From the sequence record OM870969.1: DNA of 64,000 nt. One strand, given 5' to 3'. The notes under the pieces were generated by a model that saw only the letters and a program-made list of their open reading frames with translations, did no database searches and was not told where the DNA came from. The first letter of the stretch is position 1; the number at the start of each line of letters is the position of its first letter. Source of the stretch: Pseudomonas phage vB_Paer_PsCh. This document shows positions 1 to 64,000 of this stretch, in pieces. The position numbers and the translations under genes are program-made.

Positions 1-51
1 CGGATACTTCGATGACGATGGCCGGGAGCTAGAGGTCGAAGCTCTTGCAGA

Positions 52-564
52 TTGCTTCCCAACCGTAGGTGCGTGACCGTGGAGGAGTCGAAAGCTACCT
101 TCAAAGACCCTTACCCTAGGTTCTTCGACGCTTCTCGTAGGTATGGCGAAACCAACGACTGCATGGTGGTGAGCTTTGCAGTCGTATGGAACACCACCTA
201 TGAAAAGGCACACCAGCACCTGAAAGTGAAGTGCAAGCGCGGTTACCGGCAAGGGGCTACTCAGAAGCGCTTCAGCTACGCAGACACTTGGTGCCCTAAG
301 ACCCGGATGCTCTACCGGGAGGATGCTAAGGATAAGACTCTTAGGCAGTTTGCTGAGGAAAACCCTGAAGGTCGGTTCTGGATCGCGGTAAAGGGGCATG
401 CTGTTGCAATCGTCGACGGAGTGTTGTACGATCACACTAATGACAAGAGACGTACCATCTGGCACTGCTGGCAAGTGTGGCCGGGGGAGGCACCTGAGAA
501 AATCGAGAGGAAGCCTGATCCAATCTCACCTCCTGTGAGAAAGGCCCCGGACTGGTATGTCTAA
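52..564 (+). CDS. hypothetical protein (170 aa)
   Basis: Long ORF at the window edge. The upstream frame is stopped at nt 13-15, so the start is 52 or an internal Met. Confidence 0.45.
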   Translation: MLPNRRCVTVEESKATFKDPYPRFFDASRRYGETNDCMVVSFAVVWNTTYEKAHQHLKVKCKRGYRQGATQKRFSYADTWCPKTRMLYREDAKDKTLRQFAEENPEGRFWIAVKGHAVAIVDGVLYDHTNDKRRTIWHCWQVWPGEAPEKIERKPDPISPPVRKAPDWYV

Positions 565-597
565 ACACAAACATCTGAAGTACAAAGAGGAGGATTT

Positions 598-852
598 ATG
601 GAAATTATTTCGAGAGGGACGCTCCCTCAAGAGGCTTTGTTTACTGCTAAGTGTCACCATTGCCTAAGCATTCTCCGAGCTAAGAGATCGGAACTTGAGT
701 ATGTTTCGTTCTCATTCTGTCGGCCCGGGGAGACTGGGTATTATTTCGCAGAGTGCCCTGTCTGTCACGAAGAGGTGTCTGCTTGGGTTGCGGCTCCTGT
801 CATTCCTGTGGCACCGGCCACCACGGAGTATATCACAAAGGAGCGTAAATAA
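598..852 (+). CDS. small zinc-ribbon protein (CxxC...CxxC)
   Basis: RBS AGGAGGA 7 nt upstream. Cys pairs CHHC and CPVCHEE. Confidence 0.5.
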   Translation: MEIISRGTLPQEALFTAKCHHCLSILRAKRSELEYVSFSFCRPGETGYYFAECPVCHEEVSAWVAAPVIPVAPATTEYITKERK

Positions 853-853
853 T

Positions 854-1243
854 ATGGACCAGTTAGCAGGATTCATGGGCGAACCTTTCGTAATTGCGTT
901 CGACTACGACGAGACGATCAGTCTATACCCTTTGGCCTTCCAAGTCGTCATGGATACCTTCAGGGGCTTTGGAGGCGCTTTCAATGTGATCGTAGTCACT
1001 GCACGCCACCCTGACAACAGCGGAGAGTTAGAGTGGCTACGGGACTACGGGTTCCCGATCTATTTCACGGCACAGAAGGCAAAGCGACCATTCATGGAAA
1101 ATCTTGGAATAAAAGTCTCTGTATGGGTTGACGACAACCCGTTCAGCGTGGATAATGACCTTCCTCCGTGGACAGTAGAGCAATACGATGCCTACATGGA
1201 GGCAAAGAAGCAACGAGCTATCAACAGAGGGAGTAAAGCATGA
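854..1243 (+). CDS. HAD-superfamily phosphatase / 5'-nucleotidase-like
   Basis: Start moved to ATG 854 (in frame with track ORF 695..1243), which directly follows the upstream stop. HAD motif I FDYDETI (DxDxT) and late VWVDDNP (DD) motif. Confidence 0.5.
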   Translation: MDQLAGFMGEPFVIAFDYDETISLYPLAFQVVMDTFRGFGGAFNVIVVTARHPDNSGELEWLRDYGFPIYFTAQKAKRPFMENLGIKVSVWVDDNPFSVDNDLPPWTVEQYDAYMEAKKQRAINRGSKA

Positions 1244-1905
1244 GCGAGATTATGAAGGTTGAAGTGGGAGATCGGGTGGTCCTTAAGGCCTATTGCGATA
1301 CATACACTGGATGTGCAAAGCGATGGGCGAAGGCGCATGGTCGTTTGGATGAACTGCTAGCTACGGGGTTTGTAGAAGACAGTTGGGTCCACACCGACGA
1401 ACTGGCCGGAGGCTTGAAAGGCACCGTTGTGATGACTGAACTGGGACTGAAGGAAGAGTGCTGTGCAGTACGTCTAGACGCCTACACTGACCACAGGGCT
1501 GTTGTAGTTGTTGACGCTTCTGATCTTTACATCGCATGTAAGGCAGAAAAAGCTCCCGTAAGCACCCTAGACGAGGCCTTCGGTTGTGACCACGACTACC
1601 TTATGGACTCTCCGGCTAACGCTCAGCGACTGAATGAGTCTGTCGAGCAGCTACGGACTGGTCAAGTCGTAGAAGTGGACGTGCCTATGAGTGTAAAGCA
1701 AGACGAAACTCCACCTGTCGTAGTGCATGTAGTAGAGAAGATTTACGATAGGAAAGGTAACGTACACCTCATTCTACAGTATGAGGTAGCAGGGGCGCTA
1801 ATCAGGACGGTGGTTGAACAGGGAGAACTCATTTACTTCTTGGATGAAATGCAAGGTATGTACTTGACCAAGATTCAATTGGAGGTGAACAATGGAGTTG
1901 TATGA
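1240..1905 (+). CDS. hypothetical protein (221 aa)
   Basis: ATGA overlap with the upstream gene; uninterrupted ORF. Confidence 0.5.
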   Translation: MSEIMKVEVGDRVVLKAYCDTYTGCAKRWAKAHGRLDELLATGFVEDSWVHTDELAGGLKGTVVMTELGLKEECCAVRLDAYTDHRAVVVVDASDLYIACKAEKAPVSTLDEAFGCDHDYLMDSPANAQRLNESVEQLRTGQVVEVDVPMSVKQDETPPVVVHVVEKIYDRKGNVHLILQYEVAGALIRTVVEQGELIYFLDEMQGMYLTKIQLEVNNGVV

Positions 1906-2058
1906 CCAGTGGCGTAAGTATATGAGCGTCGTAATCTTAGAAGAAGAAGATAATGAGCGTCAGTGCATGCGGCTTATTGAGGCAGTTGGCGAACTCGATC
2001 CCTATATCCAAGATTTCCTAGATTCTTTCTCTATTAAAACTGAAGGAGGTGTGTAAGC

Positions 2059-2361
2059 ATGAGTCAGAGTAAGCGCGATGAGATTGTAGTTGAAGCACGT
2101 GGGCTAGAGAGCTACTTCATTTCCCACTGGAACGGCTGGGATGTGCTGGACACTGCTTGTCTCGGATTTTATATCAAACCTGAGTATGTTCTTGACCCGG
2201 ATATTCGAGAGCTTGAGCCTAGCTTCTTGGAGCTTGATTTCGAGCGTTGCCGTTTCCGATTCTGGGGAAATGAAGACGAAGGCGTGGACGGCAAACTCAT
2301 GGAGGGCAAGTTGCAGATTATGACCAACTCCTTCGAGTACGTCTTCTTCAAGGAGGTTTGA
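2059..2361 (+). CDS. hypothetical protein (100 aa)
   Basis: RBS GAAGGAGG upstream. Confidence 0.5.
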   Translation: MSQSKRDEIVVEARGLESYFISHWNGWDVLDTACLGFYIKPEYVLDPDIRELEPSFLELDFERCRFRFWGNEDEGVDGKLMEGKLQIMTNSFEYVFFKEV

Positions 2362-2784
2362 GTGGCTAGACAGACTTACGAGTCTGCATCAGATAGGGCG
2401 GTCGAGGAAGCCGTCCGTTCTGAGCTTGAAGGGCGGTGGAAGTGTTCTCTTCATAAGCTACCTAGAGCCCACTATATGGATTGGGCAGCCTGCCGGAATG
2501 GAAAGGTTGTTAGCTTTGTGGAGCTTAAGGCTCGGAATAATGAAATGCAGAAATATCCCGACTTCTTTGTGTCCCAGATGAAGTGGCTCCATGGGATCGA
2601 AATGCAAAGGGTGTTTGACATTCCCGCATTCCTTGTGGTAAAGTGGACGGACTATACAGGATATGTCAAAATGACAGCCAATGGCGTCAACTACATGAGC
2701 ATGGGTGGCAGGATTGACCGTGGAGACTGGCAAGACCAAGAAGTTATGGTCCATATCCCGCTGAAAGACTTCACACGTTTATAG
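2362..2784 (+). CDS. hypothetical protein, possible PD-(D/E)xK-type nuclease
   Basis: Abuts the previous stop. The VELK segment is compatible with an ExK nuclease motif (weak). Confidence 0.4.
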   Translation: MARQTYESASDRAVEEAVRSELEGRWKCSLHKLPRAHYMDWAACRNGKVVSFVELKARNNEMQKYPDFFVSQMKWLHGIEMQRVFDIPAFLVVKWTDYTGYVKMTANGVNYMSMGGRIDRGDWQDQEVMVHIPLKDFTRL

Positions 2785-3016
2785 GAGGACAAATGAAACG
2801 ACTCTGCTACCGTTGTCTGCATCTTGGAGAGCCTGTCATGCTCCGTCATAAGACGGGCATCTGGTATAAGGGTTGTAGTAAATGCGGATCAGGAGTATTC
2901 TATGGCTAAGAAGAATCCTGTGTTCAAGTTTCTGAATACAGTAAACAAGCCCTCAGTAGAGAGGGATAAAACCAAATACAGGCGGAAGCCTAAGCACAAG
3001 AAGAAGGAGCGATTAA

Positions 3017-3208
3017 ATGAAGAAGGGTGATAAAGTGAGGATCAATGACGACGCTGATACCATCTTCCGGGGCCGTGTTGCCACTATCATCGCAGTAGAC
3101 GAAGAGGGTTGCGTTATTGATGTGGGCAGCTACGAAGACGAAAGCGGAGAGCTTATCGAGTACCTTCACCTGTTCTTCGAGCGCTCTGAGTTGTCCAAGC
3201 AGGCGTAG
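3017..3208 (+). CDS. hypothetical protein (63 aa)
   Basis: ORF with an AGGAGCG-like RBS. Confidence 0.4.
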   Translation: MKKGDKVRINDDADTIFRGRVATIIAVDEEGCVIDVGSYEDESGELIEYLHLFFERSELSKQA

Positions 3209-3217
3209 GAGGGTATA

Positions 3218-3463
3218 ATGAACGGACCCGAGTGCAGATGGTGCGGAGAGAAAACTGAAGCTGAGTTTGTAGACGTTGGGCTTGGATGGATGCAGCAAGT
3301 CACTGGAGGCATGTGTCACCAGTGTGGAGGGTATGAGAACGGTCACTACCAGAACGACGGAAGGCTCTCCGAGGTCGAGTTTGCCACCTACTGGAGTGGT
3401 CCGTTCGAAGATTATGCGGATTTCTCGCCATTCAATCATATGAGAGAAGGCGACTCGCCATGA
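3218..3463 (+). CDS. zinc-binding small protein
   Basis: RBS GGAGGGT. Motifs CRWCGEK...CHQCGG. Confidence 0.45.
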   Translation: MNGPECRWCGEKTEAEFVDVGLGWMQQVTGGMCHQCGGYENGHYQNDGRLSEVEFATYWSGPFEDYADFSPFNHMREGDSP

Positions 3464-3645
3464 AGGCTACACTGAGAAACCACAATCTGCTATACATCTA
3501 CTTCCACACGTTCTCGGAAATGAATGAGTGGTTGACAGAGAACGCTGTAGATCAATGGACAGTCACGACTCTGGGCTCCGGCTATCAGGTGGCTGTTCCT
3601 ATGGACCGTGCAATGCGGGACCAATACGTCTCGGAGAGGGGTTGA
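3460..3645 (+). CDS. hypothetical protein (61 aa)
   Basis: ATGA overlap with the upstream gene. Confidence 0.35.
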   Translation: MKATLRNHNLLYIYFHTFSEMNEWLTENAVDQWTVTTLGSGYQVAVPMDRAMRDQYVSERG

Positions 3646-3670
3646 CACGAACACAAGGTGATGCTAAACT
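3642..3670 (+). promoter_or_regulatory. sigma70-type promoter (TTGACA-17-TAAACT) for primase/helicase
   Basis: TTGACA at 3642-3647, 17-nt spacer, TAAACT at 3665-3670. Confidence 0.5.
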
Positions 3671-3698
3671 CCGTGGTTGTCTGAAGTAAGGAGGTTTT

Positions 3699-5561
3699 AT
3701 GTCCAAAATGACCGTGGCCCAAATTGCGGCTATGCACGGTATCGATTTGTATTCTGACCACAAGACCGCTTGTCCCCAATGCCGGAAGAAAGGCGCGGAC
3801 AACAGCGGAGACAACCTGAAGGTTTATGGGACGGATCGTAATACCGGGGAACACAAAGGTGCCTATTGTTGGGCGTGTGGGTACACCTTGCTCTCTGAAG
3901 AGCAGGAAAGAGACGCCCGGGGAGAAGACGAAGAGGAGTGGAATTTCGTGGGAACTGAATTTAACGCAGAGATCAACGCTCAAATTAAAGAGCAGTGCTC
4001 GTATGATCCGCGTGGTTATCGTGGCCTGTCCAAGGAAACTTGCCAGTATTTCGGAGTGCTACATGGTTTCGACCCGGAGACTGGCGAGATTGCAACTCAG
4101 CTATATCCTACTACTACTAATTACGAACTCACTGGTTACAAACAGCGGATCATGCCGAAGAACTTCTCTGAGCCTATCGGAGAGACAGGTAAGGATTGCG
4201 AGCTTTTTGGTCAGTTCCGGTTCAAGAATAGCAACAGCAAGAAGGTGCTTATTGTAGGCGGTGAGGTTGACCAGCTATCAGCATTCCAGATGCTCAAGGA
4301 GTATGACGACCGGCGAGCAGGCGGTAAGAGTGATTATGAACCGACTCCAGTGGTCAGCCCTACTATCGGTGAGAGTGGGGCATGGAAGCAGCTACAGGCT
4401 CAGTATGAGTGGCTAGACCGGTTCGAGCAAATCATTCTCTGTTTCGACAGCGATGACGCAGGACGAGAGGCAGCAGACAAGGCCGCCGATAAGCTTCCGA
4501 AGGGCAAGGTGTTCATGATGGAAATGAACCGTAAAGACCCTAACGAGTATTTGAAAGCTGGGCGTCAATCGGAGTTTGTCAGTGCATTCTATCGAGCCCG
4601 TACATGGACCCCTAGCGGTATTGTAGGGTCTGATGCACTCGACGCTCGAATGTATGAAGCTGTTCAGGTTGAGAAGATTCCTCTGCCACCGTTCGCTAAG
4701 AAGCTCCAGAAGGCTATGGCGGGAGGCATCCCTTTGGGCCGGATTGTGAATATCGGCGCTGCATCGGGAATGGGTAAATCTACTGTAGTGGACGAGTTCA
4801 CTCTGTTCTGGATTTATAACTCGCCTCATATGCCGGGTACTGTGACTCTGGAATCGGACTGCGGGGAATACGCAATCAAGCTGCTGAGCCGGAAGGTAGG
4901 TGAGAAGGCAGATTTGTACGAGACTGTTGAAGAGAAAGTGGCGTTCCTTGATCGGCATCGTGATGCTCGCTACGACTTGTGGCACAAAGAAGATGGGAGT
5001 CCTCGCTTCTATCTGATCGATGACCGAGACGGAAGCCTAGCAGCCCTCAAGGCTCAAATCGAGCAACTGATTATTCAGTTTGAGTGCCGTGTTATTATTC
5101 TGGACCCGCTTCAGGATATTCTGGACGGATTGAGCAACGAAGAGCAGTCGGTATTCATGCGCTGGCAAAAGGGTATGACCAAGAGCCACCGAGTGACGTT
5201 CATCAACATCAACCACGTCCGTAAGAGTGGTGGTGGTCAGAAGGCTAACTCGGCAGGTGCTGAACTGTACGAAGAAGATTTCCAAGGGTCTTCGTCCATC
5301 TTCAAATCTGGTGCAGCTAACATCCTGATGTGGCGGAACAAGGACGCGGAGAACGAGTTCGAAAAGAACCTGATTAACGTGAAGCTCTCTAAGTGCCGAT
5401 GGACTGGCCGCACTGGAATGATGGGCAATTGGTACTACGACGTTGAGACTCATACGATCTGGGACTTGGACGACTATCTGGACCGATATCCTGACAAGCG
5501 CCGTGAGTATGAGGCTTGGATGGCTCAGAAGGAAGAGGAAGGCCGAGACACGGAATACTAA
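3699..5561 (+). CDS. DNA primase/helicase (zinc-finger-TOPRIM-DnaB-like)
   Basis: N-terminal CPQCRKKG...CWACG zinc finger, central TOPRIM-like acidic region, C-terminal Walker A GAASGMGKST and DnaB-like helicase motifs. Confidence 0.85.
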   Translation: MSKMTVAQIAAMHGIDLYSDHKTACPQCRKKGADNSGDNLKVYGTDRNTGEHKGAYCWACGYTLLSEEQERDARGEDEEEWNFVGTEFNAEINAQIKEQCSYDPRGYRGLSKETCQYFGVLHGFDPETGEIATQLYPTTTNYELTGYKQRIMPKNFSEPIGETGKDCELFGQFRFKNSNSKKVLIVGGEVDQLSAFQMLKEYDDRRAGGKSDYEPTPVVSPTIGESGAWKQLQAQYEWLDRFEQIILCFDSDDAGREAADKAADKLPKGKVFMMEMNRKDPNEYLKAGRQSEFVSAFYRARTWTPSGIVGSDALDARMYEAVQVEKIPLPPFAKKLQKAMAGGIPLGRIVNIGAASGMGKSTVVDEFTLFWIYNSPHMPGTVTLESDCGEYAIKLLSRKVGEKADLYETVEEKVAFLDRHRDARYDLWHKEDGSPRFYLIDDRDGSLAALKAQIEQLIIQFECRVIILDPLQDILDGLSNEEQSVFMRWQKGMTKSHRVTFININHVRKSGGGQKANSAGAELYEEDFQGSSSIFKSGAANILMWRNKDAENEFEKNLINVKLSKCRWTGRTGMMGNWYYDVETHTIWDLDDYLDRYPDKRREYEAWMAQKEEEGRDTEY

Positions 5562-5563
5562 GG

Positions 5564-5592
5564 TTGACAGAGGGGTGATGCTTATGTATCAT
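5564..5592 (+). promoter_or_regulatory. sigma70-type promoter (TTGACA-17-TATCAT) for DNA polymerase
   Basis: TTGACA at 5564-5569, TATCAT at 5587-5592. Confidence 0.5.
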
Positions 5593-5621
5593 CCCTTTCG
5601 TCGTTTACAGGAGGAAAGGAA

Positions 5622-8336
5622 ATGCAACAACGGTTTGAAACAATCGAGCAATACCTCGAATGGATGGGAAATAACAATTTCACTAATATGACTTGGGATA
5701 TCGAGTCTACGGGCCTGCTGGACGAATCGTCCATCGATTACACTGCAAGCCCCTACAAGATCAAGCCCAGCTACAGTCATCACTGTATCGTAGTAGAAGA
5801 GCACGGCGGTAACATTCTGGCGTTCTACGATGGCCCCACTTACATCTTCGACGGTCGAGAGTACACTGAGAAGCTGCCGAAAGCATCTTCCATGCTACAC
5901 ACTGAAGAAGTTGTGACTCTCAAGGACTACACTCCGGTAGAGTATATTCACCTGCCGCTGAAAGAGTTCAAGAACTATGTGCTCAAGCGCAAGATCAAGC
6001 GCGTAGTGGCTCACAACATGATTAACTTCGACCTTATGTCGATGAAGCTTGTGGAAGATATGGACTTTACTATCGGCGTCGAGCACAGGGATGGCGGTCT
6101 GACTACGTGGTCTGCTGACACTTGGATGGGCAAGCAAGTGGTATTCGACGATACCCTCGTTATCTCCAAGACTTGTAACCCTGACCTGTTCGGCGGTCAC
6201 AGTCTGGATAAGCTGTCTCGTCGTGCAGGTGGTGACACCAAGATTGACTTCCGTAAGCATTTGGCACCGGATGTTCGATTCCTCGACTTCGCAGCCGATA
6301 TGCTCTACTACTGTATCTATGACGTAAAGGCGAACACCGCTGTATGGCATTGGTTGCAGGACCACGAAGATTACCAACTGTCCGACCGTGACAACTACAT
6401 CAAGAATTGGCTGTCCCCGATTCAGTTGGAGAAGAAGGTTGCAGAGATCATCACCTATCAGGAGCACCGAGGGTTTGTTCTGAATGTTGATCTCTGTGAA
6501 AAAGCTGTGAAAGACTTGGACGCCAAGATGGAAGAGCGTCGGGCCCGGGTGGAACCTGTGCTTCCTCCTCGACCGGCAACCAAGAAATTCATGGCAGACT
6601 ACACTCCACCTGTTCGACAGTTCAAGAAGAACGGGGAGATCACCACTTACCTACAGAAGTTCATTGAAAAGATCGGCGCTCAATTGAAAGAGGGCGACGA
6701 CAGAACCATGATCTTTGAGGGTAAGGAGTACAAGCTGCCTCTCCCGGCAGACGTACCGCTGAAGACGGAAATGCCTGCTAAGATCGGGGACACAACTCAC
6801 ATCAAGCAATGGCTTATGGGTGAGTTTGGTTGGATTCCATCAGAGTGGAAAGAGACTGATCTGACTGTGGATCAGAAGAAGATCAAGCTTCCGATGGAAA
6901 ACATCGTTGCTAAGATCGATCGCTGGCTGGATGTAACGTATAGCACAGCGTACAAGGAAGAGCGGCTGGACGGGTTCGGGGATTACATGAAGATCACCCC
7001 TCGTAGCACCCGCGCGTATGTACGTCAGAGGTTGATTGATCGTGCAAGCAAGGGGGGCTGTAAGGTTCTCACTAACCCTAGCTTCACAAAGGGCCAAGAG
7101 AAAGAAATGTGTCCAGACCTCGAACGCATTGCAGAACAGTTTCCGTTCGCGAAGGATGTGATTGAGTACCTGACCTTTAAGCACCGGCGAAGCGCAATCC
7201 TCGGTGGCGGCATGGACTGGGACGAAATGGAGGATGGAGAGGAGCCGGAAAAAGGTTACCTTGCAAGCATTCGTCAGGACGGCAGGATTCCCACGCCTGC
7301 TGACACTTGCGGGGCTGCTACTAGCCGGATGAAGCACCGGAAGGTTGCTAACGTTCCTCGGATCACCTCGTTGTACGGGGCTGAGCTTCGAGAGTTGTTT
7401 GGGGTTGGAGATGGGTTCTTCCAAATTGGATACGACTTCGATTCCTTGGAAGCACGTAAAGAGTCGGCCTACTGCGATCAGTACGATCCGACAAAGGAAT
7501 ACTGTAAGTCACTCATGATGGAGAAGCCATTCGACGTTCACACGATGATGGCTAAGCGTATTTCCGAGATTATCGGTCGTCAATTTAACCGGTCTCCTGC
7601 GAAAAACGTAAAATACGGGTGTACGTACGGTGCTCAAGCTGGTAAAGTGGCAAAAACCATTGGTGCCGATTTGCAAACGGGTCAACTGGTATTCGATGCG
7701 TTCTGGGATGCAGCATTCCCATTGAAAGCACTGAAGGATGACCTAACCAAGCAGTGGGAGGCCAACGGTAAGAAGTATATTGTTGGAGTGGACGGTCGCC
7801 GAGTTCCTACTCGTTCGGCTCACGCTATCCTGAACAGCTTGTTCCAGAGTGGCGGTGTTATCTGTGCTAAACGTGCTATGGTGATTCATGACCAACTGCT
7901 GGAGAAAGAAGGTCTGAAGGTTGACTTTTTCAAAGAAGACTGGAAGAACAAGCCGGAATTCTGCCAACAAATGATCGCGTACCACGACGAAGCGCAGTTG
8001 GAAGTAACCGCCAAGTCGGTGAGCTTCAAGATGTTCCCTTGGTCCCTAGTAGGCGGCAAGCCGGAAGGGGAGAAGGAGCGAGAGGCAGCCGAGAAGGAGT
8101 TGAAAGCTCTAGCTCAGGCTTACAAGGACGAACAATTGGCTAGCACTGGCAAGGTGTGGAGTGATATCGCACACTACAGCAAAGGTGAAGGCGGGGTGTT
8201 TGTAGCTTACTGCCGCGCTGGAGAACTTGCCACGAAGGCCGTGAGAGCTGCGGGAGAGTTCTACTCTACTCCTCTGGTGCCTATCGAGCTGACCGCTGGC
8301 TACATCGTTGGTCGATCTTGGAAGGATTGCCACTAA
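5622..8336 (+). CDS. DNA polymerase, family A (Pol I/T7-like) with 3'-5' exonuclease domain
   Basis: 904 aa. Exo motif WDIESTGL; motif B RSPAKNVKYGCTYGAQ; motif C YHDEAQLEV. Confidence 0.9.
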   Translation: MQQRFETIEQYLEWMGNNNFTNMTWDIESTGLLDESSIDYTASPYKIKPSYSHHCIVVEEHGGNILAFYDGPTYIFDGREYTEKLPKASSMLHTEEVVTLKDYTPVEYIHLPLKEFKNYVLKRKIKRVVAHNMINFDLMSMKLVEDMDFTIGVEHRDGGLTTWSADTWMGKQVVFDDTLVISKTCNPDLFGGHSLDKLSRRAGGDTKIDFRKHLAPDVRFLDFAADMLYYCIYDVKANTAVWHWLQDHEDYQLSDRDNYIKNWLSPIQLEKKVAEIITYQEHRGFVLNVDLCEKAVKDLDAKMEERRARVEPVLPPRPATKKFMADYTPPVRQFKKNGEITTYLQKFIEKIGAQLKEGDDRTMIFEGKEYKLPLPADVPLKTEMPAKIGDTTHIKQWLMGEFGWIPSEWKETDLTVDQKKIKLPMENIVAKIDRWLDVTYSTAYKEERLDGFGDYMKITPRSTRAYVRQRLIDRASKGGCKVLTNPSFTKGQEKEMCPDLERIAEQFPFAKDVIEYLTFKHRRSAILGGGMDWDEMEDGEEPEKGYLASIRQDGRIPTPADTCGAATSRMKHRKVANVPRITSLYGAELRELFGVGDGFFQIGYDFDSLEARKESAYCDQYDPTKEYCKSLMMEKPFDVHTMMAKRISEIIGRQFNRSPAKNVKYGCTYGAQAGKVAKTIGADLQTGQLVFDAFWDAAFPLKALKDDLTKQWEANGKKYIVGVDGRRVPTRSAHAILNSLFQSGGVICAKRAMVIHDQLLEKEGLKVDFFKEDWKNKPEFCQQMIAYHDEAQLEVTAKSVSFKMFPWSLVGGKPEGEKEREAAEKELKALAQAYKDEQLASTGKVWSDIAHYSKGEGGVFVAYCRAGELATKAVRAAGEFYSTPLVPIELTAGYIVGRSWKDCH

Positions 8337-8363
8337 AACTGGCATTAAGCGAGGAAAGGGGCT

Positions 8364-8391
8364 TGACAGGCCCCTCCGCCTCCTATACAAT
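8364..8391 (+). promoter_or_regulatory. sigma70-type promoter (TTGACA-16-TACAAT)
   Basis: Located inside the 3' end of the pol gene, ahead of the membrane-protein gene. Confidence 0.5.
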
Positions 8392-8425
8392 GGCCACATA
8401 TTCACAACATACAAGGAGAAACACA

Positions 8426-8821
8426 ATGACTCTGGCTTTCATTATCTATCTGGTAATGACCGTATTCCCAGCCTTGTCATCGGCTGGTAGCTTTGCCCTG
8501 ATCGTCACCATCATCGCATGGGTTGCAGGAGGGTTCGTTTACTTGGCATCCATTGGTGGCCGAGAGAATTCGGCAGTTAAAGCCACACTCAAAAATCACC
8601 TACGGCCCTTGACGTTCAAGCTGTTTCTGCCTATCATTGTAATCGGCCATCTGGTCCCCTCGTCTGAAACGGCATGGTGGATGGTTGGCGGGTATGCTGC
8701 ACAGAGCCTTTATCAGGCAGACGCTACTCAGCAGGTTCTCAGCGAATCTACTGAACTGCTCGAAGCTCTGGTTAAGCGTGCTAAGAAAGAAACTCTAAAG
8801 GCTGTCGAAGGCAGCGAGTAA
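8426..8821 (+). CDS. membrane protein (3-4 TM helices)
   Basis: Start moved to ATG 8426 with RBS AAGGAGAA. Hydrophobic segments throughout. Confidence 0.5.
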   Translation: MTLAFIIYLVMTVFPALSSAGSFALIVTIIAWVAGGFVYLASIGGRENSAVKATLKNHLRPLTFKLFLPIIVIGHLVPSSETAWWMVGGYAAQSLYQADATQQVLSESTELLEALVKRAKKETLKAVEGSE

Positions 8822-9010
8822 TCTAGAATAGGAGGTATGGTATGAACACGGCTCGACTCTACGTCTACGGCAAATCGTCCATGGTAGGAATCACTGTTGA
8901 CAACAAGGCTAACCGAGAGTACTATACCTCTAAAGGCTTCGAGGTATCGGAGACACCGTTAGCACACAAGAGTGTTGCTAACAAATACAAACAGAAAGGA
9001 GGTAAATAAT

Positions 9011-9721
9011 ATGTCTGGTATTATCCCCGGGACTATCGTCAAACTCACTCAAGTGGGATGTGACGTCACCTATGGCTGGCCAAATGAAGCCCGCTATGTA
9101 GGCGCATACGCAGTAGCAGTAGATGGACGTGATATCGGTCTCCCGGAAGGGGAAATCCGGTTCTGCTCCCTTCATTGGTCCATTGAGCGAGATGTTAATG
9201 ATGGACTCGGAGACTACCAAATGCTGTTAGCGGATGCAGGCCGCTACGAGATTGTAGCAATCCCGGGTAAGAAGTACTACGTTAAGAACGTTGCCAAGCA
9301 CAGCGCACAGATCGGCCATTACTTGGTTCCTTCGGAGCCAGCCTTGTACGTAGGTTTCGAGCCGTGCTGGCTGAAGAGCATGCACGAAGGAGAGAGCCCA
9401 TTCTGCATGCTCTTTAAAGGACGAGTTAACATCGGCGGTGATATTTCTGACGATCCGAAGCTCCAGACTCTCTACCCTGAATTGGTACTTGAGGAGTTCA
9501 AAGAAGAGGCAGAGGAGGCTATTGAAGCTCCGGTCAACGAAGAGAAGAAAGAAAAGGTTGCAAAGCACGCTGTAATGGGTTATGCTGTTCTCGATGAAGA
9601 CGGAAGCTCTTTTAAATTCTGCCTCACTCGCGAAGAGGCACGATCCACCAAGCGCTGGTGGGGCGGCAAGGCCGAGGGAATCTCGATTGTGAAACTGATT
9701 AAAGGAGAGGAGGTGCGCTAA
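9011..9721 (+). CDS. hypothetical protein (236 aa)
   Basis: Start moved to ATG 9011 with RBS AAAGGAGGT. Acidic, Glu-rich C-terminus. Confidence 0.5.
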   Translation: MSGIIPGTIVKLTQVGCDVTYGWPNEARYVGAYAVAVDGRDIGLPEGEIRFCSLHWSIERDVNDGLGDYQMLLADAGRYEIVAIPGKKYYVKNVAKHSAQIGHYLVPSEPALYVGFEPCWLKSMHEGESPFCMLFKGRVNIGGDISDDPKLQTLYPELVLEEFKEEAEEAIEAPVNEEKKEKVAKHAVMGYAVLDEDGSSFKFCLTREEARSTKRWWGGKAEGISIVKLIKGEEVR

Positions 9722-9823
9722 TTGCGCTAATCCTCTTGCAGAATCCGGGAATGTCCGGTATGATCGTCGGTCAAGTGGCTGACACACTCGCCCAGTCTAG
9801 GGTACTTAAATAGGAGAAATAAA

Positions 9824-10828
9824 ATGGCTTTTAAACTGAACGTAACTACCAACACTCAATCCGGCAACGGCGGCATCCGCAAGGAAGTCGATTGGGATGC
9901 TCTGAACAACCACGTCGTGGAAGCTGCTGGCACTGCCGCTAAAGCACGTTCGATCCCGGGTTATATCTCCGGCATCATCGACCTCGGCGAGCAAGAGCAG
10001 AACGATGCAGAGGTTGTGTTCACTGGCACTGCCGAAGATGAAATCCAAATCATCAAGGAATATCCGAACACTTACTTCAAGGATGGACTGGACAAGCAGA
10101 CTCGCAAGCCTGTACGTCTGAAGTGCTGGCCGCAGCGCGATATGCAACAAATCGCGATCACTGTGGACTTCCCTCAGATCGAGGTAGACAAGAGCCTGTA
10201 CCTGACCGGTAACAGCAACAAGTCTCCGCTTCGTGTCCTGTACAACGGCGACTTTACTCTGCCGGGTCAGAAGACTAAGATTGTTGGCCGTCCGTTCACC
10301 ATCAAGGAAGTGAAGCACCCGAACGGCAAATGGGCATTCGCTAAGAACTCCATGCTGCACAAACTGGCTGTAGCTACTGGCGTCATCAACGAAGACGAAC
10401 TCTTCACCAAGGACCGCGTAGGCGAGCTTCTGGGTAAAGTGGCTCAGTTCCAAGTTCGAGTGTGGATGAAGCCGGGCAAAAACGACATGAAATTCCTCAC
10501 CGAGGATATCAGTCTGGTCGGTATGGTGCCTGAAGGTGTTCCGGTTCCTGAACTGGATGAGAAGTACATCTACGGCGTGAACCTGTATGGTGAGAACGAC
10601 GAAGAGGCAGTTAAGCAACTGCGTGCCAACGTCATTAACACCATCAAGCGAGCCAAGAACTACGAAGGTTCGGATATCAAGGCGATGATCGAAGCTGTTG
10701 AAGCTGCACGCGGCGGTAACCGCTCCAGCGGTGACAGCGAGGAACAAGCTGAAGCTAAAGAGCAGACTAAAGCTGCTCCTAAAGTTGAGCCGGTTCAGAC
10801 CAACGTCGATGACGACATTCCGTTCTAA
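9824..10828 (+). CDS. single-stranded DNA-binding protein (acidic C-terminal tail DDDIPF)
   Basis: RBS TAGGAGAAATAAA. The C-terminal ...VDDDIPF matches the bacterial SSB tail and is preceded by a Glu/Ala-rich linker. Sits in the replication module. Confidence 0.6.
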   Translation: MAFKLNVTTNTQSGNGGIRKEVDWDALNNHVVEAAGTAAKARSIPGYISGIIDLGEQEQNDAEVVFTGTAEDEIQIIKEYPNTYFKDGLDKQTRKPVRLKCWPQRDMQQIAITVDFPQIEVDKSLYLTGNSNKSPLRVLYNGDFTLPGQKTKIVGRPFTIKEVKHPNGKWAFAKNSMLHKLAVATGVINEDELFTKDRVGELLGKVAQFQVRVWMKPGKNDMKFLTEDISLVGMVPEGVPVPELDEKYIYGVNLYGENDEEAVKQLRANVINTIKRAKNYEGSDIKAMIEAVEAARGGNRSSGDSEEQAEAKEQTKAAPKVEPVQTNVDDDIPF

Positions 10829-10852
10829 GGTTACGCGGAAGTAGAGGCAATA

Positions 10853-10875
10853 GAGGGGCTTCGGCCCCCCCTTTC
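10853..10875 (+). terminator. rho-independent terminator
   Basis: GAGGGGCTTCGGCCCCCCC hairpin followed by TTT. Confidence 0.6.
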
Positions 10876-10896
10876 AAATTTCAAAGGAGGTAACAC

Positions 10897-11130
10897 ATGC
10901 AAATCAATCTCGGTCCTATTTTTCTTCTGGCTGCCATCATTCTGTGCGTACTGAAGTCTGCCGGCGTACTCGCTATCTCTTGGACTCTGGCGCTCATGCC
11001 CATCTGGATTCCTTTCGTAATCATGCTGGTTGTTCTTGTAGGTTTTGGCGTGGTAGCTGGTGTGCTTTATGCCATTGGGAGCCGCAGTAAGGTTAAGTAC
11101 AGTTTTAAAAACAACCTCCGAAAGAAGTGA
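10897..11130 (+). CDS. small membrane protein (2 TM)
   Basis: RBS AAAGGAGGT. Two long hydrophobic helices and a basic C-terminus. Confidence 0.5.
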   Translation: MQINLGPIFLLAAIILCVLKSAGVLAISWTLALMPIWIPFVIMLVVLVGFGVVAGVLYAIGSRSKVKYSFKNNLRKK

Positions 11131-11139
11131 GAACCGATT

Positions 11140-11361
11140 ATGAGCACCCTAGTTATTGTTCGAGTACCTGCGTACATTCTAAAAGGCCCTACAGTAAACA
11201 ACTCCTTCTGCGGGGAGGTCTGGGAACGAGAGCTTTTCAGAGACTTGAAGAGTGCTGCGGGGAGTATCCTCAAAGGAGAGCCGGCTTATGTTACTCTTCC
11301 TAACAATGTAAACCCTGACACTCGACAGACAGAGTGGGACATTCAGGTTGTACAGTTCTAA
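11140..11361 (+). CDS. hypothetical protein (73 aa)
   Basis: ORF following an upstream RBS-like GAGAACCGATT. Confidence 0.4.
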   Translation: MSTLVIVRVPAYILKGPTVNNSFCGEVWERELFRDLKSAAGSILKGEPAYVTLPNNVNPDTRQTEWDIQVVQF

Positions 11362-11366
11362 CCCAA

Positions 11367-11389
11367 GGGGAGCTTCGGCTCCCTTTTTC
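11367..11389 (+). terminator. rho-independent terminator
   Basis: GGGGAGCTTCGGCTCCC hairpin followed by TTTTT. Confidence 0.6.
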
Positions 11390-11402
11390 ATTGGAGATAA
11401 AA

Positions 11403-12455
11403 ATGAGTGAAAAGGAAGAGGATATTGTCCTCATTGACGGCGACCTGATCGCCTTTAAGTGTGCAAGTGTCAACGAGACTCGCTCAATCATCGTTAAAAA
11501 CAAATTGACCGGAGAAGAAGAGACTTGGAAGAATCGGACGACTTGGCGAGAGAATAACAAGGACAGCGAAGGGTTCAACGAAGACAACTTCGAAATAGAA
11601 GACCATCAAGACCCCAAGCACGTATCCTATGGTATCTCTGTTGTTAAGACCATGATCGACCGAATTTGCCGACAAGCCGGGTGCAAGCAGTTCAAGATTC
11701 TCCTATCTGGTCCCGACAACTTCAGGGACTCTATCCCTCTGCCACAAGAGTACGAGTTGACCAAAGGGAAGAAGACATTCACACGCGGTGGTCGATACAA
11801 AGGTAAGAGAACTGGACAAATCAAACCTCTACAGCTAGGTCAGCTACGGCAGTACATGATCGAAGCCTATGACACCATCATTCACCCCGGTGAAGCGGAT
11901 GATCTCATGGCGGAAATGATGTACAAAAATGGAGTGAGTTATTCCCGGGGAGAAACCAAGCAGCGTGTTATCGGAGCTACCATCGATAAAGACGCAGACG
12001 GCACTCTAGGATGGCTTTGCAACTATGAGAGGGAGCCTGTTCAGGTCAAGTTCATTTCGGGCCTAGGATCGCTCTATAGGGACTCTAAGGGCAAGGTGAG
12101 AGGCGAGGGACGTAAGTTCTTCTACTTCCAGTTGCTATTCGGAGACCCTGTTGACTGCTACCGACCAGCGGACCTGTGCATCGGAAAGGACTTCGGAGAA
12201 GTGGCTGCTTACAACATTATCAACCCTTGTGCGTCTGACAAAGAGTGCTGGCAAGCCATCTACGACACCTACAAATCTTGGTATCCTGAACCTGTCACCT
12301 ATACAGCTTGGGATGGCACCGAGCACACGAAAGACGCCGTAGAGATCATGCAAATGTACTGCGACTGCGCCCACATGCAACGCTGGGCGGGAGACAGAGT
12401 TGACTGTAGAGCCGTTCTGGCTAAAATGGGCGTAGAGCTAGGAGGTGTTGAATGA
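11403..12455 (+). CDS. 5'-3' exonuclease / flap endonuclease (FEN family)
   Basis: Start moved to ATG 11403 with RBS GGAGATAAAA. Motifs IDGDLIAFK and HPGEADDLMA are typical of 5'-3' exonucleases. Confidence 0.6.
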   Translation: MSEKEEDIVLIDGDLIAFKCASVNETRSIIVKNKLTGEEETWKNRTTWRENNKDSEGFNEDNFEIEDHQDPKHVSYGISVVKTMIDRICRQAGCKQFKILLSGPDNFRDSIPLPQEYELTKGKKTFTRGGRYKGKRTGQIKPLQLGQLRQYMIEAYDTIIHPGEADDLMAEMMYKNGVSYSRGETKQRVIGATIDKDADGTLGWLCNYEREPVQVKFISGLGSLYRDSKGKVRGEGRKFFYFQLLFGDPVDCYRPADLCIGKDFGEVAAYNIINPCASDKECWQAIYDTYKSWYPEPVTYTAWDGTEHTKDAVEIMQMYCDCAHMQRWAGDRVDCRAVLAKMGVELGGVE

Positions 12456-13015
12456 GTGTAAGGCCGCGTCCTTGGGAGGACTTCCCGGGCATCTGGAAAA
12501 CTGAGGCGGCGTTCTTGAGTTGGGTCAGAGGCGGCATTCGCCGCTATCTCTGGTCCAAGAACCCCGTCAAACTGGAGTTCGCAAAGTCTAGAAGGGTCAA
12601 AATAGTCAACACCAATGAAAAGAGCAAGCTCCGCAATCCCACTGTATGGGGCTATGTATGCGAGCAGTGTGGCAAGGAGACCCCTCAAGCTGACGTCGAG
12701 ATTGACCACAAGACTGGAGAATTCTCACTGAAACGTGTGGAGGACATCCAAACCTTCGTAGAGGGCGTGGTGTTCGTGAGAATGGAGGACTTAGCTGTAC
12801 TGTGCAAACCGTGCCATGAGATCAAGACCTATGCAGAGCGTTATGGGCTGACCCTAGAGGAAGCAGATATCGTAAAGCAGGCTATTGTAATCCAGAAGCA
12901 AAAGGGATATGATAAGGTCTTCTTGCAGGAAGTGGGAATCAAACCCGCATCCAACGCAGAGCTTAGAAAAGAGCAGATCATTGGATACCTTAGGTCTAAG
13001 AAGGAGGGTGGATGA
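12452..13015 (+). CDS. HNH endonuclease
   Basis: Motifs CEQCGKE...EIDHKTGE...CKPCHEIKT (zinc-knuckle HNH). Confidence 0.55.
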   Translation: MSVRPRPWEDFPGIWKTEAAFLSWVRGGIRRYLWSKNPVKLEFAKSRRVKIVNTNEKSKLRNPTVWGYVCEQCGKETPQADVEIDHKTGEFSLKRVEDIQTFVEGVVFVRMEDLAVLCKPCHEIKTYAERYGLTLEEADIVKQAIVIQKQKGYDKVFLQEVGIKPASNAELRKEQIIGYLRSKKEGG

Positions 13016-13410
13016 ACGAGGATCGGGTTTACATTGTAGTAAGAGACGAGGCACCAGAATACATGGTGCCTACTCTGGTTGCACATAGCATCCTAGGGGC
13101 AGACATGGCAATGGTTCTCCTCGGACAGGACCGGGCCGTTCCATCGACGGACCTTCCGTCCCGTCCGTATATGCATGCAGCGGCAAAAACCGCCATTAAG
13201 TGGGTGGAGTGGAAACAGTGGAGCTTCCGTAAGATCGTTGTACGAGTTTCTGACAAAGAGTACAATAAGATCAAGCAAATCCCTTTCGTATATGAGGGGT
13301 ATGAGAGAACCATCTGCAACGGAGAGGGCTCTTGTCTAGTGGTGCCTCCTCTTAGCAAGGAGGAAACCCCGAATGTTCTTAAATTTGCAAAACTGTGGAG
13401 GCCTATGTGA
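13012..13410 (+). CDS. hypothetical protein (132 aa)
   Basis: ATGA overlap. Confidence 0.45.
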   Translation: MNEDRVYIVVRDEAPEYMVPTLVAHSILGADMAMVLLGQDRAVPSTDLPSRPYMHAAAKTAIKWVEWKQWSFRKIVVRVSDKEYNKIKQIPFVYEGYERTICNGEGSCLVVPPLSKEETPNVLKFAKLWRPM

Positions 13411-13637
13411 GAGAGAAGCTTATTAAAATCATGCGAAAGCTGCCGATCAGAGTACGAGCATCTATTGTTCTGATTTGGATATCCGTGTTCTTCTGGCTCC
13501 CGGCTGTAGCGGCATTAATTGCCGGAGTTATAGACTTCTTCTATACCGCAAAGGATCAGTTGGAAGAGGGATACTCGGTACTCATTTCCGCTGCTAAAGG
13601 AGCCGTTAAATGTCTTCGTACAGGAGAGGAGCTATGA
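13395..13637 (+). CDS. small membrane protein
   Basis: Hydrophobic segment IVLIWISVFFWLPAVAALIAGVI. Confidence 0.4.
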   Translation: MEAYVREKLIKIMRKLPIRVRASIVLIWISVFFWLPAVAALIAGVIDFFYTAKDQLEEGYSVLISAAKGAVKCLRTGEEL

Positions 13638-14071
13638 CGAGTCTTGCTACTTATGTTATCCGCCATAAGAAAACTAAGGAGATTTGGACTACTCCTAAAG
13701 GGAAGCGGCAATGGGCAACAAAAGGGGCTGCGGCTCTAGCTTGGAGAAACGCCTATGAGGGAACTACACTGGGCGTATGGGCTGCTAAAAGGGACATGGA
13801 GCGATGGTCCGACTTGAACATTCCTATGATAGTGGAGAATGGGTGCTACCGTTTGGCTAGCCGAGAGGCCGCAGCTTTCAAGAGTCAATCTGCTTTCGAG
13901 ATTATCGATATAGCTGAATCTCTGAAGAATGAGAATCAATTGGTACTCGACTTGCTGAAAGACGTTATCGGATTTGAAGTGCCAGACTCCGTTGGAGACG
14001 GATACGTTCGTCTAACTATTAAAACATCCACATATGATGATATCATCAAACTACTGAAGGAGACGAAATGA
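13634..14071 (+). CDS. hypothetical protein (145 aa)
   Basis: Start moved to ATG 13634 with RBS AGGAGAGGAG. Confidence 0.45.
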   Translation: MTSLATYVIRHKKTKEIWTTPKGKRQWATKGAAALAWRNAYEGTTLGVWAAKRDMERWSDLNIPMIVENGCYRLASREAAAFKSQSAFEIIDIAESLKNENQLVLDLLKDVIGFEVPDSVGDGYVRLTIKTSTYDDIIKLLKETK

Positions 14072-14418
14072 GCATGATGGACCCTAAAGCATACTTCATC
14101 AAACAAGACCTAGAGGAAGCCACAAAGCTCCTCGAAAGGGCCTACAATCTACTCGACAACGTTCATTGCTATGACACGGCTGTGTACGAGGACATTGCAG
14201 CGTTCCTTTACGGTCGAGACTGCGAGGAGGCAGAGTAAGGTGCAGAAAGACATTAGGAAAACTACATCGGAGCTTCGAGATTTGTGTGAAGCTGTCTCTA
14301 TGCTAGACGAGGCCTTGGTTATGATGCAGAAAAACGGGCTTTATGATACAGACTTGTACAAGCGCATAGACGCATTTTTGTACTACCAGCCGGGAGAAGG
14401 TGAATGGGAGGTTCTTGA

Positions 14419-15198
14419 ATGAGTAGCAAGAAACACTTTGTAATTTCTGACACTCAGTGCAAACCGGGTATCAGCTTGGACTACATGGAAGCCATCGGTA
14501 AATATATCGTAGCCAAACGTCCAGATGTTGTGATCCACATTGGAGATCACTTTGACCTAGCCAGCCTGTCGTCCTACGATAAGGGTAAACGCTCCTCTGA
14601 GGGCCGTAGGTACTCTGAAGACGTGCAAGTCGGACGTGAGGGTCTGGACCGACTGTTCAAGCCTCTGTGGGAGCTACAGGAACGTCAACGGGCTAATCGG
14701 AAGAAAGTGTACCAACCTCGGTTGATCTTTACACTGGGTAACCACGAAGAGCGAGCAGACCGGGCTGCTAATGACAACCCTGAGTTGTATGGCACCGTAG
14801 GCAGCGATGAGCTTGGTATTCAGGACTACGGTTTTGAGGTTGTCCCGTTCCTCAAGCCTATCGAGGTAGACGGAATCTACTACGTCCACTACCTTCAAAA
14901 CCACTTCACTGGTAAGCCTCTGGGTGGTACAGCGAACAACATGCTCAAGGCTGCTGGTCATTCGTTTGTCATGGGCCACCGTCAGCTTCTGGACTGGGCG
15001 ATCCATCCTACAATCGACGGAAAACAAAGACTTGGCATTGTGACTGGAGCGTGCTATCCTCACGATGAAGCCTACAAAGGCTATCAGGGCAACAACCACT
15101 TCCGTGGCTGTGTTATGATTCACGAAGTGAAGGATGGTTTTGGTCTACCTATGCCAGTAAGTCTGGACTTCATGATGGAGAAAGGAGGTTTCAAATGA
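14419..15198 (+). CDS. calcineurin-like metallophosphoesterase
   Basis: Motifs VVIHIGDHFD and LGNHEER. Confidence 0.65.
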   Translation: MSSKKHFVISDTQCKPGISLDYMEAIGKYIVAKRPDVVIHIGDHFDLASLSSYDKGKRSSEGRRYSEDVQVGREGLDRLFKPLWELQERQRANRKKVYQPRLIFTLGNHEERADRAANDNPELYGTVGSDELGIQDYGFEVVPFLKPIEVDGIYYVHYLQNHFTGKPLGGTANNMLKAAGHSFVMGHRQLLDWAIHPTIDGKQRLGIVTGACYPHDEAYKGYQGNNHFRGCVMIHEVKDGFGLPMPVSLDFMMEKGGFK

Positions 15199-15377
15199 CG
15201 GTTTATAAATTCTGGTGCGAATGGGATATCGGTATTAATGAATGCCTGTGGCGAGACTACTACCAGATGGAAGAGGATGTAGCTAAAGCCTTGTCAGACT
15301 GCGGGATTGAGGATACTATTGAGGAACTAGAGGGTGCAGGCCTGCTTGGCTTCGACTCTGTTAAAGTGATTGGTTAA
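15195..15377 (+). CDS. hypothetical protein (60 aa)
   Basis: ATGA overlap; RBS AAAGGAGG. Confidence 0.35.
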   Translation: MTVYKFWCEWDIGINECLWRDYYQMEEDVAKALSDCGIEDTIEELEGAGLLGFDSVKVIG

Positions 15378-15388
15378 TAGGAGGGCAT

Positions 15389-15598
15389 ATGGCTGAGTTT
15401 TTCCTTGGGGCGGCCCTTGCAGGCTTGTTCTTTATGTTTAGTATCACTGCGAGCTTTACCGCCGAAGATATTGAGAAAGTGACTTCAACATGCGAGAATA
15501 ACGAAGGCGTCAAGTATTTCGGAGTTGACTTCTTCGGAGACGGTGCTGTACACTGCAACAGCGGCGCTATTTTCAAAATCGACCGCAAATCTAAATAA
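15389..15598 (+). CDS. small membrane protein
   Basis: RBS TAGGAGGG. TM segment FFLGAALAGLFFMFSI. Confidence 0.4.
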   Translation: MAEFFLGAALAGLFFMFSITASFTAEDIEKVTSTCENNEGVKYFGVDFFGDGAVHCNSGAIFKIDRKSK

Positions 15599-15616
15599 TC
15601 GAAAAGGAGATATAAA

Positions 15617-15952
15617 ATGACTGATTTCAACATCACCCCTGAGCAAATGGAAGAAGCAATGGCAGGTATGAACCCGGAGCAGCGGGCTCTGGTAGAGAAA
15701 GCTCTGACCGACCGTAAATCTCTGGAAGACTCCATCGTAACCGAAGATGGCGAACTGGACTACGGCATGCTTGCACAGCATATCCGCACCAGCTTGGGTG
15801 ATCTCCCGATTGTAATGGGTGGTCCTGATTTCCTGAAGCTGATGATTCTGGTTGCGGCTATGCCTCAGACCAAGGACGATCTCCTGACTCTGCACATGAA
15901 CCTGTCCTTCATTCTGGACTGCATTCGTGAATCGATTAGCGACGAGGAGTAA
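15617..15952 (+). CDS. hypothetical acidic protein (111 aa)
   Basis: RBS AAAGGAGAT. Confidence 0.45.
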   Translation: MTDFNITPEQMEEAMAGMNPEQRALVEKALTDRKSLEDSIVTEDGELDYGMLAQHIRTSLGDLPIVMGGPDFLKLMILVAAMPQTKDDLLTLHMNLSFILDCIRESISDEE

Positions 15953-15955
15953 CAA

Positions 15956-16171
15956 GTGGAAGAGATTGTAAAAGACGAGGCTGCCCTCTCTGGAGACGAT
16001 CTCATGGTTGACTCGGCAGGGCTTGATGCCCTGCTGGCGTTCCTAGAGAGTCAGTTTAAAGGTCCGAAGGGTGTACTGAAGGGATATGTCACTATGAGAG
16101 TGATGTGCGCTAAGATCGAGAGTCTTGACGGGTTTCAAGAGTTGAAAGATATGGAGGTGAACTTTGAGTAA
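15956..16171 (+). CDS. hypothetical protein (GTG start)
   Basis: GTG start 4 nt after the upstream stop. Confidence 0.35.
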   Translation: MEEIVKDEAALSGDDLMVDSAGLDALLAFLESQFKGPKGVLKGYVTMRVMCAKIESLDGFQELKDMEVNFE

Positions 16172-17114
16172 CGATATCATCGACGTTCATGCTGGGCAAC
16201 CGATTTCTCTGGTGCAACGGTCAAAGAATCCTATCAATATTCAATATTGGGACGCCGATACCATCCCTTACGGCACAGTCTTGGTTGTTACCGAGGAAAG
16301 GGGTGATATACGAAAGGGAGAATTGGTCGTAAGGCTGGCTAGTAGTGCAGATGATGAGCACTCTGTTAGGGTATGTAGATTCTCTGATTTCTTCCTCCTA
16401 ATTGAGAGGGGTTATGACGCAGCCAGTCTCGGCGACGTTAAACAAGCGTATGATGTTCTGTTCGAAGATAACCCAGTGACTACCTTTGTTAACTGGGATC
16501 GGGCTCAGCCTTTGACAAACAGTGAGCGCTACTACGGAGACTTTCTGATTGGCGGCGACCCTAAAGGGATGCCACTATTCAACATGGCTGTTCTTAAAAA
16601 TGTTCTGTCGCCTTACACTGCCGACGATGAGGAACTTTCAGCTATGACCGGGAATCCCGAGACAGTAGAGCACAAAGAAGTTGACGAACTAAGTGAGAGG
16701 GACGAGGCTTTAGCCGAGGTCGACAGACTCAATGAAGAGCTTGTTGCACTGGGTAAGAAGGTTGTGTTCGCCAACCTAGAGGACTACCTAGGCAAAGAAA
16801 ACTATGCCACATTGGAAGCTATGGCTAACCACAAGGACGCTGTAGGCAGCGGAGGCTCCTCCAGTTACTACACTGTCAAGGTGAATAACCCCACTACGAA
16901 GGCTAACATGCCGTATTTTGCAGAGTGCAACGATATCATCGAAGCGCTGGATATGCGATTCGGTCAAGGCAACATGTTCAAAGCGTTGTGGCGGGCTGCG
17001 GCAGCACAGAACCTAGGCAAGCTGAAGGCCGGTAACGATGTTATCCGGGACTACGAGAAAGTCATCTTCTTCGCTCAGTTGGAGATCGATAAGATTCTCA
17101 GAGAAAGGGGTTGA
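16164..17114 (+). CDS. hypothetical acidic protein (316 aa)
   Basis: Long ORF with overlapping start. Asp/Glu-rich. Confidence 0.5.
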   Translation: MSNDIIDVHAGQPISLVQRSKNPINIQYWDADTIPYGTVLVVTEERGDIRKGELVVRLASSADDEHSVRVCRFSDFFLLIERGYDAASLGDVKQAYDVLFEDNPVTTFVNWDRAQPLTNSERYYGDFLIGGDPKGMPLFNMAVLKNVLSPYTADDEELSAMTGNPETVEHKEVDELSERDEALAEVDRLNEELVALGKKVVFANLEDYLGKENYATLEAMANHKDAVGSGGSSSYYTVKVNNPTTKANMPYFAECNDIIEALDMRFGQGNMFKALWRAAAAQNLGKLKAGNDVIRDYEKVIFFAQLEIDKILRERG

Positions 17115-17139
17115 CATTCTCCCCGAGGCTTGCGATAAT
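17111..17139 (+). promoter_or_regulatory. sigma70-type promoter (TTGACA-17-GATAAT)
   Basis: TTGACA at 17111-17116, GATAAT at 17134-17139. Confidence 0.5.
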
Positions 17140-17271
17140 AGGCTCCAAGTTGAAACGAAGGAGGTATGTAGATATGATCCAGAAAGTAAAACAGAAGCTT
17201 ATGATGGTGCATCCTATCCTCGCTAGCGAGATCGTCTGGTGCCTCACCTTCGCAATGCTTCAATAAGATAA

Positions 17272-17294
17272 GGGAGCTTCGGCTCCCTTTATTG
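17272..17294 (+). terminator. rho-independent terminator
   Basis: AGGGAGCTTCGGCTCCCTTT hairpin followed by ATTG. Confidence 0.5.
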
Positions 17295-17320
17295 TATCAA
17301 AGATTTAATAAGGAGAGTTT

Positions 17321-18268
17321 ATGCAAATTTCTGCAAAAGTGATTCAACACAGTTCCCGGATCGGCCTAGGTACGAAGAATCACAGATTCATCACTACATT
17401 CGAACTGGAGTATCCTCGGTTTATTCACAGTGAACTTATGACTCACCGACTTTTTAGTCGAAATGCTGCAAGTAGTCGTGCCATTCCCGTTGCCCATATG
17501 ATCCGACAGGTGGAAGAGAATCCTGCGATGCCTGTTCACTGGGGAATGAATCAACCGGGTATGCAAGCTGAGTTCGAACTGAGTGAGTGTTTGCAGCGTA
17601 GCTCTCAGTACCTGTGGAAGAAGGCTGCAAAGAGTGCGGCTCGGATCGCTAGCGCACTAAATAAAATGGGACTCCACAAGCAGGTGGTTAACCGTCTCCT
17701 TGAGCCATTCCAGATGATGAAGACCGTTGTTACAGCCACGGAACTAGATAACTTCTTCTACCTGCGTTGCCATAAAGACGCACAACCGGAGATCAAGGTT
17801 CTCGCTGAGAAAATGTATGAGGCTCTTATTAAAGCGGGCCCGGCAGAGGCTCTATATGACGGAGAGTGGCATGTTCCTTATGTGACTCGGTTCCGCATAG
17901 GGGATGGTAAGCTGCGTTACGCAGATTGTAACGGGCAAGAACTGAGCGTAGAGGATGCTATTAAGGTATCTGCTAGCTGCTGTGCTCAGGTTAGCTATAG
18001 GAAGAACGACGAGACTCTGGAGAAAGCTCTTGTAATCTACAACCGATTGGTAGATACTAAGCCCGTTCACGCTAGCCCGTTCGAACACCAAGCAACACCG
18101 ATGCTCCGCATCTCGGACAATCAAACTGGATGGGAAGACGGTGTGACGCACTTGGACCAATATGGTGACCTCTGGTCTGGTAACTTCCGAGGTTTCATCC
18201 AACATCGTCAACTAATTAAAGGGCACGTATGTAATGAGTACTACGGCCAAGAAGAGGAAGGAGTTTAA
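17321..18268 (+). CDS. thyX: flavin-dependent thymidylate synthase ThyX
   Basis: ThyX signature RHRLFSRNAASSR (RHR-X7-S). Confidence 0.8.
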   Translation: MQISAKVIQHSSRIGLGTKNHRFITTFELEYPRFIHSELMTHRLFSRNAASSRAIPVAHMIRQVEENPAMPVHWGMNQPGMQAEFELSECLQRSSQYLWKKAAKSAARIASALNKMGLHKQVVNRLLEPFQMMKTVVTATELDNFFYLRCHKDAQPEIKVLAEKMYEALIKAGPAEALYDGEWHVPYVTRFRIGDGKLRYADCNGQELSVEDAIKVSASCCAQVSYRKNDETLEKALVIYNRLVDTKPVHASPFEHQATPMLRISDNQTGWEDGVTHLDQYGDLWSGNFRGFIQHRQLIKGHVCNEYYGQEEEGV

Positions 18269-18270
18269 AA

Positions 18271-18615
18271 ATGGCAGAATATAACCTGAGTCTGGAAGAC
18301 CTCATGCTGGTCGATGGCTTCAAAGAGGCGTTCCAGAGTAATAATGAAAAAGTAGTGCGGGAGCATCTGTGGACTAACGGCATGGATGTTAAAAACTACT
18401 CGTATGAAATGGTTTTCTGTCAGCATCGCACCCTGATTGGCCGAGTCGTAGAGGGTCTACGGTTCTCTGGCTTTGAGCGTACCGACAAGGAGTGGTTGAG
18501 CCTCGGCTGTGCCTCGCTGGAAGCTCATATCGCAGCGTGTGATGATAGCAATCTACGGTTCACTCTTCGTAAGATGCGACCAGAGGGATCGACAGAGGCA
18601 ACGTTCCACAATTAA
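18271..18615 (+). CDS. hypothetical protein (114 aa)
   Basis: ORF abutting thyX. Confidence 0.45.
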   Translation: MAEYNLSLEDLMLVDGFKEAFQSNNEKVVREHLWTNGMDVKNYSYEMVFCQHRTLIGRVVEGLRFSGFERTDKEWLSLGCASLEAHIAACDDSNLRFTLRKMRPEGSTEATFHN

Positions 18616-18631
18616 TGCAGTAGGAGTATAT

Positions 18632-19678
18632 ATGGAAGTTACAAAGGCTCTCGTAGATGAGGCCGATATTTTCAATAAGATCACACAAATCAGGACTCCA
18701 ACGGAGTCCTATGCCCGGAAATATCCGGTCATTGTCGAACTAGCAAACCAGCAACTAGAAGAGAAGTTGTGGTTCTCTAGCGAAATGAAGGTAGAGCTGG
18801 ATAAGTTGAACCTGAAGTTTAAGTTGGAACCTCATCAGCTTCACGCTGTAAAGACTGTCCTTCAACTGTTCCTCAAATACGAACTGATCGTAGGTGAGGA
18901 GTTTTGGATGGGTAAAGTAGTCCGAACGTTCCCTCGCCCAGAGGTTAAACTAGCGGCTTCGATCCTGTGCATGATGGAATTGGCAGTCCACGCTGAATTC
19001 TACAACCAGATCAACGTAGTGCTGGGGATGGATACAGATGCGGACTATGTAGCTTACAAGGACGACCCCGAGCTTATGGGTCGGATGGACTGGCTTGAGT
19101 CTGTTCTAGGCGATGAAGACGATGTTCTTTCGGTAATTATCTTCAGCCTAACAGAGACTGCCCTTCTGTTCAGTTCCTTCGCTATCCTGAAGAGCTTCCA
19201 GTGCAATGGGTACAACGATATCCCTGTAATCGCACGCGGAGCTAACCAGAGCGCTGTGGACGAGGACTTGCACGGTGTAGTTTCGGCTGAGATCATCAAC
19301 CAATACTACGCTGAGATTGGGCGGCCACTATCTGAAGACACCCGTCGTGTCGAGAAGATTCGACAGGCAATTGACCATGTGTATGCCCACGAATGCCGTA
19401 TCGTAGACATGGCCATCCCGGGCGGAGAGCTTAATGGAGAGTCTGCGGAGAACTACAAAGCGTTTGTTCGTTATCGTCTGAACGTCTGGTGCCGTCGTCT
19501 TGGTCTAGAAGATCACTTCGAGAACGATGACACTCCGATCAAAGATTGGTTCGAAATGAACACGTACGCTTACAAAATGATTGACTTCTTTACTCCGGGA
19601 ATGGGCATGGAGTACGAACTGGGGTGGGATGAAGAGGAACTAGCAAAGGCTTGGGAAGAGGAGCTGAAATATGAGTAA
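18632..19678 (+). CDS. nrdB: ribonucleotide reductase class I small subunit (R2)
   Basis: Start moved to ATG 18632 with RBS TAGGAGTATAT. Di-iron/tyrosyl-radical region ELIVGEEF...FSLTETALLFSSFAILKSFQ. Confidence 0.8.
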   Translation: MEVTKALVDEADIFNKITQIRTPTESYARKYPVIVELANQQLEEKLWFSSEMKVELDKLNLKFKLEPHQLHAVKTVLQLFLKYELIVGEEFWMGKVVRTFPRPEVKLAASILCMMELAVHAEFYNQINVVLGMDTDADYVAYKDDPELMGRMDWLESVLGDEDDVLSVIIFSLTETALLFSSFAILKSFQCNGYNDIPVIARGANQSAVDEDLHGVVSAEIINQYYAEIGRPLSEDTRRVEKIRQAIDHVYAHECRIVDMAIPGGELNGESAENYKAFVRYRLNVWCRRLGLEDHFENDDTPIKDWFEMNTYAYKMIDFFTPGMGMEYELGWDEEELAKAWEEELKYE

Positions 19679-21416
19679 GAGAGACACATTCAACTATTCC
19701 GAAGCTAGGAAAAACAGTCAAGCAGCAGGAGAGACTCCTCTGTGGTATACGACGGCTGGCTACCAGTTGTTCATGAAGAAATATTCAAATGAGGGAGAGT
19801 CTGTTCGCTCTCGTTTTGAGACTGTAGCCAGAGCTATGGCTCAGCACGCCCCTATGGTGTATCCTGAGTGGTGGGAGGAGGACGAATACACTAGAGGCAA
19901 GGACTGGGAACAGGTATTCTTCGACGTTATGTGGGACGGTTTTGTAAGCCCATCCACTCCGCTTCTGTCGAACGGTGGGCTCCGCAAGAAGGGCACTACG
20001 GTATCCTGTGCAGGCGGGTTGATGGACAACAACCTCTATGACCGTTACAATGTAATGACGGAGATTGCAGTGCTAACGAAGCATAGTCACGGCACAAGCT
20101 TCAGCCTGACCAACTGGCCATCCGAAGGCGATGCCATTCGTGGCGGAGAGTCACAGGGTGTTATGCCTGTCATTCGTGACGTTATCAACGTCATGGAAGA
20201 GGTCGCACAGGGTTCTCGTCGTGGTAGCTGTGCCTACAGCATTAACCCCCGCCACGGGGACTTCTGGAACGTTATCGATCACCTGTACAAGCGTACAGAA
20301 TCGAACAACGTCGGATGGTTGCTGGACGACAATTGGTGCAAGGCTATGGCCGAGAAAGACCCTGAAACGCTGAAACGATGGAAGCGGATGATGTTCGTTA
20401 AGCTGGCAAGAGGCAAGGGCTACTTCACGTTCATTGACAAGATGAACCGGCACCTCGCAGAGCCGTTCAAGCGAGCAGGTCTGAAGGTAGAGGCATCTAA
20501 TCTTTGCCAAGAAACTGTGCTTCCAGCTAATGACTTCTACACATTCAGTTGCGTTATCCTGAACTACAACCTCGAACTTTACCGTTCTTGGCCTAAGCAC
20601 CTTGTGTTCATTGGGCAGGTTATGTCTGATTGCAACATCAGTGAATACCTAGCAACCATGGATGAGGTCAGCGTTCAGGACCGCCGAGCACTGGAGAAGA
20701 TTTACCGATTCACCAAGGACTTCAGGGCGCTTGGTAGCGGTGTTCTAGGGTTCCACACCCTGCTACAGCGGGAGCGATTCCCGGTCGGCAGTATGGATGC
20801 TATGTTCCTGAACAACGCCATCTTCAAGGGTATGAAGGAGCAAGCGGAGGCTTGCAATAGTTGGCTAGCCGAGGTTCTAGGAGAGCCAACCGGGTGCCGT
20901 GGACTAGGGAAGCGTAACGCCACTACGATGATGATGCCGCCAACTAAATCGACGGCTGAACTCATGGCGGGGGCCTCTGAGGGTATCGGGCTGGACGTGG
21001 CTATGTGCTTCACAAAGCAGAGCGCTGGAGGTGAATTCTTCCGTGTCAACAAGGTGCTTCTGGAGATCATCCAAGAGCGCGGACTGGATTGGGAAGAGTG
21101 CGCTAGACAGATCAACGAACGTAAGGGGAGTGTTCAGCACGTAGACTGGTTGACTGACCACGAAAAGGCTGTGTTCCGTACTGCCTTTGAGGTGAGAATG
21201 GAAGACTACCTGCGTCTGTGCTCTCAGCGGCAGAAGTACATCGACCAAGGTCAGAGCATCAACCTGTACTTCACGTCGAACGACTCGCCGGCTTACATTT
21301 CGTACATCCATCGTCTCGCCATGGAAGACCCGAACATCCTATCTCTGTACTACATCTACAGTATGAGAGGAGCGGGAGATATCTCCAGAACAGAAGAATG
21401 TGAAATGTGCATGTAA
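19671..21416 (+). CDS. nrdA: ribonucleotide reductase large (catalytic) subunit
   Basis: Active-site loop SNLCQET; directly downstream of nrdB with overlap. At 581 aa it probably lacks the ATP-cone. Confidence 0.7.
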   Translation: MSKRDTFNYSEARKNSQAAGETPLWYTTAGYQLFMKKYSNEGESVRSRFETVARAMAQHAPMVYPEWWEEDEYTRGKDWEQVFFDVMWDGFVSPSTPLLSNGGLRKKGTTVSCAGGLMDNNLYDRYNVMTEIAVLTKHSHGTSFSLTNWPSEGDAIRGGESQGVMPVIRDVINVMEEVAQGSRRGSCAYSINPRHGDFWNVIDHLYKRTESNNVGWLLDDNWCKAMAEKDPETLKRWKRMMFVKLARGKGYFTFIDKMNRHLAEPFKRAGLKVEASNLCQETVLPANDFYTFSCVILNYNLELYRSWPKHLVFIGQVMSDCNISEYLATMDEVSVQDRRALEKIYRFTKDFRALGSGVLGFHTLLQRERFPVGSMDAMFLNNAIFKGMKEQAEACNSWLAEVLGEPTGCRGLGKRNATTMMMPPTKSTAELMAGASEGIGLDVAMCFTKQSAGGEFFRVNKVLLEIIQERGLDWEECARQINERKGSVQHVDWLTDHEKAVFRTAFEVRMEDYLRLCSQRQKYIDQGQSINLYFTSNDSPAYISYIHRLAMEDPNILSLYYIYSMRGAGDISRTEECEMCM

Positions 21417-21433
21417 AATCATTGGCCCGGGGC

Positions 21434-21462
21434 TTGACAGCTTCCGGGCCTTTGTGTATTCT
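21434..21462 (+). promoter_or_regulatory. sigma70-type promoter (TTGACA-17-TATTCT) nested in a GC hairpin
   Basis: GGCCCGGGG...CCGGGCC hairpin around the -35; possible terminator/promoter overlap. Confidence 0.45.
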
Positions 21463-21633
21463 GAGCACATCAAAACAAGGAGGGACTAAAATGAACAAAT
21501 TCTCTGAAGTGTACTACACTTGGAGCGCAGCGTGCTCTCGTACAAATATCTTGATAGATATGGGATGGACTGCTACAATCCGTCGAGACTTCACTGGCGG
21601 GATCAACCCTGTATGGGTTGTGGAGTTCACGCG

Positions 21634-21861
21634 ATGAACAGCAAACTCCGCAAAGAGTTCGATAAATGGTGGGGACAGGACGAGCAAGAAGAACTTCGTA
21701 AATCCTGTGCCAAAGGATGGGCGGAATATATCTGGATGGCTAGTCGAAGAAAAGTGAGTGTTGAGCTTCCCGCGCCAGAAGGCGGATTTATCGACATCCA
21801 AAAGTACACAATCAATCGCTGCAAAGAAGCTATCCGCGAAACAGGACTGGAGGTGTTTTAA
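21634..21861 (+). CDS. hypothetical protein (75 aa)
   Basis: Start moved to ATG 21634, overlapping ATGA. Track ORF 21520..21861. Confidence 0.4.
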   Translation: MNSKLRKEFDKWWGQDEQEELRKSCAKGWAEYIWMASRRKVSVELPAPEGGFIDIQKYTINRCKEAIRETGLEVF

Positions 21862-22094
21862 TGAAAGAATATTTTAAAAAGCGACTAATGCAGACCAGTG
21901 AACCGTTCGATTCAGCGACGCAAGCTATGGACGTAGCGATTGCGTGGGGAGGGGCTAAGTACTGCGAATTCACTTGCGTAACTGCGGATAATCGCGTCAT
22001 CAGCATCTGGGAGTACAATGACGTAGAGCCTGATAAACCGGTATTCAATGGACAGCAACGAATCTTAGTTCCAACTTTTGAGGAGGTAGTATAA
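21861..22094 (+). CDS. hypothetical protein (77 aa)
   Basis: ATGA overlap; RBS GGAGGTG. Confidence 0.45.
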   Translation: MKEYFKKRLMQTSEPFDSATQAMDVAIAWGGAKYCEFTCVTADNRVISIWEYNDVEPDKPVFNGQQRILVPTFEEVV

Positions 22095-22330
22095 TGGAAC
22101 AAACTATTGATAAATCTCGGTATATTGTGCTTGATAACGAAGGCCGGCACGTTCTGACCTTGTGCGAGGTGGCCGTCTATAACCTACTTAAAGGCATTCA
22201 GTGGACAAAGGACAAGGATGGTCAAATCCATGTAAATGGTGTCACAGGCGTTGAACTCGGAGTTCGTCAAGGGATTATCGCTGAAGTATTCCTGTATCCG
22301 GGCTACATCATCCTAGAAGAGGTAGACTAA
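22094..22330 (+). CDS. hypothetical protein (78 aa)
   Basis: ATGG overlap; RBS GAGGAGG. Confidence 0.45.
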   Translation: MEQTIDKSRYIVLDNEGRHVLTLCEVAVYNLLKGIQWTKDKDGQIHVNGVTGVELGVRQGIIAEVFLYPGYIILEEVD

Positions 22331-22644
22331 TGGATATGTTCGATAAATACATGCAAGTTATGTATGACCGGGACGCTTTCTCAAGGCGAGTCGGTGAGTT
22401 AGAAAAAGAGGTAGCCGAACTCAAGGCTAAGGTGGCTATCGCCAAGTGTGATATGCGTGTCGTGAAAACCCTACTGGAAGATATCCAATGGGTGTATCAA
22501 GACGAAGCTGTCTATACTCTACCGGGCTACGTTTGCCCTTGTTGCGGGGAATCTGCAAACTATGGGCATTTCCAAGGCAGCTTCGATAAGAGCCCCTGCC
22601 TACTAGCTTGTGTACTGAGCCGGAGTGAAGCATATGAAGCCTAA
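22330..22644 (+). CDS. hypothetical protein with C-terminal CxxC
   Basis: N-terminal coiled-coil plus CPCCGES motif. Confidence 0.45.
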   Translation: MDMFDKYMQVMYDRDAFSRRVGELEKEVAELKAKVAIAKCDMRVVKTLLEDIQWVYQDEAVYTLPGYVCPCCGESANYGHFQGSFDKSPCLLACVLSRSEAYEA

Positions 22645-22819
22645 TGTTGTAGACTCGCTAGGCATTAACATGTGCTACGCCTGCGGAGGTAAACTGTACG
22701 TCCGAGGAGTATGCACTATCTACTGCCCTGATTGCGAGAAGGCAACGAAAGATAAACCGTTCGTCAGGATGCAGCTTCTACAGGATATCGAAGACAGCAA
22801 GAGGGTTGACAACGAATAG
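22625..22819 (+). CDS. zinc-ribbon protein
   Basis: CYACGG...CPDCEK. Confidence 0.4.
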   Translation: MKHMKPNVVDSLGINMCYACGGKLYVRGVCTIYCPDCEKATKDKPFVRMQLLQDIEDSKRVDNE

Positions 22820-22834
22820 AAGTGCTAGTAAGAT
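22806..22834 (+). promoter_or_regulatory. sigma70-type promoter (TTGACA-17-TAAGAT)
   Basis: TTGACA at 22806-22811, TAAGAT at 22829-22834. Confidence 0.4.
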
Positions 22835-22859
22835 GGCCACATCAGACAGAGGAGGAGCC

Positions 22860-23108
22860 ATGGCTACAACAGAGAAGATCATCGAGTATGTCTCGGCCTG
22901 TATCGAACGCTTGCAAGAGGACGTAACTGGGTACTCGGAGAACTTCCGTGACAGGGCGTTATCTAATCGCACAGGGTATATTCACGGGCTTATCACTATG
23001 GCTGAAATGAATGAGCAGGTGAGTATCGAGGACTGTGACAAGCTCCGTGCAAAGCTTCGTGAAGCTGCTGAGGCTGTGTTGAACGTACTGGATTCCAAAA
23101 TTAAATAG
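22860..23108 (+). CDS. hypothetical protein (82 aa)
   Basis: Start moved to ATG 22860 with RBS GAGGAGG. Confidence 0.45.
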   Translation: MATTEKIIEYVSACIERLQEDVTGYSENFRDRALSNRTGYIHGLITMAEMNEQVSIEDCDKLRAKLREAAEAVLNVLDSKIK

Positions 23109-23119
23109 GAGGTGTTCTG

Positions 23120-23605
23120 ATGAATATGAAAGAGATTGTGCAGGCTTTGATTGTCGTTGTCACTCTGACTCTCGCAGCAGTAGGTTTTGTAGTCGGGATT
23201 ACTAAATTGGCCAACAAGAGCGTGCCTGCCGAGGATATCGTCGTATCTACTGAAGACGGCACTATCAATCTCGGTCGCTCCGTGAAGAGCGAGAAGTTGC
23301 TGTATAGCATGTGTATCAAGGTAGAAGACCGCAAACCTGCTTGCGAGTTCACCACCAAGGATCGTGTCCTCAGCGAAGTGAAACAGGTTATGCGACCGGG
23401 CGAGGCTACTGCCCGAGATATTAAGATTGCAGTAAACGCGGCTGTGACGTATACTGGTGAGAACGGGCAGGAAGCAACTTCTCTGATTACCCCGAAAGGT
23501 AAGTATCTCCCGGCTGGCACCCCGTCTGAAGTACATATTCAGGCTATTGCGAATCTGTTCGACAGCGTGTACAATGACTACAAACAAAACTTCAGCAAGA
23601 TGTGA
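23120..23605 (+). CDS. membrane-anchored protein (N-terminal TM)
   Basis: RBS TAGGAGGTG. TM segment ALIVVVTLTLAAVGFVVGI. Confidence 0.5.
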   Translation: MNMKEIVQALIVVVTLTLAAVGFVVGITKLANKSVPAEDIVVSTEDGTINLGRSVKSEKLLYSMCIKVEDRKPACEFTTKDRVLSEVKQVMRPGEATARDIKIAVNAAVTYTGENGQEATSLITPKGKYLPAGTPSEVHIQAIANLFDSVYNDYKQNFSKM

Positions 23606-23614
23606 GGAGGACTC

Positions 23615-23809
23615 ATGAAAGCACAGCCTAAAGAAGTAGAAACCCTGTCCCTCGACAAGCGCCCCAAGGCAGGTGATGTTGTTCGACTGCGGTCTGACGG
23701 TAAAACCTACGAGGTAAATGCTGTATATCCCACGGCAGTAGGCTGGGAAGCGATTCTCCGCAACATGTACGACAAGACTAAGACCGTCACTGTCGGCATG
23801 GAGTGGTGA
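23615..23809 (+). CDS. hypothetical protein (64 aa)
   Basis: RBS GAGGAGGA. Confidence 0.4.
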   Translation: MKAQPKEVETLSLDKRPKAGDVVRLRSDGKTYEVNAVYPTAVGWEAILRNMYDKTKTVTVGMEW

Positions 23810-23810
23810 A

Positions 23811-24050
23811 ATGGCAAGAACCGGCAAGTGCGTAAACTTCCTACCTGTCACGCCGGACGGGCGAGTAATCGTCCGATTCGGCAAGAAAAGGCTAGGCTGG
23901 CTTGGTAAACAGGGTAAGAAGTGGCACTACTACCCTTATGGATGCGAAGGCAAGATTAAATCAGAGGGGTTTAAAACACTCGCTGAAATCAAGGCTTGGA
24001 TTCGAGACCCCGATGCTGTCTGGCCCGGTCCAAAGCCTGAGATTGACTAA
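23811..24050 (+). CDS. hypothetical protein (79 aa)
   Basis: ORF abutting the previous stop. Confidence 0.4.
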   Translation: MARTGKCVNFLPVTPDGRVIVRFGKKRLGWLGKQGKKWHYYPYGCEGKIKSEGFKTLAEIKAWIRDPDAVWPGPKPEID

Positions 24051-24071
24051 TTAGCCGACGAATGCTACAAT
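24044..24071 (+). promoter_or_regulatory. sigma70-type promoter (TTGACT-16-TACAAT)
   Basis: TTGACT at 24044-24049, TACAAT at 24066-24071. Confidence 0.45.
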
Positions 24072-24112
24072 GGTATGTAGGAAATTCCCTACTCAATATA
24101 AGGAAACTAGCA

Positions 24113-24313
24113 ATGACTAGCCGCTGGAAAGAGGCCGTGTATCGTAAGTACTCGGTGCGTCGTCTGCGGCAGGAACTCGAAGAGTTCAAAGAAGCTAGAC
24201 GCTTTGCACCAAACCAACGCATCCGTGCATGGTTTGATGCTCATATCGAATTTCTAGAACGCCACTTGGCTATTCGAGAGTCCGGCCAAGCCTACCCAGA
24301 CGACCTTTGGTAA
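24113..24313 (+). CDS. hypothetical protein (66 aa)
   Basis: Start moved to ATG 24113 with RBS AAGGAAA, downstream of the promoter. Track ORF 24062..24313. Confidence 0.35.
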   Translation: MTSRWKEAVYRKYSVRRLRQELEEFKEARRFAPNQRIRAWFDAHIEFLERHLAIRESGQAYPDDLW

Positions 24314-24380
24314 TTAGGTAATTAGGTGTGTTGTAGGTAGAGATTCAAATCATGGTTAGTGGCAAGGACGCCACACTTCA

Positions 24381-24407
24381 GCCCGCCCACAAGGCGGGCT
24401 TCTTTTT
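24381..24407 (+). terminator. rho-independent terminator
   Basis: GCCCGCCCACAAGGCGGGC hairpin followed by TTCTTTTT. Confidence 0.6.
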
Positions 24408-24422
24408 GCCTGAAATTTGCGG

Positions 24423-24451
24423 TTGACAAGGTTGGCCGGAATATGTAAACT
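24423..24451 (+). promoter_or_regulatory. sigma70-type promoter (TTGACA-17-TAAACT)
   Basis: Lies ahead of gene 24481. Confidence 0.45.
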
Positions 24452-24480
24452 TACGGCATCCAACAGAGGAGGGAAGAAAA

Positions 24481-25467
24481 ATGCAATTCAATATATCGAA
24501 GCAACTATGGGTAGCTAAAAGCGAGCGGAAGGGCGACTATAAAGGGACGCTTTTGGCATACATGTCTCAAGTGGACTTCAATAAAGATGGTAGCTTGGCT
24601 GCCAGCTTCAAGAAAAAGCAGCAGACTGGTATGAGCTGGGCAGGTAAGAATGCCGAGACTTGCTTCATAGACAACATCCCTGTCTCGGGGCATTTCATCG
24701 GGGACAGTGTTGAACGCTGGGTCACTGAGAACAAATATTTCCGTGTGACGGACCCTAGGGGCTTTGTTCTAGAGGTTCCTACCGGGAATATCTCGACCTT
24801 GCTCTACAACTGCACAGTAATCAAGGGAGTTATTCAAGAGCCTTGCGTGTGGGTTCGGATGGGCTCTCAGCACGTTCTACTGCCGGAAGGCTCCTCTCTC
24901 TACAAAGAAGCTGTAAGCTTCGTGGAGCGAAAAGAGTCGGCCAAAACTGTTAAAGATATGGTTGCAGGGGATCGATGCACTCTTCTTAGCTACGGGACAG
25001 AGGAGAAACTAGAGGCTATCTACCTCGGACAGGTGAAGATCACTTGGCACCTCCTAGCTAAAAAGGGCCGGTACTCTAGCCGAGGGTGGGGTGGAGGTCG
25101 GTGGGGTTACCACCATCTAGAGAGGGAACTAGATAGAAAAGAATTCACTGAGAAAGATTCGAAGTGGGTTAGTGTGTTCGCTAAGCCGGTAGGAAAGCGG
25201 TGGAGTATCCATTTTATCCTGTCTCCAAAGGCAACCGACATTCAATCTGGAAATGTACCGGATGAACTTCAAAACCTCGACCTAGTGAATGGTGTAAAAT
25301 GGGAGTACAACGAGAAAGACGACCGCCCATCTTCCTATTACTCTGTACCGGATAGGGTAGTCAAGTGCATCAGTGTAGACGACCCTTCATGGGACGATCT
25401 GCACAGCTACAAGGAGGTGAGGTGGACCCGGGAATGGACCGTGGTTGGTGCGGAGTGGAGAAAATAA
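24481..25467 (+). CDS. hypothetical protein (328 aa)
   Basis: RBS GAGGAGGGAAG. Confidence 0.5.
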   Translation: MQFNISKQLWVAKSERKGDYKGTLLAYMSQVDFNKDGSLAASFKKKQQTGMSWAGKNAETCFIDNIPVSGHFIGDSVERWVTENKYFRVTDPRGFVLEVPTGNISTLLYNCTVIKGVIQEPCVWVRMGSQHVLLPEGSSLYKEAVSFVERKESAKTVKDMVAGDRCTLLSYGTEEKLEAIYLGQVKITWHLLAKKGRYSSRGWGGGRWGYHHLERELDRKEFTEKDSKWVSVFAKPVGKRWSIHFILSPKATDIQSGNVPDELQNLDLVNGVKWEYNEKDDRPSSYYSVPDRVVKCISVDDPSWDDLHSYKEVRWTREWTVVGAEWRK

Positions 25468-25489
25468 AACCCCTATTATTTTTAGAATT

Positions 25490-25512
25490 GCCCGGCTCTT
25501 GCCGGGCTTTTT
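25490..25512 (+). terminator. rho-independent terminator
   Basis: GCCCGGCTCTTGCCGGGC hairpin followed by TTTTT. Confidence 0.6.
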
Positions 25513-25691
25513 ATGCCCGGGGCTTATTTTCAAATTATTTTTAGATTTCTGGGAGTTTCGGCCAATATGGGCAATATGAAATTTCTCAGGAAAAGGCTCA
25601 GAATGCTCGTATAAGAGCCGTTCGAGTGTAGGTATGGTGAGCTACTACTTAGCCGTAGAAGGACAGTGTAACGCTTAATAGGAGGGTTAGA

Positions 25692-25865
25692 ATGAAGATT
25701 GACAACGGTGGCGAATATGCGTATTGGCTGGCGGATATCAAAGAGTTTGTTTCTCAGATGGATGCCACAGAGATCGAGAAGAGGGCTTGTATAGCATACT
25801 TAATTAGCTGGTATCAGCGAAGAGTACTGCACAGAATTAAACGGGAGGAATACGAGGCGATCTAA
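25692..25865 (+). CDS. small hypothetical protein (57 aa)
   Basis: Strong RBS TAGGAGGGT 6 nt before the ATG. Absent from the ORF track because it is under 60 aa. Sits inside the iteron region. Confidence 0.35.
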   Translation: MKIDNGGEYAYWLADIKEFVSQMDATEIEKRACIAYLISWYQRRVLHRIKREEYEAI

Positions 25866-26000
25866 GCTAGGGACCGGATGGATTTTTAGGGACTGGATAG
25901 ATTTTCACAGACTGCAAAATTGAGAACTGGGCAGATTTTTAGGAACTGGACAGTTTTTCACAGAAGGGGATTTTTCTACAGAGGAATTTCCCCTGAAATT
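25866..26000. repeat. iteron-like direct repeats, (A)ACTGGNCAGATTTTT(A/C)(G/A)G-type, at least 6 copies
   Basis: Copies: GACCGGATGGATTTTTAGG, GACTGGATAGATTTTCACAG, AACTGGGCAGATTTTTAGG, AACTGGACAGTTTTTCACAG, AAGGGGATTTTTCTACAG, GGATTTCTCAGAAGG. Spacing is about 18-22 bp. Confidence 0.6.
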
Positions 26001-26021
26001 TAGCCGGATTTCTCAGAAGGG

Positions 26022-26080
26022 CGGATCGTTAGCAGGCTATCTAATTGGTTAGCAAGCTACCTTTAATCGTTAGCACACTA
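26022..26080. repeat. three direct repeats of GTTAGCAnnCTA, about 20 bp apart
   Basis: CGTTAGCAGGCTA, GGTTAGCAAGCTA and CGTTAGCACACTA. Confidence 0.55.
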
Positions 26081-26429
26081 ACTAAAAATTCCTAGGACGG
26101 ACCTCAGTTGGCACGAACGTTGCAAGCCCGCACCAGTTTCCCGGGCAGGCGTAGGCCTCGACTATCCGTCGTGAAGGCGATATGTAGTTGGGGACTCGCA
26201 CCCCGCGTTTAAGATGCGCCCATTCTACTATGACAGTTCACTTTGTCAACATTCTTTTTATGGCACAGGTTTTGCAATTGCAATTAGAGTGCCAACATAA
26301 ATTTCAGGCTCCTCCGGTGTTTATCTCCGGTGCTCGGCTTCCAGCCTGCGTTGCCCGCATGCCTATGATTATACACAAGCCAGAAAAGAAGACAAGCAAA
26401 AATATAGAGAAAAATCTACATAAAGCCGG

Positions 26430-26458
26430 TTGACACGTTCTTTTTATATAGGCACAAT
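26430..26458 (+). promoter_or_regulatory. candidate sigma70 promoter (TTGACA-17-CACAAT)
   Basis: Perfect -35 but weak -10; lies ahead of the SprT-like gene. Confidence 0.35.
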
Positions 26459-26493
26459 GAGCCCACATTCAACGGAACGGCAGGTAAACAGCC

Positions 26494-26967
26494 ATGCTAC
26501 ATAGTGAAGCCCGGGAGATCGCACTACAGGAAATGGACAAGTGGAGCCTCCTTGAGCAAGGTTGGAAATTCTCGTTCAACCTGCGGTTGAAGAGGGCTCT
26601 AGGGCGGTGCAATTACGCTAAGAGGCTCATAGAACTCAGCTACGATTACGTAGCTAATAACGGGCTTCCCGCAGTACTGGACACCATCCGCCACGAAATA
26701 GCACATGCTAAGGCAGGTCCGCACCATGGGCATGATTCTGTATGGAAAGAGTGGTGCGGATTGATTGGCGCTAAACCTAATCAGTACGCCAGTACAAAGG
26801 ACAAAGTAGTCGACTTTCCTTGGCGGCTGGCGATCCGGCACGAAGATGGCACATTAGAGCCGCTGAATCATTTCGGTTTCAGGCGGACCAACATGGCGAG
26901 AAAACAGGTACGCGGGCGTCCTGAGACGCTGGGCCGTCTAGTTTGGGTGAAGAACGAAAATAATTGA
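26494..26967 (+). CDS. SprT-like zinc metalloprotease
   Basis: SprT N-terminal region FNLRLKRALGRCNY...IELS and zinc-binding HEIAHA. Confidence 0.6.
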   Translation: MLHSEAREIALQEMDKWSLLEQGWKFSFNLRLKRALGRCNYAKRLIELSYDYVANNGLPAVLDTIRHEIAHAKAGPHHGHDSVWKEWCGLIGAKPNQYASTKDKVVDFPWRLAIRHEDGTLEPLNHFGFRRTNMARKQVRGRPETLGRLVWVKNENN

Positions 26968-26977
26968 GAAAAAGATG

Positions 26978-27009
26978 TTGACAGCTTAGGCCATTCCTGT
27001 AGAATGGCC
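26978..27009 (+). promoter_or_regulatory. early promoter cassette copy A (TTGACA-16-TAGAAT) with 21-bp palindrome GGCCATTCCTGTAGAATGGCC
   Basis: TTGACAGCTTAGGCCATTCCTGTAGAATGGCCCTCAAGCA. The palindrome (26989-27009) overlaps the -10. Confidence 0.7.
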
Positions 27010-27056
27010 CTCAAGCAAAGGGAAACACCCTGAGCAGTCACAAAGGATACATAGAT

Positions 27057-27323
27057 ATGAAAGCGCTTTGTAATCATCGGGCACTCTATGCGGCTTACAA
27101 CCGCAGCGAGATTGATCGAGTTGCATTAGACCTGAACCGTTATTTTCCTATCGAGAAAGATGACGAATGGGAAGACGGACCATACATGTATCGTCGCCGC
27201 ACCTATCTGGTGAAGCATTCGAAGGGCACAGCCCGGTGGCACAGTCTTTACTGTAATGGGACTGTCCAAGGCGTAGGCGTCGTCTTCGACGTAAAGTCGG
27301 GCGAACCTTTCCGCACAGCATAA
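27057..27323 (+). CDS. hypothetical protein (88 aa)
   Basis: First gene behind promoter copy A. Confidence 0.45.
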   Translation: MKALCNHRALYAAYNRSEIDRVALDLNRYFPIEKDDEWEDGPYMYRRRTYLVKHSKGTARWHSLYCNGTVQGVGVVFDVKSGEPFRTA

Positions 27324-27337
27324 AGGAGATTCAGAAA

Positions 27338-27481
27338 ATGCAAGCTTGGGATGTGTATCAGAACGGCCAATTGATCGATACTGTTTTCTTCGATATCATG
27401 TGTGATGCCGAAGAGGTGCGGAAATCGCTGGTCAACCATGACGGGTATCCGTCTGATATCACTGTGGAGGAGGCCGAGTAA
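27338..27481 (+). CDS. small hypothetical protein (47 aa)
   Basis: RBS AAAGGAGAT 7 nt upstream; stop overlaps the next start (TAATG). Confidence 0.3.
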   Translation: MQAWDVYQNGQLIDTVFFDIMCDAEEVRKSLVNHDGYPSDITVEEAE

Positions 27482-27768
27482 TGGATAACCTGTCCGTTAA
27501 AATCGTTCTGTCGGAACTCAGCTACAAAGCCTTGATTCAAGCCTTCGCCTTGCTTGGCCGAACGCTCGACCTAGACGAGGGGTTGGACGATATACTTAAT
27601 CTTATTGCGGATGAGATCGCTTTCCGCGACGGCCTGCCGCCTTTCGCAGACGACTGCGATAAAACAGAATGGATGCTCCGTCGATGGGAATCGCTCCCGG
27701 TGGTATCGTACAATATCGGGCAGGACGGACCGATTGTCGCTCGGTCTATCGAAGTAAAAACGGCATGA
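27481..27768 (+). CDS. hypothetical protein (95 aa)
   Basis: Translationally coupled to the previous gene. Confidence 0.45.
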   Translation: MDNLSVKIVLSELSYKALIQAFALLGRTLDLDEGLDDILNLIADEIAFRDGLPPFADDCDKTEWMLRRWESLPVVSYNIGQDGPIVARSIEVKTA

Positions 27769-27779
27769 GGGGAGAACTG

Positions 27780-28013
27780 ATGACCGTCAGAGTAGGAGAT
27801 ATCGTGGCTATCCGGGGCGACATTCGGAAAAAGCTCGACGGAACGTGCCAATACACGCCCGAACAATTGGTAGGTGGTAAGTTCCTCAAGCATGCCGGCA
27901 CGGGAGAAATATGGACTGGCCGAGTGAGTAAGATACAAGGTGATATGGCCAAGGTGGGAGGGGCTTGGCGCGGGATCGAATTCTATGTGCTGGTTGACGA
28001 AATAAACGCTTGA
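27780..28013 (+). CDS. hypothetical protein (77 aa)
   Basis: Start moved to ATG 27780 with RBS GAGGGGAGAA. Track ORF 27669..28013 overlaps the upstream gene in another frame. Confidence 0.4.
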   Translation: MTVRVGDIVAIRGDIRKKLDGTCQYTPEQLVGGKFLKHAGTGEIWTGRVSKIQGDMAKVGGAWRGIEFYVLVDEINA

Positions 28014-28038
28014 CAACCTGACCCACTAGCTGCAAAAT
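28010..28038 (+). promoter_or_regulatory. candidate sigma70 promoter (TTGACA-17-CAAAAT), tandem -35
   Basis: TTGACGAAATAAACGCTTGACAACC; weak -10. Confidence 0.3.
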
Positions 28039-28083
28039 AGCACTCACAGACAACGAAGACGCCGATAGGCGAGGAGAAAGCAG

Positions 28084-28212
28084 ATGCAAATGTTTTTCAA
28101 AACCCGCACCCAAGCCCGTGCAATGGCCACCAACGGTCGCAAAGTGGTAGACAACGGGGCTCAAGCTGAAAAGCGCTGGGCTGTCAAGCTGAACAAAAAG
28201 GAGGCGAAATAA
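28084..28212 (+). CDS. small basic protein (42 aa)
   Basis: RBS GAGGAGAAAG; TAATG coupling to the next gene. Confidence 0.3.
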   Translation: MQMFFKTRTQARAMATNGRKVVDNGAQAEKRWAVKLNKKEAK

Positions 28213-28520
28213 TGGCTAAGTCTGTCAGTGTAGATCGCAAGCGTTCCATCCTCGACGAGGCGAAAGACGGTAGCTTTTTCAGTGTGGAATTCGTCAAGGC
28301 AGACGGCACCGTTCGAAAGATGACGTGCAAGCGCCAGATTAAATCGGCGTATGCTAACGGACAGTATGCCACTCGCAAACCGACCAGCGCTGGCAAGCCG
28401 CACCTGTATACCGCTGCTGAGGTGCTGAACATGGAAGAGGGTAAATCCGCTTTCCGTACGATCAATCTCGAAACCCTTATCCGTGCGAAGGTGAACGGAA
28501 TCGAGTATAAATTCGATTAA
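28212..28520 (+). CDS. hypothetical protein (102 aa)
   Basis: RBS AAAAGGAGG. Confidence 0.45.
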   Translation: MAKSVSVDRKRSILDEAKDGSFFSVEFVKADGTVRKMTCKRQIKSAYANGQYATRKPTSAGKPHLYTAAEVLNMEEGKSAFRTINLETLIRAKVNGIEYKFD

Positions 28521-28524
28521 AAGC

Positions 28525-28556
28525 TTGACAGCCTAGGCCATTCCTGTAGAATGGCC
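28525..28556 (+). promoter_or_regulatory. early promoter cassette copy B (TTGACA-16-TAGAAT) with palindrome
   Basis: AAGCTTGACAGCCTAGGCCATTCCTGTAGAATGGCCCTCAAGCG. Palindrome at 28536-28556. Confidence 0.7.
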
Positions 28557-28589
28557 CTCAAGCGAGACAACAACCTAAGAGGCTATACA

Positions 28590-28802
28590 GTGAAACAAGG
28601 TACTGATTTGATCGCTAAAGCAAATTTCACCGCCCGACTCCCGGGAGCTAAGCGGGGGATTTCGGTCAAGCCGGGAGATAAATTCTGGGTAACTACTCCG
28701 TCCTACAGTAACACCGATTTCGTAGGCGTAGCGAGGAAAGGCAAAACAACCTCCTACCTTTTCACTGCTAAGGATGTACAAACTCTTTTCGAAGCAGTAT
28801 AA
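28590..28802 (+). CDS. hypothetical protein (70 aa, GTG start)
   Basis: Track ORF 28551..28802 would begin inside the promoter -10. GTG 28590 behind RBS AAGAGG is the realistic start. Confidence 0.4.
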   Translation: MKQGTDLIAKANFTARLPGAKRGISVKPGDKFWVTTPSYSNTDFVGVARKGKTTSYLFTAKDVQTLFEAV

Positions 28803-28848
28803 CCTTCAGACCCACTCAACCAACGCTTGACAATACAGGAGATTTAAA

Positions 28849-28995
28849 ATGGCACGTTCTATCAAGGCTTCCGACTTCGATTCCGCTTACCAGTTCGAGG
28901 CCGCCAAACGTTCCGAACGTAAAGAGTCCCGCAAATCGCGTGACAATCGCAAAGCGAGCCGAGGCCGAGCTTTCGACTTCAGTAGCGATATGTAA
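28849..28995 (+). CDS. small basic protein (48 aa)
   Basis: RBS CAGGAG. Confidence 0.3.
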   Translation: MARSIKASDFDSAYQFEAAKRSERKESRKSRDNRKASRGRAFDFSSDM

Positions 28996-29231
28996 GGTTT
29001 GTGCCCTGCCGGCAGGCTTAAATGCCGGCAATCCTAAGCCCATTCGTCGAGTGGTTTTAGGATTCTCAACCCCAGCGGAGATACCAAAAATGGTTCGTCA
29101 ATGCGTACCGTGTCCCGATGCTCGCCATGCTTTTTGCCTTGCATGGTTGTTCGCCATGCCGGAGTTCGCCGGTCTGCCTGCTCAAAAGGACATAAAACTC
29201 TTTAAGACTTCGGGACAGTGGGCGGTATGTT

Positions 29232-29615
29232 ATGGCTAGACGGCAGCGGCTCCCGTCGTGGGTTCAAGACCAGACCGAGGATGAAACGCCGCTGAGGGAT
29301 AGGATAGACCCCTACCTTAGCAAGCTTGGCGAAGTCGATAAGCTAGAGGGACAATTGCGACGGGTCAGGGATGCAACGGACCCGGACGAATACAACGAAA
29401 TGGCTAAGGTACTAAAAGCCCGACGCCGGAAGATAATGAAGCAACGTGCCCGGGCCTACGGTCTGCCAGAGGATGAGCCTACCAATGTCCAAGGGTACAG
29501 CGTACCGGAAGAGGTTCACCGTAGAGCCATCCTGTTAAGCAGTGTAAAACCTTGGATGTTCTGGACCATCCTGTCTTTCTCGATTTTTGTGTGGTTTGTT
29601 TTGAAAAACAGTTGA
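29232..29615 (+). CDS. hypothetical protein with C-terminal TM helix
   Basis: TM segment WMFWTILSFSIFVWFVL at the C-terminus. Confidence 0.45.
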   Translation: MARRQRLPSWVQDQTEDETPLRDRIDPYLSKLGEVDKLEGQLRRVRDATDPDEYNEMAKVLKARRRKIMKQRARAYGLPEDEPTNVQGYSVPEEVHRRAILLSSVKPWMFWTILSFSIFVWFVLKNS

Positions 29616-29639
29616 CAAGGTTCCCGCCTCCTGTAGAAT
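29612..29639 (+). promoter_or_regulatory. early promoter cassette copy C (TTGACA-16-TAGAAT), degenerate spacer without palindrome
   Basis: GTTGACAAGGTTCCCGCCTCCTGTAGAATGGTCAGCAAGAAAGG. Confidence 0.55.
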
Positions 29640-29690
29640 GGTCAGCAAGAAAGGCGGACAGGCCGCCTAGCTAGACAAAGGACAACCGTC

Positions 29691-30362
29691 ATGAACTTCA
29701 CTCTCAATCTCGTTTCCAAAAACAGCAAAACTGGTCCCATGCCTGTCAGCACGTCTCATAACGGCACCTGCCCGGATGCCTGCCCTCTCAAGGCTAAAGG
29801 CTGCTATGCCGCTTATGGGCCTACTGCTATTCACTGGAAAAAGCTAAGCAAGGGTGAACGTGGCGTAGAGTGGAAAGAGTTCCTTAAGCAAGTGCGGTCT
29901 ATCTCCCGTGGGGATTTGTGGCGTCATAATCAAGCTGGCGATCTCGTGGGTCAGGATGACGTTATCGATGGGATCGCCCTGATGGAACTGGTGAAAGCTA
30001 ACAAAGGGCGTCGAGGCTTCACCTATACGCACTACCCGATGAACAATTTCATGAACCGCCAGCACGTATTGTCGGCCAATCGTAGCGGCTTCACTATCAA
30101 CCTGTCGGGCAACAATGTAGCGCACGCCGATGAACTGGCCGACCTGAACATCGCCCCTGTAGTGACTATTCTCCCGATGGACGCGGAGAATGTAAGCTTT
30201 ACGCCGAAAGGACGTAAAGTGGTAGCTTGTCCGGCTGAGAAAAGCGACAAGGTGAATTGTAAGTCGTGCGGCTTGTGCCAAGTGGCCGACCGGGAGTATA
30301 TTATCGGCTTCCGTGCCCACGGCACAGCAAAGAAAACTGTCGATCTCATTGCTAAGGGTTAA
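29691..30362 (+). CDS. hypothetical protein (223 aa), Cys-rich N-terminus
   Basis: CPDACPLKAKGCYA motif. Largest ORF in the early array. Confidence 0.5.
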   Translation: MNFTLNLVSKNSKTGPMPVSTSHNGTCPDACPLKAKGCYAAYGPTAIHWKKLSKGERGVEWKEFLKQVRSISRGDLWRHNQAGDLVGQDDVIDGIALMELVKANKGRRGFTYTHYPMNNFMNRQHVLSANRSGFTINLSGNNVAHADELADLNIAPVVTILPMDAENVSFTPKGRKVVACPAEKSDKVNCKSCGLCQVADREYIIGFRAHGTAKKTVDLIAKG

Positions 30363-30366
30363 CACA

Positions 30367-30705
30367 ATGGACGAATCTGTTTACGCACCATTCAATCAGT
30401 GTAAGATGATGGGCCTAGAACGAACCGTGCGGAGCCTAGCGGCTCCAAACGGATGCAAGGTAGTCTTGTATCAGGATCACAAGAACAAGCACAGAATTGT
30501 CGTATATGACGCTCTAGGGCAGGGTATGTCCGGGGTCATGGTGCAAGCAGATGGGGAGATTCATTACAAGGAAACTCGCAAGGCTAGCCAAGGGCAAAAC
30601 CTGACAAGGCAACTACAAGCCCAACTGACCGCATGGGGAGTGAAGTGGTTTCCCTCTCAGTATCAGACAACGGCAGGTGCGGCTTGCTACAAAGGAGACC
30701 GGTAA
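30367..30705 (+). CDS. hypothetical protein (112 aa)
   Basis: Start moved to ATG 30367, in frame with track ORF 30313. Confidence 0.4.
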   Translation: MDESVYAPFNQCKMMGLERTVRSLAAPNGCKVVLYQDHKNKHRIVVYDALGQGMSGVMVQADGEIHYKETRKASQGQNLTRQLQAQLTAWGVKWFPSQYQTTAGAACYKGDR

Positions 30706-31073
30706 TGCGACAGCTTAATAAATCCCAGCTAAAGGCCTTGGGGCCTAAGATCGATCTAGCTCTAGAGTTAGCCGCGACTGGTCGAGGTGAACTAATGAAT
30801 GGCTACGGCTCTACCTGCTACATTTCAAACAAGGCTGGCCATAATATCCTTCGAGTGAGCTACCATAACTCCCGATTCGTTGTGTACGGTAACGAGAGCG
30901 TCCGGGTTACCGGGACCGCCTTGCAGGCTTGGATGGAGTGGAAAGGCATTAATCTGGCAGCCATCGCGTCTGTTAGTGAGTATGGGTATCATCCTAACCT
31001 GAGCATCGGTCACAATGACGCTCTTAAGACTCTCAAGGCTATTGAGAGCTACCAACGGGAGCCCGTCCAGTGA
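30705..31073 (+). CDS. hypothetical protein (122 aa)
   Basis: Start moved to ATG 30705 with RBS AGGAGACCGG. Confidence 0.45.
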   Translation: MRQLNKSQLKALGPKIDLALELAATGRGELMNGYGSTCYISNKAGHNILRVSYHNSRFVVYGNESVRVTGTALQAWMEWKGINLAAIASVSEYGYHPNLSIGHNDALKTLKAIESYQREPVQ

Positions 31074-31342
31074 CGGCCTCCTACTCCGTAGACAAGCGGG
31101 GACAGCGCTGGGCTGTTATCCGAACGGAACTCAGCTTTCGAGGTGAAAGAGTCACCGTGATGGGGTTTTGTGTAGACCGGGCCCATGCTCTGAAAACGGT
31201 AGCCAAATTCAAAGCTTGGCAAGCGCAAGGCTGGCCCTACACTCTGAAAGACGACAGAAAAATAAAGCTTGACAGCTTAGGCCATTCCTGTAGAATGGCC
31301 CTCAAGCAAGACAAACCAGCCATCAGGAGGCTAGAAAAATGA
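31070..31342 (+). CDS. hypothetical protein (90 aa) whose 3' end reads through promoter copy D
   Basis: GTGA overlap at the start. The last ~25 codons are encoded by the promoter/leader sequence. Confidence 0.4.
   Translation: MTASYSVDKRGQRWAVIRTELSFRGERVTVMGFCVDRAHALKTVAKFKAWQAQGWPYTLKDDRKIKLDSLGHSCRMALKQDKPAIRRLEK
31269..31300 (+). promoter_or_regulatory. early promoter cassette copy D with palindrome
   Basis: AAGCTTGACAGCTTAGGCCATTCCTGTAGAATGGCCCTCAAGCAAGACAAACC. Palindrome at 31280-31300. Confidence 0.7.
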
Positions 31343-31533
31343 AAGCTGTAGCTCAGTTCAAAAGTGAAGATTACGCAAGCGGTGATAGCCGCACTGCCAC
31401 CGTTTACGAAGACGTTTATGGCTGCTACATCGTGAGCGTTTTCGGAACTAGCTTGAGCGAACCCATTGCCTTCCATTGGGGCCCGTTCGAGGATAAAGAA
31501 TCCGCAATCGATGGCGCTAAGTCTGCTATCTAA
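31339..31533 (+). CDS. hypothetical protein (64 aa)
   Basis: RBS AGGAGG. Confidence 0.4.
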   Translation: MKAVAQFKSEDYASGDSRTATVYEDVYGCYIVSVFGTSLSEPIAFHWGPFEDKESAIDGAKSAI

Positions 31534-31550
31534 TCAAAAGGGACTACAGA

Positions 31551-31865
31551 ATGAAAATCTCCGCTATCCTGAAAAACAACCTGAAGTTTTACAAGAACAA
31601 TTCGTTCATGTGCGGTCTGGTGACCGACTACGGCGGTATTTCGTGCTGCGAGTCAATGAAAGCCAAGGAGTTTATTCAGGGTTTGTTAGGGCGCTATGCC
31701 ACCTTGCACGCTAAGCTTATGAAAGAGGTGCCGGGTTACGAAAGAGCCGTATATGATGATGAGCTAGAGAGTGAATACTCCTTCTTTGTATCGGATAGGG
31801 CCTATCAGATGCGTTGCTTGTGGTGGGAAACCGTCATTGCACAGCTAGAGGAACAAGGGAAATGA
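31551..31865 (+). CDS. hypothetical protein (104 aa)
   Basis: RBS AAAGGGAC. Confidence 0.45.
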
Positions 31866-32086
31866 CTCAAGCTAACTGGAGCAAAGGCGTCCGGGTTGTC
31901 GGCGGAAAGCGGGACGGTGAGATTACCCTGTTCACAAGCGCTCACTTCAGCGAGGCGCTGGGAATGTCAGGCGGCGACCCTGAACTGGTGGAAGCTCTGC
32001 CCATGCCTGCGGCGCTTCGTTTGCTGGTCAAATGGAACAAACTATGCCGACAAATGAAGCTTGACTACCGCTACGAACTGCTGTAG
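31862..32086 (+). CDS. hypothetical protein (74 aa)
   Basis: Start moved to ATG 31862 (ATGA overlap). Confidence 0.4.
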
Positions 32087-32118
32087 GCTACAGTCTCAAT
32101 CAGAACAGGAATGAACCA

Positions 32119-32385
32119 ATGTCGATTCTAGCTCTAACCCTAACCCTTTGCTCTGCTGTCCAGTGTGACGACTACATTATCGATCACGCGCTCCCGGGAC
32201 AAGCCGCAGAGTGCAATGCTCGGCTAGTGGAAGAGGCCGATGAGTTCGGTGATGCTTGGGTGGCGACTAATGCCGATACCCGCCTGACCCGATACCTTAG
32301 CCGATTCAATATTCAGGTTGACCCGCGCTTTGTTTTCGATTACGATTTCACCTGTCAACTGATCGCAGAGGATGAACTGCCATGA
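32119..32385 (+). CDS. hypothetical protein (88 aa)
   Basis: RBS ACAGGAATG. Confidence 0.4.
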   Translation: MSILALTLTLCSAVQCDDYIIDHALPGQAAECNARLVEEADEFGDAWVATNADTRLTRYLSRFNIQVDPRFVFDYDFTCQLIAEDELP

Positions 32386-32774
32386 TCGCTCCACATATCA
32401 CCAATAAACAATCGCAGCAACGCGCCGCCATCATCATTCGCCGAGTGAAATACTACGAAAGCCGCTGGCTGCGCACGGTGACTTTCTTCGTAGGAGAGTG
32501 CAGCGAGAATATAACCGAACGTTTCGCCTATCTGCGGCACGCCGAGGAGCAAATGACCAAGCTGAAGGCTGAGTTTGCAGCCTTCCCGGTAGAGCATCGG
32601 TTGAAGGCTCTCGGTTGGATCAACTGGAATACCTACAATGATGGCCTACTAGAGGAGTGGATTCACCCGGACAGTGACCGAGCCATCATGCTAGAGTATG
32701 ACAGCACAACTTGGCGGCCAGAGGCTTGCTGGGAAACCAAGGTTGACTCACTCTCGAAACTAGCAATGCTGTAA
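32382..32774 (+). CDS. hypothetical protein (130 aa)
   Basis: ATGA overlap. Confidence 0.45.
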   Translation: MIAPHITNKQSQQRAAIIIRRVKYYESRWLRTVTFFVGECSENITERFAYLRHAEEQMTKLKAEFAAFPVEHRLKALGWINWNTYNDGLLEEWIHPDSDRAIMLEYDSTTWRPEACWETKVDSLSKLAML

Positions 32775-32780
32775 AATAAT

Positions 32781-32830
32781 GCCCGTCAGGCTGAAATAAT
32801 GCTTGACGGGCGTTTTTGTACCTGTAGAAT
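32781..32830 (+). promoter_or_regulatory. terminator-promoter fusion (copy E): hairpin GCCCGTCAGG...CTTGACGGGC + TTTTT, with TTGACG-16-TAGAAT embedded
   Basis: The -35 TTGACG (32803-32808) forms the 3' arm of the terminator stem. TAGAAT at 32825-32830. Confidence 0.55.
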
Positions 32831-32888
32831 AGGCCTCAAGAAAGGAAAACAGCCGAAAGGCTCAATCTGAAACCCGGAGATCGATAAA

Positions 32889-33473
32889 ATGCTGCTAGTT
32901 CATGGGACCACTGCAAAAGGCCTGAAAGCTATCATGAACCGTCAAGGCAAGGAAGGATTGGCCGCACCTTGGGACGTTTCGGATCATGATGGAATGTCAT
33001 ACTTTTACAACGTGAACAAGGCTATGGAATGGCACGATGAAGAAGAGTATGCTAAAGCGGAATGCATTATCCGTTGCCTAGAACAGGCTCAATTACAGCA
33101 AGCTATGATGGCCGAAGGCGGTAAAATCTACGCTCTGGTTGTCGATATCCCCGAAGAGTTTCAGGACCGCGTAGAAGATGATTATTCGTGCCCTAACGCC
33201 AGTAATGAAGCTAGCTGTTTTCCAGAGGATAACTTTGATCCATCATGGATTGTAGAAGTGTATGAGGCAGAGGTGAGTGTATGGGCCATCCCTTTCATCG
33301 TAGCTGGAATCTCAGGTAATTCTATGTTCCAATCCCACCAACTACCTGACAAACTGGTGGCGATAGCGGAGTCGGTGGCACGGTCCAGTGACATAGACAC
33401 ATACGAAGCTTTCGAGATAGACCATTCACAGGTGGAGCTGTCAATTCTCGAACATTTCAAAGATAACGCTTGA
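32889..33473 (+). CDS. strongly acidic protein (194 aa), candidate DNA-mimic/anti-restriction type
   Basis: Asp/Glu-rich throughout (DIPEEFQDRVEDDY...EDNFDPS...); early-region position. Confidence 0.45.
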   Translation: MLLVHGTTAKGLKAIMNRQGKEGLAAPWDVSDHDGMSYFYNVNKAMEWHDEEEYAKAECIIRCLEQAQLQQAMMAEGGKIYALVVDIPEEFQDRVEDDYSCPNASNEASCFPEDNFDPSWIVEVYEAEVSVWAIPFIVAGISGNSMFQSHQLPDKLVAIAESVARSSDIDTYEAFEIDHSQVELSILEHFKDNA

Positions 33474-33497
33474 CAGTCTAGCCACCTAGCGTAGAAT
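33470..33497 (+). promoter_or_regulatory. early promoter copy F (TTGACA-16-TAGAAT), divergent spacer
   Basis: CGCTTGACAGTCTAGCCACCTAGCGTAGAATGCCTAGCC. Confidence 0.55.
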
Positions 33498-33544
33498 GCC
33501 TAGCCAAGGGGTGCATAAGCGCCCCACTCAAAAGGATACAGAAA

Positions 33545-33790
33545 ATGGCCATCGTTGATCGAACCGCAGGTAATGAAAGCCCGAATCACTGCTACATCGT
33601 CACTGGTAGCATTGGACCAGAGTTTGAGCCGACTCTGTTCACTACCCATGCGCTGGCAAAGAAGTATGCTGAGCAGATAGTGAAATACGGCAAGGCAAAT
33701 GATGTTTTCCCGCCTTTTACGCCTGTTATCGAGACTCGCCACAAGGCGGATATGCATCGGTTCACCATTCACAACAAAATCCCCGAATAG
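33545..33790 (+). CDS. hypothetical protein (81 aa)
   Basis: RBS AAAGGATACAG. Confidence 0.45.
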   Translation: MAIVDRTAGNESPNHCYIVTGSIGPEFEPTLFTTHALAKKYAEQIVKYGKANDVFPPFTPVIETRHKADMHRFTIHNKIPE

Positions 33791-33801
33791 GAGACGTATC
33801 T

Positions 33802-34131
33802 ATGAAACTTTCTGAAATTTTCCAAAAAGGCCTGAACTATGCAATTGAGTACGGAATGCCGTGGTATATGTGCATCCGTCTCCGGGAGATTCATTTGTTC
33901 CCCTCGCCCGTTGAAATGGCAGTTAACTCGGTCATGATGTCTGCCGGTATCTCATCAACCCCAGAGGGATGCGAATTCGCCGGCGTTGATGACTATTTCG
34001 AGGAAAGCGGCCTAGCAGCCGCATACAAAATGAACAATCAGGAAATGTCCGAATACGGGCGCTCATCCTACGCAATGTGGGTGCAATTTTGGTTCTTCGT
34101 AATCTTTGACTTAGCCCGAAAAGGGCAGTAG
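33802..34131 (+). CDS. hypothetical protein (109 aa)
   Basis: RBS AGGAGACG. Confidence 0.45.
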   Translation: MKLSEIFQKGLNYAIEYGMPWYMCIRLREIHLFPSPVEMAVNSVMMSAGISSTPEGCEFAGVDDYFEESGLAAAYKMNNQEMSEYGRSSYAMWVQFWFFVIFDLARKGQ

Positions 34132-34166
34132 AATAGCCGGCAGATAATGTGATCTAAGGGACGATC

Positions 34167-34628
34167 ATGAAAGACAAGACTGTAGTTTATCGAATCGAGT
34201 GCAAGAACGGCGAGGGCCCTTATGTTAACGGGTGCATGACGAATTCGTCTTCCACTCCAGAGCGGCCTGTCCCTGAGCATGACGGGATACCAGATGTTCG
34301 CTATTTTGAGTTCTTCGCCTTCACGTCCCCTAGGCAGCTAGACGATTGGTTTGGCGATGAATACGATGTGCTGTCCTTCTATTCTACCGCACGGATCAGA
34401 GTCTATGAGGTAGACAAGCAACATGTAAGAGTCGGCATCCGGCAATGTGTATTCCGCAAGGCGGAAGCTGATTGCGTCCAAGAGGTGAGCATAGACCAAT
34501 GGGTTAGCATGGTACGCGCCGGACTATTGTCCGCCTCGGTCACACAAACTGTAGCTCCACGTCCTACCGAGCAATTGTCCCTAGACCTAGGGATGACTCG
34601 GCCTGCGAAGCTTCGAAAGAAATTTTGA
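34167..34628 (+). CDS. hypothetical protein (153 aa)
   Basis: RBS AAGGGACG. Confidence 0.45.
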   Translation: MKDKTVVYRIECKNGEGPYVNGCMTNSSSTPERPVPEHDGIPDVRYFEFFAFTSPRQLDDWFGDEYDVLSFYSTARIRVYEVDKQHVRVGIRQCVFRKAEADCVQEVSIDQWVSMVRAGLLSASVTQTVAPRPTEQLSLDLGMTRPAKLRKKF

Positions 34629-34647
34629 AAATGTTCGGTCTGTAGGG

Positions 34648-34679
34648 TTGACAGCTTGGGCCATTCGCGTAGAATGGCC
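34648..34679 (+). promoter_or_regulatory. early promoter cassette copy G with palindrome variant GGCCATTCGCGTAGAATGGCC
   Basis: GGGTTGACAGCTTGGGCCATTCGCGTAGAATGGCCCTCAAGCAAGACAAACC. Confidence 0.7.
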
Positions 34680-34731
34680 CTCAAGCAAGACAAACCGCCG
34701 GCAGGCAAAACCACAAACCCGGAGACTCACC

Positions 34732-35259
34732 ATGAACAAGCCAATGAACACTTTCGCATACGCCCACTACGTCGCCCGCATGGACAAGGCCTCTGGCACT
34801 AGCCTGCCCTACGCCACCCTGTTCCGCATCGCCCTGCGTAACGCCTACCGCAAGCCGGGTGTCCGCCAGTACGATTGTGCAGCACTCGTCGAGGATATCA
34901 AAGCGCGTGAACTGGTCCAAAAGCGCATTCGGGCTGAAAAAGCAGTAGTGATGGCGGCAGTAATGCGTGCAATCCGTACCGGCTTCACCGTGAGCGTGAA
35001 GGATGGCAGCGACGGTGAATGGGTAGTGAAGAAGTCTACCGATATCAAGGAAATCTCTGACAGCCTACAATCGACCGATGAGGATATCATCCGCTTCCGC
35101 AAGGGTGACGGCCCGGACAACATCGTCGGCTCTATGTGGGCAATCTACGGTAACAGCGCTGGCGAAGTGATCGCCGACTGGACCGAAAACGCCACCATGG
35201 CCATGATTATGGCTCCCGCAGAACGCAAGATGGAAAAATACGCTGAATTAGGTATCTAA
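34732..35259 (+). CDS. hypothetical protein (175 aa)
   Basis: Start moved to ATG 34732. Track ORF 34648 begins inside the promoter. Confidence 0.45.
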   Translation: MNKPMNTFAYAHYVARMDKASGTSLPYATLFRIALRNAYRKPGVRQYDCAALVEDIKARELVQKRIRAEKAVVMAAVMRAIRTGFTVSVKDGSDGEWVVKKSTDIKEISDSLQSTDEDIIRFRKGDGPDNIVGSMWAIYGNSAGEVIADWTENATMAMIMAPAERKMEKYAELGI

Positions 35260-35262
35260 TGC

Positions 35263-35291
35263 TTGACGGGGCCCGAAAAGGGCCCCATAAT
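35263..35291 (+). promoter_or_regulatory. promoter copy H (TTGACG-17-CATAAT) with perfect hairpin GGGGCCCGAAAAGGGCCCC in spacer
   Basis: The hairpin may double as a terminator for the upstream gene. Confidence 0.45.
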
Positions 35292-35327
35292 GCACCCACA
35301 TCAGCAAACAACATCAGGACTGACCCG

Positions 35328-35540
35328 ATGAGCCAGATCAAAATCCAAGAGTATATCGTAGCCGAGATCAAGGTTAACCATTGCGCTCATCTGCGCAAGG
35401 GCCAGACCATCCAAGCCCGCGATGCTCGTAGCAGTGAAAAGTGGATTGCATTCATGGTGGAACGCGGGTATAGTGCCTCTGAAGCCGCTATCCTGTTCAA
35501 AGATGCACATGATGTGGCAATTCTCGAACTGGCAGCCTAA
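35328..35540 (+). CDS. hypothetical protein (70 aa)
   Basis: Start moved to ATG 35328, downstream of promoter H. Confidence 0.35.
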   Translation: MSQIKIQEYIVAEIKVNHCAHLRKGQTIQARDARSSEKWIAFMVERGYSASEAAILFKDAHDVAILELAA

Positions 35541-35565
35541 CACTCAACCTTAATAGGAGTTACCA

Positions 35566-35871
35566 ATGTCTAATGCACCTGTCTGGACTACCGAACTTGA
35601 AAAAGCCTCTGCGGCTGAAGGCTGGTCAGTTTTCGATACAGAAGGGAGTGATAACGGTCCGTATCAAATTCAGCGGATAGATGACCCGGAAGCTTATGAA
35701 GAAGCTACGGGGGAATTGCCGCCCCGGCTAGAAAGCGATGTGGCGGCATGGCTACTCGTCTTCAACGGAAAGGGTCTGCACCATGCGGCGGCCAAGGAAT
35801 TCATCGCCCATCACAATCCGAAAGAGTGGGCCGCAATTGTCGAGTATTGCCAGCAAGGCGACGTTCTCTGA
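35566..35871 (+). CDS. hypothetical protein (101 aa)
   Basis: RBS TAGGAGTT. Confidence 0.45.
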   Translation: MSNAPVWTTELEKASAAEGWSVFDTEGSDNGPYQIQRIDDPEAYEEATGELPPRLESDVAAWLLVFNGKGLHHAAAKEFIAHHNPKEWAAIVEYCQQGDVL

Positions 35872-35993
35872 AAGCCTCTCGAAAGAAGCTACTTCACAAG
35901 ATGATAAAATACATCGCCCGGTCAGGATGGAAACCGTAACCAATTGATTATCACAGCCCCGGCAAGCCGGGGCTCACAATAGGAGATAAAAGC

Positions 35994-36446
35994 ATGAATA
36001 CCCTGATTATCCGTTTGGATTCCGCCTACAGCGTTCAAACTGTCCGTAGTTTCCTTACGGAAGCTGTAGAGAGTATTCGAAAGCATATCCGGGACTACGC
36101 GGTGCATGACGAATACGATTCGGGATTGAGCCCGGTAGCACCCAATCATCGACTTGCAATCGTCACCTTGGACGAAGATTGCCGAGTGTTTCACATTCAA
36201 TGCGAGTCACCTGATCTTTATCTGGCGAACCCTCGGATCGTGTTTACTGATGTTGAAAGCCCGGCATATACCACTCCCGTGAACGAGATCGAAGAGTATA
36301 GTTACATGACCGCATGGCAGCATATACGCCAAAAAGATATGACAGCAAAAGACTACCTGACGGATTGGTCTATCCTTTTCGCCTCAAAGGAGAATGCCAT
36401 TGATATCGACCCGCGCCCCAATCTGAAAACGCAAATCTTGCATTAA
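35994..36446 (+). CDS. hypothetical protein (150 aa)
   Basis: RBS TAGGAGATAAAA. Upstream hairpin GCCCCGGCAAGCCGGGGC. Confidence 0.45.
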   Translation: MNTLIIRLDSAYSVQTVRSFLTEAVESIRKHIRDYAVHDEYDSGLSPVAPNHRLAIVTLDEDCRVFHIQCESPDLYLANPRIVFTDVESPAYTTPVNEIEEYSYMTAWQHIRQKDMTAKDYLTDWSILFASKENAIDIDPRPNLKTQILH

Positions 36447-36460
36447 CTGAGAGAGCTAGG

Positions 36461-36691
36461 ATGAAGCTGCGAACCATATTCGAAACCTACGATTGCCGAG
36501 TTAGGTTTGTCACCATAACCGGCGTGTTTGTGGAATCTCAAATTGTGCGGAGTTTAGGTCAAGCTCAGGAGATTATATCATTCCTCTGCGATCCCGCAGA
36601 TACTGGTATCCGTCTATCCTTCTTCGACGAAGAGGAGGGCTGCGAGTCGATCCTCTGCCGATTCAACTACAAAGGAGAAATCATCAAATGA
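36461..36691 (+). CDS. hypothetical protein (76 aa)
   Basis: RBS GAGAGCTAGG. Confidence 0.4.
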   Translation: MKLRTIFETYDCRVRFVTITGVFVESQIVRSLGQAQEIISFLCDPADTGIRLSFFDEEEGCESILCRFNYKGEIIK

Positions 36692-36978
36692 ATAACAAGT
36701 ATAAGGATAACATCATTGCGGAATACTGCCATTTCGACGGCAGACGGCCAGTCCTTTCCTTGGCGGCACGATGGGTCCACTACGATAGTCGCGTTGTGAA
36801 GCTGGCAGCGCTCTTTGCCTGTGCTGGCTATGGCCGTCCGTACAAAGATTGTATTAAGGCCTACAAGGACGCCAAGCAGCGGGAAAAGGATATGCGAAAC
36901 CCTGCCAAATGGAAGCTGAGCCGAGCGACTAAGCGGGCTCTACGGGCTCGACTAGTGGCTATAGAAAAACTAGAATAA
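36688..36978 (+). CDS. hypothetical protein (96 aa)
   Basis: ATGA overlap. Confidence 0.4.
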   Translation: MNNKYKDNIIAEYCHFDGRRPVLSLAARWVHYDSRVVKLAALFACAGYGRPYKDCIKAYKDAKQREKDMRNPAKWKLSRATKRALRARLVAIEKLE

Positions 36979-36993
36979 TCCGGAAAATACCTG

Positions 36994-37023
36994 TTGACGT
37001 GAGGCTAGAGGGTTCCCTATACT
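36994..37023 (+). promoter_or_regulatory. sigma70-type promoter (TTGACG-18-TATACT)
   Basis: Lies ahead of gene 37074. Confidence 0.45.
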
Positions 37024-37073
37024 GTGCCTATCGAGACGCACAAGGCGTCTCCTAAGCTAGAAGGACTAGCAAA

Positions 37074-37340
37074 ATGGCAAAGGCAAATCTGAAGTTCTCC
37101 CGCATTGGCAATGACGGCTACGACTACGCCCGCAGGGAAGACGGGGTTTGGTTTGTCAGAGAAGGGTACTACGGGCGGTACGGCTGGGCTAAAACCAAAT
37201 GGACTCAAGTTCAACCCGGAGATGGCATGACTATAGTTAACGCCTGCCTGAAGGCTCACGAAGCTGGAAGCTCCAGCACATACATCGGATTCGGGAATCT
37301 GGTGGTATTCTCCGACGGGAAGGGGCTCCGTTTACCCTGA
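37074..37340 (+). CDS. hypothetical protein (88 aa)
   Basis: RBS AAGGACTAGCAAA. Confidence 0.45.
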   Translation: MAKANLKFSRIGNDGYDYARREDGVWFVREGYYGRYGWAKTKWTQVQPGDGMTIVNACLKAHEAGSSSTYIGFGNLVVFSDGKGLRLP

Positions 37341-37361
37341 ACAGGAACTCAAATAAAGTTG

Positions 37362-37393
37362 TTGACAGCTTAGGCCATTCCTGTAGAATGGCC
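37362..37393 (+). promoter_or_regulatory. early promoter cassette copy I with palindrome
   Basis: GTTGACAGCTTAGGCCATTCCTGTAGAATGGCCATCAAGCAAAGGGAATCGCCCTGAGCA. Palindrome at 37373-37393. Confidence 0.7.
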
Positions 37394-37439
37394 ATCAAGC
37401 AAAGGGAATCGCCCTGAGCAACTGAATAGGTAAAAGACG

Positions 37440-37634
37440 ATGCAAGCAACCTACCAAGCCCTGAAAACTCTGCGCGATGCTTGTGAAGCTGTCAAGGATG
37501 AAAAAGGCACCATCAACGGAAACAAGCTGAACTCGCTTCGCAATAAGGCTGTCAAGGAAATGCAAGCTGGCGGCGAAACCTACTCTGATGCTATCGCCAT
37601 GGCCCACGACTTGATTAAGAAATACCGCAAGTAA
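37440..37634 (+). CDS. hypothetical protein (64 aa)
   Basis: RBS AGGTAAAAGACG. Confidence 0.4.
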   Translation: MQATYQALKTLRDACEAVKDEKGTINGNKLNSLRNKAVKEMQAGGETYSDAIAMAHDLIKKYRK

Positions 37635-38035
37635 TCAATCCGTAACAAGCCCCGGGTGACCGGGGCCTCTCATAGGAAAGACCATGAAAAACGTTCAAAT
37701 CTGTTGTTCGAAGTGTGGAGCCATCAACGGCGGTAACAGCAAACACAATTGGGTTATCGCATTAGGCAAGAAGTGGTGCGGTCATTGTGGGTCCAATCTC
37801 ACAACCCTTCGTCGCTAACCATTCACTGAGACCTAATCGAGGAGAGATCATGAACGCCACTCTGGCACGTCTACAGAACGAACGCTGTGCAACCCTCCGC
37901 CTGATGCTTCTGCCGGAACATCGTGGGTATCAGTTCTCTGGCCATCCTTGGGCCGAGCGCATCCGCAATCTCCACGATGAAGCTAAGTGCATCCGCAGCC
38001 ATCACTAAACCGCACTAATCCATTAAAGCTCTAAC

Positions 38036-38059
38036 AGCCCGCCTTGTGCGGGCTTTGTT
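38036..38059 (+). terminator. rho-independent terminator ending the early array
   Basis: AGCCCGCCTTGTGCGGGCT hairpin followed by TTGTT. Confidence 0.55.
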
Positions 38060-38108
38060 CTATCTGCGAAAGCGACAGCTTTCAAGTGTAATTAACATGT
38101 AATGTTGT

Positions 38109-38221
38109 AACATTCTGTAGAGGTAACACCAGCATGACAAGATAGACCACTTGTAACGTTAACGTTACATGTATAACAGCATGACAGCGGAAGCTGTATG
38201 TTCACATTCTGTATAGATAAC
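38109..38221. repeat. direct repeats ACATTCTGTA(G/T)AG(G/A)TAAC x2 and CAGCATGACA x2 flanking the 16-bp perfect palindrome GTAACGTTAACGTTAC (38153-38168)
   Basis: Read directly from the AT-rich non-coding strand-switch region. Confidence 0.55.
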
Positions 38222-38295
38222 CCTATCAAATAACCCCACAATAACCTACCTAAAACCTACCGGTTTAAAGCGGCCTGATAGGCCGTAGATGAAGC

Positions 38296-38309
38296 GATAG
38301 CTTCGCTAT
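38296..38309. promoter_or_regulatory. GATAGC-N3-GCTAT palindromic site 1
   Basis: CGATAGCTTCGCTATG. Confidence 0.45.
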
Positions 38310-38569
38310 GTTAGTCTGCACCGTCAAGGCGAAAGCCTTACAGCATGAGGCTTGTAGGAGGTTTTAGAGGCATATGCGATTAGCATAGGATGTTGGTTGT
38401 TTTAGGTAGATTTTGGGTATAACCCCTTTCCGCGCTACCATTGTCGGTTGTGATGTTAAGCGACAGCTTACATCCGCTCTCATTTTGCAATGAGAATTGC
38501 GTACAGTTCATCATGCGCCTCAGAAGTGACTTCACTTTGCATGCGGAAGCATGCTATAGTATACCCTGT

Positions 38570-38584
38570 GATAGCTCCGCTATC
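38570..38584. promoter_or_regulatory. GATAGC-N3-GCTATC palindromic site 2
   Basis: TGATAGCTCCGCTATCC. Confidence 0.5.
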
Positions 38585-38743
38585 CCGTTTTGCATGGCAC
38601 ACGAATTGCATAAGCATGACAAGGGTAACCCTCGAAAGCGGAGCTTTCAAAGTGTGGGCTTTCCCTTTATTATAATTGCGACTCAATTTCGCGACACCAG
38701 AAAACTTGACTCAAGCCCAGTAAATACGTTAGACTAAAAGATG

Positions 38744-38759
38744 GATAGCTGCCGCTATC
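38744..38759. promoter_or_regulatory. GATAGC-N4-GCTATC palindromic site 3, 30 nt upstream of the homing-endonuclease start
   Basis: GGATAGCTGCCGCTATCA. Confidence 0.5.
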
Positions 38760-38789
38760 AATAGATCAAAATTCACACAAGGAGACCCA

Positions 38790-39443
38790 ATGACAAGCAA
38801 CATTCATGCCAATAATGCCCGCTCGCCTATCGGCGAAGAAATGCACATCCATTACGCCAAAGGCGTATTCCATGCCATGCGACAGCGATGCAATCCCAAA
38901 GACCGAATCTATACCGGGGCTTCGCTCTGCGAAGAGTGGTCTAAGCCTAGAGCCGCCGGATTCGAATCGTTCTATGAATGGGCGGTCTATGAGGCTGGTT
39001 ACTCAGACGGCTACCAACTGGACAAGGACATTCTATTCCCGGGAAACAATTTGTATGCTCCGCATACGTGTGCGTTCATTCCGCAGTACATGAACAAACT
39101 CTTCACAAACTGCGGTAGCACTAAGCGAGTCAATGCAAAACCCAAGCCAGCTAGGACACTCCCGCTAGGCGTGCAGATAAACTACTACAGAAAGAACGGT
39201 AACCCATCCTACACTTCACAATGCCGATCACTAGGTAAACAGGCAACACTAGGTTCGTTCCGAACCGCAATGGAGGCACACGTTGCTTGGCAACATGCCA
39301 AGATAGCAGCCATCCATGAATGTATCGATCTCTATCAGATGGAAGACGTTCACAGTGTGGATATCATCCAAGCCTTGCTTGGAAGGGTAGACCAATTGTG
39401 GAAGGATATTGATGCGGGCAGGGAGACCATTTTGTTGCAGTAG
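38790..39443 (+). CDS. HNH (HNH_3-type) homing endonuclease with C-terminal AP2 DNA-binding domain
   Basis: N-terminal FHAMRQRCNPKDRIYTG...CEEW...FESF...GYQLDKDILFPGNNLYAPHTCAFIPQYMN (HNH_3 pattern). C-terminal GVQINYYRKNGNPSYTSQCRSLGKQATLGSFRTAMEAHVAW (AP2-like). RBS AAGGAGACCCA. Only plus-strand gene in the 2-kb switch region. Confidence 0.6.
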   Translation: MTSNIHANNARSPIGEEMHIHYAKGVFHAMRQRCNPKDRIYTGASLCEEWSKPRAAGFESFYEWAVYEAGYSDGYQLDKDILFPGNNLYAPHTCAFIPQYMNKLFTNCGSTKRVNAKPKPARTLPLGVQINYYRKNGNPSYTSQCRSLGKQATLGSFRTAMEAHVAWQHAKIAAIHECIDLYQMEDVHSVDIIQALLGRVDQLWKDIDAGRETILLQ

Positions 39444-39516
39444 CATCTCGCCTAGCGTCTCGACGCAGTAGTCTCCCATGGGCCAGCGGCTACCCCTCTT
39501 AGAGTGCGAGTAATCC

Positions 39517-39531
39517 GATAGCGAAGCTATC
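39517..39531. promoter_or_regulatory. GATAGC-N3-GCTATC palindromic site 4, downstream of the homing endonuclease
   Basis: CGATAGCGAAGCTATCA. Confidence 0.5.
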
Positions 39532-39645
39532 AAATGTATATGCATATTCCATGCCAACATGTGGAAAGATTTTACCCGGCAGGGCGGGAGTCCGTTGGCA
39601 TTAGTTTTGCATAGCTTAGCTGTCGCTAAGAAGGAAAGACCACGG

Positions 39646-39775
39646 CCACCCATTATTTTGGGATTACGTGAGGTTAGGTATGCCTAGTGGGTTCGTGGTT
39701 AAGTAGCTCGGAAATAAATCCATAACTGGCAGAAGGCGAACCAGCAGAGGGCAGGCCCGCTCCCTCCATTATTTT
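39646..39775. repeat. direct repeat CC(A/T)CCCATTATTTT x2 (39646-39659 and 39761-39775)
   Basis: GGCCACCCATTATTTTGGG and CCGCTCCCTCCATTATTTTCCC. Confidence 0.4.
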
Positions 39776-40143
39776 CCCAGCAGTAGAGGAGACACACTCT
39801 ACAAACGTATCACTCTCTTCGGCGGGGGGTTTAGGATTCTAATATACCTTTAGCGGCTAAATGCCATCATTGCTTATTTCCTATTTTCGTTCTATAATCC
39901 TTATAGGATGTGCTTATTCTTCATTATAGCTGGATAAGCGATGGTTGTATAGATTCACCACAAATAGAAGGAATATAGAATGGAAGATAATATTCAAGCT
40001 CCGCTTGCAGCTAGTGCAGATGGCAAATTCGCAACTGTATACGAAGCTATTGTCGCACTCGGAGTAGAAGGGGCTGCCGCTGTGTACAGGGTAGGTGTAG
40101 GGAATAGATTGACAACAGCTAGACCATAAGCGTGGTAAAGAGA

Positions 40144-40179
40144 AGCCCCGGGCAGCGAAAGCTGATCCCGGGGCTTTTT
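40144..40179. terminator. bidirectional rho-independent terminator at the convergence point
   Basis: GCCCCGGGCAGCGAAAGCTGATCCCGGGGC hairpin with TTTTTT on the plus strand and TTCTCTTT on the minus strand. Confidence 0.6.
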
Positions 40180-40192
40180 TATTGCCTTGAGT

Positions 40193-40459
40193 TTATGTAT
40201 GAAGAGATTCCAGTTGTCTCTGCTCTTCCATATACTCCCTAGTAGCGTAGTTCATCATGAGGTTGCAATACTCTTCGTTTATCTGGTCCATGTATTGCAA
40301 CACTTTCTCCATGCTCTGGCACGGACTGAATCCGTTATGACGGAGAATCTTGTTTAGATTTTCACTTCCCCAGAAGTCTCTGGCCCAAGCCTCCAAAGCT
40401 ACTGCGTAGAGGCTTTTGATGCACCCGATAGGGGCTGGATACCAATATTGCTCAGACAT
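40193..40459 (-). CDS. hypothetical protein (88 aa)
   Basis: ORF; ATGA-type coupling with the upstream gene. Confidence 0.45.
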   Translation of the reverse strand: MSEQYWYPAPIGCIKSLYAVALEAWARDFWGSENLNKILRHNGFSPCQSMEKVLQYMDQINEEYCNLMMNYATREYMEEQRQLESLHT

Positions 40460-40884
40460 TAGACCCTCCCGAACGTTACGATCACGCCTTGCTTGGCTAG
40501 GGTTGCTTGTAGCTCATCCAGTGAGAGGGGCTTACCGCCCACGATGACATACTTATCTGCCTCTCCTAGAGTCATCACACACTTAGTCTGGAAGGTAGGC
40601 CTATACAAGGCGTACACATCGGGTTGCCACTTGCTTCGCAGGCCTGTTCCGTAGCTAATGAACCGGTCTTCGGAATGATCTCGGATGTACAGGCACCGGG
40701 GACTATCGTCTGGCCCATCTACGGAGATAGGGTGTTCCATCCACTCCCTGATCTTATCAACGACGCCCTCTCCTACCTTCAATTGAGCGTACTGACAGTA
40801 CTCAAGGAACGCATCAAACTGTTCGGCAGTGAAATTGCTGACATCGATCTCTTTAGTTTTCATTCTCTTCCTCCATGTCTGCAA
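40459..40884 (-). CDS. hypothetical protein (141 aa)
   Basis: ORF in an operon-like array. Confidence 0.45.
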   Translation of the reverse strand: MQTWRKRMKTKEIDVSNFTAEQFDAFLEYCQYAQLKVGEGVVDKIREWMEHPISVDGPDDSPRCLYIRDHSEDRFISYGTGLRSKWQPDVYALYRPTFQTKCVMTLGEADKYVIVGGKPLSLDELQATLAKQGVIVTFGRV

Positions 40885-41275
40885 TGATTTCCTTCAACGC
40901 TTGAAGCGTGTAGGTGCCATTTAGCTCTGTAGTAGGACCAGTGTCACACTCATGAAGTGTGTACGCGGTCACTTTCTTCTCAGTGACGAAATGGAAGTCT
41001 ACCCTTCGGAAGTCGTAGGTCGATTTCGAGTATCCAATGGCCTCTTTGAGTTCTTCCTCGTACCACAGGAATGTCATTGGACTTCCGTCGCTTTTACGAG
41101 TGTAGTCCAGCAGATTATCTCCAACCCACAGTAGCACTTGAGCCTTGTCGTACATGAAGCTGTTTCCGCTCCCAAACTCTATACCATAAGCCTTAAGGTG
41201 CTGTTGTACTGCGATGTTCTCTTCAGGGGTCTTCACGATAGTGTAAAATTTAACCAAACGCTCTTTCAATTTCAT
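40853..41275 (-). CDS. hypothetical protein (140 aa)
   Basis: RBS GGAGGAATG on the minus strand. Confidence 0.45.
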   Translation of the reverse strand: MKLKERLVKFYTIVKTPEENIAVQQHLKAYGIEFGSGNSFMYDKAQVLLWVGDNLLDYTRKSDGSPMTFLWYEEELKEAIGYSKSTYDFRRVDFHFVTEKKVTAYTLHECDTGPTTELNGTYTLQALKEIIADMEEENEN

Positions 41276-41291
41276 TCCTCCTGTCTGTGTT

Positions 41292-41978
41292 TTATGGGAG
41301 TGTAAAACGTTCCCAGTCCATTGTCAAGCCTTCTGTGGTGATAGGCTGTTCCAGACACTCTCTAGCTCCTTTTAGAATGATATCCCACTCGTCTCCCTCT
41401 TGGATTCCTACATACTTCTCCATCATCAGCGCACGATCAACAAGCCCCGCTCTGTAGTTCTGTCGCTCTTTTCTACGGTCCAGCACTCTTGAGATATGGT
41501 CCTTCTTCTTTGCCAACGTGCTGATAGCTTTCCTTGCCATAAGAGTTGCATACTCGCGCTCCTCGGCGGTCATCCATTCCTGATACAGCAGTCCCAGACG
41601 AGTATCATGTTGTATGAGTGGAAGGTCTTTCCATATGATCCCTGCTCGTCCAGTATCAGAGACGGCTTTCCATTCCAACGTAGTGCCGGTCTTACAGTCG
41701 GTGATCTTTACATTCTCCGATTCAGATTGAGACTGGAAAGCGTGCCTCCAGTCTCGGTATACAGTCCACCGCTTCCAGTCGAAGAATGTCTCACAGATGG
41801 CTTTAACAGGTTCTCCGATTTTACCCTCTAGTTCTTTCAGGCGGTTCTCCTGCTCAGCACTCATGTATTTGATAGGGCGGGAGGCTGGATCATAGCACTC
41901 CTCGACCCGGGCCTCCAGTAGTTTAGGCTCCTCGTCCGGATGTTCCTCTCGGAACCATGCGAACAGCTTCTTAAACAT
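41292..41978 (-). CDS. hypothetical protein (228 aa)
   Basis: RBS GGAGGACTGAAT on the minus strand. Confidence 0.5.
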   Translation of the reverse strand: MFKKLFAWFREEHPDEEPKLLEARVEECYDPASRPIKYMSAEQENRLKELEGKIGEPVKAICETFFDWKRWTVYRDWRHAFQSQSESENVKITDCKTGTTLEWKAVSDTGRAGIIWKDLPLIQHDTRLGLLYQEWMTAEEREYATLMARKAISTLAKKKDHISRVLDRRKERQNYRAGLVDRALMMEKYVGIQEGDEWDIILKGARECLEQPITTEGLTMDWERFTLP

Positions 41979-41980
41979 AT

Positions 41981-42259
41981 TCAGTCCTCCTCTCCTGTGA
42001 TAGCTACCCTAGTCAGTCTCCACACTTTTCTAGGGAGACTAACGAGGAATAGCATAGCCATAAACGGTACGGCGATAGGCCAGAATATTCCAGCTAACAC
42101 CGCTCGGGCCTCTTTCTTACGCCTCTCCGTACTTTCTCCCCTCCACCCAAGAAGGGGTCGTAGAGATTCCCATACGAACATCCCTATCACAGAGTAGAAC
42201 AATAGGCAGACCACTCCGACGACTATGCATACTAGAATGAGAAGCCCTACTTGTTCCAT
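41981..42259 (-). CDS. small membrane protein (2 TM)
   Basis: Hydrophobic helices LLILVCIVVGVVCLLFYSVIGMFVW and IFWPIAVPFMAMLFLV. Confidence 0.45.
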   Translation of the reverse strand: MEQVGLLILVCIVVGVVCLLFYSVIGMFVWESLRPLLGWRGESTERRKKEARAVLAGIFWPIAVPFMAMLFLVSLPRKVWRLTRVAITGEED

Positions 42260-42558
42260 GGTGCGATCCTCTTAAGTAGTTTACGGCTGTTCCAGATAGA
42301 CAGAGCCCACTTAGGTAACAACACCACTTTCAAAACGCTGTATGTTGCGTAGAGTAGCAGAAAGCTAGCATACACTGTGAATGTAATAGGCCATAGCAGT
42401 CCCAGTACAATGGCAAAAGCCTCGATACCCTCTCTGTGATCTTTAGTCGCACTAGCTTGGAAGTTATCTTCGAAATACTCCGTGATACCCATGTAGGTCC
42501 ACATGAACACAATTCCCCACGCGAGCGCGAGGACGAATAGCATTGGGATTATCTCCAT
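42247..42558 (-). CDS. membrane protein (104 aa)
   Basis: Start moved to ATG 42558 (TAATG overlap with the upstream stop; RBS AAGGAGGGG). Multiple TM segments. Confidence 0.45.
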   Translation of the reverse strand: MEIIPMLFVLALAWGIVFMWTYMGITEYFEDNFQASATKDHREGIEAFAIVLGLLWPITFTVYASFLLLYATYSVLKVVLLPKWALSIWNSRKLLKRIAPWNK

Positions 42559-42920
42559 TACTCCCCTCCTTTTCGAATCAAGTCGAAGTAGGCCCACACG
42601 TAGAAGTTGCACCACGCTCTGCCTATGGCCCAGCCTTCCCAATAGTCTTCCCAGTCCTTGTTCGGAGGGTTATTCTCGAACATGGATAACACGCATGAAT
42701 CAGCTACTTCGTCCAAGAGGTGCATTACCGAATTAAGCGGCCCGATTCCAAAGGTCTTATCTAGCCACCCCTTAAATCGTCCCACGTCTGAGACGGTGAC
42801 GCTGGAGTCACTGCACAGTGCCAATCTCTCCAGAATGTAGCACATGTAAGGCTCTTCTTCGTTCTCTAAGAATGCCCGCATGCCCTCCTTGATTAGCGGT
42901 GCAATAGAATTAGAGTTCAT
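42558..42920 (-). CDS. hypothetical protein, paralog 1 of a duplicated pair
   Basis: Shares YMCYIL and NFYVW(A/S)YFDLIRK segments with the adjacent gene. Confidence 0.5.
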   Translation of the reverse strand: MNSNSIAPLIKEGMRAFLENEEEPYMCYILERLALCSDSSVTVSDVGRFKGWLDKTFGIGPLNSVMHLLDEVADSCVLSMFENNPPNKDWEDYWEGWAIGRAWCNFYVWAYFDLIRKGGE

Positions 42921-43227
42921 TGTTTTCCTCCTTTCGAATCAGGTCGAAATAAGACCAGACATAAAAGTTCACCCAGTTTAGATCAGTATCTAGCAGGTAA
43001 TTACGATGAAGAAGAGAGATAACTGAATCCCACGACGGAATCCCATGCTCCTCTAGTAGCCACTCTCTGAATGACCGATACTCTCCGTGGGAGATTTGCC
43101 CTTCTTCTGCTAGGTCGCTTAGAATATAACACATATACGTGTCCCGGTCGTTTACCAAGTAATCTTCCAGTCCCATCTTTATCAACTCTGCAACTGATCT
43201 CATTGTTTCCTCCTCTGAGAGCCCCAC
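42910..43227 (-). CDS. hypothetical protein, paralog 2 of the duplicated pair
   Basis: Same conserved segments as 42558..42920. Confidence 0.5.
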   Translation of the reverse strand: MGLSEEETMRSVAELIKMGLEDYLVNDRDTYMCYILSDLAEEGQISHGEYRSFREWLLEEHGIPSWDSVISLLHRNYLLDTDLNWVNFYVWSYFDLIRKEENNEL

Positions 43228-43258
43228 TAGGGCTCGAAATTTTTGCTTCGACCTCCGG

Positions 43259-43474
43259 TCAACACATTACAACCCAGTTGTACAGGTCGGCCTCCTCATA
43301 AGCTGATGGGTAGCGATTGTACTCCAAGAAGAACGCGTGGTCAATAGCTGAGTATTTGGTTGCGAAACTCGTAATGTAAGTCAGAAACCCGTTGTCCTCT
43401 TTCCTGAACAGGACGTATTCTTCAGTACCGTCCTTAAACGTATCTAGCGAGATAGTATACTTATCGAAGATCAC
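43259..43474 (-). CDS. hypothetical protein (71 aa)
   Basis: ORF. Confidence 0.4.
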   Translation of the reverse strand: MIFDKYTISLDTFKDGTEEYVLFRKEDNGFLTYITSFATKYSAIDHAFFLEYNRYPSAYEEADLYNWVVMC

Positions 43475-43845
43475 AGCATTTCCTCCCGGCTAATGTAGTA
43501 GTTGTAGTCGTCCTCTTGGACGAGGAACGCACGGTAGAAGCCTTTCTCAAAGTCTCCTTTCACTAGCACCAGATTGCCCTCCACCTTGCATGTATAGATA
43601 TACATGGTGTTTGCTACTCGGATAACAGGATCATCCCCGGGACGAACATCCAGAGCAGAGAGCATAGCCTCCATTGGCATGCTTGTCAAGTGTGCAACTA
43701 CAGCCGAACAGTATTCTGCATCGCGGCCAGAAGTGTCCTCTGCATAAGCAGGAGCGACCCCGCACGAATGCAGGGCGAGTGTAAACGCAATAGCTACGAG
43801 TTTCTTGAACATACTAACCCTCCTCTTGGTCTGTCTGGGGAACAT
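43471..43845 (-). CDS. putative lipoprotein (signal peptide plus lipobox LHSC)
   Basis: N-terminus MFKKLVAIAFTLALHSCGVAPAYA. Confidence 0.5.
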   Translation of the reverse strand: MFPRQTKRRVSMFKKLVAIAFTLALHSCGVAPAYAEDTSGRDAEYCSAVVAHLTSMPMEAMLSALDVRPGDDPVIRVANTMYIYTCKVEGNLVLVKGDFEKGFYRAFLVQEDDYNYYISREEML

Positions 43846-44317
43846 CCGGCTTGGGGTAGACGAATGTCTCTGGATACTTCATGCATCTTAGCTCATCTTT
43901 GCAGAACCCGTCAATCAATTTCTCATGTGCGAATTCCGCAGCCTTGTAGTAGCGATTAGCCTGTCTTGCCTCCACTCGAAGGAGGTGGCTTATCGTGTGA
44001 GCGTTGATATTACTAAGACTTGCAAAAATTGTCAAGAGCTTCTTTGCAGAAAGAGGGATCGACCTTTCGTCGGGTCTGTACCAATCCAGCCGGGCAACTC
44101 CTTGGAGAACGTCGTCCACCCACAGAGGGTAGTCTCCATCAAGCTCGACCATGACTTCGTACATTTCAGGCTGAACAGCGTTGAAAAAGAAAGAGGGCTT
44201 TCGCCCTCTGCTGGTATCAAGAGGAGGAACAAGCCCCCTCTCTACCTTGTGAATCAACCGGTCAGCGTTAGACCCTATACGGGCTTTTAGCTCTTCGATT
44301 TCTTCACATGTCAACAT
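43814..44317 (-). CDS. hypothetical protein (167 aa)
   Basis: ORF. Confidence 0.45.
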   Translation of the reverse strand: MLTCEEIEELKARIGSNADRLIHKVERGLVPPLDTSRGRKPSFFFNAVQPEMYEVMVELDGDYPLWVDDVLQGVARLDWYRPDERSIPLSAKKLLTIFASLSNINAHTISHLLRVEARQANRYYKAAEFAHEKLIDGFCKDELRCMKYPETFVYPKPDVPQTDQEEG

Positions 44318-44735
44318 ACGGAGGACACACCTTAGATTTCTCGATAGTGAATACCTCAGCGCATGTCAGGTTTGCAGGTCCGTACCATTTGAACATGTTG
44401 TTGATATCATACCGAATCAGTTGCCTGAACTTCTGACCATCACACATGTCTGCGTCGAACCAAGCAATAGCCCATCTAACGTGCTCTTCGGGGTCGTTCT
44501 CTTCTCGCCATCTGCACTCCAGATCAACGTGGCTGGGCTCTAGAACGTAAATGTCTTCGAACCCAGTGCTCTGGTTGTTCTTAAGTCGGATGATTCGAGC
44601 GCGAATCCATTGCATGCACCTGCGGTTTGGGTCTGTGATATCGCAGACTACCGGAACCTCTGGAACCTCAACTGTATACATGATTGTACCTCTATTTGTT
44701 TTACAAGAACGCCATGATTCTGTCTCTGTCTGCAT
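44304..44735 (-). CDS. hypothetical protein (143 aa)
   Basis: ORF. Confidence 0.45.
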   Translation of the reverse strand: MQTETESWRSCKTNRGTIMYTVEVPEVPVVCDITDPNRRCMQWIRARIIRLKNNQSTGFEDIYVLEPSHVDLECRWREENDPEEHVRWAIAWFDADMCDGQKFRQLIRYDINNMFKWYGPANLTCAEVFTIEKSKVCPPYVDM

Positions 44736-45282
44736 GGCGGTACAGATTGAAGCAAGGCACGCCTCTAGAGGACGCCAGTTGCCAAGCGGTCCTAGTCCCG
44801 CCTTCTGGAATCCCGTTGTGGTCTGTCTTGCTCCAGCACACCAAGAACTTGCTAGGCGTGTTGAGATCGATTCCCAGCACTTGGAAAACGTTCCGAGTGT
44901 GGGCTCGTCTTGCGAACGGGCTTAGAACGGACCTCCCGTCATTTCTGACAGAGTTCCAAGCCGGATGAATTTGACTGGCAATGCCTTTAGCTTCTTCCCA
45001 TTCAGCCGGCAACTCTTCCTCTGGCAGGATGGTAGCTCCGAGCGTCTCCGTTATCTGGTACTGGTTGAAGCCGGGAGACGGAAGATAGATTTCTGCCGTA
45101 GTCCCTCCTTTGTTATTGGATATATAATCCAGCCAGCCTGCCTCGAACGCTGAATCCGCTCCCTTCGCTCCTCCTGACCGAAGAATAAAACCTTGTTCTG
45201 CCAGTTTACGGCCTACCTCTCGAAGGATGCCCCATTCTCTGTTCGGAGTGTCCCTGCTTCCGACTCCTGTATAATATCTCAT
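44701..45282 (-). CDS. DprA/Smf-like Rossmann-fold (SLOG superfamily) protein
   Basis: Start moved to ATG 45282 (ATGA overlap with the upstream stop). Motif YTGVGSRDTP...ILRSGGAKGADSAFEAG resembles the DprA nucleotide-binding core. Confidence 0.5.
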   Translation of the reverse strand: MRYYTGVGSRDTPNREWGILREVGRKLAEQGFILRSGGAKGADSAFEAGWLDYISNNKGGTTAEIYLPSPGFNQYQITETLGATILPEEELPAEWEEAKGIASQIHPAWNSVRNDGRSVLSPFARRAHTRNVFQVLGIDLNTPSKFLVCWSKTDHNGIPEGGTRTAWQLASSRGVPCFNLYRHADRDRIMAFL

Positions 45283-45590
45283 CGTCTCACCATTTGTCCC
45301 AGTTCTCCGTATGTAATCCAGTGGTGACGATAATCCCCTTCTTGGTTGGTGTACTCCACTAACACCGGATAGAAGTTGTCTGCGTGGTCTATGTTTACCA
45401 CCTTGCATTCACATCCTCTGGGAATAGTGTATCCATCGCTGCTCATGGTTAAGAGCATTCCCCGGTACACGTCTTTTATCTCTAGCTCACCTTCTCCAGA
45501 CTCTTCAAACTTGAGTCTCAATTTCTCGATTATTTGAGCTTGCAAATAGAGAAGTTCGTACGCTGTTAAGTTGTCCAGATCAATAGACAT
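45279..45590 (-). CDS. hypothetical protein (103 aa)
   Basis: ORF. Confidence 0.45.
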   Translation of the reverse strand: MSIDLDNLTAYELLYLQAQIIEKLRLKFEESGEGELEIKDVYRGMLLTMSSDGYTIPRGCECKVVNIDHADNFYPVLVEYTNQEGDYRHHWITYGELGQMVRR

Positions 45591-45752
45591 GTCACTCTCT
45601 CCCTTCTAGTTTCTTGAATGCCTTGTCCAGTTTGGCTAGATGCTTATCCAACTTGTCTAGCTTTTTATCCTGATAAAGCTGGAACGCCTCCGAGCCCGGG
45701 GCCAACCAAGTCCCCTTATACTTAATTGCACCCCGGATCATATCTCCTCCTA

Positions 45753-46232
45753 TTACAGTTCGTAAACGTATACCTGAAACTGGCCGAGCGTCTCCTCGAT
45801 AAGAGGCTCGACATTGCTCCAGTCCTCTCCGGCTAAACCGCAGCCAATCTTCGGCAGACCTACACACAACTCCGAGGTAGGAATCGCCCGAGCGTCAGCC
45901 TCTGCCTCAAGGAACAGAGACATAGTGTACAGGGCTTGGCCCAGTGCGTCAAGCTGAGTGTAGACTCGTCCCTCTTCTCGGCCATAGTTGTACTGCCCGT
46001 ACAGATTGTAAATCGATCCATACTCGTTAATTGTGAAGGTGAGGGAGCCGAGTTTGCCTCGATCCCCTTTCACCGTTGCTTGGTCTGCCTCGTAGGCCTC
46101 CGGGAATTGCTCCCGGATTTGCTTAGCAATGCCGCTGCCCATGGTGTTGAAGCAATTAGCCTGATGTGCAATAGCGTGCAACTCTTTGTTTTTGAACGCG
46201 GCGAGCAGGTCGCCCTTTCGGTATTTAATCAT
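45753..46232 (-). CDS. macro-domain protein (ADP-ribose binding/processing)
   Basis: Motifs AIAHQANCFNTMGSGIAKQIREQFP and LPKIGCGLAGEDW match macro-domain signatures. Confidence 0.6.
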   Translation of the reverse strand: MIKYRKGDLLAAFKNKELHAIAHQANCFNTMGSGIAKQIREQFPEAYEADQATVKGDRGKLGSLTFTINEYGSIYNLYGQYNYGREEGRVYTQLDALGQALYTMSLFLEAEADARAIPTSELCVGLPKIGCGLAGEDWSNVEPLIEETLGQFQVYVYEL

Positions 46233-46426
46233 TTGAACCTCTCTACACTTGTGAATCTGACTTCAGAGCCTCTCGCTCCGTGAGCAATGTCCGCGTACAT
46301 TGAGTTAATGGCAGCAAACGGGGACCAATACTCCTTCTCCCAGATTTTGAACTTGAACATTTTGTGCCCTTTATTTTCTGGGCGACCTTGTTCGCAGAAG
46401 GTTGTAAAGTAATATTTAGCTAACAC
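46229..46426 (-). CDS. hypothetical protein (65 aa)
   Basis: ORF between the NAMPT-like and macro genes. Confidence 0.4.
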   Translation of the reverse strand: MLAKYYFTTFCEQGRPENKGHKMFKFKIWEKEYWSPFAAINSMYADIAHGARGSEVRFTSVERFK

Positions 46427-46437
46427 CTTTATCCTCC

Positions 46438-48126
46438 TTATACTCCGTTCTTAATCCGATAACGGATAGATGCCAAGTCATTGTTCTTCAGGTCTTCGGT
46501 GTCCCACTTCCCGTCTTTGAAGAACGTCCGCAAGGAACCAGTAGCCTCCTCCTCTTCAGATACATTATCTTTCAACTGGAGGAATCGCCCATTTTGCAGG
46601 TCTCGGTACACTTTCAGGAGGCCTTTAGCCGACTTCTTCTTGCTGTCAGTTTTCGGGTCTTTGAAGATTGCAATGCCTTCACCGTTCACTTCCGTGTAGG
46701 TAGCTTTCACTGCGAATCCGAAAGTATCCCGGGTGTTGCACTGGTAAGTGTAACTGCCAACTCCAAACACTACGTTCAGGGAAGCGAAACCTTTCTCCTT
46801 CAAGCGCTCCAAGATTTTAGCTGCTCGGCGAGTCGTAATGGAATCCCCATAGATCAAACCGATATGAGAATCGAGCATCTTATAACCTGCTTCATTCACA
46901 GTACCGCCGAAGGTTTCCCACAGAACTTGGATAGCTCCCTTCACCTGTGCCTCGCTCACTTCTTCGAGTTTATAGCCAACTACATACTCGTATTGGTCCC
47001 ATTCGGTGGGAATAACCTTGAAGTACTTATCTTCAAAGTTCAGAACAAAGGCGTCGTTTCCATTAACTGCATCCATGATATCCCAGTGTTCGAGAGATTC
47101 AACAACTTCAATATCGCCTAGTCCACAGATAACCTCTACAGGGTCACCAGAATCAGGGCGAACAACCAGCTTGCCATCCCGCTCCATGATCTGATCCTTG
47201 ATGGACGGCAGAATGTCAGTAAGCACGCCCCAGAAGTCGAAGCTGTCTGCCACGTACGACAGAATACCACTCGGGAACTTACCCATCAGTTCGACAAGGA
47301 ACCGACGTTCTGCTTCCTCACGGCCACCTTCACCTTCCCCATCATTCATTTCTTTCTCAATACGAAGGATGTTGCTAGTAGCTACAGCGTGTTCAGTCGC
47401 AGGTACGGAGCAAGCTACCAGACCAGTCGCGCTATAGTAGTCCTCGGCGTAGATAGCCGCTGCCAAGGTGTCCGAGCCTACGAACGAGGTCAAGTGACCA
47501 ACACCACTTCGGGCCGCGTCTTCAATCCCACTCATACCCCGGGCACTGAAGTCGTGAAACTGAACGGACAGCAGGAAGTCGTCGTAGCACCCAGTGTGGT
47601 TCGCGTAGTACCGGCCCATAGCTGCGTATTCTGCGGCAATGGTTGCGTTGGTTGCGGTCTTCCAAGTCATAGCCGAAATCAGGGTCTCATGGTAGTTCAC
47701 CAGCCAGTAGAACTCAGGCAGGGTATTCTTGATAGTGAGCACAGGCACGCCCATAGGAACGCTAACGCCCTCGGTCAAAGACTTAACCTCCAGAGGCAGA
47801 TAGCCGAGCTTGTGAAGGGCGCGAAGCTGCTCCACGGCTTCCATTTCCCGGCCAAAATAGCCAGTCAGGAACCGGGAATACCGGCCAACGGCGTTCTCTT
47901 CTTCAGCCGCGAAGAAGCCTTCCCAAGACTCTACGATCTCCATCCAAGCGGCCCGTCCGCCGACCCACTTTAGAGTGCCGTCGTAGAAGTCGGTGGCATG
48001 CGTCTTTCGATAAATCTTATCGGAGCGAGGGGTCAGGTTGCTATAGACAAGCTGAGTTCCTTCCGAGTACATGGAGCCGTGTCCAATCTTGTACCCATCA
48101 GTGGAAAGATGCGGCAGAATTTTCAT
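46438..48126 (-). CDS. nicotinamide phosphoribosyltransferase-like (NadV/NAMPT family; possibly Namat of an NARP1-type NAD reconstitution pathway)
   Basis: 562 aa. NAMPT-family character throughout (YSNLTPRS..., GYKLEEV, DSHIGLIYGDSIT). Immediately next to a PRPP-synthetase-like gene. Confidence 0.6.
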   Translation of the reverse strand: MKILPHLSTDGYKIGHGSMYSEGTQLVYSNLTPRSDKIYRKTHATDFYDGTLKWVGGRAAWMEIVESWEGFFAAEEENAVGRYSRFLTGYFGREMEAVEQLRALHKLGYLPLEVKSLTEGVSVPMGVPVLTIKNTLPEFYWLVNYHETLISAMTWKTATNATIAAEYAAMGRYYANHTGCYDDFLLSVQFHDFSARGMSGIEDAARSGVGHLTSFVGSDTLAAAIYAEDYYSATGLVACSVPATEHAVATSNILRIEKEMNDGEGEGGREEAERRFLVELMGKFPSGILSYVADSFDFWGVLTDILPSIKDQIMERDGKLVVRPDSGDPVEVICGLGDIEVVESLEHWDIMDAVNGNDAFVLNFEDKYFKVIPTEWDQYEYVVGYKLEEVSEAQVKGAIQVLWETFGGTVNEAGYKMLDSHIGLIYGDSITTRRAAKILERLKEKGFASLNVVFGVGSYTYQCNTRDTFGFAVKATYTEVNGEGIAIFKDPKTDSKKKSAKGLLKVYRDLQNGRFLQLKDNVSEEEEATGSLRTFFKDGKWDTEDLKNNDLASIRYRIKNGV

Positions 48127-48182
48127 GTTATTTCCTCCTGTTGTGTTGAATAGGCCCAGACTACATCAATCTGGGCCTCCTG

Positions 48183-48401
48183 TCAATATTCGACTTCTTC
48201 TACTGGCAGCGTCAGCACAGGGTAGATGCATGGAAGGCGCAGCAATGGTTGCTTCTTGCTGTGGAAGTCTTCCCAAAACTTATCGTGCATCGTCTTGTAC
48301 CGAGCGTCCAGTTCCTCCTTGGTGTCGAACTCCTCCACCTTGACAACCCTCTTCTCTGGAGCCGAACGCTTATACTCTACAATCCAGATACTCAAGCTCA
48401 C
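48183..48401 (-). CDS. hypothetical protein (72 aa)
   Basis: ORF between the Prs-like and NAMPT-like genes. Confidence 0.4.
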   Translation of the reverse strand: MSLSIWIVEYKRSAPEKRVVKVEEFDTKEELDARYKTMHDKFWEDFHSKKQPLLRLPCIYPVLTLPVEEVEY

Positions 48402-49264
48402 AGGCGTTCCGCCTTGGAGTATTCAACCGGAATGACAGTCAGCGCTTCGTGCTCTTTTTGAGGGAGCGTATCCGAGGTGTAGATGCATCCGAAGGAATCC
48501 AGCAAGCAGTCGATACCCTTACTGAAGATTCCATGAGTGACGAACAGGTCAGGGAGCACTTTACTGTACTCTCTTAGGGCCTTAGACACGCTTCGGAATG
48601 TAGCACCTCCGTCACAGATATCGTCGATCACCAGAAGCGGAAGTTCAGGATCGATATCCGAAGGATTCAGAATTTCAAAGCCTTCGATTTTACCGGTCTG
48701 GAGATCGCGCTTCTTATTGCAACGAATTACAGCGGCTGCTCCGGCCTTCTTTGCAAAATCCTCGGTCCGCTTTGTTGCTCCGATATCAGGGGCTACGAGT
48801 TGATATTGCTCCCACTCTGAACGGCTCAGTAGGCCACCGAAGACCGAAGATTGACGGACAACTTCGACGTTGTTAATCAGGTGCAGAGTTGCGTCGCTGT
48901 GAGGGTCCACAACGATAACTCGGTCATATCCGGCAGAGTTCAGCATGTTTGCAAACACTTTCAAACTGAAGGCGTCGCCCGGATTGCACCGACGGTCTTG
49001 GCGAGCATACGGGACATAACCCAGCAGAAGAGTCATGTGCGGATTAATCATTTCTGCTCGGATCGCCTCGGTGACGTTGAGAAGAGCCATGATATCATCA
49101 CTATTCTGAATCTGAGCTTTAACGTTTACGAACGCATGGCTTTCGATGCCGCCCACATTAACGCCCACTTCGCCGCCCGGGAACGTCCACACTTTTGCCT
49201 CTTGCCACGGACGGCTCATAACACCTTCCATTTCCTGAAGGCAACCTACAGCATAACTAATCAT
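48398..49264 (-). CDS. ribose-phosphate pyrophosphokinase-like (Prs family; possibly Adps of an NARP1-type pathway)
   Basis: Motifs LVAPDIGATKRT and DDICDGGATF (PRPP-binding). Confidence 0.65.
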   Translation of the reverse strand: MISYAVGCLQEMEGVMSRPWQEAKVWTFPGGEVGVNVGGIESHAFVNVKAQIQNSDDIMALLNVTEAIRAEMINPHMTLLLGYVPYARQDRRCNPGDAFSLKVFANMLNSAGYDRVIVVDPHSDATLHLINNVEVVRQSSVFGGLLSRSEWEQYQLVAPDIGATKRTEDFAKKAGAAAVIRCNKKRDLQTGKIEGFEILNPSDIDPELPLLVIDDICDGGATFRSVSKALREYSKVLPDLFVTHGIFSKGIDCLLDSFGCIYTSDTLPQKEHEALTVIPVEYSKAERL

Positions 49265-49273
49265 ACATCCTCC

Positions 49274-49690
49274 TCACAGTTTCACAGAGAAGCGATTCCG
49301 CATTGCTTCCATCGTGCTCTCGGGAACATCGTGTACAGACTTATTCCCATGACGATTCTCTACAATCAGAGAGATAACAGTGTAGCCAAACTCTTCAGCC
49401 ATGTCAATGTATGGTGCTACCTCTCGCTCCCGGGTACTAGTATTGGATACGATAACCGCATCTAGTCCTATCTCCATAGACCGTCGCGCTTTGTCCATGC
49501 ACTTTTTGTGAGATTCAACTACCCTCTCAGCTTTCCACACATACTTGCCGAACTCCATTTGGTAATCGTCCGCTTCGCAGATAGACGCCTGCCGGCCTGA
49601 CTCCCAAGTTTTGTTATACAGAATCTCGGCAAGAGAGGACTTCCCGGAGCCCGGGAGTCCTCGAATGATATACATGATCTTTTCTTGCAT
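49274..49690 (-). CDS. P-loop kinase (polynucleotide-kinase/AAA_33-like)
   Basis: Walker A GLPGSGKSSLA. 138 aa. Confidence 0.5.
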   Translation of the reverse strand: MQEKIMYIIRGLPGSGKSSLAEILYNKTWESGRQASICEADDYQMEFGKYVWKAERVVESHKKCMDKARRSMEIGLDAVIVSNTSTREREVAPYIDMAEEFGYTVISLIVENRHGNKSVHDVPESTMEAMRNRFSVKL

Positions 49691-49700
49691 ACTTCCTCCT

Positions 49701-50618
49701 TTAAATTCGAGCCATATCGAAGTAGGTTTCGATCAGAAGTCGTCGCTGTGCATCGGTCATTTCTGAGAACCGAGCCTCATCCACTTCATTTACCAAGAAG
49801 TCTACCAGAGGATAGAACTCTTCGTCAAGCGTCTGCTTGAATCCAGCCGGGTCTTGGTACATCGCATTGACCTTCTTACTACCCATCCTCATGATAAACT
49901 TCTTGCCGAGGTAGTGAGTCGACTTGCACTTCACTGTCCCTAGCCCTGTTTGTACCATGTAACCTTCTTTCTCACAAGAACTCAGAAGACCCTTTGCATG
50001 TTCCCAGCTACACTCTATGTGCTCTGGACGAAGAATCTTTACAGAACTGTGGTCCGTTACACCTAGGGCGTGAGAGTCAAGAATATATTCTGAAAGCTGG
50101 CCCCCAGTGAAGATATCGCGGATACCGATCAAATATGCCCCTTCTTCTTCCTCGACAATGTGAGGGTCGTCTGGAGAGCATATCTCGAAGTTATATGTGA
50201 AGCCTGCGATGTAATCATCTGGGTTATTCGACACATACTTCTGACCAAGGGCAACGTAATCGCTGGTCAATGACCCCGTAGTACTGAAGATAAGGGAGCC
50301 ATTGTGCTTAGTCACGGAGAACATGAATCCATTCACTTTCTCAATCAGCCGCACACGGAATTTAGGATGGAGGAAACTCCCAGCACCATTCTCTCCCAGA
50401 TTAAACACCTTCTCGAAGGGGCGTACAATACAATCACCGGAGTGCTGGTCAAATACATGACCCCGTGCCTCCAGAAGGAGCGGATGCTCATTCCACAGGT
50501 TCTCGTAGAACACCTTCCGGGCATACTTTATAATCGACATACCGTTGAAGTGCTTAACAGTCACCAGCTTATTAGCGATCAGGTCTTTGTACATTGCAAT
50601 GTTGAGATTACCTTCCAT
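49701..50618 (-). CDS. RNA ligase-like nucleotidyltransferase (Rnl2-like)
   Basis: Motif I EKVNGFMFS (KxNG), motif IV EGYMVQ, motif V VKCK. Confidence 0.5.
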   Translation of the reverse strand: MEGNLNIAMYKDLIANKLVTVKHFNGMSIIKYARKVFYENLWNEHPLLLEARGHVFDQHSGDCIVRPFEKVFNLGENGAGSFLHPKFRVRLIEKVNGFMFSVTKHNGSLIFSTTGSLTSDYVALGQKYVSNNPDDYIAGFTYNFEICSPDDPHIVEEEEGAYLIGIRDIFTGGQLSEYILDSHALGVTDHSSVKILRPEHIECSWEHAKGLLSSCEKEGYMVQTGLGTVKCKSTHYLGKKFIMRMGSKKVNAMYQDPAGFKQTLDEEFYPLVDFLVNEVDEARFSEMTDAQRRLLIETYFDMARI

Positions 50619-50629
50619 CCTACTTCTCC

Positions 50630-51037
50630 TTATTTCAATTCGACAATTGGGCAGAATTTAGCCTTCTTTGCCTTTAGATACGATACCAGAATCCCATCCT
50701 TGCTGGACGATTTACTCGACATAAAGCGAGAGAATCGGTAGAAAACCCACACGCCATAAAAGACGGCGATGATTCCAATCCATACAAACCCCATGACAGC
50801 CAGAGTCCCACCTAGAACATATCCGGTAAGTGGACCGAGAGCCAGAGAATACAATACAGAGCCTACAACAGCAGCGAGCGCTACAACCGTTAACGCCAGC
50901 CACACGACGAGGAATACTGTCTGCCAGAAATAAGAGCAGAGGGTTACAATTTGCCAACCGCTTGAGATAGCCGAATAGACCGGGGTCTCGAACGTACGAT
51001 GGAGCCGCATATGCCACGAATTCTTATCAATCTTCAT
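50630..51037 (-). CDS. membrane protein (3 TM)
   Basis: Hydrophobic helices throughout. Confidence 0.5.
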   Translation of the reverse strand: MKIDKNSWHMRLHRTFETPVYSAISSGWQIVTLCSYFWQTVFLVVWLALTVVALAAVVGSVLYSLALGPLTGYVLGGTLAVMGFVWIGIIAVFYGVWVFYRFSRFMSSKSSSKDGILVSYLKAKKAKFCPIVELK

Positions 51038-51309
51038 GCTTGTTCCTCCGGGAAGATGTTGAAGTTAAGTACGTTATGCTCTTCAAGTTCCATGGAGGCT
51101 ACCATCTTATAACCTCCGAGCTTGTGAACGATCTCCAGTATACTCTCAATAGAGAATTTGTCAACATGCTGCTTCATCAGATTGGAGATTCGGCTCTGAT
51201 GGGTTCCACACCGCTCTGCCACTTCCCGTTGAGTCAGCCCAGACTGAGTGATGTAGTGTGCAGCAACAACCATTACAGTTTTCTTGAAATCCTTGACCGG
51301 ATCATTCAT
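51034..51309 (-). CDS. helix-turn-helix (XRE-like) transcriptional regulator
   Basis: LTQREVAERCGTHQSRISNLMKQ matches an HTH pattern. Confidence 0.5.
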   Translation of the reverse strand: MNDPVKDFKKTVMVVAAHYITQSGLTQREVAERCGTHQSRISNLMKQHVDKFSIESILEIVHKLGGYKMVASMELEEHNVLNFNIFPEEQA

Positions 51310-51310
51310 G

Positions 51311-51547
51311 TTAGTCCTCCTTATTGCTCAGCGTTACTTTGCCATCGAATACTCGGAATTGAGCGATCTCAAACTGATCCGTCCAGCGGGCGTCCTCGAA
51401 AGCCACTCCTTCAAAAGTCCCGTCTTGTTTAACATCAGAAGTCATGAGGACGATAAAAGGAACTCCGTCGTCATGGATCAGTTCCACCAGAGTGTTAGCT
51501 TTAGGTTTAACATCCTCCTTGTCACGCGAAATCAACACATTGACCAT
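51311..51547 (-). CDS. hypothetical protein (78 aa)
   Basis: ORF. Confidence 0.4.
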   Translation of the reverse strand: MVNVLISRDKEDVKPKANTLVELIHDDGVPFIVLMTSDVKQDGTFEGVAFEDARWTDQFEIAQFRVFDGKVTLSNKED

Positions 51548-51559
51548 TCTTTCCTCCTT

Positions 51560-52114
51560 TTATTTATGGTGGTCTACAACCACAAACTCTTGCTCTCGCA
51601 TATATTCCCTCACTTCGTCGTAAGAGAATACCTGATGGTCCGGGTGATTGTCAATACCTACATCAAGCCGCTTACCCTTGGAAGGCAGGCTACCGTGAGT
51701 GTGACCATGCAGGTGCCAAGCGCCATGATGAGCGGTATTCCACGTCTCGAAAGGATAGTGGCACATGACGATCTTAACTCCGTCGATCCTCACTTCCTTG
51801 TAGTCTCGGATATCTTCGACGTGCGATAGGTTGCTGTCTTCAATCAGCTTCCACAGTCGGCTATCACAGTGATTACCCTTGAGGAAGGTGATCCGACCGT
51901 TCAACTGTCTAATGATATCCAGTACAGCTTGTAGCTTGTTCTTACCTGCAAAAGCGAAGTCGCCCAAGTGATACACTTCGTCAAAAAGACCGACCCGGGA
52001 GTTCCACCGAGAGATAAGCTCCTCGGTTTGCTCCTCGAAAGTCCACGGCCTGTTGCAGTATTCGATCACATTCTTATGGAAGAAGTGAAGATCGGAAGAG
52101 AAAAATACAGACAT
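51560..52114 (-). CDS. Ser/Thr protein phosphatase-like metallophosphoesterase
   Basis: Motifs GDFAFAG, GNHC, HGHTHG. Confidence 0.6.
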   Translation of the reverse strand: MSVFFSSDLHFFHKNVIEYCNRPWTFEEQTEELISRWNSRVGLFDEVYHLGDFAFAGKNKLQAVLDIIRQLNGRITFLKGNHCDSRLWKLIEDSNLSHVEDIRDYKEVRIDGVKIVMCHYPFETWNTAHHGAWHLHGHTHGSLPSKGKRLDVGIDNHPDHQVFSYDEVREYMREQEFVVVDHHK

Positions 52115-52545
52115 TATGCCTCCATTTCAAATTCGTAAATTTTGTTAATCCTGCGGATGAGTCGCATAGCGGCCCCTCCCAGCAGATGTTCACGCTCCGG
52201 TTCCATACTAGCCATGGCCTTGAACTCTGCTAACATATCTCGTCGCTCGTAGTGGAAGTCTACCACCCAATAATGGTCCGCATTGATCTTACCCTCTCGG
52301 TGCAGATGCCCTTCTACGCCTAGCCAGTGGTCTACCGCATCCTTATTCAAAAGCTCCTTCGGAGCCCACTTGTCTACACCTCGCAGCTTCTCGAAGAAAG
52401 AGTAAGGACGAGAATAGCTCATGATGGCTTCCTCTACGGCCGATTCAGCCTGCAATTTGATGAACTCCCATCTTGCAATAACTTCTTTAATCTCCCCAGT
52501 GGTGACTGGAGTGTAGCTATACTGCTCTTTATATTCATTCCACAT
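52114..52545 (-). CDS. hypothetical protein (143 aa)
   Basis: ORF. Confidence 0.45.
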   Translation of the reverse strand: MWNEYKEQYSYTPVTTGEIKEVIARWEFIKLQAESAVEEAIMSYSRPYSFFEKLRGVDKWAPKELLNKDAVDHWLGVEGHLHREGKINADHYWVVDFHYERRDMLAEFKAMASMEPEREHLLGGAAMRLIRRINKIYEFEMEA

Positions 52546-53095
52546 TATACTGTTCTCCTACATAGCCTTTGAATTTGTCGGAACGAGTTGTCTTCTTCCG
52601 TGCCTTGTTTTCCAGAACTGATGCTTCCCTTTCGAGCATGCTCAGTTGGTTGCTATACTTCTTGATCCGCTTCGAGTTACCACTCATCACAGAATTTGTA
52701 AGATTTGCGATAGTATCGCAGATTTTCACTTCTCTTGCAACCGGATGATTACGGCAAGCTTCGATATACTTACGGTAGCTCTCAGCACGGTTCTTATCGA
52801 GAATGACCAGAGCCTCTACGATGTGAGGCATCACGCCCATGGACTCCAAGTCTTCCTCTGTCAACTCTGTATCCTCCAGAACGTCGTGCAGGAAGCACAC
52901 AGCGAGAAGAGTGTCCATGTACGGAAGGTCGGAGAAAGCCTGACCCGGGTCCATATCTTTAGGAGCGTTGCGAGCCACGCAGACTGTATGCACCTGATTC
53001 AGATGGTAAGCATACGGGAAGTTGGTCTCTCCGTACCGCTGACCTTCGTGAGCCGAGAGTGCGATCTCAATAGCGATACCAAGCTGAGTGTTCAT
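52535..53095 (-). CDS. HD-domain (p)ppGpp hydrolase-like protein (SpoT/Mesh1-type)
   Basis: IALSAHEGQRYGETNFPYAYHL and CFLHDVLEDT match the RelA/SpoT hydrolase domain. Confidence 0.6.
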   Translation of the reverse strand: MNTQLGIAIEIALSAHEGQRYGETNFPYAYHLNQVHTVCVARNAPKDMDPGQAFSDLPYMDTLLAVCFLHDVLEDTELTEEDLESMGVMPHIVEALVILDKNRAESYRKYIEACRNHPVAREVKICDTIANLTNSVMSGNSKRIKKYSNQLSMLEREASVLENKARKKTTRSDKFKGYVGEQYNVE

Positions 53096-53096
53096 A

Positions 53097-53657
53097 TTAG
53101 TCTCCTTTGTAGAATGTGTGGTTGCCTATCTTGATTGTGCGCTTGTATTTCCTAGCCCACCGAGGAAGCTTGCCATTATTAGCCCGTCTCACCTTCCTCT
53201 CGTTGAGGTAGTGATCGGCTCCTCTCGTTGGATCGACAGTATACCCATATAGGGCGTTGTATGCAACATGTTTCGCTGCCTCCCACTTGTCAAGCTCCTT
53301 GACACCTTGCCGCATACTCCCATCGCAGGTGTAGGAATACTGGCACTTGAAGTAGAGCACTCCGGCTACTGTGCTCGGCCACCTGTCGTGCTTCATTCTG
53401 TTCACTACGGTGTGTGCTACAGCAATCTGACCGATCTCCGGTTCTCCCCGGGCCTCGAAGTATACAGCTTCAGCTAACAACCTGCAAGGCTTTCTGTACT
53501 CACACAAGGTGCGCTTGCTTTCTATGATTTGACCGGGGCTGGCTTGGAACTCTACTACAGGTTCTGTGCCGTATTTGAGACGAGAGTATTCCATATCTAG
53601 GAACATCCCAATAAAAGCTAGAAGGATCGACAAAACGAGAGCTTCTAAGGTTTCCAT
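53097..53657 (-). CDS. cell-wall hydrolase (SleB/Hydrolase_2-like) with N-terminal membrane anchor
   Basis: N-terminal TM followed by AHTVVNRMKHDRWPSTVAGVLYFKCQYSYTCDG. Confidence 0.5.
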   Translation of the reverse strand: METLEALVLSILLAFIGMFLDMEYSRLKYGTEPVVEFQASPGQIIESKRTLCEYRKPCRLLAEAVYFEARGEPEIGQIAVAHTVVNRMKHDRWPSTVAGVLYFKCQYSYTCDGSMRQGVKELDKWEAAKHVAYNALYGYTVDPTRGADHYLNERKVRRANNGKLPRWARKYKRTIKIGNHTFYKGD

Positions 53658-53669
53658 AACACCTCCTTA

Positions 53670-53698
53670 GACAAAGAAGCCCGCCTTGTGGGCGGGCT
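53670..53698 (-). terminator. rho-independent terminator (minus strand)
   Basis: GCCCGCCCACAAGGCGGGC hairpin followed by TTCTTTGT on the minus strand. Confidence 0.55.
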
Positions 53699-53714
53699 TT
53701 ATATCACTTGGTTA

Positions 53715-54179
53715 TTATAAGCCCAAGTTGTAACGGCGTGCGTAATCCGCGTTGGGGAACTCAACCATCATGGACTGGACATGAACGTTACCCTTACGAT
53801 CCTTTTGAATCTTAGCAGTTTTCACGATCTTGCTCGCCTGCGCCTTAGCCATGAGTTCTGGGCTTACAACCAGATCAATGAACTCTGCACTCCGATACCC
53901 GCATCCAGCAGGAGCCCAGAATCCGTGCTGAGTCATTGTGGAACCGGGAACGAGGTACAGGTTATGCAGACGCACAGCGGTGTTGAAACTCAGCTTACTG
54001 ATGTGCTTTACTTCCCGAGTTTGGGTTTCAAAACACCCAGTCGTGTAGTTGAATTTGTAAGTGAGAGCATCCATGAACTGAATGACACTTCGAATCTGGA
54101 TAGCAGAAGTATCCAAGAGCTGGAACTCTTCAGCAGCGTCTATTGCAGTGGTCACATTGACAGACTTAGCGTTGAACAT
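53715..54179 (-). CDS. dUTPase/dCTP-deaminase-fold protein (tentative)
   Basis: Size and a GCGYRSAEFIDLVV segment loosely resemble the dUTPase family. Weak. Confidence 0.35.
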   Translation of the reverse strand: MFNAKSVNVTTAIDAAEEFQLLDTSAIQIRSVIQFMDALTYKFNYTTGCFETQTREVKHISKLSFNTAVRLHNLYLVPGSTMTQHGFWAPAGCGYRSAEFIDLVVSPELMAKAQASKIVKTAKIQKDRKGNVHVQSMMVEFPNADYARRYNLGL

Positions 54180-54191
54180 TTTATATCCTCC

Positions 54192-55400
54192 TTATTCTTC
54201 AGGGACAAATACACCGCCGATTACCCGGCCAGCGCGAATTAGTTTACCAGTTGGGAACTGAGCACGCAAGGTCTTTTTGAAACGACTTTGAATTTGCACA
54301 GTCAGCCATTTACCTCGGTAGTTCTCGAAGTTTGCAATCTGGTCTTTCCGAGCATCAAAGTCGCCATATGTCACCTCAAGGCGCTCTTCTGGCACAGGAT
54401 CAAATACTACCAATACCGCATTTCCGTTCTTGTCTTCAACGTAGCCGACGATTTGCATTTCCATGTCGAAGAACTCTTTGTACTTCTGAAGACCACTGGA
54501 ACGTTTACCTGATTCGTACAGTCCTTCAGGACTCCGCCACATGATGCCTTCGTAGCCTTTCTGCCGATACACATCATGAAGACGTTTCAGTTCTTCAAAG
54601 GTGGAGCAGAATACGTACTCAACAAAACGAATACTCCCCAGATCACTGTGTAGTGCAGACTGGAACTGGAAGTCTACCAGACGCTCCTTAAATGTCAAGT
54701 CATCTTTTACGATATCGAAGACATGGAACTCCATCCGCTTACGAAGACCGTAAATAAAGGACGTGCTGTCCACTTCCTTCAGGAGACGATCATACTCCTC
54801 CTCTCCGTTCTCTAGAGCGTAGGCGTCAAGAGCCTTCTCAGCCTTCATCCACTTATCGTAGGCATCCTCTCGCTTGACCGCCGAGTTGATATCCTCCAGC
54901 ACCTCACCGTGGACGTACAGTTCGCCGTCCCACACATCACCCTCTTGCATGATCTCTTCGAGTTCTTTGATGATGTGCGGTACATTGTAAGGTTTGCCCA
55001 TGCGAGACGCTAGCGTAACTACGCCATTGGCTTTCTTAGCCATGCAACGCAGGCCGTCTAGTTTAGGAGAGCCATACCCCTCTTTGTATTTAGCGGGATC
55101 AAGCGGTTTTGCGAGCATAGCCATAACAGGGAGATCGTTGAGTTCTTCCTTGGTTGCACGATAACCCTTGTCCAACTGCTTGCTCACCTTGGACTGAGCC
55201 TCAGACACGGCCTGCTCCTCTACAGAGCGTTTCTGCTTACCAACTCGGATGTTGGTAACCTGAGAGGTCATGGCTCCATGTTCTTTGCCGTATTTCACGA
55301 CGATATTGAAGCTACCGTCTTCCTCTCCGACCACCTCTACAGTCCACTCCTTGAACCCGCCTTTCTTGTCGAGTCCATACAGTCGTTGAAAATAACTCAT
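54192..55400 (-). CDS. ATP-dependent DNA ligase
   Basis: Motif I KLDGLR plus downstream adenylation/OB motifs. 402 aa. Confidence 0.75.
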   Translation of the reverse strand: MSYFQRLYGLDKKGGFKEWTVEVVGEEDGSFNIVVKYGKEHGAMTSQVTNIRVGKQKRSVEEQAVSEAQSKVSKQLDKGYRATKEELNDLPVMAMLAKPLDPAKYKEGYGSPKLDGLRCMAKKANGVVTLASRMGKPYNVPHIIKELEEIMQEGDVWDGELYVHGEVLEDINSAVKREDAYDKWMKAEKALDAYALENGEEEYDRLLKEVDSTSFIYGLRKRMEFHVFDIVKDDLTFKERLVDFQFQSALHSDLGSIRFVEYVFCSTFEELKRLHDVYRQKGYEGIMWRSPEGLYESGKRSSGLQKYKEFFDMEMQIVGYVEDKNGNAVLVVFDPVPEERLEVTYGDFDARKDQIANFENYRGKWLTVQIQSRFKKTLRAQFPTGKLIRAGRVIGGVFVPEE

Positions 55401-55813
55401 TGATCCTCCTCGTATTTGATGACAAGAACATCATTCTCCCGTAGGTGCCTAAGACCTTCGTCGAGCCGATATTCGTGCTTATAGTACACTACTTTGATCC
55501 CAGCTTCAACCACCGAGATAGCACAATTTTTACAGCAAGAGTGAGTGACGAACAGGGTAGCCCCTTGGGCACTCTCAGGGCTGCGTATAAGAGCCCTCAG
55601 TGCGTTTTCTTCGGCATGCCTCACCTCTGCCTTGGTTACTCCCGTTTCGTCCTCCAGCGGCCCGTTTAGGTGCTCTGGAAGGGCATTATACCCGCAACTG
55701 ATGATACGGTTACGTTTTACTAGAACTGCACCAACCTTGGAACGAGTCGAGTCGCTGCACTTAGCGAAGGCCTCAGCGGCCTCCATGTAAGCTTTAATAT
55801 GCTTGACCTTCAC
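55397..55813 (-). CDS. dCMP deaminase
   Basis: Zinc motifs HAEENAL and SCCKNCA. Confidence 0.75.
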   Translation of the reverse strand: MKVKHIKAYMEAAEAFAKCSDSTRSKVGAVLVKRNRIISCGYNALPEHLNGPLEDETGVTKAEVRHAEENALRALIRSPESAQGATLFVTHSCCKNCAISVVEAGIKVVYYKHEYRLDEGLRHLRENDVLVIKYEEDQ

Positions 55814-55815
55814 GA

Positions 55816-56052
55816 CTAGCCTCCAATTAGAACCGCGATCTCCTCGTAGTACCCCTCTTCAGGGCACGCGAATTCCATGTAGTACTCGTCAGTGTCTGTC
55901 AAATAGACAACGCTAGGCGGGTAATAGCTCCAAGTCGGGTCTCCGTGTTCAATCTCCGCTACCTTCAAGTTGCCATACACAGTGCGAAGAGTCTGTAGAG
56001 CCTCGATCACATCGTCGATGCGCATTACAGTGGGTTCAGTCGGTTCAGTCAT
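55816..56052 (-). CDS. hypothetical protein (78 aa)
   Basis: ORF. Confidence 0.4.
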   Translation of the reverse strand: MTEPTEPTVMRIDDVIEALQTLRTVYGNLKVAEIEHGDPTWSYYPPSVVYLTDTDEYYMEFACPEEGYYEEIAVLIGG

Positions 56053-56061
56053 ATCTCCTCC

Positions 56062-56274
56062 TTAGTTTTCTACTTTACAAACGGCATCGCCCCGGCGAAG
56101 GAACACTTGCACTGATGGCTTTCCGCTCCACTTGTCCCACGCTTCAGCTTTAACACTGACAGTCTTAGGATTGATTGCAACCACCTCGCCTACCAGCATA
56201 ACCATTCCAGTTCCGCCTAGGCAGAATGCTACTGCGTCGCCGATCTCGATATCCCTTCCTGCTACGTCCTTCAT
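56062..56274 (-). CDS. hypothetical protein (70 aa)
   Basis: ORF. Confidence 0.4.
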   Translation of the reverse strand: MKDVAGRDIEIGDAVAFCLGGTGMVMLVGEVVAINPKTVSVKAEAWDKWSGKPSVQVFLRRGDAVCKVEN

Positions 56275-56540
56275 TTGTACTCTCCATCTGCACCCTTGAT
56301 TAAAATAACGAAGTCCGAGGGATCATCACTGCCGTAGGCCTTTGCCCGAAACTCCTGCTCGTATTTATTCACCGCCTCCGGATCACTTTTAACCTCAAGC
56401 TCTTGGTAGAGGTCTTCCATAAACCAACCCAAGTCCGTGGTCGCAGCCGAAGCCGAGAGGTGACCAAGAAGTCCTACCAGCATATTGATCTCGTCGCTCT
56501 CCAACTCCAACTTGTGACCGTTACGTTTTACTACTTTCAT
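56271..56540 (-). CDS. hypothetical protein (89 aa)
   Basis: ORF. Confidence 0.4.
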   Translation of the reverse strand: MKVVKRNGHKLELESDEINMLVGLLGHLSASAATTDLGWFMEDLYQELEVKSDPEAVNKYEQEFRAKAYGSDDPSDFVILIKGADGEYK

Positions 56541-56548
56541 ATTTCCTC

Positions 56549-57209
56549 CTATCGCTTCTGTCCGCTTACGTCAAAGTACGATTTCCATTCTTCTCCGAAT
56601 AGTTCTCTACCCTTATCATCGTAGACTTTATGAGCCTCTTCTGCTGTTTTATAGCAACCGAGGTAAATTCTCTTACCTTCATACCTGATCCGGGCAACGT
56701 ACCTGTTGTTTCTAAAAAAAGATACCGGGATACCCGTTTGTATTACGGGTAGACGCGGGTTTATTCTGCTGCTGCTCCGAGTCCGTCGCCCACCGGCAAT
56801 TAGACTTGCAATACCCTTTTGTCGAGTCCTTTCTATCGAGAGTCTTTTTCTCGGGTCGTTCTCCCATGTCCTCATAGAACCCCTCGAATGTCTTCCACTT
56901 AGGATCGATGGTAACATCCTTATAATATTTGTAACTCTTGTGCTTTGGGTTCGTACATCTGTCGATCATTGTCCTCCAAGAATTGTATGTCGGAGTTCCG
57001 TACATTCCATGGGAGGATAGTAGTTTAGACTGCATGCACCCGCAACTCTTATTATCTCCTACCTTGAGTGCTCCAGTTCTAATTTTCAAAATTGCCCCGC
57101 AGATGCATTCGCATAGCCAAAGAACCTCTCTTGAATTACTCCTCGCTCCAGAGTCTCCGACTACCCTGAGATATGTGAATGTCTGCCCTGTCAGGTCTTT
57201 AACTGCCAT
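56549..57209 (-). pseudogene. frameshifted HNH-AP2 homing endonuclease (HNH part 56712..57209, AP2 part 56549..56917; shift at A7/T7 run 56718-56724)
   Basis: The HNH_3 pattern WRTMIDRCTNPKHKSYKYY...GYCKSNCRWAT and the AP2 pattern YVARIRYEGKRIYLGCYKTAEEAHKVY lie in different frames overlapping by about 200 nt. A homopolymer sits at the junction. The intact paralog is at 38790..39443. Confidence 0.55.
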
Positions 57210-57210
57210 C

Positions 57211-57558
57211 CTACCTCCTTACTTGACGAGTGGCTATGCCGTAAGCTGGCTTGCTCCCCTCGCCCGTGTTGTGTTTCTTCTGCACTCGGCTGGCATTGAC
57301 GGGGTAACGCCCTTTGCCATACTCTTCATCTATCCACGCTTGAGCCTTAGCTCGCTGAGATGTGTGGACAAAGATGTAGTAGCCTGATGCATCTTTGATG
57401 AACCAAGTGGCCGGAGGCTGGAAGTCCAGCCGTGAAAACTCTTCGTAGTCAATCACGGTCACCTTCTGCTTAGCCACTGTATACTGCCCCACTACCGACT
57501 CTTTTGCAATGATTTTATCAATCATCTGAGTTGAAAGATCAGAGTTCTTCGAGGTCAA
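57211..57558 (-). CDS. hypothetical protein (115 aa)
   Basis: ORF. Confidence 0.45.
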   Translation of the reverse strand: MTSKNSDLSTQMIDKIIAKESVVGQYTVAKQKVTVIDYEEFSRLDFQPPATWFIKDASGYYIFVHTSQRAKAQAWIDEEYGKGRYPVNASRVQKKHNTGEGSKPAYGIATRQVRR

Positions 57559-57817
57559 TTTCTACCTCCTTTCCTAGTCCAGTATCTGCAAAGAAGCTAT
57601 CGAGACTCAGAGCGTGGTATTGAGACACTTTGTAACCACCACTCTTCAGAAGGCTGTGAGCGGCCTCCTCTACTTTGTCCTCTGTCAGTCTCCAGTCCGC
57701 ACCTAGGAGTACTTCAGCTAACTGCTCTACACTTGGAGGGTTCCCAATCCACAGACCCATTCTACTGTCAGGCTCGTAATCTTCTTCCCATACAAGTTCC
57801 CACACTAGGTTACTCAT
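57539..57817 (-). CDS. hypothetical protein (92 aa)
   Basis: ORF. Confidence 0.4.
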   Translation of the reverse strand: MSNLVWELVWEEDYEPDSRMGLWIGNPPSVEQLAEVLLGADWRLTEDKVEEAAHSLLKSGGYKVSQYHALSLDSFFADTGLGKEVEIDLEEL

Positions 57818-58092
57818 TGGTACACCTCCTTCTTACGAATAGAATACATAACCCACTCGTCTTTTCCTGTCTTCCCGCACGGAATGTCTACTTCACACTC
57901 TGCGTTTACAATCAGGCCCGCTACGATGCAATCAAGAAGCTCCTCGTCTGGTTCTGGCAAGCCCGGGTAGGACGATACAACCCTGCGGATAGTCTCCGCT
58001 TTGGTATTGCCCAGTACCCCAAGCATGTGGAGATCGAACTCTCCACTGTAGTCGTCCCAGAGTTGTCCAAATATCACCCATACACTATTCAT
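57814..58092 (-). CDS. hypothetical protein (92 aa)
   Basis: Start moved to ATG 58092 with RBS GAAGGAGGA. The longer track ORF would overlap the next gene. Confidence 0.4.
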   Translation of the reverse strand: MNSVWVIFGQLWDDYSGEFDLHMLGVLGNTKAETIRRVVSSYPGLPEPDEELLDCIVAGLIVNAECEVDIPCGKTGKDEWVMYSIRKKEVYQ

Positions 58093-58126
58093 ACCTAGTA
58101 ATCCTCCTTCAGCTTGTTGGTGTCCA

Positions 58127-58312
58127 TTAGGCAGCCTCCTTCTTCTTGTCCAGCAACTTAAGGCATCGTTTGCAGGTGATATGATTGCGGTAGCGGGAGA
58201 AGTTCTTCTCCTCGAAGTCGCCATCGGTGCCACAGAAGACGTCATACGGTTCTTCACTGTCCGCTTCTGTGCCGCCGTCCCACTCGTCGTAGTGAACTGT
58301 TCGCGTCGCCAT
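58127..58312 (-). CDS. small zinc-binding protein
   Basis: CGTDGD...CKRC. RBS GAGGTGAAGTGA. Confidence 0.35.
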   Translation of the reverse strand: MATRTVHYDEWDGGTEADSEEPYDVFCGTDGDFEEKNFSRYRNHITCKRCLKLLDKKKEAA

Positions 58313-58615
58313 TCACTTCACCTCGATTCCGGCTTGCTGGAGGGCTTCTTTCACGGCATCAAGCACTGCGTTGTAGCTGCCGATTATCAGGTTGCCGTAG
58401 ATGTTTCTTGTGGGCTCCATTTTCTCCGGCAACTCCACCCTCAGAGCCGCGCGGCTGGCTTGCCATATCCGCCAGTCATGATGTGGTGTGTCGTGGATGT
58501 ATTGATGCGGCGGATGCTCATATCGATCAAGGGTGAAGCCATGGTGCCCATCCTTAATTTGGGCCGCGTAGTTACGCACGAACCACGCTTCAAACTCGTC
58601 TCTCATACTCCGCAA
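58313..58615 (-). CDS. hypothetical protein (100 aa)
   Basis: ORF. Confidence 0.45.
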   Translation of the reverse strand: MRSMRDEFEAWFVRNYAAQIKDGHHGFTLDRYEHPPHQYIHDTPHHDWRIWQASRAALRVELPEKMEPTRNIYGNLIIGSYNAVLDAVKEALQQAGIEVK

Positions 58616-58788
58616 TCCTCCTGAATCTCTTTTAGCAGCTCGGAAGGCATAACCGACAGCGCCAGTTCCTCCAGAGCATGGATGTAATCCTCAACATATT
58701 TCCACTCATTTCTGATCTTCTGAAGGTACACGCCTTCTTTACTGTTGTCAATAGCCTGACCCTCCAACTCCTGCATAAGTTCGAACAT
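58603..58788 (-). CDS. hypothetical protein (61 aa)
   Basis: ORF. Confidence 0.35.
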   Translation of the reverse strand: MFELMQELEGQAIDNSKEGVYLQKIRNEWKYVEDYIHALEELALSVMPSELLKEIQEDCGV

Positions 58789-58805
58789 CTTGTATATCCT
58801 CCTTT

Positions 58806-58839
58806 GGCCGAAAAAATGGCCGGCGACTACTGCCCCGGC
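58806..58839 (-). terminator. rho-independent terminator (minus strand)
   Basis: GGCCGGGGCAGTAGTCGCCGGCC hairpin followed by ATTTTTT on the minus strand. Confidence 0.5.
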
Positions 58840-58848
58840 CTGATGATA

Positions 58849-59397
58849 CTACTCTGAAATTTCTTCCATTGCAAGGCGTTTCTTTTCAAAGAAGTCACTG
58901 AGCTTATCTTCTAGCTCTTCGCCACCAATGTAAAGCTCTTCCCCTGCCTTGACACGCTCTAGCTCCTTCTCAGTCAAGAAGTCACTGTAGACGTGATCTA
59001 CCCATTTATCGCACCACGCTGAGCTAAACGCTGCATTCCTCAGACTATTCCTGAAATCAGCAGATACAACGCCAAAAGAAGGCGCGTGGATCATGAAATA
59101 TGTGAACTGGTCGATCTCAACGGAGTCGCAGGCTAGTGCGATGGCAGTCATGGCAGACGCACACTCACCTTCGAGACGAGCATGCACTGGAGCTTGACAC
59201 TCCTTGATCGCTCGGATTATAGCGTTGGCGGTCTCTACCTGTCCACCGCATCCGTTAATGGTGATGTACACTTCATCATTCTGACCTGCATTTTCAAGGG
59301 TCCAAAGCTCCTCTGTGAGTTCTTCGAGGCTCTTGATTACGTATGGCAGAAGGATGGAGTAACGATTGCTAACACTTTGTGTACATGAAACAGGCAT
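58849..59397 (-). CDS. ClpP-like serine protease (S14 family-like)
   Basis: YITINGCGGQVETANAIIRAI...GECASAMTAIALAC...MIHAP parallels the ClpP Ser/His regions. Confidence 0.5.
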   Translation of the reverse strand: MPVSCTQSVSNRYSILLPYVIKSLEELTEELWTLENAGQNDEVYITINGCGGQVETANAIIRAIKECQAPVHARLEGECASAMTAIALACDSVEIDQFTYFMIHAPSFGVVSADFRNSLRNAAFSSAWCDKWVDHVYSDFLTEKELERVKAGEELYIGGEELEDKLSDFFEKKRLAMEEISE

Positions 59398-59410
59398 AAT
59401 ACCTCCTTTA

Positions 59411-59434
59411 CAAAAATGGGCCCGAAAGGGCCCT
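59411..59434 (-). terminator. rho-independent terminator (minus strand)
   Basis: GGGCCCTTTCGGGCCC hairpin followed by ATTTTTG on the minus strand. Confidence 0.55.
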
Positions 59435-59444
59435 TATTACTGAA

Positions 59445-59801
59445 TCACTCCTCGCTTTCTTTCTGGCCAGAGCCCAGCATTGCAAAGAATGGAAGGAGGA
59501 TTGTGCTCAGCTCTCCGCTGACAGCTTCACCAACTTCTGCACCAGCCTGAGCTACACTCAGGAACTCTTCAGTGCGTACAAACTTGTCAACCTTGACGAG
59601 GGTTTTAAAGTCTACTCGTTCCAAGAACGCAGTCCCGGCTGCTTCCGCCAGAGGTTCGAGGTTTACGACTTCCATAGCGCGATCCAGAGCTTCCTGATTG
59701 ATCTCTAGGCCGTTCTGGGCTGCAACCTGCATCAGGGTAGACTTCACAGTCTGGATTGCGTAGTCTTTGAAAAACTCACGTTGTGCTTTGTTAAACTTCA
59801 T
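59445..59801 (-). CDS. hypothetical protein (118 aa)
   Basis: ORF. Confidence 0.45.
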   Translation of the reverse strand: MKFNKAQREFFKDYAIQTVKSTLMQVAAQNGLEINQEALDRAMEVVNLEPLAEAAGTAFLERVDFKTLVKVDKFVRTEEFLSVAQAGAEVGEAVSGELSTILLPFFAMLGSGQKESEE

Positions 59802-60295
59802 TCACTTTTCTCCTTTGTAGTACGACGACGGCGGGTTTTTGGTTTATCTTCCGATTCAGTCTCTTGGACTTCCTCTACAGGAGCTTCCTCTACAGGAGCT
59901 TCCTCTACAGGAGCTTCCTTAGCTACTTCTGTAGACTTTTCCTCAGTCTGCTTCTCTGCGCCTTCTCGGACCATCTTTACAGACTTGAGAGCGAAATTCA
60001 TATTGGCGAAATGAGGGTCTTCGAGATCAATGCGGAAACCTTGATCGAAAGCATTTTGCATGCCCATCAGAAGGCTGAAAACGTCCCATTCTTGCACAAT
60101 GACCTCATTGCCGTCAAGCTCTTTTTCAATCTCAGGGCTGACGCCTTCCTGCCGGAACATCTGCACTTGACAGAGGGTACCGTACACAGGATAGCCTTCA
60201 ATCGACCGAACGACACGGAAACCTTCCTTCATGTGGGCGTGAATCGAGCGAAGCCAGACGATAGGGTTGTATTCTACGATATTGATAACTTGCAT
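59798..60295 (-). CDS. hypothetical protein with (EAPVE)x3 repeat and basic C-terminal tail
   Basis: First gene of the minus-strand operon. The 15-bp tandem DNA repeat encodes EAPVEEAPVEEAPVEE. C-terminus KTRRRRTTKEKSE. Confidence 0.5.
   Translation of the reverse strand: MQVINIVEYNPIVWLRSIHAHMKEGFRVVRSIEGYPVYGTLCQVQMFRQEGVSPEIEKELDGNEVIVQEWDVFSLLMGMQNAFDQGFRIDLEDPHFANMNFALKSVKMVREGAEKQTEEKSTEVAKEAPVEEAPVEEAPVEEVQETESEDKPKTRRRRTTKEKSE
59866..59930. repeat. 15-bp tandem repeat (GAGCTTCCTCTACAG) x about 4 inside the CDS
   Basis: Seen directly in the sequence. Confidence 0.7.
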
Positions 60296-60328
60296 ATTCT
60301 TTTACTCCTTGCGGGTTAGTGTTTTACA

Positions 60329-60356
60329 ATAATACCACGTTTCTCAGGAATGTCAA
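60329..60356 (-). promoter_or_regulatory. sigma70 promoter for the minus-strand operon (TTGACA-16-TATTAT, extended -10 TGGTATTAT)
   Basis: Minus-strand read: GGGTTGACATTCCTGAGAAACGTGGTATTATTG. Confidence 0.55.
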
Positions 60357-60378
60357 CCCATTTTGTTCTGGTAAAGGC

Positions 60379-60407
60379 TTGACATAGAGGAAATCTGTGG
60401 TATTATC
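60379..60407 (+). promoter_or_regulatory. divergent sigma70 promoter (TTGACA-17-TATTAT, extended -10 TGGTATTAT)
   Basis: GGCTTGACATAGAGGAAATCTGTGGTATTATCA. Confidence 0.55.
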
Positions 60408-60767
60408 AATATTCAGCGTGGGAGAGATATGTCTGAAAGCACTCACCGGCCCACGCCTAGCGCCTATGAAGAGGAATCCACAAGGGCAACCTGAACTCGA
60501 ATGCTGTTAAAGGGTGGAGACGACGCGAAAGCGGAATGACAGCAATCCGATGCAGCCTACATGCTGCCCCTCACCGAACTCATCTGCATGAGTAAGAGGA
60601 ATTGGATAGAGCCAAGGCACGTCTTAGGCAGATTAAATTCTGTATGGCGAGCCTTGGGACGACTCTATCCTTCCCTAGCCGAATCTATCTGCATGGGGTG
60701 TTCTCCTGATACACATACACAAATACCCACCACAGATAATCCATCAATCAACCCATAAGGAATTTCT

Positions 60768-60956
60768 ATGAGATGTAAGTGCTGTGATAGCGAACTCTCG
60801 TTTGAGACTCCAGTCATCAATAAACATACTGGTAAGGAGGACGATCTCTGCTCCTCTTGCCGTAGGTTTGCTCTCAATCCTACACTGGATCATGAGTATT
60901 TTGGTGGTTGGTATCCAAGCGAAGGGGTTACCGCTCCTCTGCCGACCGGGGACTGA
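60768..60956 (+). CDS. small zinc-binding protein (CxxC...CxxC)
   Basis: RBS AAGGAA. MRCKCCDS...CSSCRR. Confidence 0.4.
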   Translation: MRCKCCDSELSFETPVINKHTGKEDDLCSSCRRFALNPTLDHEYFGGWYPSEGVTAPLPTGD

Positions 60957-61031
60957 CATTGTATATAGAGTGCGCGTACTCTGACAATATGTATAAATAG
61001 TAGATTACGGTGCGAATAATTCTTTAAGGGC

Positions 61032-61059
61032 TTGACAACAGGAGATTTCGTGCTATAAT
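61032..61059 (+). promoter_or_regulatory. near-consensus sigma70 promoter (TTGACA-16-TATAAT)
   Basis: CTTGACAACAGGAGATTTCGTGCTATAATC. Confidence 0.6.
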
Positions 61060-61098
61060 CGGAGTATATGGGGCTTACAAAGCTTCAGAGGATTTAAT

Positions 61099-61422
61099 AT
61101 GACTCAAGAAAGAAACAAGGGCGGTCGCCCTACGAATGCCGAGCTAGAAGCCCGGGGTATCATTCAAACAGACCTAAAAGCAGGACTCAGACTTCTAAAG
61201 AAGAGCTTTGCAGAGAACATTAGGTTCCTACAAGAGCAATCTGACAATCCTGAGGTTTCTCTACAAATGAGAATCAAGCTCAAGAAAGAGCTTTCTGATA
61301 TGTTCGTCGCTTACTACAAAGCTGACATTGCACTCAAAAAAGAGCTTGCAAAAGGAACAGAATCAGGAGATAATGAGAACACTGAAGAGGACAAGACTCC
61401 CGGAGTAGTTCTCGCGTTTTGA
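61099..61422 (+). CDS. hypothetical protein (107 aa) with N-terminal KGGRPT motif
   Basis: RBS CAGAGGATTTAAT. Possibly a DNA-binding protein. Confidence 0.45.
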   Translation: MTQERNKGGRPTNAELEARGIIQTDLKAGLRLLKKSFAENIRFLQEQSDNPEVSLQMRIKLKKELSDMFVAYYKADIALKKELAKGTESGDNENTEEDKTPGVVLAF

Positions 61423-61427
61423 TTAAT

Positions 61428-61501
61428 TGCCGCTTCGTTTAATGGTAGGACGCCAGACTTTGAATCTGGAGATGATGGTTCGATCCCATCAGCGGCTGCC
61501 A
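61428..61501 (+). tRNA. tRNA-Gln (anticodon TTG)
   Basis: Cloverleaf: anticodon arm CCAGA-CTTTGAA-TCTGG; T-arm GATGG-TTCGATC-CCATC; encoded CCA; U1:U72 mismatch. Confidence 0.6.
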
Positions 61502-61582
61502 AATGTAGTAAAAGAACATTCACCCGACAAGGAATGTGTCTCGCTCAGAGGACAGCGAGTAATAAGTGTCCTCCAGAATTAA

Positions 61583-61659
61583 GGGTCGGTGAGCGTAATT
61601 GGCAACCTACTGGATTCCAAATCCTCGTATTCTCTGTTCGAATCGGAGTCGGCCCGCCA
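61583..61659 (+). tRNA. tRNA-like element, anticodon arm not resolvable (possible pseudo-tRNA)
   Basis: Good acceptor (GGGTCGG/TCGGCCC), T-arm CTCTG-TTCGAAT-CGGAG and encoded CCA, but no clean anticodon stem by eye. Confidence 0.35.
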
Positions 61660-61667
61660 AATTAGTG

Positions 61668-61696
61668 TTGACAGGAGAGAAGGTCTCCTGTATAGT
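61668..61696 (+). promoter_or_regulatory. sigma70 promoter (TTGACA-17-TATAGT) with inverted repeat in spacer
   Basis: GTTGACAGGAGAGAAGGTCTCCTGTATAGT. Confidence 0.5.
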
Positions 61697-61706
61697 GACG
61701 CCAATT

Positions 61707-61781
61707 GCTCGTATAGTGTAACGGATGCACAACGGTCTTCTAAGCCGTAAGGTCTAGGTTCGAATCCTAGTATGAGCGCCA
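61707..61781 (+). tRNA. tRNA-Arg (anticodon TCT)
   Basis: Acceptor GCTCGTA/TATGAGC; anticodon arm ACGGT-CTTCTAA-GCCGT; T-arm CTAGG-TTCGAAT-CCTAG; CCA. Confidence 0.65.
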
Positions 61782-61788
61782 AATTAGA

Positions 61789-61864
61789 TGGACGGAAGCT
61801 AAAGTGGATAGGCATCGGGCTTTTAACCCGACTATAGTGAGTTCGAGTCTCACCCGTTCAACCA
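61789..61864 (+). tRNA. tRNA-Lys (anticodon TTT)
   Basis: Anticodon arm TCGGG-CTTTTAA-CCCGA; T-arm GTGAG-TTCGAGT-CTCAC; CCA. Confidence 0.65.
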
Positions 61865-61869
61865 ATTTT

Positions 61870-61957
61870 AGTGAGTAAATCAGATAGGTTCTGAGGCTCC
61901 CTGCTAAGGAGTACGTCTGCTAACGCGGATGTGGATCGAGACCACTGCTCACTGCCA
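61870..61957 (+). tRNA. tRNA-Ser (anticodon GCT), type II long variable arm
   Basis: 88 nt. Anticodon arm GCTCC-CTGCTAA-GGAGT; acceptor AGTGAGT/GCTCACT; CCA. Confidence 0.55.
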
Positions 61958-61976
61958 AAATAAGTGATTTTAAGTG

Positions 61977-62005
61977 TTGACAAACTGAATTTTTCATGTT
62001 TTAAT
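61977..62005 (+). promoter_or_regulatory. sigma70 promoter (TTGACA-17-TTTAAT)
   Basis: GTGTTGACAAACTGAATTTTTCATGTTTTAAT. Confidence 0.45.
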
Positions 62006-62040
62006 ACACTTATCAGATCAAGAAATACTTAGCGAGTAGC

Positions 62041-62120
62041 CCTGAGTAGGTCGGGAACTAGTCTAGAAAACTAGGCCACTGTGATGAACGGTGAGGGTTC
62101 AACTCCTTTACTCGCTGCCA
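62041..62120 (+). tRNA. type II tRNA (Ser-like; anticodon loop CTAGAAA parses as AGA; uncertain)
   Basis: Acceptor AGCGAGT/ACTCGCT, 3-bp D stem CCC/GGG, anticodon stem CTAGT/ACTAG, T-loop TTCAACT, CCA. A34 would be unusual. Confidence 0.4.
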
Positions 62121-62126
62121 AATTTT

Positions 62127-62211
62127 GGCCCTGTGGTGGAATTGGTATACACATCAGTCTTAGAAACTGACGCCGAGAGGATTGAGGGTTCAAGTCCCTC
62201 CGGGGCCACCA
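62127..62211 (+). tRNA. tRNA-Leu (anticodon TAG), type II
   Basis: Acceptor GGCCCTG/CGGGGCC; anticodon arm TCAGT-CTTAGAA-ACTGA; T-arm AGGGTTCAAGTCCCT; CCA. Confidence 0.65.
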
Positions 62212-62220
62212 AATTAAGAA

Positions 62221-62297
62221 TCTCTTTTGCTATTTGGTAAGGGTTCGAGTCCCTTCCCGGCTGCTATGGTCGGTCTACGGTGGCCAAATAGTGAGAG
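62221..62297 (+). ncRNA. structured RNA candidate: ~15-bp outer stem (TCTCTTTTGCTATTTGG / CCAAATAGTGAGAGA) enclosing an orphan T-arm-like hairpin AAGGGTTCGAGTCCCTT
   Basis: Inverted repeat read directly from the sequence. No acceptor, D or anticodon arms, so not a tRNA. Confidence 0.4.
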
Positions 62298-62368
62298 AGC
62301 TAGGGGACATGACGAAGGTAGCGCTGCTTTCCGACCTCCCCGGCGCTATAAAAGTTATCATGAAGGGG

Positions 62369-62396
62369 TTGACAAACAAGAAATTCATGATAATAT
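62369..62396 (+). promoter_or_regulatory. sigma70 promoter (TTGACA-16-TAATAT)
   Basis: GGTTGACAAACAAGAAATTCATGATAATAT. Confidence 0.5.
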
Positions 62397-62421
62397 AGGT
62401 ACATAGAGTAACAAACAATAC

Positions 62422-62497
62422 GGCCAGATAGCTCAATTGGTAGAGCCCCCGACCGATAATCGGGTGGTTGAAGGTTCAAGTCCTTCTCTGGCCACCA
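62422..62497 (+). tRNA. tRNA-Ile (anticodon GAT)
   Basis: Acceptor GGCCAGA/TCTGGCC; D-arm GCTCAATTGGTAGAGC; anticodon arm CCCGA-CCGATAA-TCGGG; CCA. Confidence 0.75.
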
Positions 62498-62506
62498 AAA
62501 TTTATA

Positions 62507-62585
62507 GGCCCATTAGCTCAGTCTGGACTAGAGCAAGCCCCTGTCTAGGGCAAGGTCGCCGGTTCGAATCCGGCATGGGTCGCCA
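62507..62585 (+). tRNA. tRNA-Asp (anticodon GTC)
   Basis: Anticodon loop CTGTCTA; T-arm GCCGG-TTCGAAT-CCGGC; CCA; long D-loop. Confidence 0.55.
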
Positions 62586-62589
62586 ACAA

Positions 62590-62676
62590 GGTCGTTGTAG
62601 AGATAGATGGCTACTATCATCCGGCTGTAACCCGGACGCCATAGGCTAGAGGTTCAATTCCTTCCTTCGACCACCA
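62590..62676 (+). tRNA. tRNA-Tyr (anticodon GTA), type II; acceptor-stem base imperfect in my parse
   Basis: Anticodon arm TCCGG-CTGTAAC-CCGGA; long variable arm; TTCAATT T-loop; CCA. Confidence 0.45.
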
Positions 62677-62679
62677 AAT

Positions 62680-62760
62680 AGCGAGAGCGTTAAGACTGGC
62701 TGGCGCTGTCCCTCGGCTCATAACCGAATACAAGTGGTTCGATTCCACCTCTCGCTTCCA
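62680..62760 (+). tRNA. tRNA-Met/Ile2-like (anticodon CAT)
   Basis: Perfect acceptor AGCGAGA/TCTCGCT; anticodon loop CTCATAA; T-arm GTGG-TTCGATT-CCAC; CCA. 81 nt with atypical D-arm. Confidence 0.45.
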
Positions 62761-62994
62761 AATTGCACTCCGAGGAACCCTAAGTGGTGGGTTCAGTGTC
62801 GCTACCTATCTCGGTAAGGGGAAGCGCCTAAGCTGGCACGGGTAATTGAGTAGCTGTGATAAGCTACTGGCAGCCAGTATAAATCGTCCGGCTCGGGCCC
62901 GTTATAGCTCCTAGATTTGAATTAGATGCTGTAAGCCATAGGAGGTGATCCAGTATCTCCCGGAGGGGCCCGGGTTAACAACCTCATGAATTTA

Positions 62995-63071
62995 GCCCGC
63001 GTTGGCCGAGAGGTTTAGGCGGCGGATTGCAAATCCGTCTCACATCGGTTCAAATCCGATACGCGGCTCCA
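62995..63071 (+). tRNA. tRNA-like (anticodon loop TTGCAAA = GCA, Cys?), acceptor pairing imperfect
   Basis: T-arm ATCGG-TTCAAAT-CCGAT; CCA; anticodon arm GCGGA-TTGCAAA-TCCGT. Confidence 0.35.
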
Positions 63072-63081
63072 AGGTTTATAT

Positions 63082-63157
63082 TGGGATGTAGCTCAGTTGG
63101 CAGAGCAGGGAGCTGTTAACTCTCAGGTCGCAGGTTCGAGCCCTGCCGTCCCAGCCA
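63082..63157 (+). tRNA. tRNA-Asn (anticodon GTT)
   Basis: Acceptor TGGGATG/CGTCCCA; D-arm GCTCAGTTGGCAGAGC; anticodon arm GGGAG-CTGTTAA-CTCTC; T-arm GCAGG-TTCGAGC-CCTGC; CCA. Confidence 0.75.
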
Positions 63158-63220
63158 ATTTCCAAAAGAGACTCTTCGCTTCAGAAGCAGAGTCGAACGC
63201 CCGATACGGGCCTTATTCAT

Positions 63221-63298
63221 CTCCTCGTAGCTCAGTCTGGTTAGAGTGTCGGATTTGGAATCCGAAGGTCGAAGGTTCAAATCCTTCCGGGGTGACCA
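63221..63298 (+). tRNA. tRNA-Pro (anticodon TGG)
   Basis: Anticodon arm TCGGA-TTTGGAA-TCCGA; T-arm GAAGG-TTCAAAT-CCTTC; CCA. Confidence 0.6.
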
Positions 63299-63304
63299 AT
63301 CAAA

Positions 63305-63380
63305 GCGGGTATAGCTCAGTTGGTAGAGCGTCTGCCTTCCAAGCAGTTCGTCGTCGGTTCGAGTCCGTCTATCCGCTCCA
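63305..63380 (+). tRNA. tRNA-Gly (anticodon TCC)
   Basis: Acceptor GCGGGTA/TATCCGC; D-arm GCTCAGTTGGTAGAGC; anticodon loop CTTCCAA; CCA. Confidence 0.65.
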
Positions 63381-63386
63381 AACAAA

Positions 63387-63463
63387 GGGACTGTAGCTCA
63401 GAAGGTTAGAGCGGTGGATTGAAATCCCACAGGTCGGGCGTTCGATTCGCCCCGGTCCCACCA
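63387..63463 (+). tRNA. tRNA-Phe (anticodon GAA)
   Basis: Acceptor GGGACTG/CGGTCCC; anticodon loop TTGAAAT; T-arm GGGCG-TTCGATT-CGCCC; CCA. Confidence 0.65.
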
Positions 63464-63469
63464 AATAAA

Positions 63470-63545
63470 GCAGTTATAGATTAATTGGTTAAATCGCCAG
63501 ACTTTCAATCTGGTGTTCCGGGTTCGATCCCCGGTAACTGCTCCA
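63470..63545 (+). tRNA. tRNA-Glu (anticodon TTC)
   Basis: Perfect acceptor GCAGTTA/TAACTGC; anticodon arm CCAGA-CTTTCAA-TCTGG; T-arm CCGGG-TTCGATC-CCCGG; CCA. Confidence 0.65.
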
Positions 63546-63611
63546 ATCAAGTCCAAGCCGGAACATTCCTCCGTATGTGCTTTCAGCCGGCTTGGCATTA
63601 TTCGTGTGGAG

Positions 63612-63678
63612 ATTGTGTAGCCCGGATGCTGCCTTTCGGTTGTGACCCGATTGTTGGGGTTCGAGTCCCCGCCTCCAA
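63612..63678 (+). tRNA. tRNA-like element (T-arm GGGG-TTCGAGT-CCCC, CCA end), body not resolvable
   Basis: Acceptor TGGAGAT/GCCTCCA partly pairs. Possibly a degenerate tRNA. Confidence 0.25.
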
Positions 63679-64000
63679 CCAATGTCGTGCAATGGTATAT
63701 CGCGTTGACGCTTTTAGGCTCTCTGGATCGTAAGCCAGTAAAGCGAGAATAGCGGGCTCTCGCAGCAGAGCGATAGGTGGTTCGATTCCACAACATGACA
63801 CTCTTTCCTCCTCGCCTGTGCTGAACGGTTTCCTCCTCCTTTCCCGTCTCACAGGCTCTATTCCCTGCCCTTTAAGCATTTATGGTGATGCACCGGCTTT
63901 GTAACCCGGCGAATTCTGTTCAAGTCAGGAATGGGGCACCAATTCACTATCAAAGAACCCGCAAGCTCCCGATAGGGTTCACACTCTATAAGGTTGTAGC

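Follow-up and report, generated by a model that had tools for sequence, protein, structure and literature searches.

What is the function of a dense field of short repeats that lies in a long non-coding gap, directly ahead of the early genes of a virulent Pseudomonas phage? We addressed this question for phage vB_Paer_PsCh (sequence record OM870969.1), of which a stretch of 64,000 nucleotides, referred to here as the window, was analyzed. The 1.1 kb around the repeat field matches 127 Pseudomonas phage records, mostly Pakpunavirus and at 90–97% identity, including PAK_P1, PaP1, JG004, C11, and PAK_P4. The window is Pakpunavirus DNA, from a PAK_P1-like Pseudomonas aeruginosa myovirus. The terminal repeats of phage C11, defined by experiment and 1173 bp long, map to positions 38461–39700 of the window, 12.4 kb to the right of the field.

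The gap is bounded by the stop codon of a 328-aa ORF (25467) and the start of a SprT-like gene (26494). Its features, in window coordinates, are as follows.

25475–25548, + strand: array A, a first set of T-rich repeats (ATTATTTTTAGAATT, GCTTATTTTC, ATTATTTTTAGATTT; repeat family D7)
25490–25515, + strand: intrinsic terminator, a GC hairpin with a T run (terminator scan, and a terminator annotation in PAK_P4)
25692–25865, + strand: 57-aa ORF, PHROG 8175, function unassigned (ORF list, PHROG match)
25871–25965, + strand: four clear 22-bp T-tract repeats, starting at 25871, 25890, 25924, and 25943 (sequence reading, repeat tools)
25962–26021, + strand: degenerate units, an imperfect 13-bp inverted repeat (25965–25977 / 25982–25994), and a 53-bp-spaced pair, TTTCACAGAAGGG / TTTCTCAGAAGGG (families D10 and I17)
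26028–26082, no strand assigned: three imperfect 14-bp palindromes, GTTAGC-NN-GCTAAC, at 26028, 26048, and 26069 (repeat tools, motif search)
26086–26215, − strand: leftward non-coding RNA of ~130 nt, the equivalent of PAK_P4as16 (RNA-seq-based annotation in KC862300)
26109–26124, + strand: sigma54-type −24/−12 motif TGGCACGAACGTTGCA, a full match to the extended consensus YTGGCACGrNNNTTGCW
26222–26249, − strand: sigma70-type promoter TTGACA-16-TAGAAT (11 of 12 positions), "promoter_03" of PAK_P4, which drives the leftward RNA
26261–26294, no strand assigned: back-to-back sigma54-type pair, TGGCACAGGTTTTGCA (+) and TGGCACTCTAATTGCA (−) (inverted repeat I7, motif scan)
26306–26362, + strand: the most widely conserved block, CAGGCTCC..TGTTT..CTCCGGTGCTCGG, which includes a TCCGGTG doublet
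26430–26458, + strand: first sigma70 early promoter of the downstream gene array, "promoter_04" of PAK_P4
26494–26967: SprT-like gene, directly following that promoter

The terminator at 25490 closes the upstream operon, 3′ of the 328-aa ORF and ahead of the 57-aa ORF. The latter is the sole ORF within the gap; the strong ribosome-binding site that had been described for it is present, as AGGAGGG, and its product has no Pfam domain. At the position of array A, relatives carry four to five copies of TTATTT, TTACTT, or GATATTTG (Kassivere, PN09, PPSC2, and PAK_P3 sequences). In an Rfam scan of both strands over positions 25000–27000, no match came near threshold, the highest-scoring one being the terminator hairpin at 25462–25514, and no tRNA or tmRNA was found near the repeat field.

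The main component of the field is a family of 22-bp repeats with the consensus GAACTGGACAGATTTTTACAGA. Each unit is laid out as two ACAG-type half-sites, 10 bp apart, with a T5 tract between them (ACAG-N6-ACAG in a profile of 29 copies). The four clear copies form two adjacent pairs, with 19 bp within a pair and 53 bp from pair to pair. Two to three degenerate T-tract units extend the array to ~26021, for example, GAAGGGGATTTTTCTACAG at 25962 and GCCGGATTTCTCAG at 26003. An earlier note on this DNA had counted at least six repeats, a figure that holds if degenerate units are included, though by clear copies there are only four. The regular spacing it had claimed was not found, as copies are 19, 34, and 19 bp apart in the window and 18–53 bp apart in relatives. 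Its description of the region as AT-rich holds mildly (39–45% G+C in the field against ~49% for the window), though there is no long AT block.

All clear and degenerate copies in the window lie on the + strand, and the family is confined to this locus. Exact matches to a degenerate 14-mer, ACTGGRYAGWTTTT, number three in the 64-kb window and all fall inside 25892–25958. In the complete 93-kb genome of PAK_P4, a looser T-tract core gave four + strand matches, all in this gap, and one further match on the − strand that is likely due to chance. A scan of bacterial genomes for three-copy arrays was uninformative, the matches listed being to unrelated organisms.

Several candidate identities for the repeats were tried and rejected. 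Phased static bending fails on the T5 tracts themselves, which are out of helical phase here and whose phase differs between lineages. No −10 element lies at the correct distance for sigma70 promoters within the repeats. There are 11 + strand GGA motifs, as a sponge RNA for RsmA/CsrA would have, but GGA is unconserved and other lineages have CTCGACAG copies. Also discarded were a CRISPR-repeat mimic and a type III antitoxin-like repeat RNA, since the repeats neither form a tandem unit of suitable length nor resemble such elements.

Downstream of the T-tract units, the three GTTAGCAnnCTA repeats had been reported at a distance of about 20 bp from each other, and this was borne out, with steps of 20 and 21 bp; these three are the only exact matches in the 64-kb window. 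Versions of the palindrome of the form RTTAG-N4-CTAAY occur in XD2, Kassivere, ventosus, and an 89-kb IMG/VR relative. The region 3′ of the array is lineage-specific overall, with RTTAG-N4-CTAAY palindromes in some phages and GAGAATCATTCTC-type repeats in others, whilst PAK_P3 carries TGTAGCACGTCA repeats. The TCCGGTG doublet, likewise reported before, was located at 26313 and 26326. In the conserved block around it, a small hairpin (26332–26349) shows compensatory changes in three pairs, and its G-U pairs favor the + strand.

To what extent the field is maintained by selection was examined by aligning the window with PAK_P4, MAG1, LCK69, EM, and XD2 and scoring identity per segment. The repeat field is 92–100% identical in MAG1 and LCK69, against 64–67% for their 57-aa ORF, and in phage EM the corresponding figures are 79–88% and 36%. 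The block of degenerate units at 25962–26021 has 95–100% identity to PAK_P4, MAG1, and LCK69. At the amino-acid level, the product of the 57-aa ORF is 53–63% identical within the genus. The field is thus far better conserved than the flanking genes, which indicates a stronger constraint on the non-coding DNA and supports reading the repeats as a selected cis-element rather than a chance occurrence.

More distant phages were reached via the 328-aa neighbor protein and conserved DNA blocks. In distant phages that share the 22-mer, this flanking protein has 27–36% identity. Nankokuvirus, Otagovirus, and unclassified phages of P. putida and P. syringae also have the 22-mer in their syntenic gap, with two to four strict copies in each relative and a constant orientation. 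Phages sharing the architecture of the gap were XD2, Kassivere, KoPa-4 (P. putida), and ventosus; PN09, phiPsa374, Kremar, and PPSC2 (Otagovirus and relatives); and two IMG/VR genomes, SYP, and PAK_P3 (Nankokuvirus). Altogether, 29 copies of the 22-mer were collected from 10 lineages with P. aeruginosa, P. putida, P. syringae, and P. fluorescens as hosts, and 29 of 29 are on the + strand. The profile was built from 30 regex matches, namely, these 29 copies and one chance hit in the terminator tail of a 103-kb relative. G7 and G11 are present in 30/30 matches, though the search pattern itself required these positions and the T run; A18 occurs in 29/30. Rather than being absent from related phages, which had been named as a result that would count against an element here, the repeats were found across several genera. 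Sequence comparison therefore confirmed that the array is kept in at least three named genera (Pakpunavirus, Nankokuvirus, and Otagovirus) and in unclassified relatives.

The 57-aa ORF had also been proposed as the gene of the cognate binding protein. This is not borne out: the ORF is fast-evolving, and genera that keep the repeats have unrelated small ORFs, belonging to other PHROGs or to none, in its place. In Kassivere and XD2, the small ORF before the array has 77 aa and a hydrophobic, membrane-like translation, and in PN09 it encodes a CxxC protein of PHROG 18044. As the small upstream ORFs are not homologous between genera, they are not a conserved partner of the repeats.

Published transcript maps of relatives place RNA ends at the array. 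In the ONT-cappable-seq data for PAK_P3 (published supplement), a + strand termination site, T022, lies at 50625, between repeats 2 and 3; it is the end point of several transcription units, and read-through stops between 50630 and 50897. The position-sorted start-site table for both strands of PAK_P3 contains no transcription start between 48439 and 51049. From these termination and read-through data, rightward transcripts end in or just after the array, and in PAK_P3, they include the first two repeat units. T022 is situated at the foot of a lineage-specific GC stem, however, which makes the direct tie to the repeats weaker; the 3′ end may owe nothing to them. Among the array RNA folds of four lineages, no conserved hairpin directly before a U-tract was shared, and a terminator scan of the field found none; the 22-mer unit is therefore not an intrinsic terminator.

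Transcription also approaches from the right. The RNA-seq-based record of PAK_P4 (KC862300) annotates a leftward RNA, as16, and a sigma70 promoter, with deposited coordinates that are rounded. In the window, the equivalent of as16 would run from ~26215 to a T5 run at ~26086, at the edge of the third palindrome. The body of this RNA is 97–100% conserved within the genus; EM differs mostly in loops, with one compensatory change in a stem. Single-sequence folds of the as16 region on either strand were no better than those of shuffled sequences (z ~0). The promoter at 26222–26249 is conserved in XD2, Kassivere, and the 103-kb relative. PAK_P3 and Otagovirus have the array but neither the leftward promoter nor as16.

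The field is best explained as a cis-acting, predicted protein-binding DNA element and not as a gene, a terminator hairpin, or a packaging site. Among the roles offered by the earlier note (origin, packaging site, or transcription-factor array), it is the protein-binding class, origin or regulatory, that stands, and the packaging site that falls. A protein probably binds the repeats. We read the binding as head-to-tail because the half-sites are direct and one helical turn apart, and the units have one orientation, several copies, a unique locus, and a selection that is independent of their neighbors. In this arrangement, the two ACAG half-sites and the T5 tract of each 22-mer would be read by a head-to-tail dimer, for example, a winged-helix regulator of the OmpR/PhoB type. 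Four to six units in the same direction, followed by three palindromes, would assemble a multi-protein complex within the ~0.65-kb conserved non-coding region directly ahead of the immediate-early promoter cluster. It is here that rightward transcripts from the early operon upstream end and, in Pakpunavirus, the leftward 130-nt RNA from the strong sigma70 promoter as well. That array and palindromes together act as a two-sided barrier has, in our estimate, a little less than an even chance.

Such a complex would mark and shield a transcription-free zone, and this zone could be where replication starts in a phage with a T7-type replisome; the G-rich transcripts that run into it would serve as primers or form R-loops. 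On the + strand, G exceeds C to the left of ~26050, and on the − strand, it does so to the right; since the G excess switches strand there, both converging RNAs are G-rich. The primase-helicase of the window phage matches structures of T7 gp4 (E = 3e-42) and has Toprim and helicase domains and a CxxC...CxxC zinc ribbon, and its polymerase belongs to family A, with a DNA_pol_A domain. Our preferred explanation, held tentatively, is therefore worded in two parts: a sequence-specific protein array at which converging transcripts end, and which may be a T7-style, transcript-primed replication start zone. Taken by itself, the proposal that the zone is a replication origin is possible but doubtful.

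Comparison with known origins shows why. Like iteron-type origins (lambda ori, P1, P4 ori/crr, and iteron plasmids), the field has several ~20-bp direct repeats in one orientation, at a unique and strongly conserved non-coding locus beside other repeats and promoters, and it contains at least three direct repeats of 17–22 bp in one orientation, as iterons do. Iteron-type origins make use of helical phase (~21–22 bp), whereas spacing in the field is irregular and out of phase. Further differences are that the field is only mildly AT-rich, has no skew signature of an origin, and has no adjacent initiator gene, its neighbors being the 57-aa ORF, which has no Pfam domain, and a downstream gene that is SprT-like. 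Near 26–27 kb, the GC skew changes in the direction opposite to that expected of an origin by the usual rule, the field shows none of the inflection typical of origins, and the extreme of cumulative skew is at the terminal repeat. For PaP1, a putative origin was placed at the genome end by its authors, from GC skew alone. No paper found in our literature search deals with sigma54 in these phages, with an origin of theirs mapped by experiment, or with this region.

The T7 primary origin, where promoters 1.1A and 1.1B fire into an AT-rich stretch with a primase site, is a closer parallel in some respects. In addition to the gp4-like primase-helicase with its zinc ribbon and the family A polymerase, the window has a strong promoter that would fire a short RNA into a repeat field of lower G+C, with the RNA ending at the field edge. 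Unlike those of T7, the promoters are of the host sigma70 type and not promoters for a phage RNA polymerase, and Nankokuvirus and Otagovirus lack the leftward promoter. GTC sites are unconserved in the repeats as well: a T7-type primase site at GTC was rejected as the identity of the repeats, as only the copy at 25943 has it (CTGTC on the − strand), the others reading CCATC, CTATC, and CTGCC.

A role in regulation or insulation alone comes close in likelihood to a replication start zone, though it is still possible rather than probable. Here, a host response regulator or a phage transcription factor would control or insulate the immediate-early promoters and the small RNA, or would be soaked up by the array, and replication would not be involved. 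The density of sites in the gap fits this role, with three strict sigma54 motifs and several sigma70 promoters, as do Fur-box-like arrays at the same place in sister lineages. The PAK_P3 data can be read in the same way, since the RNA 3′ end falls within the array and read-through stops ahead of the early promoter; no transcription start in the PAK_P3 gap responds, however. Nor is the geometry constant, as the distance from the array to every promoter varies widely by lineage (~65–250 bp in the case of the nearest sigma54-type motif) and the elements between array and promoters are lineage-specific.

The layout of the 22-mer bears on this role too. Sites of the OmpR/PhoB family, such as the Pseudomonas ColR box (YYNASNNYTTTTTSAC) and the pho box, are likewise asymmetric, with two direct half-sites about one helical turn apart. 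The layout resembles that of footprinted ColR sites, in which a central T5 tract is flanked by direct AC repeats. The pho box has the form CTGTCAT-N4-CTGTCAT. In both the ColR consensus and the pho box, the half-sites are 11 bp apart, whereas those of the 22-mer are 10 bp apart, so that the register does not fit. ColR and PhoB boxes were accordingly rejected as direct matches: the 5′ or the 3′ half of the 22-mer aligns with them, never both, the period being one base short.

It is rather unlikely that the repeats act at the RNA level, where they would give the upstream operon a 3′ untranslated region with RNase E, Hfq, or other protein sites by which the 3′ ends or the stability of the mRNA are set. 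Their orientation is always that of transcription, the array starts at or a few bases from a stop codon in the window, PAK_P3, PN09, phiPsa374, Kremar, and PPSC2, and the first two units are transcribed in PAK_P3. RNase E has a sequence preference that ACAG/AUUUU fits. Against this, in Kassivere, XD2, and ventosus the ORF is followed by a strong hairpin terminator of the ordinary kind that already precedes the array, so most transcripts there never reach the array. In the window, a terminator precedes even the 57-aa ORF, and no RNA fold is conserved among the four lineages compared.

The sigma54-type motifs raise a different alternative. Exact TGGCAC-N5-TTGC motifs are found in the gap at 26109 (+), 26261 (+), and 26294 (−), and the count of such motifs in the window was reached by 0 of 100 shuffles. 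The complete PAK_P4 genome has seven strict motifs against 0.35 expected, and all seven are in this gap or in the terminal-repeat region; the window motifs at 38595 and 39596 are inside the terminal repeat. In EM, XD2, Kassivere, ventosus, SYP, both IMG/VR relatives, and PAK_P3, the − strand member of the back-to-back pair is strictly retained, whereas the + strand member decays. The array could then be an upstream activating sequence, at which a host enhancer-binding protein such as PilR fires the nearby sigma54-type promoters. The perfect −24/−12 motifs 150–400 bp to the right of the array, together with their excess in PAK_P4, would suit this, and there is a precedent in the sigma54 promoter reported for Pseudomonas phage YuA.

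We nonetheless consider an enhancer improbable. Kremar and PPSC2 have the array without strict sigma54 motifs, SYP and the 103-kb relative have the motifs without the array, and in XD2 and Kassivere the orientation is flipped, with the nearest motif facing the array. ONT-cappable-seq of PAK_P3, a relative from another genus, shows no transcription start at the motifs. Since array and motifs are independent in some lineages and no PAK_P3 start falls at the motifs, we do not read the array as an enhancer. No enhancer-binding-protein domain was present among the annotations read. Tandem PilR boxes of the form (N)4-6 C/G TGTC resemble the − strand of the repeat. PilR sites were still rejected, as the P. 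aeruginosa PilR site is quoted as TGT-N11-ACA (PMC8035640, PMC6058289) and this was not found in the repeats.

Very little probability attaches to an injection stop signal like that of T5, placed at the inner border of a first-transferred segment made up of the terminal repeat and a 12-kb early region. The gap does bound an early gene array that reaches the terminal repeat, and a repeat type of the comparable non-coding repeat region in the T5-like phage AAS21 is also found in sister lineages of the window phage. The large non-coding repeat region of T5-like phages, proposed as the stop signal, resembles the gap in being a ~1-kb non-coding block in a virulent phage, in holding several families of short direct and inverted repeats that resemble host-factor sites, and in lying near early genes and the terminal repeat. 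The repeat sequences in the window differ from those of the T5-like region, however, and whereas the T5 region is in or next to a 10-kb terminal repeat, the field is 12.4 kb from one of 1.2 kb. These phages are also not known to transfer their DNA in two steps, the genes upstream of the gap (PAK_P4 gp80–91) are early too, and the early genes are transcribed toward the end and not away from it.

That the field is a packaging site or a physical genome terminus, for which the mere presence of repeats would speak and nothing further, is the least probable reading and is refuted as regards the terminus, as the physical DNA ends of the close relative C11 map 12.4 kb to the right.

The element appears to be undescribed, as an oriented repeat array of a protein-binding type in a phage control region. 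In phage therapy against Pseudomonas aeruginosa, PAK_P1, PaP1, JG004, and their relatives are leading candidates, and the array is the best-conserved non-coding signal before their early genes, kept in at least three named genera. It thereby offers a testable handle on the replication origin and on early-gene control. If the zone were an origin, it would supply a minimal cis element for building or rebooting engineered phages; if a host regulator were bound, this would show infection to be tied to host physiology.

The confinement of the sigma54-type sites to the gap and the terminal repeat was unexpected. One account, which we regard as unlikely, is that these two regions are hubs that mimic the targets of host global regulators, either for parking or soaking up such factors or for building silent roadblocks of polymerase around a replication or entry zone. 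The candidate sites may include sigma54 closed-complex sites, often back to back, response-regulator-type direct repeats, and, in sister genera, Fur-box-like arrays. Host factors would be parked on these sites, or soaked up, as the genome of the virulent phage multiplies. The O-antigen is the receptor of these phages, so adsorption should be unaffected in an rpoN mutant.

Finally, a search for the exact back-to-back pair also retrieved eight unrelated viral contigs. Several of these eight carry clusters of three to seven sigma54-type motifs in non-coding DNA far from ORFs. BLAST of two contigs with the pair (L019 and L020) against known phages gave nothing useful. Within the account of regulator-mimicking hubs, which we hold unlikely, the clusters in these contigs suggest that sigma54 sites may be put widely to an undescribed use other than ordinary gene expression.

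Strict sigma54-type -24/-12 motifs were confined to the terminal repeat and to the ~1-kb non-coding gap that holds the repeat array, as follows:

26109-26124, + strand: motif in the gap
26261-26276, + strand: motif in the gap
26279-26294, - strand: motif in the gap
38595-38610, + strand: motif in the terminal repeat
39596-39611, + strand: motif in the terminal repeat

The majority of these motifs are distant from ORFs, and one pair is arranged back to back. The related phage PAK_P4 has seven, versus 0.35 expected. In PAK_P3, a Nankokuvirus with published ONT-cappable-seq data, no transcription start was recorded at the corresponding positions. The palindrome formed by the back-to-back pair, TGGCAC-N6-TGCAATTGCA-N6-RTGCCA, was matched in eight unrelated viral contigs from IMG/VR (loci L008-L012, L016, L019, and L020; for example, L009 3546-5222, L020 2894-3271, and L019 5364-5648), where by our own rough estimate, based on collection size, ~0.02 matches would be expected by chance. 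Several of these contigs carry three to seven sigma54-like motifs clustered in non-coding DNA, with the next ORF hundreds of bases away.

The terminal repeat itself was placed at 38461-39700. Its counterpart in phage C11 is a direct terminal repeat of 1173 bp, with which it shares only ~80% identity. Both the cumulative GC-skew maximum and the strand switch fall within this interval, which also contains a 217-aa ORF (38790-39443) with no match in Pfam.

Other short repeats were also observed. Fur-box-like palindrome arrays (GAGAATCATTCTC, AATGAGAATCATTCGCATT) occupy the same gap in Otagovirus and in SYP, a more distant relative, and such arrays were also found in a T5-like phage, where they lie in its non-coding repeat region beside the DnaA-box-like TTATCCACA, and in a jumbo phage, within its terminal repeat. 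A second, T-rich family of same-direction repeats (three to five copies of TTATTT, CTTACTT, or GATATTTG) precedes the small ORF of the gap in every lineage. The loci are:

L025 4400-4500 (PN09, Otagovirus-like): Fur-box-like array
L029 1330-1450: Fur-box-like array
L028 1280-1400 (SYP): Fur-box-like array
L183 2940-3110 (Pantoea phage AAS21): Fur-box-like array
L182 780-1100 (Klebsiella phage Muenster): Fur-box-like array
Window 25475-25548: T-rich repeats
L024 3575-3660: T-rich repeats
L027 850-910: T-rich repeats
L035 10185-10260: T-rich repeats

The gap also encodes an RNA:

26086-26249, - strand: leftward RNA and its promoter

A strong sigma70 promoter (TTGACA-16-TAGAAT) drives this ~130-nt transcript, the equivalent of PAK_P4as16, a leftward RNA annotated from RNA-seq. 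It is 97-100% conserved within the genus, with changes in phage EM lying mainly in loops plus one compensatory stem change, and the region had no match in Rfam. The family's most broadly conserved non-coding block lies at 26306-26380 (CAGGCTCC..TGTTT..CTCCGGTGCTCGG) and includes both a conserved ATTATAC (TATAAT when read on the - strand) and a hairpin with covariation (26332-26349). In PAK_P3, read-through transcripts stop close to the corresponding position.

Elsewhere in the window, a T7-type replisome is made up of a primase-helicase resembling T7 gp4, which carries a CxxC...CxxC zinc ribbon at its N terminus, and a DNA polymerase of family A (3699-5561 and 5622-8336). Fourteen tRNA genes are clustered on the + strand at 61428-63941.

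Follow-up and report, generated by a model that had tools for sequence, protein, structure and literature searches.

A family of short G..A-looped hairpins in the terminal-repeat region of a Pakpunavirus genome

Background

Non-coding zones rich in inverted repeats lie at or next to the terminal repeats of phages T7 and T5, where the concatemer-junction hairpin and the pac elements of the former, and the injection-stop region of the latter, are implicated in the processing of genome ends. The sequences, repeat types and sizes of these zones differ from those of the locus presented here, and we know of no family of GNA mini-hairpins in either of them. The termini of parvoviruses and poxviruses carry long hairpins, covalently closed or of the terminal flip/flop kind, that prime replication.

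The mini-hairpin DNA of Hirao and colleagues, d(GCGNAGC)/d(GCGNNAGC), resists nucleases, binds SSB poorly, and is found at the priming sites of G4 and RSF1010 and in the promoters of N4; standard folding parameters under-estimate its stability (PMC13037366). The known natural instances are single sites, namely the G4 complementary-strand origin, RSF1010 ssiA and the N4 promoters. The locus described here differs in that about 15 such hairpins, with stems of 5-6 bp and a stability estimated from nearest-neighbour parameters only, crowd the genome ends of a double-stranded DNA phage.

Phages of the PaP1/PAK_P type are leading therapeutic candidates against Pseudomonas aeruginosa. The literature on PaP1-like direct terminal repeats (DTRs) covers their existence and their length only, published at 1165-1190 bp (PMC3652863, PMC5175280, PMC4773840, PMC12846349): 1190 bp for PaP1, 1173 bp for C11, 1188 bp for K8 and 1165 bp for Adele. 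The paper on the "hard-to-sequence" genome of PaP1 put the sequencing trouble down to base modification, and not to secondary structure. Since these genomes are usually deposited permuted, the terminus resembles an odd intergenic gap with spurious small open reading frames, and annotators of PaP1/PAK_P-type deposits should be wary of mistaking it for one. The present analysis supplies the internal anatomy of such a repeat: boundary motifs common to two genera, about 15 selected mini-hairpins, conserved promoter-like blocks, and a divergent cassette bracketed by hairpins. The hairpin layer of the terminal repeat appears not to have been described before.

A terminal repeat collapsed to one copy

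The window analysed here is a stretch of 64,000 nucleotides from Pseudomonas phage vB_Paer_PsCh, a Pakpunavirus (PaP1/PAK_P1-like Pseudomonas myovirus) whose top match is Pakpunavirus JG005. The original prediction, made from the letters of the window, had singled out positions 38090-39540 as a coding-poor place of converging transcription, in which four copies of a GATAGC palindrome bracket an endonuclease gene. The converging transcription and the scarcity of coding sequences are confirmed. What the prediction missed is that, on the evidence of homology, the region is the terminal redundancy already known from PaP1-like phages: we identify the flagged stretch as the DTR and its flanks, present in the 64-kb window as a single collapsed copy. 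The repeat_region annotations of C11, Adele, EM, K5/K8 and Ab02 fall beneath the window match, and the annotated terminal repeats of C11, Adele and EM, as well as the mapped ends of PaP1, project to 38459..39700, a length of about 1242 bp with boundaries uncertain by about 12 nt. The window repeat and the PaP1-like repeats are homologous DNA, 89-98% identical, with equal boundary sequences; both lie between rightward early genes and leftward genes, and they have in common the gene inside the repeat (gp157 in PaP1).

The boundary sequences GATGTT(A)/AGCGACAGC and GGGTTCGTGGTT/AAGTAGC, the slash marking the boundary, are found in the window and in the relatives. The annotated repeat starts at GATGTTA/AGCGACAGC in Adele and EM and 2 bases later in C11, and run-off mapping of PaP1 places the left boundary about 11 nt further left. 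At the right boundary, the motif GTGGTT/AAG (39695..39703, + strand) can be compared with GATGTT(A)/AG at the left one. The boundaries of Nankokuvirus, the sister genus, resemble them: GGATGATC/AAGCC and GGGTCTTGTT/AAAC. GC skew changes sign at the terminus, as does gene orientation; because the orientation switches at the same place, the skew is uninformative on an origin.

The rightward early-gene block ends with an intrinsic terminator, AGCCCGC-CTTGT-GCGGGCT followed by a T-rich tail (38036..38054, + strand), which was found by a terminator scan and is invariant in 15 relatives. On the other side, a small conserved ORF of 49 aa (phrog_8631; 39980..40129, + strand) is followed by the terminator GCCCCGGG...CCCGGGGC (40146..40175), where transcription converges, with an inner CAGC-GAAA-GCTG and then a T-run. 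Near the right boundary lies a highly conserved non-coding block (39533..39614) that contains the 10-bp palindrome ATATGCATAT and the inverted repeat ATGCCAAC...GTTGGCAT. Scans for tRNA, tmRNA and Rfam families, with gathering and E-value thresholds, found none in the region except chance matches to the terminator at 40140-40180.

A family of short hairpins

The dyad GATAGC-N3/4-GCTATC had been reported in four copies, three of which are exact, against none in 100 shuffles. They are GATAGC-TCC-GCTATC (38570..38584, with a GGA loop on the - strand), which is invariant in 15 relatives; GATAGC-TGCC-GCTATC (38744..38759, with a GGCA loop on the - strand), which ends, as had been noted, 30 nt before the ATG at 38790; and GATAGC-GAA-GCTATC (39517..39531, + strand), which contains GCGAAGC and begins 74 nt past the stop at 39443. 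The copy at 38296, GATAGCTTCGCTATg, is imperfect: its real stem has 5 bp (ATAGC/GCTAT), and it overlaps a second hairpin, GAAGC-GATA-GCTTC, at 38291-38304. The element at 38291..38310 is a pair of overlapping hairpins, the latter with a G..A loop on the + strand and the former, ATAGC-TTC-GCTAT, with a GAA loop on the - strand. It is an exact inverted copy of 39518-39531, is invariant in 15 relatives, and its mismatch is kept in all 15.

The other repeats of the original prediction lie upstream of the DTR, in a repeat zone at 38094..38240. Both ACATTCTGTA..TAAC, at 38110 and 38204 (80% over 25 nt), and CAGCATGACA do occur twice; AGCATGACA, also present twice in the zone, has a third occurrence at 38613. 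The 16-bp palindrome is real, and its true extent is a perfect palindrome of 18 bp, TGTAACGTTAACGTTACA (38152-38169), whose centre is TTAA, TTGA or TCAA in relatives. This zone, which also carries TGTAAC-type motifs, is partly deleted in phages EM and pPA-3099.

The four dyads do not stand alone: with others they form a structural class of about 16 hairpins. This family, of at least 14-16 inverted repeats that are short, GC-clamped and G..A-looped, fills the DTR and a few hundred bases on each side, that is, the physical chromosome ends. There are 16 C:G-closed hairpins with G..A loops in the 2.1 kb of 38060-40180, versus 10 in the other 61.9 kb (Poisson p ~1e-21), an enrichment of about 47-fold, and shuffles of the region yield 0.12 on average and 2 at most. 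Hairpins of the form GCG(N)NAGC fall in 38072-40162 for 15 of the 19 in the window, and in the non-coding part the loop is G..A or T..C in every one of the 14 hairpins closed by C:G (p 2e-13). Most members carry the published mini-hairpin core GCGNAGC/GCGNNAGC, which is exact in 13 window hairpins with stems of at least 5 bp (38068-40007); the family shares with mini-hairpin DNA its loops of 3 and 4 nt, which interconvert between orthologues. The folding energies are modest, from -3 to -7 kcal/mol by nearest-neighbour DNA folding.

Before the repeat, GAAAGC-GACA-GCTTTC (38068..38083, + strand) is the first copy of AGCGACAGCT, and relatives show either a GACA or a GGA loop, by an indel, over an invariant stem. 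It is followed on the same strand by ACAGC-GGAA-GCTGT (38184..38197), with a loop GGAA, GAAA or GAGA in relatives, by AAGGC-GAAA-GCCTT (38326..38339), which contains GCGAAAGC, and by TAAGC-GACA-GCTTA (38457..38470), which sits on the left DTR boundary. Inside the repeat, GCATGC-GGAA-GCATGC (38539..38554) lies within the spacer of a predicted promoter, GAAAGC-GGA-GCTTTC (38634..38648, + strand) is a paralogue of the 38068 hairpin, and GTATGC-TCC-GCATAC (39053..39067, loop on the - strand) is within the gene of the repeat. The hairpin CTTAGC-TGTC-GCTAAG (39615..39630, GACA loop on the - strand), 70 nt inside the right boundary, is a third, inverted copy of AGCGACAGCT, and CAAGC-TCC-GCTTG (39995..40007, loop on the - strand) lies inside the small ORF. 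The G..A loops are divided 8 to 8 between the strands overall; left of 38560 the bias is 6:2 and to its right 2:6, which could have spoken for a model with hairpins formed on the 3' tails, but it is not significant and was set aside.

A GC-rich stem joined to a U-tract, as in intrinsic terminators, is clear only at 38036 (+) and 40146, and the mini-hairpins do not show it: the terminator scan gave weak - strand matches at the hairpins at 38744, 39053 and 39995, and the remaining ones have no T-runs. Another known form is that of the N4 virion-RNAP promoters, with a stem of 5-7 bp and a GGA or GAA triloop, near a genome end with terminal repeats. Five hairpins have this form, with 5-6 bp stems and the cores GCGGAGC or GCGAAGC (PMC13037366), at 38570(-), 38634(+), 39053(-), 39517(+) and 39995(-). 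That the family would consist of single-stranded hairpin promoters for a phage single-subunit RNA polymerase is, however, largely refuted. PAK_P3-type phages encode no RNA polymerase of their own and rely on sigma-70-like promoters of the host (PMC10914365); ORFs in the 64-kb window reach 904 aa at most, and no phage RNA polymerase is present; most loops have 4 nt, the hairpins are found on either strand, and no initiation context is conserved downstream of them. By analogy, the window hairpins may share with the N4 promoters a physical principle, that of a hairpin surviving SSB coating, while not being members of that class.

Conservation of the stems

Across 15 relatives, 11 of 132 stem columns (8%) are variable, compared to 12 of 38 loop columns (32%) and 515 of 1101 other non-coding columns (47%; stems versus other, p 6e-20). 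The stem changes are confined to phage EM, and every one of them keeps the hairpin: the hairpin at 39615..39630 undergoes a compensatory change from CTTAGC/GCTAAG to ATTGGC/GCCAAT, becoming ATTGGC-TACC-GCCAAT, and the dyad GATAGC-GAA-GCTATC at 39517 is replaced by CAACG-TTC-CGTTG. Judging from these alignments, strong selection, purifying or compensatory, acts on the stems, and the loops and flanks drift. A pattern scan of IMG/VR returned nothing beyond isolate genomes already in GenBank.

These observations uphold the view that the dyads are non-random, conserved and functional-looking, in a special non-coding, cis-acting zone where transcription converges. Since they are part of a larger, strongly conserved hairpin set that fills the terminal repeat, they look like signals for the handling of chromosome ends, and not like switches of an endonuclease gene. 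Our preferred reading, to which we give a probability of roughly 55%, is that the family would consist of cis-acting DNA hairpins of the genome terminus, and would not primarily serve the gene inside the repeat as operators or homing footprints.

The gene inside the repeat

The gene at 38790..39443 (+ strand), an early gene in PAK_P4 (PMC5563952), codes for a 217-aa protein. It had been described as a lone homing-endonuclease gene, which it is not in the sense of an insertion. All 15 of the 15 relatives carry it in the same position, no empty site being seen, and to the question whether 38090-39540 is an insertion relative to related phages the answer, for the gene, is no. As for the product, it has a predicted AP2-like DNA-binding domain at about residues 125-185: in a model built from 37 sequences (an 8-sequence model, with pLDDT 54, was discarded as too poor), a three-stranded sheet is packed on a helix, and a fold search finds it structurally like solved AP2 domains. 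The protein also has a degenerate HNH-like beta-beta-alpha module (LDKD...N) with no catalytic histidine. A beta-beta-alpha-like element is seen in the predicted model, HNH structures are absent among the fold-search hits, and Pfam, NCBIfam and PDB sequence searches were all negative, including for Pfam HNH. Where the catalytic histidine would stand, the window protein and each of its seven closest homologues have Lys or Arg (LDKD/LDRN), and at least 90% of 37 sampled family members have Lys. The family itself is very large, made of proteins of about 200 aa, many of them labelled HNH or homing-endonuclease.

The alleles of the gene are 55-97% identical in amino acids, and they lie within a divergent cassette (about 38760-39500) in which identity between allele groups is only 62-64%, versus 87-99% in its flanks. 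The cassette is exactly bracketed by two dyads, at 38744 on its left edge and at 39517 on its right edge. This bracketing, and the labels borne by so many members of the family, speak for the dyads being footprints of a mobile HNH homing endonuclease, whether sites that it recognises, sites that it cuts or sites of its insertion. We judge such an origin very improbable: the gene is present in every relative, the catalytic residue is replaced throughout the family with no HNH fold recovered, and the hairpin class reaches far past the gene, with members 400 bp upstream, in DNA belonging to neither the repeat nor the gene, and others in the gene-free termini of Nankokuvirus.

The termini of Nankokuvirus

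PAK_P3 and its relatives, of the sister genus Nankokuvirus, have an analogous hairpin set of different sequence that is limited to their own terminus: hairpins GGCTTC-N3-GAAGCC and GCCTC-N3-GAGGC occur at 4.8 per kb there, versus 0.11 per kb elsewhere. Loop columns are 34% variable, versus 8% for other positions, one compensatory pair is found, and 6 of 11 loops are flipped between strains. These flips are explained only by the formation of hairpins at the DNA level. Loops that are found in two reverse-complementary orientations between strains, over stems that are kept, recall the flip/flop of parvovirus and poxvirus termini; unlike these, the phage hairpins are internal and have 13-17 nt, and the Pakpunavirus copies do not flip. 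In Pakpunavirus, flipped-loop variants number 0 at three hairpins, including the 38570 dyad, tested across about 120 records, and there are none at 11 hairpins in 15 aligned genomes.

The Nankokuvirus terminus is reported as untranscribed (PMC4933390, PMC13510664), and its hairpins are present without an expressed gene between them, which argues against the idea that such dyads are autoregulatory operators or homing footprints. The Pakpunavirus repeat differs on this point, being transcribed on both strands, with its early gene and the antisense RNA as17. Hi-C data on PAK_P3 show that the terminus anchors an early DNA loop, "pointing to specific factors" (PMC13510664), and the hairpins are candidate cis-elements for this anchoring. 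Acinetobacter phage Phab24, a more distant relative by DNA-polymerase similarity, also has a convergent region with an annotated HNH gene; no G..A hairpin cluster was found there or elsewhere in the 50 kb of it that were scanned, which need not include its terminus, so that this absence carries no weight.

The invariance of the stems would be equally expected of a sequence-specific, double-stranded DNA-binding site, and the recurrence of half-sites (GATAGC four times, GAAAGC twice) hints at sequence recognition rather than at structure alone. In its general form, the operator idea of the original prediction is that the dyads are duplex binding sites for a phage protein: the AP2-domain protein, for autoregulation or for the organisation of the terminus, a nucleoid-associated-like factor, or the small terminase. 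It would fit with the predicted AP2/ERF-like fold of the early-gene product, with two dyads near the predicted +1 of sigma-70-like promoters, and with the Hi-C anchor. We nevertheless find it doubtful. The only feature common to all the hairpins is the GC clamp with a G..A loop, which matters only in a folded single strand, and the outer half-sites differ from one hairpin to the next. A rigid dimeric operator, or a homing site, is hard to reconcile with a spacer of 3 or 4 nt, with the GACA/GGA indel between orthologues, and with the swap, in EM, of a GATAGC stem for CAACG/CGTTG in which hairpin potential is kept. Moreover, the protein alleles differ in about 40% of their amino acids, AP2 strands included, while the dyads are identical, and in Nankokuvirus the hairpins have no gene between them. 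The AP2-like protein may still bind the dyads.

Promoter-like sites and transcripts

Three sigma-70-like matches to predicted promoters lie in the region. The first, TTCACT-18-(TGc)TATAGT (38531..38560, + strand), which has the hairpin at 38539..38554 in its spacer, sits in a nearly invariant block of about 100 nt (38524-38628); the second, TTGACT-18-TAGACT (38706..38735, + strand), is upstream of the gene in the repeat, and its -35 element is conserved in relatives. The third, TATACA-17-TATAAT (39923..39951, - strand), faces into the repeat; the antisense RNA as17, known from the annotation of PAK_P4, probably originates from it.

A -10-like hexamer precedes the 38570 dyad by 10 nt, and another precedes the 38744 dyad by 9 nt, so that a role at the level of RNA, or close to a promoter, is conceivable. 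The RNAs concerned would then be those that run across the repeat, namely the gene's early mRNA, as17, or a small RNA with its start near 38568; in them the hairpins could serve at the 5' end as stabilising stem-loops, or could form structures for the 3' end or for processing. The annotated antisense RNA of PAK_P4, 1.2 kb long with coarse coordinates from about 39800 to about 38570, ends near the 38570 dyad and spans all four - strand G..A-loop hairpins of 38570-39630, and several loops are GNRA tetraloops (GAAA, GGAA, GAGA). However, many others (GACA, GGCA, GATA, GGAT, and GGA and GAA among the triloops) are not of the GNRA kind, although the rule of DNA mini-hairpins holds for them. Six hairpins of the class lie upstream of the repeat, past a strong terminator, where no + strand promoter-like site or transcript is evident; the region has no Rfam family match; and the analogous hairpins of Nankokuvirus, whose loops flip at the DNA level, are in DNA reported as untranscribed (PMC4933390, PMC13510664). 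Action through RNA seems to us unlikely.

What the hairpins may do

Returning to the preferred reading, the elements would act as DNA structures once the terminal repeat is single-stranded. This could happen during the resection and annealing of ends that lead to circularisation or to the formation of concatemers; alternatively, while packaging regenerates the repeat in a T7-like manner, or when priming takes place close to the ends. The hairpins might protect the ends, mark them, or give entry points to end-processing enzymes, roles that are suggested by the nuclease resistance and the poor SSB binding of published mini-hairpins. If this is true, it would be the first natural use in bulk of mini-hairpin DNA motifs at the genome ends of double-stranded DNA phages.

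It is tempting to go further, and to conjecture that strand-specific clusters of mini-hairpins form an unrecognised class of cis-acting terminus elements of the Vandenendeviridae, which would fold from the single-stranded repeat and direct end processing. We hold this only as a tentative possibility. Such elements could offer SSB-free sites for landing or priming, could stop nucleases and so set how far resection goes, or could anchor the Hi-C loop seen early in PAK_P3 infection, and a structure-specific reader may exist, for example the AP2-like protein encoded in the repeat.

Two other suggestions of the original prediction concerned a non-coding RNA and a second origin. The region may give rise to a non-coding RNA, PAK_P4 having its annotated antisense RNA across the repeat, and it may have a role in the priming of replication. 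The mini-hairpin motif of priming signals of the G4 ori-c/ssiA type is present in the window, as far as sequence can tell, and the phage encodes a primase/helicase, in a 620-aa ORF at 3699-5561 that is, by annotation, a homologue of PAK_P3 gp49.

The hairpin-rich region is the terminal repeat

Matches to the 4 kb surrounding the dyads come from 270 phage records (268 with the name Pseudomonas phage), the best being Pakpunavirus JG005, with 94.8% identity over the full length. The non-coding segment 38010-38790 (781 bp) has matches in 120 records, which in 114 cases span 80% or more of the segment, and several of the 120 have a 'repeat_region' or 'Direct Terminal Repeat' annotated under the match. 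Mapped onto the window, the annotated repeats of phages C11 (1173 bp), Adele (1165 bp) and EM (1192 bp) place the left edge between GATGTTA and AGCGACAGCTTACA, at 38459, with the C11 edge two bases later, and the right edge between GGGTTCGTGGTT and AAGTAGCTCGG, at 39700; the ends of PaP1, determined by run-off sequencing, lie 7-11 nt further left at both edges. The strand-switch region of the original prediction is thus the terminal redundancy already described for PaP1-like phages (PMC3652863, PMC5175280, PMC4773840, PMC12846349), and it appears once in the record because the assembly is permuted and collapsed. The early genes, which in PAK_P4 form the region gp080-gp124 (PMC5563952), are directed rightward into the repeat; a terminator lies at 40146-40175, and the leftward genes begin at 40193.

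The two edges (38448-38461 and 39693-39703) have a short motif in common, GATGTT(A)^AG and GTGGTT^AAG (the caret marks the edge), or in fuller form GTGATGTT(A)^AGCG on the left and GTGGTT^AAGTAGC on the right. The edges of PAK_P3, from the sister genus Nankokuvirus, are similar: GGATGATC^AAGCC and GGGTCTTGTT^AAAC, at record positions 62771 and 63516. The motif, conserved in both genera, is a candidate site of cleavage or recognition by the terminase. Directly before the left edge, CCGATTGTGTTAA is tandemly duplicated in PAK_P1, PAK_P4 and vFB297. Several deposited genomes, such as Ps25 and pPA-3099-2aT.2, carry annotated ORFs of 30-50 aa on both strands of the hairpin-rich non-coding DNA along window 38090-39900; over-annotation of the terminal repeat is the most likely source of these short ORFs.

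The dyads belong to a family of mini-hairpins

Of the four GATAGC-N3/4-GCTATC dyads of the original prediction, those at 38570, 38744 and 39517 are exact, and these three matches in the window compare with none in 100 shuffles. The copy at 38296, GATAGCTTCGCTATg, is imperfect, has a true stem of 5 bp, shares bases with a second hairpin, GAAGC-GATA-GCTTC, and recurs exactly, in inverted form, at 39518-39531. The two hairpins at 38291-38310, offset by 6 nt, are mutually exclusive and give each strand its own G..A-looped mini-hairpin, with a GATA loop on + and a GAA loop on -. The palindrome and direct repeats reported with the dyads proved real in repeat and palindrome checks.

The dyads are part of a larger family of inverted repeats of the mini-hairpin type, which is strongly enriched and under selection. 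Hairpins with a perfect stem of 5 bp or more and a loop of 3-5 nt reach 30 and 18 per kb in 38-40 kb, versus about 4 elsewhere. Nearly all GC-closed hairpins have the core GCG(N)NAGC, and 15 of the 19 GCG(N)NAGC hairpins of the window (stem of at least 4 bp) lie within 38072-40162, on both strands. If the class is defined by structure, as a C:G closing pair with a loop of 3-4 nt reading G..A on one strand, it has 16 members in 38060-40180 (7.5 per kb) versus 10 in the remaining 61.9 kb (0.16 per kb; Poisson p ~1e-21); over 300 dinucleotide-preserving shuffles of the region the mean number is 0.12 and the highest 2. All 14 C:G-closed hairpins of the non-coding part have G..A-type loops, where 12.5% is expected (p 2e-13), and folding with DNA parameters predicts the expected hairpin for each element.

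This class matches exactly the published definition of 'mini-hairpin DNA', GCGNAGC/GCGNNAGC, noted for being extremely stable, resisting nucleases and binding SSB poorly, and present at the G4 complementary-strand origin, RSF1010 ssiA and the N4 virion-RNAP promoters (PMC13037366). We propose, with a probability of about 0.55, that the hairpins act as DNA structures while the terminal repeat is single-stranded. That state would arise through end resection and annealing, through a T7-like duplication of the repeat during packaging, or through priming, and the documented properties would be those exploited. That the hairpins are themselves N4-like promoters is hardly credible, these phages being devoid of an RNA polymerase (PMC10914365) and all ORFs of the window having at most 904 aa.

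An insertion in PAK_P1, aligned near window 39853, holds an extra mini-hairpin, GCAAGC-TCC-GCTTGC, with the same stem as the hairpin at 39995-40007 in a small ORF; such elements can be gained or moved.

Stems are conserved across Pakpunavirus

In an alignment of 15 Pakpunavirus genomes, 11 of 132 stem columns and 12 of 38 loop columns are variable, versus 515 of 1101 other non-coding columns (Fisher p 6e-20 for stems versus other non-coding). Loops drift within the G..A rule (a GACA/GGA indel; GGAA/GAAA/GAGA; GGCA/GGAA on the minus strand), and a few changes, such as GGAT and TAGA, break it. Stem changes are found in EM alone, where CTTAGC-TGTC-GCTAAG becomes ATTGGC-TACC-GCCAAT, a compensatory change, and CAACG-TTC-CGTTG stands in place of GATAGC-GAA-GCTATC. 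What EM keeps is hairpin potential, not the GATAGC word itself.

Two non-coding blocks, 38524-38628 and 39533-39614, are almost invariant in the 15 genomes and vary less than the gene that lies between the two. In the first, a hairpin sits in the spacer of a sigma-70-like promoter match; the second has ATATGCATAT and the inverted repeat ATGCCAAC/GTTGGCAT; TTTTGCA(T/A) occurs at 38485, 38588 and 39606. These blocks may be a small RNA or protein-binding sites.

The terminus of Nankokuvirus

PAK_P3 was described as having an untranscribed genome terminus ('gp113 ... genome terminus'; PMC4933390); PhageTerm puts its T7-like terminal-repeat termini at ~63 kb, a site 'devoid of genes and transcription' that anchors an early DNA loop (PMC13510664). 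The repeat, at 62771-63516 according to record ends and the repeat_region of phage Ab03, and its upstream flank hold an analogous hairpin set, non-homologous to that of Pakpunavirus, with three GGCTTC-N3-GAAGCC and one shorter copy, two GCCTC-N3-GAGGC, and further hairpins. Within the 80 kb scanned, the terminus is the only place with GGCTTC and GCCTC hairpins and with TT(G/A)TGTAAC iterons, of which it has six, and the class density is 4.8 per kb versus 0.11 per kb elsewhere. The hairpin family characterises the terminus in both genera.

Among five Nankokuvirus genomes (PAK_P3 62537-63464 and loci L030-L033), stems vary in 3 of 128 columns, with one C:G pair changed to T:A in a compensatory way, and loops in 12 of 35 versus 68 of 854 other positions (p 2e-5), making loops about four times more variable. 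For 6 of 11 loops both reverse-complement orientations are seen (GTA/TAC, GTC/GAC three times, GACC/GGTC, TTC/GAA), and loops inverted in this way, within arms that are conserved, are a signature of hairpins forming at the DNA level. No flips were found in Pakpunavirus, at 11 hairpins in 15 genomes or at three hairpins in ~120 records, consistent with a constraint on the G..A loop that is specific to one strand.

The gene and its cassette

The 217-aa ORF at 38790-39443 (+), predicted to be a homing endonuclease, has no Pfam, NCBIfam or PDB sequence match, and matches PHROG 953, 'HNH endonuclease', at 2.9e-70. Its family is very large (9626 representatives at 50% clustering, E at most 1e-3), with members of ~200 aa, none of 37 sampled having a Pfam hit. 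The family has the consensus LDKDIL..GNK.YSP.TC.FVP...N and an AP2-like domain; the position of the catalytic His of the HNH motif is occupied by Lys, or by Arg in some close alleles. The label 'HNH endonuclease' is widespread in the family despite this Lys. The dyads could be duplex protein sites, possibly for the AP2-like protein, a reading that, set beside what EM keeps, we consider possible but doubtful.

The gene is at the same place in 15 of 15 relatives, with alleles of 594-654 bp, and is thus not an insertion relative to them. The segment ~38760-39500, gene and UTRs, has 62-64% nucleotide identity between allele groups, its flanks 87-99%, and the invariant dyads 38744 and 39517 are its edges. 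The predicted bracketing is therefore real, as conserved edges of a fast-turning cassette, and such divergence inside far more similar DNA suggests allele replacement by recombination. That the dyads are footprints of homing is very unlikely, with neither an empty site in the 15 relatives nor evidence of an active nuclease.

The terminal repeat itself is already known. The accounts in PMC3652863, PMC4177049, PMC4309531, PMC4773840, PMC5175280 and PMC12846349 do not mention the hairpin family, and are silent on the two-genus boundary motif, the Nankokuvirus flips and the hairpin-bracketed cassette; both PaP1 papers state that complicated secondary structures are absent. The pattern is striking and testable, with a putative function, and combines phage terminus cis-elements with mini-hairpin DNA.

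Transcription context

Dyads 38570 and 38744 begin 10 and 9 nt after sigma-70-like matches on the + strand that end at 38560 and 38735, and in PAK_P4 an antisense RNA annotated from RNA-seq, as17, crosses the repeat. Some copies may thus act at the RNA level or close to a promoter; that the hairpins are in general RNA stem-loops we judge unlikely, next to the loop inversions of Nankokuvirus. Another sigma-70-like match lies at 39951-39923 (-).

Promoter-like sites TTGAC-N18-TAnAnT number 10 in the whole window versus 0.45 expected, an excess that fits the host-RNAP-dependent transcription reported in these phages. The peak of the cumulative GC skew coincides with the terminus (~38 kb), and its minimum falls at ~60 kb, adjoining a cluster of 14 tRNA genes on the + strand (61428-63941), as expected of PAK_P1-like phages.
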